A stretch of 64,000 nt of DNA, taken from the NCBI GenBank assembly GCA_052327205.1, contig CM126207.1, positions 258,106,001 through 258,170,000 on the forward strand, in the 5' to 3' direction. The translations under genes were made by a program, and so were the position numbers. This stretch comes from Somniosus microcephalus (taxonomy: Eukaryota). Position 1 is the stretch's first letter. Each line of letters opens with the position of its first letter. Below the pieces are notes generated by a model. That model was given only the letters and a program-made list of their open reading frames with translations, searched no databases and was not told the DNA's origin. Below are positions 1 to 64,000 of the stretch, in pieces.

Positions 1-930
1 TAGATTAAAGTCACCCATGATGACTGCTGTGCCCTTTTTGCACGCTTCTCTAATTTCCCTTTTAATGCCATCCCCAACCTCCGCCTTACTGTTTGGAGGT
101 CTATATACCACTCCAACTAACGTTTTCTGCCCCTTGGTATTTCTCAGTTCTACCCATACAGATTCCACATCATCAGAGGTAATATCCTTCCTTACAATTG
201 TGTTAATCCCTTCTTTAACCAGTAATGCTACCCCACCTCCCTTTCCTTTTTGCCTATCTTTCCTGAATATTGAATACCCCTGGATGTTGAGTTCCCAGCC
301 TTCGCCACCCTGGAGCCTCGTTTCCGTAATCCCAATCAAATCATATTCGTTTACCTCTATTTGTGCAGCTAATTCATCCACCTTATTACGAATGCACCTC
401 GCATTAAGACACAAACCTTCAGGCTTGTTTTTTTAATGCTCTTAGACCTATTAGAATTATTATTTACTGTGGCCATGTTTGATTTAAACCGTTGATTTCT
501 CTGAATGCCACTTATGATTTTCTCCTTCCTATCTTTTGCTTTTATCCTCATTTCCCTTTCCTCTGTCCCCCTGCTCAGGTTCCCAACCCCCTGCCATTTT
601 AGTTTAAACCCTCCCCCAGAGCACTAGCAAACACTCCCCCTAGGACATCGGTCCCGGCCCTGCCCAGGTGCAGACCATCCGGTTTGAACTGGTCCCATCT
701 CCCCCAGAACCGGTTCCAATGTCCCAGGAATTTGAATCCCTCCCCCTGGCACCATTCCTCTAGCCACGTATTCATCTGAAATATTCTTCTATTTCTACTT
801 TGACTAGCACGTGGCACTGGTAGCAATCCTGAGATTACTACCTTTGAGGTCCTATTTTTTAATTTACCTCCTAACTCCCTATACTCAGCTTTTAGGACCT
901 CATCCCGTTTTTTACCTATATCGTTGATAC
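1..930 (-). mobile_element. CR1 LINE, 5'-truncated within ORF1: SGNH esterase C-terminus (599-~930) and start of ORF2 AP endonuclease, running off the left edge
   Basis: ORF 599-826 (LPVPRAS...DGLHL...GEGLN) matches ORF1 of the CR1 at 55479-55979. Nucleotide similarity to 55480-55810 stops at ~930. Confidence 0.9.
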
Positions 931-2599
931 TCGAGCCTTAATACGGTTCAGCTCTCCCTAAAGAATCTGGTGTCCGCGGGGGGAGAAGAGGCGGGAACGG
1001 GGTGCGTGGTAAATGTAAGTACTCCAAAGAAAGACGGGGAGTCGGACATCTCAGTAAGCAGGAGGGGGCAAGACAAGGAGAGGGTGCAAGAGGCAGGAGC
1101 CTTAAAGGCGCAGCAGGATGGGAGCGGCGAGACAAAGACGCCAGAAGGGAACAATATAGGTGTGCCATTGTCCCAGAGAGAGAAGGATCAGGGAGCAAGG
1201 GTCAGAGGTGGAGATGAGGTCAAAAGGAGTGGCACTGTTGGAGAAACCGCGATAGCAGGAAGTCTCTCTATGGGAGATGATGTATCTGATGGGGAGCAGG
1301 ATTATGTATCTGACGGGAAGCAGGCACAGAGGGTTACAGAAGAGCTTGAGAGTGAGGAATTAGAGGGGGACAGAGACATTGAAGTGGGGGGTGTGGTGGC
1401 ATCATGTGGAAAAGGATAGGTTAGTGAGGGGCAGAAGGATGGAGAAAGGGCAGCTCCTTGGCCCAAACTTAATGCAAGGAAGAGGCTGAAACAGTAGGGA
1501 AGGTTCAAACAGGAGGTGAAAAAGAGTCGGAGGCTGCAGGAAAATGCAACAGCTAGCCGAAAAGTTGGGAAGGAGCATGAGAGGAGGGAAGGGCCAGAGA
1601 TTAAATGATGGGGAGATTATCAGGCATACTTCCCTTTTTCGGAGCCATGATTACATTGTTCTTGATTAATGTGAACGGACTAAGGGGTGTGAAGAAATTG
1701 CAGCAGTTGTTGCAGGGTTTTAAAGGCATGGACTTGTGTCTGCAAGAAACCTTTTGGGATGAGGATATCCTAGAAAGAGTTCAGAAGGTTTGGAAGGGAG
1801 AGGTGTTTGCAAGTTGTGCAAACAATAACCGTAGACGGGTGGCTGTTTTGGTGAGTCCGTCCATGAAAGAGAATGTTGTCTTGATGGACAAGGACACTGA
1901 GGGGAGATTTTTATGGCTAAGGGTAAAAATGGAGGAATTTAATTGCGATCTCTTTAATATCTATGCACCGAACGACCATTGCAAGCATCGCAAGTTTTTT
2001 CGGGGGTTATTCACTGAAGTGGCAGAGGTGGAAAATCCTTGTATAGTGGGGCATTTTAATGTATTTTTATCTCGTGTGGACATTTCAGTCCAGATGACCA
2101 TTAAGGATGATAATTCCAGAGGGATGATTGTAAAAATTATGGCAAATTTAAATTTGAGAGACTTATGGAGGGACCGGAACCCCATATAAAGGGAGTTCTC
2201 CAGAACAGGTTGGGTGGGTGATGTTTTAAAACAGAGCCGTATAGATTTTGTGTTAATGCGGGAAGGGTTAAGTTCTGAGGTGATGGAGATTTATTATAAA
2301 AAAGTATTTTTTAGTGACCACTCGGCTTTGGCTCTTAGAATTCGGAACAACAGAGTTAAGATCGGTTCAGGGGTGTGGATTTTAAACAATCAATACCTGA
2401 AAGAAATTGCTTATAAAGAAGGGATTTTAAATATAATAAAGAATGCTCAGAAGGAACCTTTGTTCTTGAAAGAAAGAAGAGTTTGGTGGGACAATTTCAA
2501 ATATGAGGTAAAAGTTTTTTTGATACGTTATGGGAAAAAGAGAGCGGCAGCTAACTGGGGTCGAGAAGAGAATATAAACAAAAGGTTTACGGATGTCTG

Positions 2600-2834
2600 T
2601 GATGCGCCATCAATTACTCAAAAGACTGAGGTTGAGCGAGTAACAATCAGGCTTTTATTAACTAAAGAATGAAGGTCTAGTCTCGAGTGGTCGACCCGTC
2701 CAGAATACTAAGGGACTGGGAGGTAGTCACTTATATACCTGGAATAGTGGGAGGAGTCAGCCGAGGCATGTCCAGACCTGTACCTAGTGGAATACACATA
2801 CAGACACAGACAGGTATGACAGTGGTTTACCACA
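2600..2834 (-). repeat. 3' LTR of Gypsy element 1
   Basis: Identical to 5833-6067. TATATAA and AATAAA on the minus strand. Confidence 0.97.
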
Positions 2835-2877
2835 TTCACCCCTTGTTTAAAAATGAGTCCGGCGGGGTGAAGTGTAT

Positions 2878-5808
2878 TTAAAAGTTCGTGTATTGGAGTC
2901 TCTCCGGAGGTCTTGTCTGCCGCTGTGATCGACGTGGCGACGGCAGGGGTGGTGGAGCTTCCGGCATCGCGTCCCGTGTAGGCTGGGGCCCTGGAGTGTA
3001 GTCCTCGTGGGTGACGGGCTCAGGCGTGCCGGCTGCTGGGGTTGGATATCGGGTCGTGGGGGGGGGTGGTAATGGGTAGTGGGTTACAGCGGTCCCCGAG
3101 GGTGCGAGGTCTCGTATGGAGACTGTGTCCTCCCGCCCGTCCGGGTACGCAATGTAAGCGTACTGGGGGTTGGCGTGGAGGAGGTCGACCCTCTCGACCA
3201 GGGGGTCCGTTTTATTGGCCCTCACGTGTCTTCTCAGTAGTACCGGCCCTGGGGACGTCAGCCATGGCGGTAGCGATGTCCCCGATGTGGACTTCCTTGG
3301 GAAGACAAACATTTTCTCGTGAGGGGTGGCATTGGTGGCAGTGCAGAGAAGTGACCGAATCGAGTGGAGCGCATCGGGGAGCACCTCCTGCCAGCGGGAG
3401 GTCGGAAGGCCCCTAGACTTTAAGGCTAGTAGGGCGGCCTTCCAAACAGTTGCATTCTCTCTTTCCACCTGTCCGTTCCCCCGGGGGTTGTAACTGGTGG
3501 TCCTGCTTGTGGCTATACCCCTAGCGAGCAGGTACTGGCGGAGTTCGTCGCTCATAAACGATGAGCCCCGGTCGCTATGGATATAGCTGGGGAAACCGAA
3601 CAGGGTGAAGAGGCTGTTCAGAGATTTAATGACCGTGGCACTGGTCATGTCCGGGCAGGGGATAGCGAACGGGAACCGGGAGTACTCGTCAATGATGTTG
3701 AGGAAGTACACATTGCGGTCGGAGGAGGGGAGAGGCCCTTTGAAATCGACGCTCAGGCGTTCGAAAGGGCGAGTGGCTTTTATCAGGTGGGCTCTGTCTG
3801 GTCTATAAAAGTGCGGTTTGCACTCAGCGCAGACTTGGCAGTTCTTGGTCATGGTCCTGACCTCCTCGATGGAGTAAGGCAGGTTGCGGGCCTTGATGAA
3901 GTGGAAGAACCTGGTGACCCCCGGGTGGCAGAGGTCATTGTGGAGGGCCCTCAGCCTATCGATCTGCGCGCTGGCGCAGGTGCCACGCGATAGGGCATCT
4001 GGGGGTTCATTGAGCTTCCCAGGCCGGTACAAGATCTCGTAATTGTAGGTGGAAAGTTCGATTCTCCACCTCAAGATCTTGTCATTTTTGATTTTGCCCC
4101 TCTGCTTGTTGTTGAACATAAAAGCAACTGAACGCTGGTCAGTGAGCAGGGTAAATCGTTTTCCGGCCAGGTAGTGCCTCCAATGACGCACAGCCTCCAC
4201 GATAGCCTGGGCCTCCTTCTCGACCGCGGAGTGTCTGGTCTCTGGGCCCTGGAGGGTTCGTGAGAAGAATGCCACAGGTCTCCCCGCCTGATTAAGGGTG
4301 GCGGCCAGAGCGAAGTCGGACGCATCGCTTTCCACCTGGAAGGGGATGGATTCGTCCACTGCGTGCATGGTGGCTTTGGCAATGTCTTCCTTGATACGGT
4401 GGAAGGCTAAGCGGGCCTCTGCCGTCACGGGAAAAGAGGTGGACTTGATCAGCGGACGGGCTTTGTCTGCATAGTAGGGGACCCACTGAGCGTAGTAGGA
4501 AAAAAACCCTAGGCACCTCTTCAGAGCTTTTAGGCAGTGGGGCAGTGGGAGTTCCATAAGGGGACGCATCCGGTCCGGGTCGGGACCGATGACCCCGTGT
4601 TCTACAGCACAGCCAAGGATGGCGAGGCAGTCTGTGCGGAATATGCACTTCTCCTTGTTATATGTCAGGTTCAGGAGTTGGGCGGTGCGGAGGAATTTCT
4701 CGAGGTTTGCGTCATGGTCCTGCAAGTCATGGCCGCAGATGGTCACATTATCTAGGTAAGGGAAAGTGGCCTGCAGCTCGTTTTGATCGACCATCCGGTC
4801 CATCTCCCTTTGGAAGACGGAGACCCCATTGGTAACGCCGAAGGGAACCCTAAGGAAGTGATAGAGGCGGCCGTTTGCCTCAAAAGCAGTATACTGGCGG
4901 TCTTCAGGGCTGATGGGGAGCTGGTGGTACGCTGATTTCAGGTCAATGGTCGAAAAGACGCGGTACTGCGCGATCTGGTTGACCATGTCAGCTATGCGGG
5001 GGAGTGGGTAGGCATCCAGCAGGGTGTAGCGGTTTATTGTTTGGCTGTAGTCGATGACCAGGCGTTGTTTCTCGCCGGTCTTAACGACCACAACCTGGGC
5101 TCGCCAGGGGCTGGAGCTGCCCTCAATAATCCCCTCCTTCAGGAGCCGTTCCACTTCGGTTTTGATGAAAACCCTGTCCCCGGCACTGTTGGGCTGTGGC
5201 TGGGGTGGCACGGTGCTATGGGGCTGTCCTACCGTGTCCCAGGTTGTCGTTCCCCGCGGCGTCCACGGTGCAGAGGAGTAGGCATCCATGCCCCGGAAGG
5301 CTGCGTCCAGCGTTAGTGCGATGTCGGAGGCTTTGTCGAGGGTGAGGTCACTCTGCTCCAGCAGTCGCTGTCGGGTGTAGTTGGACCTGTGGCCCGCTAC
5401 GAAGGCATCCCGGATCAGTTCCTCCATGTACTTAGTGGGCGTTACCGCCTTACACCCACAGGCCCGGCCAAGCACGGACAGTGCTTGGAGGTATTCCTCA
5501 GTCGATTCCCCAGGTTGTTGCTTGCGACTCCCCAGAAGGTGCCTAGCATATACTTCGTTCACAGGGCGCGTGTACTGGGTCTTGAGGAGCTGGAGGGCGG
5601 CTGTGTACGAGGTCGCGTCCCGGATGACTGAGTACACTCGGTGGTTCACCTTGGAGAACAGGACAGACAGTTTGTCCGCATCCGTTTCGACCGCAGTGGA
5701 GGCAGTCAGGAATGTCTCGAAGCACGTGAGCCAGTGAGCAAACTTGGTGGAAGCGTCCGCTTCCCGACTGTCCAGGTCCAGGCATGCTGGTGTGAGGATC
5801 TTCTCCAT
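2878..5808 (-). CDS. Gag-RT-RNaseH-integrase polyprotein (976 aa) lacking nucleocapsid zinc knuckles and aspartic protease
   Basis: Gag-like N-terminus. RT motifs SPWRAQVVVV, IDLKSAYHQ, YLDN. RNase H motifs SDAS, EKEA, TDQ. Integrase H..CHPG, C..C and DFKGP/SDRG/VER motifs. No D[ST]G protease motif or CCHC between Gag and RT. Confidence 0.93.
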   Translation of the reverse strand: MEKILTPACLDLDSREADASTKFAHWLTCFETFLTASTAVETDADKLSVLFSKVNHRVYSVIRDATSYTAALQLLKTQYTRPVNEVYARHLLGSRKQQPGESTEEYLQALSVLGRACGCKAVTPTKYMEELIRDAFVAGHRSNYTRQRLLEQSDLTLDKASDIALTLDAAFRGMDAYSSAPWTPRGTTTWDTVGQPHSTVPPQPQPNSAGDRVFIKTEVERLLKEGIIEGSSSPWRAQVVVVKTGEKQRLVIDYSQTINRYTLLDAYPLPRIADMVNQIAQYRVFSTIDLKSAYHQLPISPEDRQYTAFEANGRLYHFLRVPFGVTNGVSVFQREMDRMVDQNELQATFPYLDNVTICGHDLQDHDANLEKFLRTAQLLNLTYNKEKCIFRTDCLAILGCAVEHGVIGPDPDRMRPLMELPLPHCLKALKRCLGFFSYYAQWVPYYADKARPLIKSTSFPVTAEARLAFHRIKEDIAKATMHAVDESIPFQVESDASDFALAATLNQAGRPVAFFSRTLQGPETRHSAVEKEAQAIVEAVRHWRHYLAGKRFTLLTDQRSVAFMFNNKQRGKIKNDKILRWRIELSTYNYEILYRPGKLNEPPDALSRGTCASAQIDRLRALHNDLCHPGVTRFFHFIKARNLPYSIEEVRTMTKNCQVCAECKPHFYRPDRAHLIKATRPFERLSVDFKGPLPSSDRNVYFLNIIDEYSRFPFAIPCPDMTSATVIKSLNSLFTLFGFPSYIHSDRGSSFMSDELRQYLLARGIATSRTTSYNPRGNGQVERENATVWKAALLALKSRGLPTSRWQEVLPDALHSIRSLLCTATNATPHEKMFVFPRKSTSGTSLPPWLTSPGPVLLRRHVRANKTDPLVERVDLLHANPQYAYIAYPDGREDTVSIRDLAPSGTAVTHYPLPPPPTTRYPTPAAGTPEPVTHEDYTPGPQPTRDAMPEAPPPLPSPRRSQRQTRPPERLQYTNF

Positions 5809-5832
5809 TATAAAAAATTTAGTTAATAAAAT

Positions 5833-6067
5833 TGATGCGCCATCAATTACTCAAAAGACTGAGGTTGAGCGAGTAACAATCAGGCTTTTATTAACTAAAG
5901 AATGAAGGTCTAGTCTCGAGTGGTCGACCCGTCCAGAATACTAAGGGACTGGGAGGTAGTCACTTATATACCTGGAATAGTGGGAGGAGTCAGCCGAGGC
6001 ATGTCCAGACCTGTACCTAGTGGAATACACATACAGACACAGACAGGTATGACAGTGGTTTACCACA
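5833..6067 (-). repeat. 5' LTR of Gypsy element 1
   Basis: Identical to 2600-2834. Confidence 0.97.
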
Positions 6068-9000
6068 GTCTGTAAAGCAGTTGACGGAGGAGATAAGGGA
6101 GCTGAGACTAAGTTCCGTGTGCTAAAGGAAGAGTGGGAATTATTGCAAGCTGAAAAATGCAAGGGGGCCATTCTCCGTGCAAAGGCTAGAGATGCATTAG
6201 AGGGCGAAAGATGCACTAGATATTTTCTAGAGCAAGAGACGCTGCGACAGAGATTATCATTAATTGGAGAGTTGAAGGTTGGGGAGAAGATCATTCATGA
6301 AAGTGGGGAGATTTTAGAGGTGGCAAGCACCTTTTATCAAGAGTTATACACAAAAGAAGACATTTCCAATTTGGCGATGGAGAAGGTTGGTTAAAGAAGA
6401 TTTAAAGGAGGATGAGAGAAGCACGTGTGACAAAGAAGTAGGATTAGTGGAAGTAAAAGTAGCAATATGTGGAATGAAGGGGGGGGGTGGGGGAAAGCCC
6501 AGGGTCCGATGGACTAAGTGCAGAATTTTATAAAGAATTTTAAGATTTTAAGTCCATTGCTCTTAGAAGTTTTTAAGGAAATTAAAATTGAGGGAAGCCT
6601 GGCCCCATCTATGAGGAGAGGTGTCATAAGCTTAGCTTCTAAAAATAAAGGGGATAGAAGGGATCTGAAGAATTGGCGGCCCATCACATTATTAAATGTG
6701 GATTATAAGATCTTGGCGAGGGTTATGGCAAATCGTTTGAAGGAGGTGTTACCGCAGATAGTTTTGCCCTCTCAGTCCTATAGAGTCATAGGCTGGGACA
6801 TCGCAGACTCTGTGGTCTCACTCCGAGATGCGATAGAGCTCATGGAAGAGAGTGGGAGGGAGGCTTATGTATTAAAGATAGATCAAGAGAAAGCCTTTGA
6901 TAGGGTCTCTCATGAGTTTTTATTGAAGGTTTTGGAAGCATTTGGTTTCGGGGAAAATTTCATTGAGTGGATAAGGATTTTTTATTCAAACATATTTAGC
7001 TGTGTTAAATGTAATGGTTTTTTACCCAAGTATTTTCTGATACAGAGATCAGTGAGACAGGGTTGTCCCCTGTCCCCATTGTTGTACACATTGGTAGCAG
7101 AACCATTAGATTACATGATGTGAAAGAAACAAGGTGTAGTTGGGATTGTTGTTCCCAGTTCTGGGCTGGTGTCGGTGATACACCAATATGCAGATGACAC
7201 AACCTTAACATTGAGAAATGGGGAGTCAGTGAGAATAGCTATGGATGTAGTGGAGAAATATTGTAGAGCTTCAGGAGCCAGAGTGAATTATATATACTAA
7301 GTCCCAATGCCTGGTTGCGGGAAGGGGTAGGGGGGAATGGTTGGGGGAAAGTCCCTTTAAGGTGGTGGAGGTTTTGGAAGTTCTGGGGGTGCATATCGGG
7401 TGCAAGAAAGACAGGGATGAAATGGATCGATTAAATTGGGAACCGAAGGTTATGAAAATTAAAAAGATTTTGGGAAGATTGGAAAGAAGGTGGTTGAAAG
7501 TGCAAGGAAGAGCGACAGTAGTGTCTGCTCTCCTGCTATCTAAGCTATGGTACTTATTGACGGTGGAGGATATTCCTGAGTGGGCGGAAAAGTCCATCCG
7601 AGAGGCTTGTGTGAGGTTTTTATGGGAAGGGAAACCAGCCTTGGTGGCTTACAATACCATCATTGGATGGAGAAATCAGGGAGGACTCAATTTCCCAGAT
7701 ATTGATTTGAAGAAAAAATCCTTTAGAATCAAATGGGTGAAGAGATTTCCTCAGAAGTCAAATATAAGTTTTTGGAAGAGTTGTTTTGAGCATTTTTAAA
7801 AACGAAGTGGGATAGGAGGGCAGGGGATATTGTATATGGAATACAATAATATATTTTTGAAATCAATTAAACTTCTCCCTAGGTTTTATAAGGGGGTTGT
7901 AGAGACTTGGACCCAATTTTTTAAAAATGTGCAGTTTATGCCCAAGGGGGCTGAGGAATTTTTAGAACAGCCCTTATTTTTGAACAGGTGGGTCAACATT
8001 GAAGGAGAGGTTTTATTTAATCAAGCTTTTATAAAAGCTGGTATTATATGTGTGAAAGATGTATTATACGAGGTAATTCCAGGTTGGTTGCCGGAAGTGA
8101 TAGTGAGGGACATGGTGTGGGAGGAGGATCAGGAGGTAGAGGAAAAAGCAATAGGGATCATGTATGAGAAGATTGTGAGGGCAATGCCACAGGATTGGAT
8201 GGAAGAAATAAATGCGGAAATCTCCAAAGGAAGTAAAATGCGTCCCGCTTTTCCAAGCTTTCTGCTGGAGAAAGGGGGAGAGTTGGTCCAATTTGACAAC
8301 TGTAATACTCGAGATTTCTATGAGGTATTCAGAGAATGGAGATTCAAGACACCTGCTGGTCAGGAGTTTTGGCAGAGTATATACCCACAGCTGGACTTCA
8401 ACAGGATTTGGAAGGGTGTGTGGGTGAATTTTAAATGTCCAGATTGGATTGAACTGGATTTCAAATTGGCTCATAACCGGATTTTTACCATGACGGTCTT
8501 GTGCAAGATTGGGCGAGTGGAGGAGGCAACTTGCCCAGTGTGTGGGACACGGGATGAGACTCTGTCCCATTTACTGGTGTTATGTCCGGAGTTAAATGAT
8601 TTTAAGTACTATGTTCGACAGTTGTGTGAAGTTTTTTTGCTGGGTGGGGACCGAGGAGCGAGAATGGGAATCCCGTGGGACTCAATTTTGAGATGGGGAT
8701 TGCAGGAGAGTCTGCCCGAGTCTAGCGGAGTGGCAATTAATTTAATGTTTAGTTTGGCTAGTTTCGTGATTGTGCAAAGAAGGAATGCTCTGTTTTTTAA
8801 GGGGAGGAGAATCAATCTAAAAGAGTATTTTAAATATAAGCTAAAAGATCATTATAAGGCTCTGTGGGTGTTTTATTCAGAAAGGAATTTAAAGATAGTA
8901 TTTTACAATCAATTTTTAAAGTACAATCGATTAATATATGTTACAGGAGACAAATTAAACTTCAGGTTTTGATGTTAAAATGTGGTGGCGGAATGGCTGT

Positions 9001-9104
9001 GCAGAGCGGTGGAATGGAATTGTATGATACAATGAAATGATCACGATGTTGTAAAAGTTCTTAATGTTCAATAAAGTATATTAATAAAAAATAAATTTTA
9101 AAAA

Positions 9105-9258
9105 GTGGGTAGCACACACTTGCCTCTGATGTCAGAAGGTTGTAGGTTCAAGTCCCACTCCAGAGACTTGAACACATAAAGCTAAGCTGACATTCCAGTA
9201 CAGTGCTCGATGGGCTGAATGGCCTTCTTCTGTGCTGTAACCATTCTATGATTCTATA
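9105..9258 (+). mobile_element. tRNA-derived SINE (DeuSINE-type head, CR1-type tail) missing its first ~15 nt
   Basis: Head matches the SINE heads at 39601 and 49443 from GTGGGTAGCAC onward. B-box GGTTCAAGTCC. Tail GGGCTGAATGGCC...(ATTCTATG)n. Confidence 0.75.
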
Positions 9259-9726
9259 AGACTATAAAAAATTGGGGCTGTTTTTGTTATAGTATTGCAG
9301 ATTGTGGGGTGATTTGATAGAGTAGTTTAAAAAGGAAAGGATCAGAATGGACAAATAGAAACATTCTTCAACAGTTTCATTTATATTAGAATGATTGGCC
9401 ACAGAACGAAACCTCTAGACTGGAGGCAAGACGCATGATTTAAAATTTGGAAAGCTGGGCTTGCTGATGAACCCGAAGAAGTCCCAAATGTAACCATCCA
9501 GAAGATAGCTATGTGGGGAGCCTGGCTTTACCCCATCTGGGTGGTAGTACATCTATCAGAGAACATTTTGTCCTCCTTTCTGCTGGAATAAGAATAGTAG
9601 CAAAAGCATACCTCAAGATCCTAGGACAAATGGTTGCAACAAACCAGAATCTTAATTAAAGCAATTTAGTCAAATCTTCAAGTCCAGCGGTGGCCACAAG
9701 CATTTACTTTAGCACGATAGATGCAG

Positions 9727-10694
9727 TGGGGGAATTTTAACCCCACCCCCCCCAACATTGGGCGGGAAATGGTGGGGGAGGGAGGGTTAAATTGGTAAAT
9801 ATGTGAAACGCACCACGAATGCGCCTACTTCCGGTTTAACCGTGGCGGGTTTGGGGGTCAGCATTGTAACTCGCTCTGGAGAGACAGGGCAGTGATTTCA
9901 ATATGTTAATGAGGCTGCGTTCCTCAGAATTTGGCAGCCATTTGGATTTAACGGCTGCGGGCCGAGTTTCCCAGGGCTCGGTAAACCCGGCAGCTAAAGG
10001 GAGGCGGAAGTTGCCAGATTCAGCAGGTAAGTTCTTTTCCAGCACTGTTTGTGGGCCAAGAGGAGCAGGCGTGCTTCCTCCTGATCCCTCAAACAAACTT
10101 GCTGCAATCTCTCCCCTCCTCCACAATCCGATCTCTTCCTCCCCCCGCGATCTCTCCCAACACTGCCTGTGATCTCTCCTCCCGCTCCACAATCTCTTAG
10201 ACATCTTGGACCACACTCCCCCCGCAATCTCCCCTCTCCACCCTGCGATCTCTCCCCACCACCCCCATGATCACTTCCCCCCACCCCCTCGCGATCTCTC
10301 CCCATGATTTCTTGGACCACACCCCCACCCCCCCCGGCAATCTCCCCTCCCCACCCCGAGATCTCTCCCCACGCACCCCCCCACATGACCTCTCACCCCC
10401 CATGATCCCTCCCTCCTTGCTGCCACGCTCCGAGCACCCCCCACCGACCCCTGATCTTCACAATTGCCGGGGACCGACCTGAGCGGTCCCTGGCTGCGGC
10501 CTCCTACTGCAGGCTTTCACACCCGGCAGCTGGCCACCCTCTCAATCTGGCCGGTTGCCGGGCGGGAAGCAAGAGTAAAACATTTCTAATGCAGCCCTCA
10601 TGCTAAATTCGGCCTGACCACTGCCTTCCCAGTATTTCTGGCTTTGCCGGCTACTGACAGGTGTCCCCTCTCCCTCCTCGTAAATATTGGGGTC
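9727..10694. mobile_element. Non-autonomous DNA transposon (MITE) with internal C-rich degenerate repeats
   Basis: GGGGGAATTTTAAC left end and imperfect AAATATTGGGGTC right end. Internal GATCTCTCCCC repeats at ~10100-10440. Confidence 0.55.
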
Positions 10695-11100
10695 GGTATT
10701 TCTTTCTTCCCTATCCCCCTCACCCCCCTCAAGTTACTCTTGTGCAAGCATAAGGACAACATCCAGGTTTCACATTATAGCGACTATTCCTTCTTTATAA
10801 TTTAGAGTAAATGCTTCTTTTGCTCTATGGGAAATAAAATTAGATAAATACAAGGGAGACAGACACATATTAGAAACGTATTACTCCTACTTCGTGCCCT
10901 AACGTACAAAATACATTTCAGCTTGTGATAGCCAATGGCTCAAATTCCTAACCATTGTGGTGGCTGTTGCTTTAGCTAGGATCCTGATCACCTTTACCTG
11001 AATGCCATTCAATATATCGACTGATATCCTCCATTAGACCGGCCGAGACTGACTCATGCTACATACTGGACTGACAGACATGTATCAACATTAGACTATA

Positions 11101-11426
11101 GGGCCTAGAAATTCAGTGGCGCCCCGTTTGGGGCGCCAGTCTCGCCAGGGCGCCAGAAGTACTGCCCTGGAAGGAGTCGCGAACGCCCGCCAGAAATTCA
11201 GTTTCAGCGCCCCAGATGGAAGCGCAGCGCTACTCGAGGCGCCCCACATCCGTCTTGGGGCGCTGCAACTGAAGTTTGTAGCGCAACGTGCTGCAGCGCC
11301 ACACCCTGCGGCACGGCGCACTGCGGTACTGCAGGCCTTCCTCCCCTTCTTAAAGGGGAGGGGCCTGCTGCAGCGCGATCTGAGATCGCGAGTGCCGGCA
11401 AAAGAGCCCAGCACCGAGGAGAAGTG
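11101..11426. mobile_element. GC-rich MITE, left portion only, abutting a Vingi-like LINE
   Basis: GGCCTAGAAATT end. Strong similarity to 45609-45935 and 20640-20890. Confidence 0.75.
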
Positions 11427-24730: not shown

Positions 24731-25304
24731 TATATTCTCAGTGAACAGTCAAGAGTCACATCCAACATCTTTTTCTTTACCATCTTTGTTAATGAACACC
24801 CCTTTATTATGTATCCACAGGTCACAATGCACAGAACTGCCAGGCAAAGTTCTTCTGACTGGTTACATATGTTTGGAGCTCTGAAATGTTCCCAGGAGGC
24901 CTTTGCGCACCTTCGGTCACCCCTTTTAATGTGTACATATATTTCACATTTCCTGTTCCTATTTATATAACTTTATATTTATCCACATTAAAATTCAGCT
25001 ATTATTCCTTAGCCCTCCCACTTAATTTATCTGGATCTCTCTGAATGTTGACAATCTCTTCTATACTAAACTCACCTATATAACTTGACGTAATCAATAC
25101 ATTTTAAAATATTGCTGGAACCACTTTCCTCCATGTTATTTGTGAATAGTATTTGTAGACAGTCGGACTATTTAAAGGACAGACTTCTGTTAAAATCCAA
25201 AGTTACTGCTCCCTAACCAGAGCGTTGATCAATTAATATTGAAATTCTGGTTTCCATTATCAGGCCAATTTTCAATCTAAGGAGCTAATTTGCCATTAAT
25301 TTCT

Positions 25305-25615
25305 TCGACAGCACCTCCCAAACCCGCGACCTCTTCCACCTAGAAGGACAAGGGCAGCAGGTGCATGGGAACACCACCACCTCCGGGTTCCCCTCCAAGT
25401 CACACACCACCCTGACTTGGGAATATGTCACCGTTCCCTTATCGTCACTGGGTCAAAATCCTGGAACTCCCTACCTAACAGCACTGTGGGAGTACCTTCA
25501 CCACACAGACTGCAGCGGTTCAAGAAGGCGGCTCACCACCACCTTCTCAGGGGGAATTAGGGATGGGCGATAAATGCCGGCCTTGCCAGTGATGCCCACA
25601 TCCTGTGAACAAATT
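25305..25615 (+). mobile_element. LINE 3' end (CR1/L2 group), same family as 58583-59070
   Basis: High similarity to 58583-58629 plus 58812-59070. Ends GGCCTTGCCAGTGATGCCCACATCC. Confidence 0.7.
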
Positions 25616-25800
25616 TTTAAAATTCCAGATTCCTATTTAAAAGCATTTTATATAGAACTTTATCAAATGTCTTTTGAAAATCCATGTAAAACATATGCAC
25701 TGGAGACTCCTTCTCAGCTAAGTTAGTTACCTCCTCAAAGAATTCCGGTAAATTTATCAGGCATGTCCTATTGCTTCTAAAACCATGCTGGCTACTGCTG

Positions 25801-26260
25801 CAACAAAAGCAAAATACTGCGGATGCCGGAAATCGGAAATAAAAACAGAAAATGCTGGAACTACTCAGCAGATCAGGCAGCATCTGTGGAGAGAGAAACA
25901 AAGTTACCATTTCAGGACGGTGACCTTTGGTCAGAACTGGAAGACGTTAGAGATGTAACAGGTTTTAAGCAAGTACTGTACAGGGGCAGGGAAAGGGGGG
26001 AGGGGAGAAAAGAACAAAAGGGAAGGTCTGTGATAGGGTGGAGGGCAGGAGAGATTAAATGACAAAAGGGATGTTGGTGCAAGGCAAAAGGAGATGGTAA
26101 TGGTTCAAGTAAAGAAACAAAAGATGGGTCTAGAGGAGGTGTAAATGGCAACAGCAGAACCGTTACCAGCACCTGCTGTTTGAAAAAATGGGAGCGGTGG
26201 TTATGATTTGAAATTGTTGAGCTCAGTGTTGAAGTGTCTAATCGAGAGATGCTGTGCAGT
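25801..26260 (-). mobile_element. Penelope-like element 3' fragment
   Basis: Similar to 23460-23900. Decayed hammerhead core at ~25902-25940. Confidence 0.8.
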
Positions 26261-27461
26261 TCCTTGAGATACTCCCTCTGGCTCCTACACTGTTCAGATG
26301 AACATTGATGACATCCCATCAACTGCTCTCAAGCATTCAAGTTGTTATGGCTGCTTTAGTCAGCTAGTTAACCTAGTTTGCCATTTAACTATAATTTGCA
26401 GATTAAAACTGAATACTACCATGTGTTATTTTCATCACAATTTCATACCATCCGAACTTTTCACAAAATACTTCTTTCTCTGTTCATGGAAACTATCTGG
26501 CTTTGCAGTAAAGTAAGTGAATTATATAAAAAGCAGACCATCAGCAATCAAGGTCAGTGGCTGTTAAGTATCACAGGGATCATCCACACAGTAGCACCTA
26601 ACATGGAACCTGTAAATTAACTTATAAAACTATGCAGTTTACGGAGCTATAATTTCTAATAAATGGAAGAGTGTAAATTACAGTGATATGTAAATATTAT
26701 AGCTAGAATGACATGGGATTTAGAATGTGTTCCATTTAGGATAACAGATTAGTTGGAACCTGTTACAGAGATACACAGGAGGGCTGAAATGATAAGGGAA
26801 GCTTGAGCACTTTATTTATTTTATTCAGTTTTCTTCTTGCAATTCACTGTTGGAGACTTGCACCGTCCTCTCCAGCTTCTAATATCTCCTCGCCGGCAGT
26901 TGTCATTATGGCTGCGAACTCTGGCTGTACAACAACAACAACTTGCAGTTACATATTGGGCTCGATTTTCCAAGCCCCGAGGAGGTGGGCATGGAGGTGG
27001 GACAGCACGTAAAATCGGAGAAATTGGGGGAGGGTGGCAAACCTGCCCCCATCCCGACTCTGTGCCCTTTTGCCAGGAGGCGGGAGGATGTGCAGCTTCG
27101 GGTCCCGTCTCCTGGAGGCAGGAAAGGCTTTTAATCCTTTTAACTGCCTGTTAACAGGTAATTAACAGGCAGAAAAAGGGATTAGTGCCATTTTACCTTC
27201 ACAGGTGAAGGCTTCCCGACCTCGGAGAACCCCGCTGGGTTGGGGAGACGTGGAGGAGGTCTGCGGTGGTCGGAGGCACCTGGAAGTAAGGTGTAGAGGT
27301 GAGTGATTGGTGCAAGTGTGGAGTGGTAAGTATGCAAGGTGAGTGATAAGTTTAAAAAAGTGTTCACTTACCTTTTTTTACTTCTGTAGCCTTTAGCCGT
27401 GCTGGATCGGGAGAGTGGACATCCACCTTGTCAATTTCAGGTAATGGCTGATGGACCCTCC

Positions 27462-30400
27462 TGTTGTATCCGTGTGTTAATGGAGACACGGAATGCAGGA
27501 GTTGATTTAACAAGTGTTTACTGAACAAAGTCTGGAGGTGAACTAAACTATACAAGACGCTATACAGGCTTATATACCCGAGTGGTCACTACCGGTACTA
27601 CAGTACACAAGGGCTTCAAAAAAACATAGTTCCTCTTAATTCCTCCCCTTTTGCACTACAATTCCTCCCCTTTTAGATAAATAGTACATAACATTTTAAG
27701 TAATCATTAATTAACATGTTTACAAGAACAATAATCTACACATTTGCTGAAGTTAATCAATTACAAATTTAGTCTCTCTGGAGGCTTCCTGACTCGGTCC
27801 GGATAACGCCTCGGTGGTGTAGTAGGTTTCGGTGGTGTAGTAGGTTCTTTTGGCAAGGTCGATTCGGCTTGAATGCCAGTGTTGGGTTCATCTGGTTCCA
27901 GTATCACCGGATCGGAGGTAGATACTATGGGTATCCCTGCTTCATCATTAGGCATATAGAGTTGTGGTGTAGGTTGTCCCTTTTCGGATGACTCTATGAT
28001 CTGGTCAGCATGGCGCCTTATTATGCTTTCTCCAATGTCCACGGTATACATCAGCGGTCCTAGTCGTGTGCAAATAGTTCCAGGCTGCCATTTCTCGGTA
28101 CGGTAGTCCCGGGCCAAAACTTGTTGACCTATCTGGAAGGTTCTAGTTGGCCTTTCATTCATGCCTTGAAATTGCCGGTTCTCTACGTCCCTTCTTATGT
28201 TTGGCTTGATCAAATCCAGCCGGCATCTTAGTCTTCTATTGAAAAACATCATGGCGGGGGTTTGGTTTGTAACCACATGTGTTGCATTCCTGTACGCAAA
28301 CAAGAAGTTATCTACCTTATGTTGTAGATTTATGTCTTCATTACCCATGGCCTTTATGGCCTTCTTGAAGGTCTGGACAAACCTTTCAGCTAATCCATTG
28401 GTGGCGGGATGGTATGGGGCGGACATGTAGTGCTTAACCCCATTGTTTTTTAAGAACTTCCTGAATTCTTTGGATACAAATTGCGGTCCATTATCAGAAC
28501 AGATCTGTTCAGGCAACCCATTCCTGGCAAATATGGTCTTTAATACTGTGATGGTTTTTTCCGTGGTGGTGGAGGACATCTTTATTACCTCCGGCCACTT
28601 GGAGTGTGCATCAACCGCGATTAAGAACATTGAGTCCATAAACGGACCAGCAAAGTCGATGTGTACCCTTTGCTATGGAGATGAGGGCCTCTCCCATGGA
28701 TGTAGAGGGGCTTGTGGTGGGGCGTTTTGGACCTTCTGGCATCCTAGACAGCTCTTGGTCATTTCTTCGATGTCTCCATCGATACCTGGCCACCACACAA
28801 ACGCTTTGGCTAAGTTCTTCATTTTCACTCCACCCAGATGCCCCTCGTGAAGCTCCTTTAGTACTTTATCCTGGAGTTTGGGTGGAATCACCACTCTGGA
28901 TCCACACATCAAGGTTCCTCAGCACACTGACAGCTGTTCTCTTCTTTGCGAGAATGCTGGCAACAGTGGTTCGCCATGTGCTGGCCATCCTTTCACCGTT
29001 AAATCGTAGACTCGTGAGAGAGTCGGGTCATTTCTCGTTTCCTTTTCAATGGTAGAATTTGTCACTGGTAGACATTCCACTATGGTCGAGTGGAACATCT
29101 CCACTGGGTCCACTGTAGGTGCCTCTTCTACCGTTGGCAACGATAGGCATGATAAACCATCAGCATTCCCATGCTGTTTTGTTCCTTTGTATTCTATGTC
29201 ATATTGGTGTGCCCCTAGGAAAAGGGACCACCTCTGTAGCCTTTGCGCTGTCATAATGGGAACACCCTTTTTAGGGTTGAATATGGAGACGAGGGGTTGA
29301 TGGTCAGTCAACAAGGTAAATTTTTGTCCGTGTAGGTAATGGTTGAATTTCTTCACTCCCCACACCAGGCTGAGTGCCTCCCTGTCGATCTGGGCATAGT
29401 TACGCTCAGCTGAGTTCAATGAGCATGATGCAAAAGCTATCGGCCGCTCCGAGCCATCAGGGAATCTATGCGATAATACCGCTCCCACGCCGTAAGGGGA
29501 TGCATCGCACGCCAGTCTGATTGGCAGTGATGGGTTGTAATGAGCCAACACTTCCTTGGACGTGATCAAGCCTTTGCATTTACGGAAGGCACGTTTACAG
29601 TCTTCGCTCCATTTCCAAATTACTCCCGTTTGTAGCAGTGCGTTAAGAGGGTGCAGAACCGTTGACAAGTTCGGTAAAAATTTATGATAGTAATTTATTA
29701 ATCCCAGGAACGACCTTAATTGTGAGACATTTTCAGGCGCTGGGGCTTTTATGACCGCTTCAATTTTTTCAGGTGACTTATGCAACCCTTCTTCGTTAAT
29801 GACATGGCCACAATATGATATTTGTTTCTGGAAAAATTCGCACTTGGGGCGATTTGCTCGTAAGCCCCGTTATCTCAGCCTCGTGAGCACCTGCTCCAAA
29901 TTGGCAAGGTGCTCGTTGTCATTTTCTCCTGTTACAAGGATGTCATCTAGGTAGCATTGAGTCCCCGGAATCCCTTGCAGGACTTGCTCCATAGCTCTTT
30001 GCCAGATAGCTGGAGCTGATGCTACTCCGAAAACCAGTCGATTGTACTGGTACAGGCCTTTTTGTGTGTTTATTGTGAGATACTTTTTAGAGGCCTCCTC
30101 AACCTCCAGCTGTAGCTATGCCTGTGCCAAGTCAATTTTGGTGAAACGTTTCCCTCCGGATAGTGAGGCGAAAATATCTTCTATCCTCGGAAGAGGATAC
30201 TGTACCGTGTGAAGAACCGGGTTTACAGTCACCTTGAAGTCCCCACAGATGCGAATTTTTCTCTGTTCTTCAGATTTATCATCATTCAACGTTTTCTTCA
30301 TGACCGGGACGATGGGTGTTGCCCACTCGCTCCAATCTACCTTGGATAACACGCCTGCTTTTTCCAAATTCTCCAGCTCTGCCTCGACTACTGGACGAAT

Positions 30401-32421
30401 TGCGTATGGCACCGGCCTTGCCTTAAAAAACTTGGGAATTGCCGCATCTTCCACTTTTATTGAGGCGGTGGCGCCTTTCAGGGTTCCTAGTTCCTGTTGA
30501 AACACTTCTTTGGCGTTGGCCAAGATGTCTTTTAATCGTCCAGGTATGACGTCATCATCATTTTTTTTCTTACTGGTCACCGTCAGTGCCTGAATGGAGT
30601 GCCAGTCTAAACATATCTTTCTGATCCATTCACGTCCCAACAACGGTGGACCACCATCTTGCAGAACGTATAAATACAACTTCTGTATTTCCTTGCCGTT
30701 GTATACAACAGGCACCCTTATTTTCCCTCTGGGGTATACTTTCTGCCCCGTATATGTCTTCAAGATAATGGATGTGTCTTTCAAAGGTATATGCGGAAAT
30801 AGCCGCTCGTAATCCCGTCGATTTATGACGGTCAGAGCTGATCCTGTATCTAGCTCCATTTTAACTGGGGACCCCGCTATCGTGAGGGTAACCCAAATGG
30901 TCTGGTAATCTTCTTTGGCAATTATATTATGTAATTTGAGACAGCTTAGTCTCTTGTTTCCGGAGTCGCTATCACTCTTCTGGTCTTCGGAGCTACTGTC
31001 CGTCATCATTTGTACCTTTCTGTACTTTTCCTTATTGACCTTTTTACTGTCAGTGGATTTTTTTCCAGATCGGCATACACGTGCAATGTGTCCCATCTTT
31101 CCACATTGCCTGCATGCTTTGTCCTTGAACCAGCAGTCCCTCTGGTCGTGGGTGGATCTGCCGCAGCGATAACATCTCTCGAAACTCCGTGTCATTTCAT
31201 GGGTGCCGAAGTCCTGTGGCTTTTGCTCTATCTCTGCAGCTCCTCTTGCTGCTGCTTCGTATGATACAGCCACACTGAAAGCCTTGTCCAGTGTCAAATC
31301 TTTCTCAGAAAGTAGCCTTTTCTGTGTTCCTTTGCTTAGGAGACCGCAGACGAATTTGTCTCGTAGAGAATCTGCCAGTCCTGCCCCGAATTGGCAGTGC
31401 TTTGACAGCTTTCGTAATTCGGTGAGGTAATCAGCGTTACTTTCATTCTTGTGCTGATTCCTCCTGAAGAATTTGAATCATTCCGCTATCAGCAGCGGTG
31501 TTGGGTTTAAGTGCTCCTGTAGGGAATCAACAATCTCCTTAAAATTCTTGTCCATCGGTTTGGCTGGAGTGATCAAGTTTCGTAACAGCCCGTATGTCCT
31601 TGCGCCCATCAGATTTAGAAGTACCGATGCCTTTTTATCATCCGCTACTTCATTCGCCTTGCAATATACCTCCACTCTTTCCACATATGTGGTCCAATCC
31701 TCTATATCACTATCAAAAGCAGTAATATTGCCAGTCTTAGGCATCCTGAAAATCAAAAATGGCGCCTCCCGCGCTTTCCCTTCTTCCCTGCCGAGTCAAA
31801 ATGGCGCCTCCCACGCTTTCCCGCTGCTGCCGCTGCTGCCAATGCTGTTCTCCGCGGTTTTTATTTACATATATATTTTGAACAGTTTCTCCGTCACTTG
31901 GAGAATCGTTCCCGTCGGACTCTCTGGGACTTTCCCCTCCCTCTACCTGGTCCGAACGCCGACCTGCTTTGCAGCGCCGGCCGTCTCCTGAGTGCTCCAC
32001 CCTCTGTCTCTGTTTGCTTCTGCCTTCCGACTCGTTGTCCGGCCCCGCTGCAGAGCCACATGATCGAGCCCCAGCCCGCCGCCCAGGAAGGATCAGTGCA
32101 CTACCTGCCACCAGCCCGTTTAGCTGGTGAAACCACAGTTTTTTTTTTCTTCGACCTTCGTCTGAGGAATCAATCTCCTTGAGGTGCTGCCGAATTGCAG
32201 GTAAGTCCGTTTCTAACTTGCCGCCACTGTTGTATCCGTGTGTTAATGGAGACACGGAATGCAGGAGTTGATTTAACAAGTGTTTACTGAACAAAGTCTG
32301 GAGGTGAACTAAACTATACAAGATGCTATACAGGCTTATATACCCGAGTGGTCACTACCGGTACTACAGTACACAAGGGCTTCAAAAAAACATAGTTCCT
32401 CTTAAAGGTACATACACTACA
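27462..32421 (-). mobile_element. Ty3/Gypsy (Mag-like) LTR retrotransposon, full length
   Basis: LTRs 27462-27660 and 32228-32421 (TG...CA), 5-bp TSD CCTCC, PBS-like TGGCGGCAAG, PPT AAAAGGGGAGGAAT. Confidence 0.95.
27761..31756 (-). pseudogene. gag-pol of Gypsy element 2: a single frame with five in-frame stops
   Basis: Two CCHC knuckles, protease LDTGS, RT YLDD, RNase H CDAS, integrase HHCC and SDNG. Stops at 31478, 30116, 29870, 28919 and 28673 all lie in one frame. Confidence 0.92.
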
Positions 32422-34441
32422 CCTCCGATCCATCAGATATCTGAAATTTACTTTTTTACAATGTTTTTTCAGTCCTCACCACAAAAACGAATCAAACTCA
32501 AGAGAATTTCAGTGTTTGACAGCTTCCCAGAGCTGTCAAACGCTGTCATTTCTTCTTTCAAGAAGTCTTGACAGATAGCACGTCTGACGTTGACGTGACC
32601 TGTCAGTGACTTCTTCCCTAATTGACTTGCTGAGCCCGCCGGGCGGGCTTAGCAAGCTCAATCAGGGGAAAATCCCTTTGAATGGTCAGGCGAGGATGGA
32701 GGCAGGACATTGACACGACAGCAGCAGTCCCGCCTCCAAGTCGCCTCCATTGACAAAATCCAGCCAATGTGTCTGTCATTTTGAAGAAAGTCTCAGAACA
32801 CTTTATAAAGCAGGAGTGCAGGACATTAAACAGGAGATAGATTGGTCAGGGTGAGGAGAGTGAAAATATGGGTGAGGGGGGGGATGAGTGGTAATGGCAT
32901 AAAAAGAGAGAAAATACTATTTGCCACATTGAGCCCACATTTCCCAACATACTGTGTACGATTTGCATTGTTATAGACTATTCTCGCCTTATTCCGTCTC
33001 CTGAATAAGCACAAGTAGAGCTTCCAAAAGACAATTCACTATAAACCATTTCTCTCTGACCCCTGATGGTGCTCAAGTGAAAACTCCAGGGTACAACCCA
33101 GAGTTCAACCCCAAGCAGTTGCATTCCACAGATTACATTCCTGAAAGACTAGAACTGCCACATCTGATAGATTATTTCTTCATCCATGTCAGTGCATATA
33201 ATCCTTATATTGCCACTCCCATTCTTGGCCAAATATTCTTGCAGCTCTGTTTTAAGCCAATTGATCAATGTAGCATTAATTGCTCTTGATTTGAGTATGT
33301 CCCGTTTATCCATTACTCTGTGGAAGTAGCTTATGCAGTTTAAGTTGTTGCTGACTTTTTTTTAACAATACCCAGTGGGACAATGTTGGCTTAACATGAG
33401 ATCAATTTTTTTAAATCATAGATAACAAGGGAATTTGCAATACAGCATACATACTGTAATTCATTGTGCCGTTGAATGAATGCATAAATGTCCAGGGCTT
33501 TCAGAAATTCTTATACGTATACTTAGGCAATTTGTTTTCTTGGAAGTAATCAAGTAGATACTTTTGGCTAATGCAATTATACATTCCTAGTTAATATATT
33601 GTAGGAGACTCATGGCGCAGTAGGCTAGAATATAATCACCATGTCTTGGGTCTGAGTTCTAAGAGATGAGATGAAAATCTCCTGTCTCAGTCAAGGGCCC
33701 TATGAAATAAGAACTGAAAGCCTCAACACAGATGTTAGTGGGTGAGAGTCTATGGTATAACATAGGCCACAAATTGGTACTAATTTGGCAGCATCACATT
33801 AGGGCTGAAATTACTCTTGGCACAGAGAGAATGGATTTAAATGAGAATTACTTTTTTTTCCCCTTGTTTAACTCACTCTCGGGACCACCTGTAAGTTTAC
33901 ACTGCGTGCTTATAGGGAGATTGGGTGTATTACAACAAGCTGTCACACGAAGAGCCAATCAAAACACGCGTAGCAACATGTGCTGAGGCACTTGATAACT
34001 AGCTGAACAGCCACTTGCCCAGTCAATCTGGCACACAGTGGGCTGATCCGGTTATAGGGTGTACTACTGTGTGAAAAAGTGAAGGGAAGGTGCAGCGGTG
34101 GTGTTAACACTGATGGGAGACACGGAGATAAGCTGAAGCCAGTTTTTCCCCTTTTTTTCTGTGCTTCTCTCTGTTTTCCTCCCAAAAAAACAAAGGAAAC
34201 TGGAATTTATTTTTTAAAACTATTAGTGTTTGTTAAGGCCTGTCAAAATCATGTGAATGCGCTTACCAAGAAATATGTGGCAATTTTCTGCTGGGGGGAA
34301 TGAAAATGACCAAAAAGGAATTAAAGCACTCACTGAGCTAAAGATAATTCAGTGATAGAGCAGCTTAAAGGCTTTGGTAGAGTATCTTTTCAATATGGAT
34401 TTTGCTAAATATGTTACAATATCTGATTTAGTGTTGCATTT

Positions 34442-35545
34442 GAACATAAGAACATAGGGCTGGATTTTGCCAGCCCTGGGGAGGCGCGTTTGGAGGCGGG
34501 GCTGCCGGGAAAATGGCAGTATTTGGGGGCGGGTGACCAACCCGCCCCCAACCTGCCTCTGTGCCATCTTCCCAGGAGGCGGGTTGCCGTCCCATGCCAG
34601 GTCCCGTCTTCTTGGAGGCGGGAAGGAGATTACAGCCACTTAACTGCCTGTTAACAGATCGTTAACAAGCAGATAAGAGGATTATCCCCATTTTGCCTAC
34701 ACAAATGCGGGCTTCCCGAAAGTTGCGAACCCCGCCAGGGTCAGCGAGGCAAGTATTGGGTCTGCAGGGGTCGGAGGGGTGCAAAAGTGCACTGTGAAGG
34801 TAAGTGATGGGTGCAAGTGTGGAGAGCTAAGTATGTGAGGTAAGTGGAAAGTGTTAGAAAAAGTTTACTTACCTTTGTTTCTTCCTGCAGGCTTCAATCG
34901 GTGGGTATGCGGAGAGTCTCGCACCTCTGCGGCAGAGATGACAGATGGCCGTTGCATTCTCCAATGCAACAACCATCTCATTTCTGCAGAAGAAAGATGT
35001 TTGATGAGGTCTTGAATTCAAGAACTCATCAAACTACAGAGAATGTCAGTGTTTGACAGCTTCACAGAGCTGTCAAACGATGACAATTCATCTGACGTTC
35101 TCTGTAACTGGCTTTCCCTTAATTGGCCTGTTAAACCCGCTGGGCAGGCTTAACAAGGTCATTCAAGGGAAAATAGCGTGGGTTGGCCAGAAGTTGATGG
35201 AGGCGGGACTGAAACCTGACAAGTGGGAGTCCCGCCTCCAAAAGCTCCCCATTGGCAAAATCCAACCCATAGGAACAGGAATAGGCCATTTAGCTCCTCG
35301 AGCCTGTTTCACCATTCAATGAGATCATGGCTGATCTGTGACTGAACTCCATGTACCCTTCTTTGCCCCATATCCCGTAATACCTTTGGTTAACAAAAAT
35401 CTACCAATCTCAGGATTAAATTAACAATTGGCCTAGCATCAATCACCATTTGCGGAAGAGAGTTCCAAACTTCTACCACCCTTTGTGTATAGAAGTGTTT
35501 CCTAATTTCATTCCTGAGAGGTCTGGCTTTAACTTTTAGACTATG
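34442..35545 (-). mobile_element. CR1 3' fragment whose tail is interrupted by a MITE
   Basis: AACATAAGAACATA|MITE|ATAGGAACAGGA, followed by the RKHFYTQRVVEVWNSLP region. Confidence 0.8.
34457..35268. mobile_element. MITE, probably PIF/Harbinger-type
   Basis: TIRs GGGCTGGATTTTGCC / GGCAAAATCCAACCC, 3-bp TSD ATA. Confidence 0.8.
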
Positions 35546-36759
35546 CCTAAAAAATCTAAAAATTAGAGCCAGACCTTTCAGGGGTGAAATTAGGTAGAAG
35601 AGAGCTACCGAGGAGTGCAGGTCCCACTGTAGATGAAGCATCTCCTCCACATCTGTCATCAAGGCTTTTATGCTGTTTACTGCACTGCGCTCACCGGCAC
35701 TTTAATCAGCTGAGCTGCCCTCGGCTCATGGGCACTTGAAACAGATCAGCAGTAAATTGTTGAAATCCAATGCAACGTGCAGCTGTATATTTCATTGTCC
35801 CTCACAGGTAATCAAAAGTTGCAAAGTTTGGATGATGTTGAAAAATTCCTACAAGTACAGGAAGACCAGAACTAACTAAGAACGTCATTGGCATATTATT
35901 TTCAATACAAACTATGCAAGCAGGCAGCGCATACCATTTTTAAACTTGATGTTGTAGTTTTCTGTTTTGCTTTCAATTTCAAAACACAGAGGTTTGTTAT
36001 ATACATGAAAGCAAGCATTTTTCTTCTGATGCCATCAAATTATAAATCGGTCTTTCAAAATCCAGAAATGGCCGTGTCAGTAAATCGGGATCCACATACC
36101 TCTGTTAGATTTCTTATAGTTTACTGCTCTCTGGAGCTGAATTAATGTTCTTGGCCTTTGAAGAGTTAAGTGGCTATTAAACCACTTGAGAAGCATAAAA
36201 TGAACATTATTGCAGACAAATCCTGATTGGCCAGGTTCTGACCAATGACTAATGAAATTCGATACACTCACCCAGCAGAAAACTGAACTAATTAACATTT
36301 CTATTCAATGCCATTAAAAGGAAACAAAAATGGTGAGATCAACACCCCAGTTTCTAAAAGCAGAAAACATTTCCATCCCCCCTAGTCACTTGGGACAATG
36401 GGGGCAATGTTAACCAAACCAGCCCAAGGTCGGGTGCAATGTTGGTTTTACAGCCTGCCCAGATTCACTCTCCATTGAAGTCAACGGAGAGTGAAATGGT
36501 CGCATTTATTTTCAACACCAGATTTCTGATTGGTCACCTTGGAGGACAAGACCTGATTTCTGATTGGTCCCCTTGGAGGACAAGACACAGCCAGCAGTTT
36601 ATTTGGAATGTGTAATTAGATCCTACCTACCTAAGTAATCAAGTACTTTGCAACGTGTAATTCGAGCCATTCTGACTGCCAGGCTCCAGACAGAATAGAG
36701 CTCACACAGAACAGACAGGGCTCACACTTGCAGGTTAAGACCATCTCCCAGCCCCCAAA

Positions 36760-37262
36760 CAAGTTCCTGCCCCCCACAACAAGTTCCTAACCTTCCTCAC
36801 CCACCCCCCCGAGTTCCTGACCTCCCCACAAATTTCTGACCTTTCCCACCCCCCTGAGTTCTTGACCTTCTCCCCTGCTTAAGTTCCTAACCTTCCCTCC
36901 CAGGTTCCTGACCATCTCCCCTGCCCGAGTTCCTGACCTCCCCTTCAGGTTTCTGACCTCCCTCCACCCAAGTTCCTGATCTCCCCCCGTCAAGTTCCTG
37001 ACCTTCTCCCTCTGCCCAAGTTCCTGTCCTCCCCCCTCCAAGTTCCTGCCCAAGTTCCTGACCTCCCCAAGTTCCTGACCTTCTCCCTCTGCCCAAGTTC
37101 CTGTCCTCCCCCCCTCCAAGTTCCTGCCCAAGTTCCTGACCTCCCCAAGTTCCTGACCTTCTCCCCCTGCCCAAGTTCCTGACCTCCCCACCACCCACCC
37201 AAGTTCCTGACCTTCACCCGGGTTCCTGACCTTTCCCCCCAACAAGATCCTGACCTTCACCC
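36760..37262. repeat. Minisatellite, core AAGTTCCTGACCT(C)n, unit ~17-24 bp
   Basis: More than 20 copies visible. Produces the repetitive GQEL/VRNL/SGTW ORFs. Confidence 0.92.
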
Positions 37263-37579
37263 CCCCCGCCCCTCCCCCCCCCCTAGATGGGGCATTATAT
37301 GTGGGTCATGGATTGTTAACAGGTTTATTGTGTATGAAGTGAATAGTGACAGTGTCATGACTTCCAGATTTCATCCAGTTCAATGCTGTCACTTGCCACA
37401 CACGCACCAAGCTTTCCAAGAAATCAACCAGGTCTAGGGGGAGGAGAGGGAGAACGTTGTGCGGGTGTAAATGGGGTGGGGTTGGAAGAACGTGATCCGT
37501 CTTACCATCTGGATCACGTTCTCGCTCTCATCTCCCCCTTTAGACCTGAATCACGTTCTTCCCCCATCCCCATTGTGTT

Positions 37580-37950
37580 CTCTGATCCTCTCTCTCCCCC
37601 TCCGATCCTCTCTCTCTCTCCCCCCTCAGATTCCCCCACTCTCTCTCCCCCTCTGATCCTCTCTCTCTCCCCCGATCCTCTCTCTCTCCCCCTCCGATGC
37701 TCTCTCTCTCCCCCCTCTGATCCTCTCTCTCTCCCCCGATCCTCTCTCTCTCCCCCTCCGATGCTCTCTCTCTCCCCCCTCTGATCCTCTCGCTCTCCTT
37801 TTCCGATCCTCTCTCTCTCCCCCCTCCGATACCTTCTCTCTCTCCCCTTTTGATCCTCTTTGTCACCCCCCCAAGCCTCTCTCTCTTCTCCCTCCGATCC
37901 TCTCTCTTCCCTCTCTGATATCTTCTCTCTGTCCCCTTTCGATCCTCTCC
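37580..37950. repeat. CT-rich minisatellite (GATCCTCTCTCTCTCCCCC-like)
   Basis: Direct inspection. Confidence 0.9.
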
Positions 37951-38994
37951 CTTACTCCCCACCCCCAGCCACCAATAGATCCAGTGACCTTCTCCTTACG
38001 GAGCCGAGAAAAGCGTGGCCCACAGTACACGCCACAACGGTTGGGTACTGCACATACGCGGCTTCGGTAAACAGCGCAGATGCTCAGAGGGGGATTGAGT
38101 GCGCGCGCGCGGGGCCGGGAAGCCGCACGCATGCGCAGAAGGTTTCAAAGATGTTCGTACAGATACTCACTCCGGAGTAATATTGGGCGGGGTGTAAACC
38201 CAACGATCTTCCTGATCCCGGCCATTTTCTGATGGACGGATTAGGTTAAAATTGGCCTCGATAAGTCTAAGCACTGTACCCTGCATCACTACACAAGTTG
38301 GCACAGGCACCAGATCAGATATAAAAGCACCCCTGGTGCCTGGCATTGCAAAGGGCCTTGGGGAGCAGAATTTAATAGACGGGTTTCTGTGCTTCAATTG
38401 ATGATCCTTTCAAAAGACGGGCCACATTTTAAACTTCTTAATGGTCTTTGGATGGACCATCAGTCCACTGGTGGTGCAGCAAGATGCTGCGGCAGGTGTT
38501 CCAGATTGACCATAAACGGTGTGGACCCCCACCTGAAACATTTAATGACCCCAGAAAGTGGGACAGGGTCAGGAGCTCAACTGGTGGGTGGGCCGAAGTC
38601 CAGTCTTACCATACCTATGGTGGAAAAGCAGGAGCAGTAGACATTCAAGGTCTAATTCCTTGACTATACAAAAGCATTCATTCTTAATATGTTACTAGAT
38701 TGGCCATTTTGTAAAATGAAAAGTCTTTCTTACGACTACAATTTCTACACATTAAGCTGCATGTGTGGTACTACTCCAATAGAATGTCCAAACACGGTGG
38801 CCAGTAATCTAGGCAGGATATTATCATCTTTTTTGTTTTCTACATATTTTGCGCATTTCTTCATTTCTCTTTTTAGAAACCACCTGCTTCGTTTATCATT
38901 TCCTGAAAGAAAGGGTGGGCTGAGGACCTTTTAACACCCTCTGGTAATGTCCCCACAGAATGTACATGAGAGTAAACCAGGCACGACCTGCACT

Positions 38995-39475
38995 TAAGAA
39001 CATAAGACAGAAATAGGAGCAGGAGGAGGCCATTTGGCCCTTCAAGCCTGCTCCGCCATTCAATAAGATCATGGCTGATCTTCTACCTCAACTCCACTTT
39101 CCTGCACTATCTCCATACCCCTTGGTTCACTTAATATCCAAAAATCTATCGATCTCTGTCTTGAATATACTCAATGACTGAGCCTCCACAGCCCTCTGGG
39201 GTAGAGAATTCCAAAGATTCCCCACCTTTTGAGTGAAGAAATTTCTCCTCATCTCAGTCCTAAATGGCCGCCCCGTTATTCTGAGACTGTGACCCCTGGT
39301 TCTAGACTCCCCAGCCAGGGGAAACATCCTCCCTGCATCTACCCTGTCAAGTCTTGTAAGAATTTTATATGTTTCAATGAGATCACCTCTCATTCTTCTA
39401 AACTCTAGGGAATATAGGCCTAGTCTACTCAATCTCTCCATCCCAGGAATCAGTCTGGTGAACCTTCATTGCACT
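38995..39475 (-). mobile_element. CR1 LINE 3' fragment
   Basis: ORF 39127-39441 and tail. Confidence 0.92.
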
Positions 39476-39600
39476 TCCCACATTACAGCAGTGACTCCAC
39501 TCCACTTCAGTGACTCCATTGGCTGTAAATGGCTTTGAGACATCTGGTGGTCGTGAAAGGTGCTATAGAAATGCAAGTCTTTCTTTCTTTCCTCTTCTCA

Positions 39601-39998
39601 GGTGTCAGCTCTGGCTCAGTGGTAGCACAGTCACCTGAGTCAGAAAGTCATGGGTTCAAGTCTCACTCCAGAGACTTGAGTGCAGTGCTGAGGGAGTGCT
39701 GCACTGTCAGAGGTGCCGTCTTTCAGATGAGACCTTACACCGAGGCCCCGTCAGCTCTCTCAGATGGATGTAAAATATCCCATGGCACTATTCGAAGAAA
39801 AGCAGTGGAGTTCGCCCAGTGGCCTGACCAATATTTATCCCTCAACCAACATTGCAAAAAAGAACAGATTATCTGGTCATTATCACATTGCTGTTTGTGG
39901 GAGCTTCCTGTGCACGAATTGTCTGCCATATATCCTACATTACAACAGTGACTACACTTCAAAATGTACTTGATTGGCTGTAAAGTCTTTGGGTTGTC
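39601..39998 (+). mobile_element. DeuSINE (SacSINE1/AmnSINE1-like)
   Basis: tRNA-like head GGCTCAGTGGTAGC...GGTTCAAGTC. Deu-type body CAGATTATCTGGTCATTATCACATTGCTGTTTGTGGG. Confidence 0.8.
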
Positions 39999-42161
39999 CT
40001 TCCTGCCTTTCCCTTCCTTTCCCTTTCTTTCTTTTCACTTTTTAGATTACTTCAGCTATTGATTCTATCCAGCAAATCAGGATCCTATGGTGCCATTAGG
40101 ATCCCAATGGCATTATAACTGCTGACTGAGCAGGGTGCCCGCCACAGCCACTCCGCTCACTGAAACCTGGTCTACAGGAAGCTGAGGCCCTATAAGGTAA
40201 GTGTGAAACTTTCCTCTGTGGAACCAGGAGGGCAGGAGGGCTTCCTCTGGGCTCCACAAGGTAAGTCTGGACCTCTGCTGCCCCGGGCTACCCCATTTCC
40301 CACACATGAGACCCTGCCGAAAACCGAGTGTTGGTGGGCGGCTTCCGGGCTGCCTGATCTTCACCTGCCAACAGCTGGCCAACTGCCTCTTTCTACCCGT
40401 TTCAGGTGGGCAGCTGGCCTGCGGAATGCATATGATGCCTGGGAGTTAAAATAGCTTAAGTCTCAAATTGATAATATGGGGGCGGGGGGGGGTTTCAAGT
40501 TCCCCTGCCTCCCGCCTGCCTAACAGCCACTCCCAGTTAAAATCTCCCCAATGTTTCATCCAGGGAACATACTACAGTAGATATTTCTGAGGATTGCCCA
40601 TAGTTATACAGTTCTGTACATTTGGATGAGAGGTGCTCTTTAACAGGGCTAGGCTCATCCATTGTCAAGGCTTGCAGAGGCCTTGAGCAAAAGGGGACGG
40701 AATGCTGAAATAGGTACAATCCTGTTCTAGCCAGCAATGGAAATTGTCTGGTTTATGTTGGTCTCTGTCGAGGTTCCAATCAAACAACCCCTCTTCAAAG
40801 GTTTCAGATCAAACACATTAATGTAAAAAAGGCAAATGACTATGTCCTTCTGAAACAGTAACGGCAGCTAAGCAGAATTTGAATAACTGTCAATATATTC
40901 AATTTGCATGTCTAAAAAATGTATGTCTGAAAAATATTCACACAGAATGTTCATATTTGAATTGAATGACTTGTTCCTTCCTCAAGGCAAACTGCTCAGT
41001 GTCAAACTGCGAAATAATTGCAACATTGCACTGAGTCAAGCTGGGGCATTATTTCAGCGAGTGAAGCTGTTTTTTTACTCTTTAGGTACCGTGACAGAAT
41101 TAAAGGAGTCAAATTCAAACTCAAACTTAGACAGAAATGTTTCATTATTTTCACAGGGGGTCTTCATTTGATGCCCTCCCCTCAGTGGCAGGGCTGAGAT
41201 TGTTAGCTGACTGTGTGGAGAATTTCAGGTGTAAGTGTTTTAACATGCCACTCCATGGCACCACCTTCCTTGCCACCATGCCTCCCTCTCTATTACTATT
41301 TTGTACAGCTGAGCATGCTTGACATATAGGGGGCATTAGAAACATAGAAACATAGAAGATAGGAGCAAGAGTAGGCCATTTGGCCCCTCGAGCCTGCTCC
41401 GCCATTCAATGAGATCATGGCTGATCATCCAATTTCAGTACCCTGTCCCTGCCTTCTCCCCATATCCCTTGATCCCTTTAGCCTTAAGAAATATATCCAA
41501 TTCCTTCTTGAATATATTTAATGAATTGGCCTCCAGTGCCTTCTGTGGTAGAGAATGTCACAGGTTCACCACTCTCTGGGTGAAGAAATTCCTCCTCATC
41601 TCTGTCCTAAATGGCTTACTCCTTATCCTTAGACTGTGACCCCTGGTTCTGGACTCCCCGGCCATCGGGAACATCCTTCCTGCATCCAGTCTGTCCAGTC
41701 CTGTTAGAATTTTATAAGTTTCAATGAGATCCCCTCTCATTCTTCTAAACTCCAGTGAGTATAAGCCCAATCGACCCAATCTCTCCTCATACATTATTCC
41801 TGCCATCCCAGGTACCAGTCTGGTGAACCTTCGCTGCACTCCCTCCATGGCAAGAACATCCTTCCTCAGATAAGGCGACCAAAACTGCACACAATACTCA
41901 AGGTGTGGTCTCACCAAGGCCCTGTACAACTGCAGCAAGACATCCTTGTTCTTGTACTCGAACCCTCTCGCTATGAAGGCCAACATACCATTTGCCTTCT
42001 TAACCGCCTACTGCACCTGCATGCTTACCTTCAGCGACTGGTGCACAAGGACACCCAGGCCTCGTTGCACTTCCCCTTCTCCCAATCTATTGCCGTTCAG
42101 ATAATAATCTGCCTTCCTGTTTTTGCCACCAAAGTGGATAACCTCGCATTTATCCACATTA

Positions 42162-43155
42162 CTAGCTGGAGTGCCCGGTGGTGCCGAGGGTTTTTTGAGG
42201 GCATGTTGTTATGAAAAAAGTAGAAATAATTTTTATATATATAAATGAGTNNNNNNNNNNNNNNNNNNNNNNNNNNNNNNNNNNNNNNNNNNNNNNNNNN
42301 NNNNNNNNNNNNNNNNNNNNNNNNNNNNNNNNNNNNNNNNNNNNNNNNNNNNNNNNNNNNNNNNNNNNNNNNNNNNNNNNNNNNNNNNNNNNNNNNNNNN
42401 NNNNNNNNNNNNNNNGAGAGACGGGGTGGAGAGAGAGACTGGGGGGGAGAGAGGGACTGGGGGGAACAGAGAGAGAGAGAGACTGGGGGGAGAGAGAGAC
42501 TGGGGGGAAGAGAGAGATAGAGAGACTGGGGGGAAGAGAGAGAGAGAGACTGGGGGGAAGGAGCGCCTCAGGCCCGGCCGGATGGACCCCTGCCGCTCCG
42601 GTGAACCGGAGCCCCCGCGCGCAGCGTATCATCTCAGGCTCGGCCCGAGTGAGCCCTGATGAGCTCCCGCTGCGGGCCTCTGATGCTGCTCCGCTGCTGG
42701 ATTTATTTCGGTCGATGTTTTTCTGGCTGTTGTATGGTCGCAGTTTATCAGTTTATCGCCGCGTGGTTGTCTGTGGTTTTTCGCGCTCCCGCACTAACGG
42801 CAGTTTGAAAGATTAGGCCCCGCCCACACATGCCATGAAACGCCCCCGTGATGCAGCGCGCTCCCCCATAGGATTGTTAACCTTCACATCACTCAATGCT
42901 AATGAGCGGATTCCCCCGTATGATTGGCCAACCGCTAATGAGCAGATTTTTGAACGTTTTTTGTATACTGTCTGAACAACTTTTGTCTGACCAAAAAGTA
43001 AATATACCTATGACACTCCCCTAATCATAAGCTTTCTTTTGATATAACATATGTGTAGGTACGCTCTATAACTTTTGAGCTAAGTCCGGACATACACACA
43101 GACAGACAGACAGACACCACGATCCTTTTACATATATATAAATAATAATAATAGA
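42162..43155 (-). mobile_element. Non-autonomous Helitron
   Basis: Minus strand begins TCTATTATT...(TGTC)n and ends with a GC hairpin then CAGCTAG. Inserted between A and T with no TSD. Confidence 0.85.
42251..42415. other. Assembly gap (165 N) next to a GA-rich minisatellite (42416-42560)
   Basis: N run. Confidence 1.
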
Positions 43156-44532
43156 TACTGCATCTGCCATGCTTCTGCCCAATCACCCAACTTGTCCAAA
43201 TCATACTGGAGTTTCTCAGCATCCTCCTCACAGCACACACGCCCACCCAGCTTTGTGTCGTCTGCAAAATTGGAGATATTACATCTAGTTCCCTCGTCTA
43301 GATCATTTATATATATTGTGAATAGCTGAGGTCCTAGGACCGATCCCTGCGGTACCCCACTAGTCACTGCCTGCCACTCGGAAAAAGAGCCGTTTATTCC
43401 ATTCATGGGGCAGAGGAAACTTAGCTTGCTGCTTATTGTAAATGGTTAATTGCACCAGTGTGTTAAAAACATGATTGCATTTTGCTGAGTTATTTCACAA
43501 CAGTTTGACTCTGCTGCTGGTAGGGTTACAAGGTCAGGGGTGAGAGCCGCAGAACAGCTGCAAATCTGAGATGCGGAGGCATGTACTTTCAACTCATGAC
43601 AGTTGCAGATCTATTTATTTGCCAGCATTTACGCCTCGCATTTTGATATGAATTGGCTGCCGATTCCACTTTGGATAAAAATTTGCAACTGCCGTATGAA
43701 TGAGGCAAGTATCTAACAATGGCTGCGAACATCATAGCTCACTTGGCTCGAGTGAGGCACCAGATTTCCTGTTTCTAATCTGTAGTGAGCAATCAGTGCT
43801 GAAGCTCTTATTAAATGGTTCTATCGTTTTTGTAAGCCCATTTGAAAGCAAATCAAATATTGCTCCCAAAATCTGACAGAAACCCACATACGCACCACTT
43901 TTTAAAAAATTTAATTGTTCACATTTGGATTTTACCCAGATGGAAACTCTTATTGGCCAAGGGAACAAATGGCAAAAATGTGAACAATTAGACATACCGG
44001 TTTATTTTTAGAGCATCATAATGTGATAATTAAGGCCAATAGATTAAGAGAAATTCTGTTAAACCGCCAGTTCAGTCTTAATTTAAATGAAAGCAATTGG
44101 CCACTGATGAAAATATATGAACTCATTTGTTATCCAGAACTGTTTCTCAGTATATATAAAGCTTTTTATTGACAGCAATGGGAGCCATTTGCACTGTCAT
44201 TTCATCCTATACACTGATTTTGATCATTTCAAAGCCATGGCTTCTTTGAGACCAACCATGTTAAATTTGGTAATATATTTATAGGAAAATGACTGGAGGA
44301 CATCCATGGATTCTGCGGAACCAAACTGATGGTGCTCGGATGTCATTTTCTAAATTGAGAAATCCAGGTGGACTTCCAAGACCCATAACCATCAAAGGTA
44401 AAGTCAGTAGAATAGAAGACAGTGTAGATCAGAAGTAGTTAGCTGATGCCAAGCTTTGGGTTTGATGAACCTGTAGAATTTAATCAGTAGAGAAGACTGA
44501 TGGAAGTGAAGAGGTCCACTCTTTGGGAGAGA

Positions 44533-44745
44533 AGCAGAAAATGCTGGAGACACTCAAGCATCAGTGGAGAGTGGAATGTAGGGTTAACATTTCAGGCCTG
44601 TGAGCCTTCGTCAGAACCCTGATGAAGGGTCATAGAACTGAAATGTTTACCCTACCATCCTCTCTTTACAGAAGCTGCCTGACCTGCTGAATGTCTCCAG
44701 TATTTCTTGTTCTTATTTCAGATTTCTAGTATCTGTGCCTTTTTG
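44533..44745. mobile_element. Penelope pLTR-derived fold-back with two opposed hammerhead-like cores
   Basis: 44533-44616 is roughly the reverse complement of 44618-44712. CTGATGA...GAAA at 44619-44643. Confidence 0.65.
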
Positions 44746-44779
44746 CCCACTGTTTGGAATTCCTGGGAAACAACGAGTT

Positions 44780-45253
44780 AAGAAGAGCATAAGAAGTAAG
44801 AGCAGGAGTAAGCCATGCAGCCCCTCAAGCCTGCTCTGCCATTCAATAAGATCATGGCTGATCATCGACCTCAACTCCACTTTCCCGCCCGAGCTCCATA
44901 TCCCTTGATTCCCCTAGACTCCAAATATCTATCTATCTCAGCCTTGAATATACTCAAAGACTCAGCATTCACAGCCCTCTGGGGCAGAGAATTCCAAAGA
45001 TTCACAACCCTCTGAGTGAAGAAATTCCTGCTCATCTCAGTCTTAAATGGCTTACCCCTTATCCTGAGATTATGCCCCCTAGTTCTAGACACTCTAGCCA
45101 GGGGAAACAACCTCTCAGCATCTACCCTGTCAATCCCCTTCAGAATCTTGTATGTTTCAATGAGATCACCTCTCATTCTTCTAAACTCCAGAGAGTATAG
45201 GCCCATTCTACTCAATCTCTCCTCATAGGACAGCCCTCTCATCCCAGGAATCA
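44780..45253 (-). mobile_element. CR1 LINE 3' fragment
   Basis: ORF 44871-45254. Very similar to 16262-16735. Confidence 0.92.
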
Positions 45254-45339
45254 ATTAGAGTTAAAGTAGAAATCTGTGCAATGGCTTTGATTTTGATGCA
45301 GGGAGGAGGAAGGGCATGTAAAAATGAAGCTCTAAATAA

Positions 45340-45590
45340 AGAAAGAAGAAAGAAAGACTTGCATTTATATAGCACCTTTCACGACCACTGGACATCCCAA
45401 AGCACTTTACAGCCAATGAAATACTTTTTGAAATGTAGTCACTGTTGTAATTTAGGAAACGCGGCAGCCAATTTGTGCACAGCAAGCTCCCACAAACAGC
45501 AATGTGATAATGACCAGATAATCTGTTTTTTAGTGATGTTGGTTGAGGGATAAGTATTGGCCTGGACACCGGGGAGAACTCCCCTGCTCT
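45340..45590 (-). mobile_element. DeuSINE 3' half. The 5' half is at 47659-47813, separated by a CR1 insertion
   Basis: Reverse complement of the 49443-49856 body. The two halves join around GCTCTT|TGAAATAGTGCC. Confidence 0.8.
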
Positions 45591-45608
45591 TAGAGTCATA
45601 GAGTCATA

Positions 45609-46317
45609 GGCCTAGAAATTGGCCTGAGGCGCCCAAGCGGCGCAAAGTTCGCCTGGGCGCTGGAATTTGCGCCGCGATCGCCGCATTAGCGATCGCTGCA
45701 AATTCAGTTGAAGTGCCCCTAGAGGGAGACGGGGCGCGGCTCGAGGCGCTCCGCGTCCCTCTTAGGGCGCTGAAAGTGAATTTCGCAGTGCTACATGCTG
45801 CAGCGCCACACGCTGCGGCACGGCACGTTACGGTACTGCAGGCCTTCCTCCCACTGTTAAGGGGGAGGGGCCTGCAGCAGCGCGAGCCCCGATCGCGAGT
45901 GCCGGCAAAAGAGCCCGGCACCAAGGAGAAGTGCCGGGCTCTCGGGAAACAGCCGGCAATGCCGCGGGGAGGGGACCAGGAGGCCGGGGACGGAGGTGCT
46001 GGCAGGCAGCCGCCAAAAAAGCGGCCGCCCCGCACCTCCACCTTAACTTGCACCTCTGCCAGCGCAGCAAGGCCCCGTGAACCGGGCGCAGGTAGCGAAC
46101 AGCGCTACAGCGGCATTCGCTGCCAAATATCGTGATCAGGGCGCGAATGGGGTGCTGCGCACACCGATGACGTCATCGGTGGCGGCGCAGCGCAAAAGGC
46201 TAACGCCACCATTAGCGCCCCTGCTGAATATCGCGGGAGGCGCAGTCAGTGGCGCTACAGCCACTGACTGCCTCTTTAGGCGCTAACAGGTGGCGCTACT
46301 CACCCAATTTCTCCCCC
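45609..46317. mobile_element. GC-rich MITE, probably PIF/Harbinger-type
   Basis: TIRs GGCCTAGAAATTGG / CCAATTTCTCCCCC, 3-bp TSD ATA within the CR1 tail. Confidence 0.85.
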
Positions 46318-46504
46318 ATAGAGTTATACAGCACAGAAAGAGGCCCTTCGGCCCATCGCGTCCGTGCCGGCCATCAAGCCCTATCTAATCTAATCCCATT
46401 TTCCAGCATTTGGTCCATAGCCTTGTATGCTATGGCATTTCAAGTGCTCATCCAAATGCTTCTTGAATGTTGTGAGGGTTCCTGCCTCTACCACCCTTTC
46501 AGGC

Positions 46505-46943
46505 CCAAGAGAAGACAGGATATGCTCTCACTGCAGTCAGGGAGTAGTGGAGACAGAGATGCACTTCCTCACAGCCTGTGGAAAATATCAGGACATCAGG
46601 GAGAATTTCTACCAAAAATTCTCACAAATATGCCCTGAATTCAGAAATCTGAATGACAACCAAAAACTTCCATTCCTACTGGGAGAAGAGAGAAGCTGTG
46701 TAACACTGGCGGCACACTATGTTACAGCTTGCCATGAACAGAGGGACAACCAGTAAACTAAGAAATGAATATATATAAACAATGCGAATGTATATTTATA
46801 CACTCAGGGATATACCTGTTTATACACTGTATGAATAGAACTGCGTTTATGTGCTCAACCATAAATGTATTTTGATGCTTTGGCAACATAAGATGTAACT
46901 TATCATGCCAATAAAGCGATTTGAATTGTGAATTGTGAATTGA
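46505..46943 (+). mobile_element. 3' end of a different LINE (RTE-X-like) with CCHC-type zinc finger
   Basis: PREDRICSHC...ETEMHFLTAC..Y..IR, then AATAAA and a (TGAATTG)n tail. Clade assignment is from recall only. Confidence 0.65.
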
Positions 46944-47984
46944 GTTCCAGATTCCAACCACCCACTGGGTGAAAAAGTTTTTCCTCAAATCCCCTCTAAA
47001 CCTCCTGCCCCTTACCTTGAATCTATGACCCCTTGTTATTGACCCCTCTACTAAGGGGAAAAGTTCCTTTCTATCCACCCTATCTATGCCCCTCATCATT
47101 TTGTATACCTCAATCAGGTCCCCCCTCAGCCTTCTCTGCTCCAAGGAAAACAACCCCAGCCTGTCCAGTCTTTCTTCATAGCTGAAGCGCTCCAGCCCAG
47201 GTAACATCCTGGTAAATCTCCTCTGAATCCTCTCCAAAGCAATCACATCCTTCCTATAGTGTGGCGACCAGAACTGCACACAGTACTCCAGCTGTGGCCT
47301 TACCAGCATTTTGTACAGCTCCATCATAACCTCCCTGCTCTTATATTCTATGCCTCGGCTAATGAAGGCAAGTATCCCATATGCCTTTTTAACCACCTTA
47401 TCCACCTGTTGTGCTGCCTTCAGGGATCTATGTACATGCACACCAAGGTCCCTCTGATCCTCTGTCTTTCCTAGGGTCTTACCATTCATTGTGTATTCCC
47501 TTGCCTTGTTAGTCCATCCAAAATGTATCACCTCACACTTTTCAGGGTTAAATTCCATTTGCCACTGTTCCGCCCATCTGACCAACCCATCTATATCGTC
47601 CTGTAGCCTGAGGCTTCCCGCCTCGCTATTTACCACCCCACCAATTTTCGTGTCATCTTTGAAATAGTGCCATGGGACCTTTTACGTCCACCTGAGAGGG
47701 CAAACAGGGCCTCGGCTTAATGCCTCATCCAAAAGACGGCACCTCCGACAGTGCAGCACTCGCTCAGTACTGCACTGGAGCGTCAGCCTAGATTTTTGTG
47801 CTCAAGTCCCTGGAGAGAAATCCAGATTTTTATGATCACTATTGTCAATAGAGTCCGGACCAGCGCTGATTCAGGGATGCATTACCTTGACACCTATTCA
47901 TCACTACAATCACTTTGTAGTACCCCTCTCAATTGTCCTGATTTAATCAGGACGTCCCGAATTTGCAGCTGAATTATAATCTTG

Positions 47985-48988
47985 GGGGGAGAAATTCGGT
48001 ATTGCCCCATTTGGGGCGCAATTATCGGCCGTGCGCAAAGATTAGTGCCTGCTGCTAATTATCGCCTCCGACTGCAAGCTTGGCTTTTATCATCCCTGGA
48101 GGTGATTGGAGCGCTAAATCAGGTGCTTCACATCTGTCTTAAGGCGCAAAGGCCGAGGAGCGAGGCGCTAACTCACAGCGCTGGCGAAGCTCATGTGATG
48201 TCAGTCAGCAATGGAACACAGGCACAATGGCACCGGCCAGTTCTTAAAGGGGAGTTCTGATGAATGGTCATCGACCTGAAATGTTAACTCTGTTTCTCTC
48301 TTCACAGATGCTGCTTGACCTGCTGTGTTTCTCCAGCATTTTCTGTTTTTATCTTAAAGGGGAGGGTTTATCATGGTCTCCATCCACATCCTGTTCATTG
48401 CAGCATTGAGTCTCGGCCTGGAGAGACCTGTACATCAAATCTGCTGGAAAGAACAATGGAGAGGCCCAGGGAAAGAGCTCAGAGTGCAGCCCCCACAGTC
48501 TCTTCTAAATAGATACAAGGAAGGGCAAATCAAAATGAACCTGCAAGGTGCTGCTCAGTACGCAAAACTCCTTCACATGGTGTAGAATCTCTCCAGAAGT
48601 CTCTCTCTCTCTCTCTCAGAATGCGTGGTGCAAAAATGTCACCAACAAAAAAAGGCAGGAAGCGGTCGCCTTTAAATAGCGCTCCCCCAGTCCCTTCCCG
48701 ACTGCAAAACGTTCCCCTCAACCTGTCCTTACTAGCGGCAGGCGTTAAGGCAGGAGGCGCCACACAATTTCCAGTCCAGGGCGCTACCAGGGCGTTGCGC
48801 ACTTGACTGACGTCACGATCTGCCGGCGCAGGAGATCGTGGCGGTAGTGTTTAGCGCCGCTGCAAAATGTCCGGTCAATTTTGCGAGAGGCGCAGATATC
48901 GCCGCGCCCGGGCGCTAGTTGGTTTGCGCCCCACTTAGTGCCCTCTTAAGGCGCTAATGGGTGGCGCTACCAACTGAATTTTTGCCCC
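47985..48988. mobile_element. MITE (GGGGGAGAAATTC TIR family) containing a mini Penelope insert
   Basis: GGGGGAGAAATTC / GAATTTTTGCCCC ends with flanking CTT(G). Confidence 0.7.
48255..48351 (+). mobile_element. Mini Penelope pLTR fragment with hammerhead core
   Basis: 13-bp TSD TCTTAAAGGGGAG (48242-48254, 48352-48364). CTGATGA-GGTC ATC GACC-TGAAA. Confidence 0.8.
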
Positions 48989-49442
48989 CTTGTTCTTTTA
49001 TCTTGACTTTAGGTCAAGGTCAGTTTCAGAGTAGCATTCCTAAATTTTAAAAATATTCCTACCGCGAAGACTTCTCTCTGGAGTTGCAGGTTTTGGGGAT
49101 ATAATAAGCCTGGTATAAACTTAATTTGTTTTATTAGTCAACAGGGTTAGCAGTTTATTTTAATTTAGTAGTGCGTGATTTAAAGTTTATTTATATACAT
49201 ATTTGTCCAGGAAGGCTGAAGATGGAACATGACGAGAATGTGGACAGTAGCGAGCAGGTTAGGCTGCAACTCCATCAGGATTGATCGGAATTTGTAGAGT
49301 ATGTGCGGGGTGAGGTAAGTTCAGTGCAGGATTATGAACTGGTGCTCTCTGCTGTAGAGATCACTGCAGTTCTCCTCCCTGCCCTCCTCTAGTCCTTTCT
49401 TGTTAATGTGTTGCCTAGATATTTCTTCCTAGGGCTATCCCA

Positions 49443-49856
49443 GTGTCAGCTGTGGCTCAGTTAGTAGCACACTTGCTTCTGAGTCAGCTAGGCTGACACT
49501 CCCAGTGCAGTGCTGAGGGAGTGCTGCACTGTCGGAGGTGCTGTCTTTCAGATGAGATGTTAAACCGAGGCCCCCGTCTGCTCTCTCAGGCGGATGTAAA
49601 AGATCCCGTGGCACTATTTCAAAGAGCAGGGGAGTTATCCCCGGTGTCCTGGCCAATATTTATCCCTCACCAACATAACAAAAACAGATTATCTGGTCAT
49701 TACCACATTGCTGTTTGTGGGACCTTGCTGTGTGCAAATTGGCTGCTGCATTTCCCACATTACAACAGTGACTCCACTTCAAAAGTACTTCATTGGCTGT
49801 AAAGCGCTTTGAGACTTCCGGTGGTCGTGAAAGGCGCTATATAAATGCAAGTCTTT
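49443..49856 (+). mobile_element. DeuSINE (SacSINE1/AmnSINE1-like)
   Basis: Same body as 39601. Tail AAAGGCGCTATATAAATGCAAGTCTTT. Confidence 0.82.
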
Positions 49857-51110
49857 ATGCAGAGTCTCTGTGCTACCTGTTGTCATGCAGGAGAGCGTGA
49901 AGTAGCAAGAGGAGATGTGATAGAATTTGCTTGCACTGTATTTTGGGACGATGCCGTAGGGAACTGGTGGTAGTTTTGTTGTTGGATAAGTTTTTAGAAG
50001 GCCCTTATTTGGCCTTTGTGGAGCAGCATGCTATTTTTGTAATGTCCTTTTTGTGCCTTGCTTTGAAGCCACTCACAGCAATTACCCCTGGGAGATTATT
50101 ACTGTACCGTAGCAGGAGACCGCTGGCAGGCCCAAAGGTATTTTTGATGTGATGCAGACTTCTCTCCGAGCAACCAGAGTTAGTAGCTTGTTTTGGAGTT
50201 CCTTCGGGTCTTTTTTGGGGGACTGTGAAGGGACAGTTGTTTAAAGTGCAATCAATATGACATGCTTCTAGTCAGAGGTTTTATAAGGAGACTCTGTTCT
50301 GTTCTGAGCAATACTCCCTGGAGTTGCATTAACAATATTTGAAGTGAGGGAAACTTAACTGCCTTCCTGATTGCTGAGTTGAAGCCACCACAATCATATT
50401 CTTGGCTGTCTCCCTGGAGATGTACCTGTTAAGTTTTCAGAACTGGCTTTTCTGGATTCAGATGCATGGCATCTGGAAGAGATGGGGGAGGAGAACAATC
50501 ATTTTACAGTACTAACACTCCCATAGCAGAGACATGAGTAAGTTATTCCACCTGTTCAGGTCAACATATATGCTGAAGAGGAAGGGGGACAATTTTTTCT
50601 TGTAATACTCTGAAGGCTTTGACCATCGGTGATATGCCTAGTTACATACAGTTAATTACCATCCATGCAAAGGGTAGACCTCTTTTCAGATGCCCTGGAA
50701 AAGAGCCATGGTCTCCATTTTGGTGAGGTTGAGCTTGTGACCCAAAAGTAGGCCAAATTCCCATATCATTTGCAACATGCTAAGGAGAGACATGGTGAAT
50801 TTAATGACATGGCGGAGGATATCAGCTGTATAGTAGGGTTATATTGTGAGATCCACGCCTCCAGTGTGCACAATACAAATGGATGGGTTCACTCTTATGG
50901 TGTTTGCTGGGAATTCAGTAGCCAGAGCGAACAAAAGGGAGGGTTAAGGGGTGTCCTTACCGAGCCCCTTGCTGGAGGAGAAATGTGGTCAGTTGTAGCC
51001 ATTAATATTAACTCAAAATCAGGAGTAGACAAAGAGGATTCTAACTCATAAGCTTTGTTATTTTTTTTAACAAAAGGGACTGCTTACTAACACAAAAACT
51101 TGATGGTTGC

Positions 51111-51339
51111 TGACATGAATCTTGTCATTCATGTGGAACTGACTTATGAAATAATACTGGGCGGCCTGCTGGTGGCGCTGTCCATGGAAAGTATAAATAC
51201 TCGGGCATGGGCCCAGCTTGCTCAGGACATTCTTTAACAGGAACCAGTGAAGGACACAACCAGATCTCCATGTTGAAAACCAGTTGATAAAAGCCTTGTT
51301 TAATACTCAGACCAAGTGCCTAGTAGTTTTCTTACGTCA
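51111..51339 (+). mobile_element. Solo LTR A
   Basis: TGACATG...TACGTCA, TATAAATA, 5-bp TSD GTTGC. Confidence 0.85.
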
Positions 51340-51612
51340 GTTGCTATGTGGCACCTGGTGATGAAGTCTCAGTTGTACTTCTGAAGGGAGAGGCCTCTTG
51401 GTGTTGTGTTGGTTGTCATGGGGCGTGGTCCTGGTGCACAGATAGAACCTGGGACTGTTCCAGAGAGGCCTGTTCATTTCAACGTCAGAGCGGAGCTGGA
51501 TTTTTTTCAGGTGAGCTGGCTTCAAGTAAGTATTTATCCGGTTGCTATGGTTTGTTTTGGGAGACAAAGGGCTTGTCTGTGAGTAGAAATCGTGCAGGCT
51601 GCACACAGGGGT

Positions 51613-51839
51613 TGACGTAAGAAAACTACTAGGCACTTGGTCTAAGCGTTAAACAAAGCTTTAATCAACTGTTTTACAACATGAAGGTCTAGTTGTGTCC
51701 TTCACTAGTTCCTGTTAAGAATGTCCTGCGCAAGCTGGGCCCGTGCCCGAGTATTTATACTCTCCCTGGACAGCGCCACCCGCAGGCCACTCAGTATTAT
51801 TTCATAAGTCTTTCTTTCATGAATGACTGATTCATGTCA
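51613..51839 (-). mobile_element. Solo LTR B, same family as A, inverted
   Basis: Reverse complement of 51111-51339. Own 5-bp TSD GGGGT. Confidence 0.85.
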
Positions 51840-52560
51840 GGGGTTAACAGAGGTATTGAACGCTTGCTGAGCTGTGTTAGAAATAGTTGAGCGGTGATGT
51901 TATTTAGCGGATGTTATTTAATGGTTTTAGTGCAGACATGGCATAAAAAATAATGAGATTGCTTTTCCAAAACAATTTTACTGCTGTGCTTTTTGTGGTT
52001 AGGCCCTTGGAGTAGCCAATGGTCTAAACCATCATCCAAAACACGGTGTCTTTTGAACTGCCTCTATTCTCTGTGCAGTAGCGGTTTTGATACTGTCCTG
52101 CCTCACTGAAGAATAACTCCTGGTGATACAGCCACAGTGAGCCACAGCTATGAGAAATCATGGAGCAATCCATTTCCTACCCATTTGCCTTTGTGGCTGG
52201 CAGAGAGAACCTGTGAAAAAGCATAAGTTCAAAGCAGCAGAAACAACTGGATAGGAAAACAAATCTCAAACTGATTTCACACAGAGGAAACCTCTCAAAG
52301 CAAATATTTGGGCACCTCAGCACACAGTCTAAGGGGTGCAGCTGTGTTTCAATAACACAGTTACCACAATAGAGGAGATAATACGAGTAAATGTGCCAAG
52401 TTATCTAAATATAAAAGCTTTATTGATTTGTGTCAAACCATTCAGTGTTTTTCCTTTTTGAAAAAGCAAATCATAGAGTCATAGAGTCATAGAGTTATAC
52501 AGCATGGATAGAGGCCCTTCGGCCCATCGTGTCCGCGCCGGCCATCAAGCCCTGTCTAAT

Positions 52561-55431
52561 CTAATCCCATATTCCAGCATTTGGTCCGTAGCCTTGTATG
52601 CTATGGCATTTCAAGTGCTCATCCAAATGCTTCTTAAATGTTGTGAGGGTTCCTGCCTCCACAACCCTTTCAGGCAGTGAGTTCCAGACTCCAACCACCC
52701 TCTGGGTGAAAAAGTTCTTTCTCAAATCCCCTCTAAACCTCCCGCCCTTTACCTTGAATCTATGCCCCCTAGTTATTGACCCCTCTACTAAGGGAAAAAG
52801 CTCCTCAGCATCCATCCTATCTATGCCCCTCATTATTTTGTACACCTCAATCAGGTCCCCCCTCAGCCTCCTCTGCTCCAAGGAAAACAAACCCAATCTG
52901 CCCAGTCTCTCTTCATAGCTGAAGTGCTCCAGCCCTGGTAACATCCTGGTGAACCTCCTCTGCACCCTCTCTAACGCGATCACATCCTTCCTGTAGTGTG
53001 GCGACCAGAACTGCACACAGTATTCCAGCTGTGGCCTAACCAGTGTTTTATACAGCTCCATCATAACCTCCTTGCTCTTATATTCAATGCCTCGGCTAAT
53101 GAAGGCAAGTATCCCATATGCCTTTTTGACCACCTTATCCACCTGTTCCGCCGCCTTCAGGGATCTGTGTACTTGCACACCCAGATCGCTCTGACCTTCC
53201 GTCTTGCCTAGGGTCTTTCCATTCATTGTGTATTCCCTTGCCTTGTTAGTCCCCCCAAAGTGCATCACCTCGCACTTTTCCGGGTTAAATTCCATCTGCC
53301 ACTGTTCCGCCCATCTGACCAACCCATCTATATCGTCCTGCAGACTGAGGCTACCCTCCTCGCTATTTACCACCCTACCAATTTTTGTATCATCCGCGAA
53401 CTTACTGATCATACCTTTTACATTCATATCCAAGTCATTAATGTAGACCACAAACAGCAAGGGACCCAGCACCGATCCCTGTGGTACCCCACTGGCCACA
53501 GGCTTCCAGTCACAAAAACAACCTTCGACCATCACCCTCTGCCTTCTGCCACTAAGCCAGTTTTGTATCCAATGTGCCAAGGCACCCTGGATTCCATGGG
53601 CTCTTACCTTCTTGACCAGTCTCCTGTGCGGGACTTTATCGAAGGCCTTACTGAAATCCATGTATACCACATCCACTGCGTTACCCTCATCCACACACCT
53701 AGTCACCCCCTCAAAAAATTCAATCAAATTAGTCAGACATGATCTTCCCTTGACAAAGCCATGTTGACTATCCCTGATTAATCCTTGCCTCTCCAAGTGG
53801 AGACAAATTTTGTCCCTCAGAATTTTTTCCAATAATTTTCCTACCACTGATGTTAGGCTCACTGGCCTGTAGTTCCCCGGTTTTTCCCTACTTCCCTTCT
53901 TGAATAATGGTACTACATTAGCGGTTCTCCAGTCCTCTGGCACATCCCCTGTGGCCAGAGAGGTCCTGAATATATGTGTTAGAGCCCCCGCAATCTCTTC
54001 CTTTGCCTCACACAGCAGCCTGGGATACATTTCATCCGGGCCTGGGGATTTATCCATTTTTAGGCCAGCTAAAACCGCCAATACCTCCTCCCTCTCGATG
54101 TTAATATGTTCGAGCATATCACAGTCCCCCCGCCCTATTTCTATGTCTACATCGCCCTTCTCCATAGTGAAAACAGATGCAAAATATTCATTTAGAACCC
54201 ATCCTACATCTTCCGGCTCCACACACAGATTGCCACTTTTGTCCCTAATGGGCCCTATTTTTTCCCTAGTTATCCTCTTACCCTTAATATACTTATAAAA
54301 CATCTTAGGATTTTCCTTTATTTTGCTCGCCAGTGTTATTTCATGGCCCCTCCTTGATCTCCTAATTTCTTTTTTAAGTATCCCCCTGCACTTTTTGTAC
54401 TCCTCTAGGGCTTCCTCCGTCTTTAGCCTTTTGTATCTACCAAAAGCCCTCCTTTTTTTCCTAATCCATTCTCGTATATCCCCTGACATCCAAGGTTCCC
54501 TGTGGTTTTTGGAACCACTCTTGACCTTTATGGGAACATGTTGCCATTGTATGATCTCACTCTCCCTTCTGAAAGCCTCCCATTGCTCCGATGCGGATTT
54601 TCCTACAAGTAGCTGATCCCAGTCCATTTTGGCCAGATCCTGCCTTATCCTATTAAAATCGGCCTTCCCCCAATTTAGAACCTTTTTTTCCGGCCCATCC
54701 CTGTCCTTTTCCATGACCACCTTAAATCTTACCATATTATGGTCACTATCACCAAAGTGCTCACCTACTAGCACTTTTTCCACTTGGCCGGCCACATTCC
54801 CTAGAATTAGGTCCAGTACCGCCCCCTCTCTTGTAGGACTTTCTACATGCTGGCTCAAAAAGCTCTCCTGGATGCACTTTAAGAATTCTACACCCTCTGA
54901 GCCTTTCACACTCTGACTATCCCAGTTAATATTGGGGAAGTTGAAATCCCCCATTATTATTACCCTATTATTTGCACATTTCTCTGAGATTTGCCTACAT
55001 ATCTGTTCCTCTATCTCCCCCTGACTGTTTGGAGGCCTATAGTACACTCCCAGCAAAGTGCTTGCCCCCTTTTTGTTTTTAAGCTCCACCCATATGGCCT
55101 CATTAGAGGAACCTGCTAATATATCATCCCTCCTTACTGCAGTAATTGACTCCTTAATTAATATTGCGACACCCCCTCCTCTTATACCTCCCCCTCTGTC
55201 TCGCCTGAAGATTCTGTACCCCGGAATATTGAGCTGCCAGTCTTGCCCCTCCCTCAACCATGTCTCCGTGATAGCAACAATATCATACTCCCATGTGTTT
55301 ATCAACACCTTCAGTTCATCCACCTTATTTGCAAGACTCCTTGCATTAAAATAGATGCCATCCAGCCTTGCCCTTATATATTTGCCCTGTCTACCAAGCT
55401 GACTTGTTTTTTTCTCTATAATTGGCAGCAC
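52561..55431 (-). CDS. CR1 ORF2: AP endonuclease plus reverse transcriptase, uninterrupted (956 aa)
   Basis: [50 protein letters not shown]. Confidence 0.95.
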   Translation of the reverse strand: MLPIIEKKTSQLGRQGKYIRARLDGIYFNARSLANKVDELKVLINTWEYDIVAITETWLREGQDWQLNIPGYRIFRRDRGGGIRGGGVAILIKESITAVRRDDILAGSSNEAIWVELKNKKGASTLLGVYYRPPNSQGEIEEQICRQISEKCANNRVIIMGDFNFPNINWDSQSVKGSEGVEFLKCIQESFLSQHVESPTREGAVLDLILGNVAGQVEKVLVGEHFGDSDHNMVRFKVVMEKDRDGPEKKVLNWGKADFNRIRQDLAKMDWDQLLVGKSASEQWEAFRRESEIIQWQHVPIKVKSGSKNHREPWMSGDIREWIRKKRRAFGRYKRLKTEEALEEYKKCRGILKKEIRRSRRGHEITLASKIKENPKMFYKYIKGKRITREKIGPIRDKSGNLCVEPEDVGWVLNEYFASVFTMEKGDVDIEIGRGDCDMLEHINIEREEVLAVLAGLKMDKSPGPDEMYPRLLCEAKEEIAGALTHIFRTSLATGDVPEDWRTANVVPLFKKGSREKPGNYRPVSLTSVVGKLLEKILRDKICLHLERQGLIRDSQHGFVKGRSCLTNLIEFFEGVTRCVDEGNAVDVVYMDFSKAFDKVPHRRLVKKVRAHGIQGALAHWIQNWLSGRRQRVMVEGCFCDWKPVASGVPQGSVLGPLLFVVYINDLDMNVKGMISKFADDTKIGRVVNSEEGSLSLQDDIDGLVRWAEQWQMEFNPEKCEVMHFGGTNKAREYTMNGKTLGKTEGQSDLGVQVHRSLKAAEQVDKVVKKAYGILAFISRGIEYKSKEVMMELYKTLVRPQLEYCVQFWSPHYRKDVIALERVQRRFTRMLPGLEHFSYEERLGRLGLFSLEQRRLRGDLIEVYKIMRGIDRMDAEELFPLVEGSITRGHRFKVKGGRFRGDLRKNFFTQRVVGVWNSLPERVVEAGTLTTFKKHLDEHLKCHSIQGYGPNAGIWD

Positions 55432-55478
55432 ATCACCCCCTATTTCAGCTCCCCTCTGTATCCCATCCCCCTGCCAAG

Positions 55479-56416
55479 TTAGTTTAAACCCCCCCCAACA
55501 GTGCTAGCAAACCTCCCCGCAAGGATATTTGTCCCGCTCTGGTTCAGGTGCAACCCGTCCGACTTGTACAAGTCCCACCTTTCCCAGAAGCAGGCCCAGT
55601 GATCCAGGAAAGTAAAACCCTCCCCCCTACACCAACTCTTTAGCCACGCATTCATCTGCTCTATCCTCCCATTCCTATACTTACTAGCACGTGGCACTGG
55701 GAGTAATCCAGAGATTACAACCTTCGAGGTCCTGCTTTTTAATCTGTTACCTAGCTCCCTAAATTCTTGATGCAGGACCTCATCCCCCTTCCTTCCTATG
55801 TCGTTGGTCCCAATGTGGACCACGACCTCTGCCTGCTCACCCTCCCCCTTAAGAATGCCCTGTAGCCGCTCAGTGACATCCCAGACCCTGGCCCCAGGGA
55901 GGCAACAAAACATCCTGGAGTCACGTTTGCGGCCACAGAAACGCCTATCTGTTCCCCTTACGATAGAATCCCCTACCACTATTGCTCTCCCACTCTTTTT
56001 CCTCCCTTCCTGAGCAGCAGAAGCGTCCTGGTGCCAGGAAGCTGGCTGCTGCTGCCTTCCCCTGGTGAGTCATCCCCCTCAACAGTATCCAACTTGGTAT
56101 ACCTGTTTGAAAGGGGGATGTCCGCAGGGGTTCCCTGCACTTCCTGCCTGCCTCTGTTGCTCCACCTGATGGTCACCCCCTGTGCGGCCCTACCCTGAGG
56201 CATGAACAACTCGCTAAACGTGCTATCCACGACCCTCTCAGCATCGCGCATGCTCCAAAATTCATCCACCCGCAGCTCGAGCGCCGCAATGCGGTCTACA
56301 AGTAGCTGCAGCTGGATGCATTTCCCGCACACATGGTCGTCAGGGACACTGGCAGCGTCCCTGACTTCCCACATGGAGCAAGAGGAGCAGAACACGGGTC
56401 TGAACTCTCCTGCCAT
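55479..56416 (-). pseudogene. CR1 ORF1 (zinc finger/leucine zipper plus SGNH esterase) with one frameshift near 56000-56030
   Basis: CSSC...CGKC and zipper in 55979-56416. GDS, GTND and DGLH in 55479-55979, in a different frame. Confidence 0.88.
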
Positions 56417-56648
56417 GACTTCTTTAATTAATTAAAAAATTTATTCAATACCCCAGTTACAGGTATACTCTAGGGCGCTTTATTTACCAACTGTCCCCAC
56501 TACACCAGAGACCCTAGAAATTTAACACCACAGAAGTCAAGCTTGTATTGAAAAGAGAGAAATACTCACCAACCAATCACTTACCTGCTCCCTGGTGACG
56601 TCACACTCTGATTACTTTTTACCTCTCTCCCCGCTGCTGAGTTGGTAA

Positions 56649-57127
56649 GCCTCGCTGCTCTCCGGTTTTTATACCGGGCTCCTCACCTCCCAGGCTCCGT
56701 GCTCCGACTGCTCTCGGGCCTCGCTGCTCTCCGGTTTTTATACTGGGCTCCTCACCTCCCAGGCTCCGTGCTCCGACTGCTCTCGGGCCTCGCTGCTCTC
56801 CGGTTTTTATACCGAGCTCCTCACCTCCCAGGCTCCGTGCTCCGACTGCTCTTGGGCCTCGCTGCTCTCCGGTTTTTATACCGGGCTCCTCACCTCCCAG
56901 GCTCCGTGCTCCGACTGCTCTCGGGCCTCGCTGCTCTCCGGTTTTTATACCAGGCTCCTCACCTCCCAGGCTCCGTGCTCCAACTGCTCTCGGGCCTCGC
57001 TGCTCTCCGGTTTTTATACCGGGCTCCTCACCTCCCAGGCTCCGTGCTCTGACTGCTCTCGGGCCTCGCTGCTCTCCGGTTTTTATACCGGGCTCCTCAC
57101 CTCCCAGGCTCCGTGCTCCGACTGCTC
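56649..57127 (-). repeat. About 7 tandem 69-bp monomers forming the CR1 5' end, each with TATAAAAA on the element sense strand
   Basis: Unit GCCTCGCTGCTCTCCGGTTTTTATACCGGGCTCCTCACCTCCCAGGCTCCGTGCTCCGACTGCTCTCGG with few differences between copies. Confidence 0.95.
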
Positions 57128-57824
57128 ATTTTAATATAAGCTCTGTGTTTTATGTGCAAAACATACATCAGCTTTTGTTTTGCTCCCTCTCGTTTCCTCC
57201 CCTCTTTTCCTGAAGGTGCCAGTTCACACCCAAACACAGTGGCACAGGCTGTAGCCACTGTCTGGTGCTTGCCACGGTGAGCATTCTTCATGGGTGAGCC
57301 CAGACAGAGGGCGTTGGCAGACTACTCAAATGCGAAGGGATCACCGCCAACTCGATCCTGTCCTCTCCCGAAGTCCACGGGTGCACTTTCCGGCAGGAGT
57401 CACCAGATAGCTGTCAGGAGCGGGAACCCTGGCTGACTCTTCCCCTCGCTACCCCCTATATTGCTGAGGCCATTTGTAGCAGCACTCGGGCTGAGGTTCG
57501 CTAACCCAACACAAACTGGACATTGAACCTTGTCTGTGGGGCACACTTCCACACTGGGCACCAACTGACACAGCCAGTCAATTTTTACATGTAAAACAAT
57601 AATCAGTGATGGGGATCCTTTACCCCATTAAAATATTCTATGATTACCTATGTAAGTTCCAAAATCCAATTTATGAATAATAGGAATGGATAAAATCAAA
57701 AAGATTAAATCTACTTTTGCAATACGCAGTTGGCTGCTAATTAATGAGTCGAACCTTCACTTCTGTCGATATCAACTATGGATTAATAACATACAGCACA
57801 CCATTTGTGGAGTACAGCATTATT

Positions 57825-58551
57825 GGGGCAGTAATTCCTCCCCAAACGTGTGAGTACCGCACGCGTCTGTCCGGAGGAAATGCCGGTTTTCAGCATGCAC
57901 AGCGCATGCGCTGAAAACCGGCATTTCCTCTCTTCTAACCCAAGAGGTGAAGAGGCTAGCGCGTGCGCTGTAGGGGGCAGCGCGTGCGTCTTGGATTTCC
58001 TCTGTTTTGGGGGATTTGCGCATGTGTAAAGCACACGTAAGTATTTATTTTTATAGGTAAGTGGTGTTTTAGTGCAATTTAGAAAAAAAATTTCCACAGG
58101 TTTATTATTTTAAAGAATCTACAATAAGGTAAGTTTAGTTTTAGACCCTTTTTATTAAAAATTTATTTTTTTCAAAAAAAAAATTATTGTTTAAATTATT
58201 TTTTTAAACTTATTTATACTTAATTTAATGATTGGGATGTTTTTTAAAATGTTATTTAAAGTTTAAGTAGTGTTTTGGGGTACAGTACTTCTCATGAGTT
58301 TGACAGTTCTTACTCTCAAACTTATGAATGAAGTTTCCCCTCCCCTGATTGGCTGAACAGTGCTCACCTGATCCCAGCCAGCACATCGCACTAACTACGC
58401 CACTGGGTCAGGTTAGCACAACGCGCCGACATCTGAACCGGGCCACTGACAGGAAATCCACTGCGGGCCAGGTTTCAGATGTCGGCGCGCCGGGTAAGTG
58501 CACATCAGGGGCTTGCACGCGCGGCAAGCCCCCGACACCAAGTTCTGGGCC
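57825..58551. mobile_element. MITE-like element with GC-rich arms, AT-rich core and internal hairpin
   Basis: GGGGCAGTAATT left end. Hairpin at 57874-57930. Right end uncertain. Confidence 0.5.
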
Positions 58552-58582
58552 ATTATGGCACTGTTATATACTGCAGTATCTT

Positions 58583-59070
58583 TGACAGCACCTCCGAAAC
58601 CCGTGACCTCTACTGCCTAGAAGGACAAGAAATCATTCAAGGCATGCTGGCCTCCCAGCCTGAACATTTGATATGAGCTCCTGTTGCGCAAGGTCCTTAA
58701 CGTTAAAGCTTTGCAACACTGAGTTGGCAGTATAACTCGGGTCTACCAGCTCCACATCACTCTAAGCAGGTAATTTTTAAATTATTATTCATGGGATGAG
58801 GGCGTCGTTGGCAGGCACATGGGAAGACCATCACCTCCAAGTTCCCCTCCAAGTTACAAACCGTTCCTGACTTGGAAATACATCACCGATCCTTCATCGT
58901 CGCTGGGTCAAAATCCTGGCAGTCCATCCCTAACAGCACTGTGGGAGTACCTTCACCACACGGACTGCAGTGGTTCAAGGCGACGGCTCACCAACACCTT
59001 CTCAAGGGCAATTAGGGATGGGCAATAAACGCTGGCCTTGCCAGCGACGCCCACATCCCGCGCATGAATA
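58583..59070 (+). mobile_element. LINE 3' end (family of 25305-25615) containing an inverted templated insertion
   Basis: Colinear with 25305-25615 except for the extra 58630-58811. Confidence 0.75.
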
Positions 59071-59503
59071 ATAAAAAAATACCTGCTTAGAGTGATGTGG
59101 AGCTGGGAGATCCGAGTTATACTGCCAACGTAGTGTTGCAAAGCTTTAATGTTAAGGACCTTGCGCAACAGGAGCTCGTCTCAAATGCTCAGGCTGGGAG
59201 GTCAGCATGTTTTGAATGATTTTCTGTCCAGCGAATTTGTAACATTTGACCTTTATTGCCACTTCCTTTCATGTTGAGTACGTTTGCTAAAACAAATTGT
59301 TATCATTGATTCATCTTAACATGTTGTTTCCAGCATTAAAAGACGTTGTTTAATTAAGCTAACCTTTGTTGCAGTATGACCCATGTGGGATTGGTGGCTG
59401 TGGGGTTGAAATTGCACTAAGCCGGGTTAACACCCCTATTGCAGCAGATAACATTCTATCTAATTGCTCATTCCTCATATCACGCATATTGTCCTATTCT
59501 GAA

Positions 59504-59672
59504 ATAAAAACAGAAAATGCTGGAAATACTCAGCAGGTCAGTTCTGACGAAGGGTCATTGACCGGAAATGTTAACTCTGTTTCTCTCTCCACAGATGCTG
59601 CCTGACCTGCTGAGTATTTCCAGCATTTTCTGTTTTTATTTCAGATTTCCAGCATCTGCAGTATTTTGCTTT
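59504..59672 (+). mobile_element. Mini Penelope-derived element with 43-bp perfect inverted arms
   Basis: 59499-59541 is the reverse complement of 59602-59644. 14-bp TSD TGTCCT(A/G)TTCTGAA. Confidence 0.82.
59541..59577 (+). ncRNA. Minimal hammerhead ribozyme core (Penelope-type), probably decayed
   Basis: GTT-CTGACGA-stem II GGTCA/TGACC-GAAA-TGTT-AAC. GAAAT in place of GAAAC is consistent with CpG decay. Confidence 0.6.
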
Positions 59673-60044
59673 TGTCCTGTTCTGAATTGGCTGTTTAATT
59701 AGTACTTGAATTTTAAAATAAGATACAATATCTGAGCCTAATTGTTCAAATTCCAGGCTGGCAACAAGTTACCTCACCCAGCGTGTATCAGAAAAATCAC
59801 ACCAATTGAAATCAATAGACAGGAAACCACAACAGTTCACTTGTGAGTTTTCCAGTGTGTGCTGTTGATGGCTGAGGTCACTTACCACTAACCTGGACTC
59901 AGAAAATTAACCTTGTAGCACATCCTTTTTGGAGAACAAAAAGCAAGTTAATACAACTATTAACAGGCTAAATAACACAATGGAGTGGATGTATTTTACC
60001 TGGAGCAGCAGAACAATGTACACCCAAATACATCAACTGAAGTA

Positions 60045-60367
60045 CAGGAAACTTTCGATTTACCGGCACCTAAATAACCGGAAATCTCGGTTAACCGGCA
60101 AAATTCAGGAGTAGGTTTTATTTCATATTGACTTGCGTTCCTCCATCTGTTGCTGTGCAAGGGTGTGGCTGCAGCTGTTGCTAAGCTACAGAGACGCTTG
60201 CAACTTTTGGCAATTGTTCTGAACTTGTTGCTAAGCAACAGGGTTTGTTGCTTTATATGGTGCTGTCAGCTCTCCGTATCTTTTACTATAGCGCTCGGTT
60301 ATCCGGAATTTTTGATGAACCGGCACCACGTCGGTCCCGTCGGTGCCGGATAAAAAAAAGTTTCCTG
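60045..60367. mobile_element. Tc1/mariner-pogo (Tigger-like) MITE
   Basis: TA TSD. Termini shared with 14067-14335. Confidence 0.8.
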
Positions 60368-60525
60368 TATATCTTTTCCCGTTCTAAATTATAGGGAAAG
60401 AGCAGGGAAATAGGATTCACGTAAATATTCTGGTGTGGGGTTAGAACTGGCACAGTTCTAATGGGCTGAATGGCCTGCTTCTGGGCTGAGATTTCTAAGT
60501 TCCTGTTACCACAAGTAAATGATGC

Positions 60526-61250
60526 TTTGGAACAGAGGAGGCTGAGGGGCGACCTAATTGAGGTGTATAAAATTATGAGGGGTCTAGATAGAGTGGATAG
60601 GAAGGACCTATTTCCCTTAGCTGAGCGGTCAATAACCAGGGGGCATAGATTTAAAGTAATTGGTCGGAGGTTTAGAGGGAATTTGAGGAGAAATCTTTTC
60701 ACCCAGAGGGTGGTAGGGGTCTGGAACTCACTGCCTGAAAGGGTGGTAGAGGCAGAGACCCTCACATTTAAAAAGTACTTGGATGTGCACTTAAAGTGCC
60801 ATAAGCAGCACGGTGGCATAGTGGTTAGCACTGTTGCCTCACAGCGCCAGGGACCCGGGTTCGAATCCGGCCTCGGGTGACTGTCTGTGTGGAGTTCCTC
60901 CGGGTGCTCCGGTTTCCTCCCACAGTCCAAAGATGTGTGGGTTAGGATGATTGGCTATGATAAATTGACCCTTAGTGTTAGGGGGATTAAATACGTGGGG
61001 TTACGGGGATAGGGTGGGATATGTGTTGGTGTAGGGGTTACGGGGATCGGGTGGGATATGTGTCGGTGCAGGCTCGATGGGCCGAAATGGCCTCTATCTG
61101 CACAGTGCGGTTTCTGTGATTCTGTGAACCTACAAGGCTACGGACCAAGTGCTGGAAAGTGGGATTAGGGTGGATAGCTCTTTGTCGGCCAGCACAGACA
61201 AGATGGGCCAAATGGCCTCCTTCTGTGCTGTAAATTTTGACGATTCTATG
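60526..61250 (+). mobile_element. CR1 3' fragment interrupted by an HE1-like SINE
   Basis: LEQRRLRGDLIEVYKI...LKCH, resuming ACCTACAAGGCTACGG after the SINE. Confidence 0.88.
60806..61127 (+). mobile_element. HE1-like V-SINE with a small internal deletion
   Basis: Near identical to 19113-19458. Confidence 0.9.
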
Positions 61251-62439
61251 AAAGGGCTTTGCTCTGCACCCAAGATGGCAACCTGGTAGCGGACACCTAG
61301 AAACTACTGTCAGCATTGTTAGCAAACACTTAACATGTTCCTGTGACACCTTGAGATGCAATTTTAATGGAAGCCTTAACCTAATTAACAATTTAATTAG
61401 GATAATGGACAGGGGATCATTATACAAATGAGTTAATTTTTCATTGACAGTCATTTCTAGCCTATAGGAATAAGCAGATCCGACCTAGTTTACGCCACAG
61501 TGCACAATATATGTCCCTGTAATGTGATACGGAAGAAAGACCAGCATTACCACAGTACCAGTTACATCAAAATGTAAATCTTCCGATCCTTTTTGCCCCA
61601 TTCTGCATCTTTTTTTTTTCAGAGCAAAAGGTATAACTTAATAAAGCTACAAACAGGTTAAATAGCGCAATGGTTGTATTCTACCTAGCGCAGCAGACCA
61701 GGTACCTTCAAATACACCAACCATTTTACAGTTCTAAATTTTAGAGACAGAAATTTGTCGCACTCTGACATAATCTCTAGCGCGCTCAGCGCACTTGCCA
61801 GGTAACAGTTAAAATATCATTTTTATTAATAAATTTTAGAATGTGTGTTACAAAGAACAACAAATACCAGACTGCTGGTTTAAGGCAGCAGTTGAACTTT
61901 AGGTGTTCTGTTAATGTTCTGAAATTGCTTGAGCTTTGCTTCCATGGTTTATGATGCTATCAAAACTACCCGACTGAATTATTGCCTTGTAACTCACTAG
62001 TCAGTTATTATCCATATGTAATTATAGATTTGACATGGTATTTGAAGACTATTTCCTTTATATAATAAAACCTGTATTTCTGGGCACGTTGAATAATGCC
62101 CCAGTTGTGTTGGACTAAGTGGTGCAATTCTTGAAGCATTTCTGAGAATGATTTGTGTGGGCTGCAGTAATTATGTTGCTGACTTGCATCACTCAGAGAA
62201 TCATAGAATTCCACACCTGTGCACTGAAACATTTGCAGAGCGCTCCTTCCTGGTCTCTGATTGCTGGCGGAATGTGTAGCGTCAGAACTAAGCTGAAAGG
62301 GCGATTCAGCATTTTCCGATCATTAGAAACTTGAAGTCTGTGCGTCAGGGCCCTACAGTTCCTTTGAAATTACATTGAGAAGGTTGATCCCACACCAGAT
62401 GCAGCGTACATAGTAGCAAGGGTGCAGGGCTCACTGCTG

Positions 62440-63020
62440 ATACAAAATGACCGATTTTTTTTCAGAAATCGGCAGCATTATACAGCACATTTGGGCCTGG
62501 GATCTGGTTGGCGCCCGACTTTGGGTGCGAACCCTGGGGCAAACATGAACCGCCCCGCCGAAACCGATGAGCAAGATTGGTCCGCGTGTGTTATCAGGTC
62601 CGAACCGGCATGCTGGGGACGCCTGTCGCACCCCCAAGAGACAGTGCGCCGCTCGCGAAGAACATAAAGATTGGCCAGTGGGGACACCAGTATCAGAGCT
62701 ACCGTGAATCTCAGGGGTGAGGGGGTGGGGGAGGAGGAGATCGGTGGGGGTGGGGGGGCGGCGGGGGTGCGGTGGCGGCCGGCAGCAGCCCGCAGTTTTA
62801 ATGTGGAGTCAGGAGGAGCACTCCTGCCCAATCCAGCTGCACATACAGGTAAGTAAAAAAACTAATTACCAGAACTCCCCTTAAAGACCGCTGGTTTGGC
62901 TGCTGTGCGCCTAAGAAAAATGACCGCAGCATGCACGGTGCATCCCGCGGTCAGTCGCGAACCAATTTTGGAAATGGGCCTGAAACAGGAGTTAGGCCCC
63001 CAAGTTGCATAGGCAGTGGG
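62440..63020. mobile_element. GC-rich MITE-like fragment followed by a CR1 tail remnant
   Basis: GC/CpG-rich block sharing a GGAGCA..CCTG...CAGGTAAGT motif with other MITEs here. Ends not resolved. Confidence 0.4.
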
Positions 63021-64000
63021 GCTAACATAGGAACAGGAGTAGGCCATTCAGCCCCTTAAGCCTGTTCTACCAATTAGATCAGACTTGCACCCTGGACGAT
63101 TACAGGGCAAACCTAACCAATATAGCCTATGGTGCATACCCAACGTGGAATGAGTACCCGTATGCCTTATTGGACCCTTAAGTGCCTGTTTTACACCTGA
63201 AAAATGTGTACTGCACAATCCAATATCTAGGCCTTGAAGACAAACCTGCATTGTAAATATCACACCACAGCAATGCTATAATCAGATCCTAAAACAAAGC
63301 TTGATCAAGTCATGTAGATGATTACTTGATACCAGGTTCACAGTAACAAACCCGGAATTAAAGTAAAATGACCATGTCAGATCACGTATGTAAGTCAAAA
63401 AGTAATCTGCTTGAATACTGTATAACTTATTTCTATATAATTAAAATAAACGAGTTGAAAAACACTTTCTTTTTTCAAACTGTGCTTTATACAGTGGAAT
63501 CCTGATATGAACTGTTCTACTTTACAAAGAGAAAGCGGCCTTCTCTGGGACATGATCCAATTGGCTACAAAATTCCATTACAAATAACACATTGTGACAT
63601 CTAAAAAATGTTCTGCTTTCACATCCGCATGATCCTTTGATATGTTTCTCACATCAACAGAACTCGACTGCGTGCTTTTGGGTTGCAAGTAAACAGTTCA
63701 CATCAGCTTTTCCCAGTGATGTTTCACTGCACCGACAGATGTTTGCAGTGACATCTGTAGCGCTTGTAAATTCTTTGATGAACTACAGATGTTGTGCGTC
63801 CAGTGAGGACGCATATGCACATTTACAGATTGGGAAAGCCTGTATACTGCTCAGTGTCAACTTCATGTGCGTTCTCGTAAATGGTTTTACTGCATAGGGA
63901 AGACATAGCGAGGAAAGAATTGCTGTGGTCGCTACGTGTAGCAACAATGCGAACGCGTCCATGAAGAGTTGCTCTGGCTGATAGATCTACGTCGTAAATC

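What the first reader, a model, noticed from the sequence alone, without database searches (positions are those of the whole stretch)
2878..5808. Protease-less, nucleocapsid-less Gag-RT-RH-IN fusion kept fully open in an element with identical LTRs
Seen: Gag runs directly into the RT N-terminus (…PQPQPN|SAGDRVFIKTEV…, junction ~5188). There are no CCHC knuckles or D[ST]G motif, yet 976 codons are open, the LTRs are identical and the TSD is intact. The RT motif is YLDN. Known: Gypsy polyproteins need the aspartic protease for maturation. Inference: either a recent one-off in-frame deletion, or a non-autonomous subfamily that amplifies with a helper's protease and could act as a defective-interfering element.
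Basis: partly seen in the sequence, partly recalled or inferred. Interest (0 to 1): 0.7.

Follow-up and report, generated by a model that had tools for sequence, protein, structure and literature searches.

The report
One-off deletion in young Gypsy copy
One young copy of a jumping gene that has about 1,500 copies in this genome lacks an 897-letter piece, likely lost in a single copying slip that happened to keep the reading frame open; no second copy has the same gap, so the deletion itself is ordinary.

Summary
In detail: a 3,468-bp Gypsy element with identical 235-bp LTRs, a 5-bp target duplication and one 976-codon ORF without zinc knuckles or protease. Sisters are 4,365 bp or longer and encode both. 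The window copy lacks 897 bp (299 codons) at a 3-nt microhomology, and the first 25 or more residues of RT are gone too. The junction occurs once in 6.4 Gb, even with 3 mismatches. Leader, gag, protease and RT markers each occur about 1,500 times, so there is no protease-less subfamily. The open frame needs no selection: 15 of 20 identical-LTR sisters are open; 6 of 100 sampled copies carry other large deletions (2 of 5 simple ones in frame); the three junctions tested are singletons. No read or contig bridging the junction was seen in four laid runs, a weak test. The odd features belong to the whole family: a YLDN active site, and a primer-site sequence that pairs with the element's own LTR, with compensating changes in 16 of 19 distant relatives (likely self-priming). 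The scan had noted that priming signature before on other DNA.

The parts
2595..2599 (.). Target-site duplication GTCTG, left
   Evidence: sequence
2600..2834 (-). 3' LTR, 235 bp, TG...CA, identical to the 5' LTR
2835..2848 (-). Purine-rich tract next to the 3' LTR (likely PPT)
   Evidence: sequence
2878..5808 (-). Single ORF, 976 aa: Gag N-terminal part fused to clipped RT, RNase H, integrase
3484..3954 (-). Integrase (H2C2 zinc domain and rve core, aa 619-775)
4045..4350 (-). RNase H (PF17917, aa 487-588)
4609..5082 (-). RT core (PF00078, aa 243-400)
4747..4758 (-). YLDN active-site motif, shared by the family
5187..5189 (-). Deletion junction, 3-nt microhomology ACA; 897 bp absent relative to 4,365-bp sisters (both CCHC knuckles, linker, protease, start of RT)
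5188..5808 (-). Retained Gag part (aa 1-207)
5818..5831 (-). 14 nt at the primer-site position, 1 nt after the 5' LTR; no TGG; complementary to LTR nt 169-182
5833..6067 (-). 5' LTR, 235 bp
5886..5899 (-). LTR segment holding AATAAA that is complementary to the primer-site position (candidate self-primer)
6068..6072 (.). Target-site duplication GTCTG, right
   Evidence: sequence
1605..8972 (+). Older broken LINE (RT and zf-RVT pieces; L1/Tx1-like by recalled resemblance) into whose ORF the element inserted

Best explanation
This is a single young copy of a Gypsy family with about 1,500 copies, and it lacks 897 bp of its polyprotein gene, likely because reverse transcriptase slipped between two 3-nt matches while copying a full-length RNA. 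Shown: the size, frame and microhomology of the gap, its uniqueness, and the youth of the copy. Inferred: the shortened DNA kept both LTRs and was integrated by proteins made from intact RNA in the same particle. The frame stayed open because 897 is a multiple of three (one deletion in three) and the copy has had time for only one private substitution. Its own protein would lack nucleocapsid, protease and the start of RT, so it is predicted to be unable to package, mature or copy itself. Its cis signals are intact, so a helper could in principle move it, but it has left no second copy in this assembly. That the event is one-off is about 0.9 likely; that it happened during reverse transcription rather than after insertion is about two in three.
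For: Gap 897 bp against 4,365-bp sisters, ACA on both sides. Junction: 1 hit exact, 1 with <=3 mismatches in 6.45 Gb; 1 full-length match among 40 scored of 716 candidates. Marker counts: leader 1,497, gag 1,516, protease 1,522, RT start 1,456. Nearest sampled sister differs at 12 of 3,468 sites; 1 site is private against 100 copies. Of the first 100 gag-marker copies on C1, 6 carry other deletions of 200 bp or more, all at different places; 2 of the 5 simple ones are in frame; the 3 junctions tested are singletons. Microhomology >=3 nt in 3 of those 5, against 5.8% for random breaks (p=0.002). The 5 deleted sisters with two whole LTRs are no older than average: summed LTR differences 5, against 9.8 expected if deletions arise at birth (p=0.13) and 13.1 if they accumulate with age (p=0.03).
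Against: No contig or read bridging the junction was seen in the four runs laid, so the junction rests on the assembly alone. The age test has only 5 deletions, and L184 was left out of it. The 100 copies are the first on one contig, not a random draw, and deletions that remove the gag marker are missed. A 3-nt microhomology fits repair after insertion equally well. Only one assembly was searched; sisters with this junction could exist in other individuals.
Confidence: 0.6

Rival explanations
1. One-off deletion after insertion: a full-length copy inserted, and microhomology-mediated repair of a DNA break then removed 897 bp.
For: 3-nt microhomology fits end joining; junction unique. Illegitimate recombination is a described source of truncated LTR elements (10.64898/2026.03.01.708851, passages).
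Against: The copy is very young (identical LTRs, 1 private site), and deleted sisters are not older than average (p=0.03 against an age-proportional model, n=5).
Confidence: 0.3
2. Assembly artefact: the junction does not exist in the animal.
For: No bridging contig or read seen in X1, X2, X22, X23.
Against: Those contig sets also lack the window's letters at LINE positions 2240, 6240 and 6639, so they do not show this locus's private variants at all, and contigs drop rare variants. Assemblers do not normally join on 3 nt (general knowledge). Similar single deletions occur in sisters and as joints in public contigs at low depth.
Confidence: 0.05
3. Founder or member of a protease-less non-autonomous subfamily that borrows a helper's protease and may interfere with it.
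For: LTRs, primer-site region and purine tract are intact. Intact sisters exist (16 of 100 open to the end, L094 among them) and protease-bearing family RNA is present in two RNA runs whose species may or may not be the host. Ty1 and Ty3 mini-elements move when proteins are supplied in trans (PMC4974528, passages). Five ray gene models join gag to RT without protease, two at the same point.
Against: Copy number 1; no deficit of the protease marker and no excess of the leader marker; three other deletions have not amplified either. The ray models are predicted genes with other junctions and their DNA could not be checked.
Confidence: 0.03
4. The fusion ORF is kept open by selection, as a host-useful or element-useful protein.
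For: 976 open codons.
Against: 15 of 20 sisters with identical LTRs are open; the one private change is non-synonymous; no junction-bearing RNA seen (weak).
Confidence: 0.02

Closest known systems
Internally deleted (defective) copies of Ty3/Gypsy LTR retrotransposons
   Same: Both LTRs and cis signals kept, part of gag-pol lost, related to an intact family in the same genome (PMC3286476 and 10.64898/2026.03.01.708851, passages).
   Different: Only that the gap is in frame and the copy is young enough to be still open.
Amplified non-autonomous LTR families (TR-GAG, BARE-2, RLG_Quinta; mini-Ty1/mini-Ty3 donors)
   Same: Depends on proteins in trans for any further movement.
   Different: Those are multi-copy families or engineered donors; TR-GAG types keep Gag/protease and lose the enzymes, the reverse of this copy; this junction has one copy.
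Ty3 of Saccharomyces cerevisiae
   Same: Closest solved RT (4ol8, E=8e-50); sisters have the order Gag-PR-RT-RH-IN.
   Different: One ORF instead of two, two CCHC knuckles instead of one, YLDN instead of YLDD, no tRNA primer site.
Tf1/Tj1 and the Tf1/sushi group (self-primed Gypsy elements)
   Same: The sequence at the primer-site position is complementary to the element's own LTR (PMC4600332, PMC6317226, passages).
   Different: No chromodomain found by Pfam; the pairing arm holds the AATAAA signal; the transcript start was not mapped, so priming is inferred only.
Ty1 RT mutant D211N (YXDD to YXDN)
   Same: Same substitution of the second aspartate.
   Different: In Ty1 it blocks transposition and cuts kpol 223-fold, with partial rescue by RNase H changes (PMC2148107, abstract and introduction); here it is the natural state of a family with recent insertions.

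Membership tests
Ty3/Gypsy LTR retrotransposon | Two LTRs with TG...CA ends and a short target duplication | tested here: met
   235-bp LTRs, GTCTG
Ty3/Gypsy LTR retrotransposon | Order PR-RT-RH-IN | tested here: met
   In full-length sister L012; RT-RH-IN in the window copy
Ty3/Gypsy LTR retrotransposon | RT of Ty3 type | tested here: met
   Best solved match Ty3 RT, E=8e-50
Autonomous Gypsy element | Aspartic protease and nucleocapsid present | tested here: not met
   Absent from the window copy, present in sisters
Trans-mobilised non-autonomous subfamily | Same derived junction at several loci with different target duplications | tested here: not met
   1 hit
Trans-mobilised non-autonomous subfamily | Cis signals intact and intact helpers in the genome | tested here: met
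Defective-interfering element | Amplifies at the helper's expense | tested here: not met
   Marker counts equal within 5%
Defective-interfering element | Lowers helper activity | not testable with these tools
   No functional data
Self-primed LTR elements (Tf1 type mechanism) | No tRNA-type site (TGG) after the 5' LTR; that position pairs with the LTR, with compensating changes across relatives | tested here: met
   14 bp here; 9-18 bp in 16 of 19 metagenome loci, at most 1 of 300 shuffles as long. Internal tRNA fragments were not screened.
Self-primed LTR elements (Tf1 type mechanism) | The pairing arm forms the RNA's 5' end or is released as primer | not tested
Tf1/sushi chromoviruses | Integrase chromodomain | tested here: not met
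   No chromodomain family at E<=0.1
Mag lineage | Short LTRs, 4-5 kb, mostly 5-bp target duplication | tested here: met
   Compared with Table 1 of PMC3286476
Mag lineage | tRNA-Leu/Ser/Arg primer site as in mosquito Mag elements | tested here: not met
Mag lineage | RT phylogeny places it in Mag | not tested
   No named reference sequences were on hand; clade left unassigned

The most novel reading that the evidence does not exclude
The deletion is a dead end, but its parent family is a recently active vertebrate member of a widespread animal Gypsy lineage, outside the chromoviruses, that primes reverse transcription with a piece of its own LTR RNA and copies itself with a YxDN polymerase site, the very change that stops Ty1 from transposing.
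Probability: 0.6. Interest if true: 0.55.

Novelty: new member of a known kind. Interest (0 to 1): 0.2.

Why it matters
The deletion itself matters little: it is one of an estimated hundred or so single deletions in this family (6 of 100 sampled, about 1,500 copies), and it shows that an open fusion ORF between identical LTRs is no sign of selection or of a subfamily. The small sample hints that such deletions arise during reverse transcription and are not then amplified, although cis signals are intact. The family-level features would matter more if confirmed: a natural, mobile RT with YxDN would let one ask how the third catalytic aspartate can be spared, and an LTR-paired primer site would extend self-priming beyond the groups named in the passages I read.

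Tried and rejected
Divergent protease in the linker: none; the segment is absent. Splicing as the source of the gap: by inspection of the breakpoints, no shift of the cut within the microhomology gives GT...AG on either strand. One genome-wide search for any short gag-to-RT distance could not be run, so other protease-less junctions were assessed only by marker counts and the 100-copy sample. Read support: the run search listed no RNA holder; laid runs were X1-X4 and X1, X2, X22, X23 (about 24% and 31% of the two RNA runs read); no bridging record was listed, 73 shorter pieces were not shown, and absence from contigs proves nothing. Ray gene models P0002, P0004, P0006, P0011, P0014 are single-member clusters; deletion cannot be told from a predicted intron without their DNA. 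YLDN as damage in this copy: rejected, it is the family state (91 of 100 copies, 6 unreadable). Literature: 'YLDN' and 'YXDN' with 'reverse transcriptase' gave 0 papers each; three searches on self-priming listed no title on this lineage, judged from listings only; the library lacks most subscription papers and no supplement was read, so this is not proof of absence from print. No earlier scan note matched the protein by sequence.

Full report
Observation. The element spans 2600-6067 on the minus strand: 3,468 bp, two identical 235-bp LTRs with TG...CA ends, GTCTG on both sides. It sits inside the ORF of an older, broken LINE whose pieces match RT and zf-RVT. One ORF, 2878-5808, is open for 976 codons; Pfam finds RT, RNase H and integrase, and no protease or zinc knuckle at E<=1. 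The best named protein relatives are from rays and a catshark, so the host is probably a cartilaginous fish (inference).

What is missing. Twelve sisters fetched from the same genome are 4,364-4,464 bp. Four of them are 4,365 bp with one long open frame; L012 encodes 1,275 aa with two CCHC knuckles and an LFDSGS protease (PF13975, E=9e-12). Against them the window copy has one gap of 897 bp, 299 codons, with ACA at both ends. It joins N207 to the residue that is S507 in the sister. The sister's match to MLV RT begins at residue 481, so the gap removes both knuckles, the linker, the protease and at least 25 residues of RT.

Is it a subfamily? A 30-mer across the junction has 1 exact match in 6.45 Gb, this locus; a 32-mer with up to 3 mismatches also has 1. 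A 121-bp search gave 1 full-length match among 40 scored of 716 candidates; the other 39 matched one half only. Exact 24-mers occur 1,497 times (LTR end plus leader), 1,516 (gag, before the gap), 1,522 (protease, inside the gap) and 1,456 (RT, after it). The family has at least 1,500 copies, with no shortage of protease and no surplus of leaders that would betray a large deleted derivative.

Is the open frame more than chance? I fetched the first 100 of the 1,516 gag-marker matches, all on C1. Sixteen are open to the normal end; of 20 with both ends aligned and identical LTRs, 15 are open. Six carry deletions of 200 bp or more: L089 1,786, L094 258, L115 224, L164 525, L176 485 and L184, a complex loss of about 2.9 kb. 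Two of the five simple ones are in frame. L094 repeats the window's pattern in full: in frame, 1,189 open codons, identical LTRs, intact target duplication. One in 100 (95% interval 0.03-5.4%) scales to about 15 such copies in the genome. The junctions of L094, L089 and L164 are each found once with up to 2 mismatches; the other three were not tested. The window copy differs from its nearest sampled sister at 12 of 3,468 sites and has one private site, V to A. Youth and a one-in-three chance explain the frame.

How it arose. Microhomology of 3 nt or more marks 3 of the 5 simple sister deletions against 5.8% for random breaks (p=0.002; 4 of 6 with the window copy). That fits a template slip by RT or end joining after insertion. 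If deletions accumulated with age, deleted copies should have more diverged LTRs. The five with two whole LTRs sum to 5 differences, against 9.8 for a random draw from 86 copies (p=0.13) and 13.1 for an age-proportional model (p=0.03) (L184 left out). This weakly favours loss at birth. By analogy with Ty3, where the NC zinc finger is needed for packaging and PR for maturation, and where deleted elements move only with proteins in trans (PMC4974528, 12 passages), the fusion protein is predicted to be inactive and the copy to depend on helpers it has not, so far, used.

Read support. Contigs of X1-X4 over 2000-6700 show other single joints in the family at low depth, for example 4864-5460 and 4822-5050. 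On 5154-5222 no listed contig piece of X1 or X2 crosses the junction, and the loose ends of RNA reads in X22 and X23 run on into the protease-bearing segment; first mates lie mostly on the plus strand, which in most stranded libraries means sense RNA. So full-length family RNA exists in that organism, which may or may not be the host, and the junction is unconfirmed. The test is weak: all four contig sets also lack the window's letters at LINE positions 2240, 6240 and 6639.

Family-level features, outside the finding. YLDN is read in 91 of the 100 copies, with synonymous codon variants; 3 differ and 6 are unreadable. Among the 120 listed homologues, 88 have xxDN, 30 xxDD and 2 were unreadable (query subtracted). 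In Ty1 the same change blocks transposition (PMC2148107, abstract and introduction). No TGG follows the 5' LTR; instead 14 nt starting 1 nt after it are complementary to LTR nt 169-182, which hold AATAAA, and both arms are unchanged in 85 of 100 copies. Of 79 metagenome loci I tested the 19 whose match starts at the protein's start with over 100 nt upstream: 16, about 12 distinct families, have a perfect 9-18-bp pairing in the same geometry with different letters, matched by at most 1 of 300 shuffles; 3 do not. This is the layout of Tf1-type self-priming (PMC4600332 and PMC6317226, 6 passages each); a hairpin that masks the 5' poly(A) signal is the rival, and no RNA end was mapped. I saw the pairing before consulting the scan's notes, which report the same signature in other genomes.

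Comparison and verdict. The copy is an internally deleted member of a Gypsy family, a known kind (PMC3286476, 12 passages; 10.64898/2026.03.01.708851, 9 passages). The clade is unassigned: size and target duplication resemble mosquito Mag elements, the primer site does not, and the LTR start resembles the CsRN1 motif at 6 of 7 letters (PMC3601003, 12 passages). Earlier notes describe amplified pol-replaced Gypsy families in this genome (not checked), so trans-mobilisation may occur here, but not for this junction. Observation confirmed; the subfamily and defective-interfering reading is not supported; interest 0.2, most of it owed to the parent family.

Noticed in passing
window 5818-5831 with 5886-5899; L215, L216, L220, L224-L228, L232, L252-L254, L257, L260, L269, L292: Primer-site position pairs with the element's own LTR around the AATAAA-like signal, with compensating changes across relatives; candidate self-priming.
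   Followed up: partly
window 4747-4758: YLDN is the family state, and xxDN is found in 88 of 120 listed homologues while 30 have xxDD.
   Followed up: partly
L094 (G000:C1:21119773-21124623): Second young copy with an in-frame deletion (258 bp, second knuckle and linker lost), open ORF and identical LTRs; junction single.
   Followed up: yes
P0002, P0004, P0006, P0011, P0014: Ray gene models that join gag to RT without protease at other points; P0011 and P0014 share one junction. Real deletion or predicted intron is unknown.
   Followed up: partly
L152-L154 (G000:C1:312.85-312.88 Mb): Three copies about 15.7 kb apart with the same 3' flank CAGGT, probably a tandem duplication of the surrounding DNA.
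   Followed up: no
L085-L184: Older copies (about 2% from L012) often carry 36-45-bp and about 50-bp insertions in the two proline-rich linkers; the youngest copies are the 4,365-bp form.
   Followed up: no
window 27761-31477 (-): A second, broken Gypsy-like element of another family, with two CCHC knuckles and a DTG protease.
   Followed up: no
window 52561-55503 (-): A 980-codon open frame that looks like a CR1/L2-type LINE ORF2 (recalled resemblance).
   Followed up: no
window 14449-16915: Inverted repeat with 543-nt arms, 78% complementary, 1,381 nt apart.
   Followed up: no
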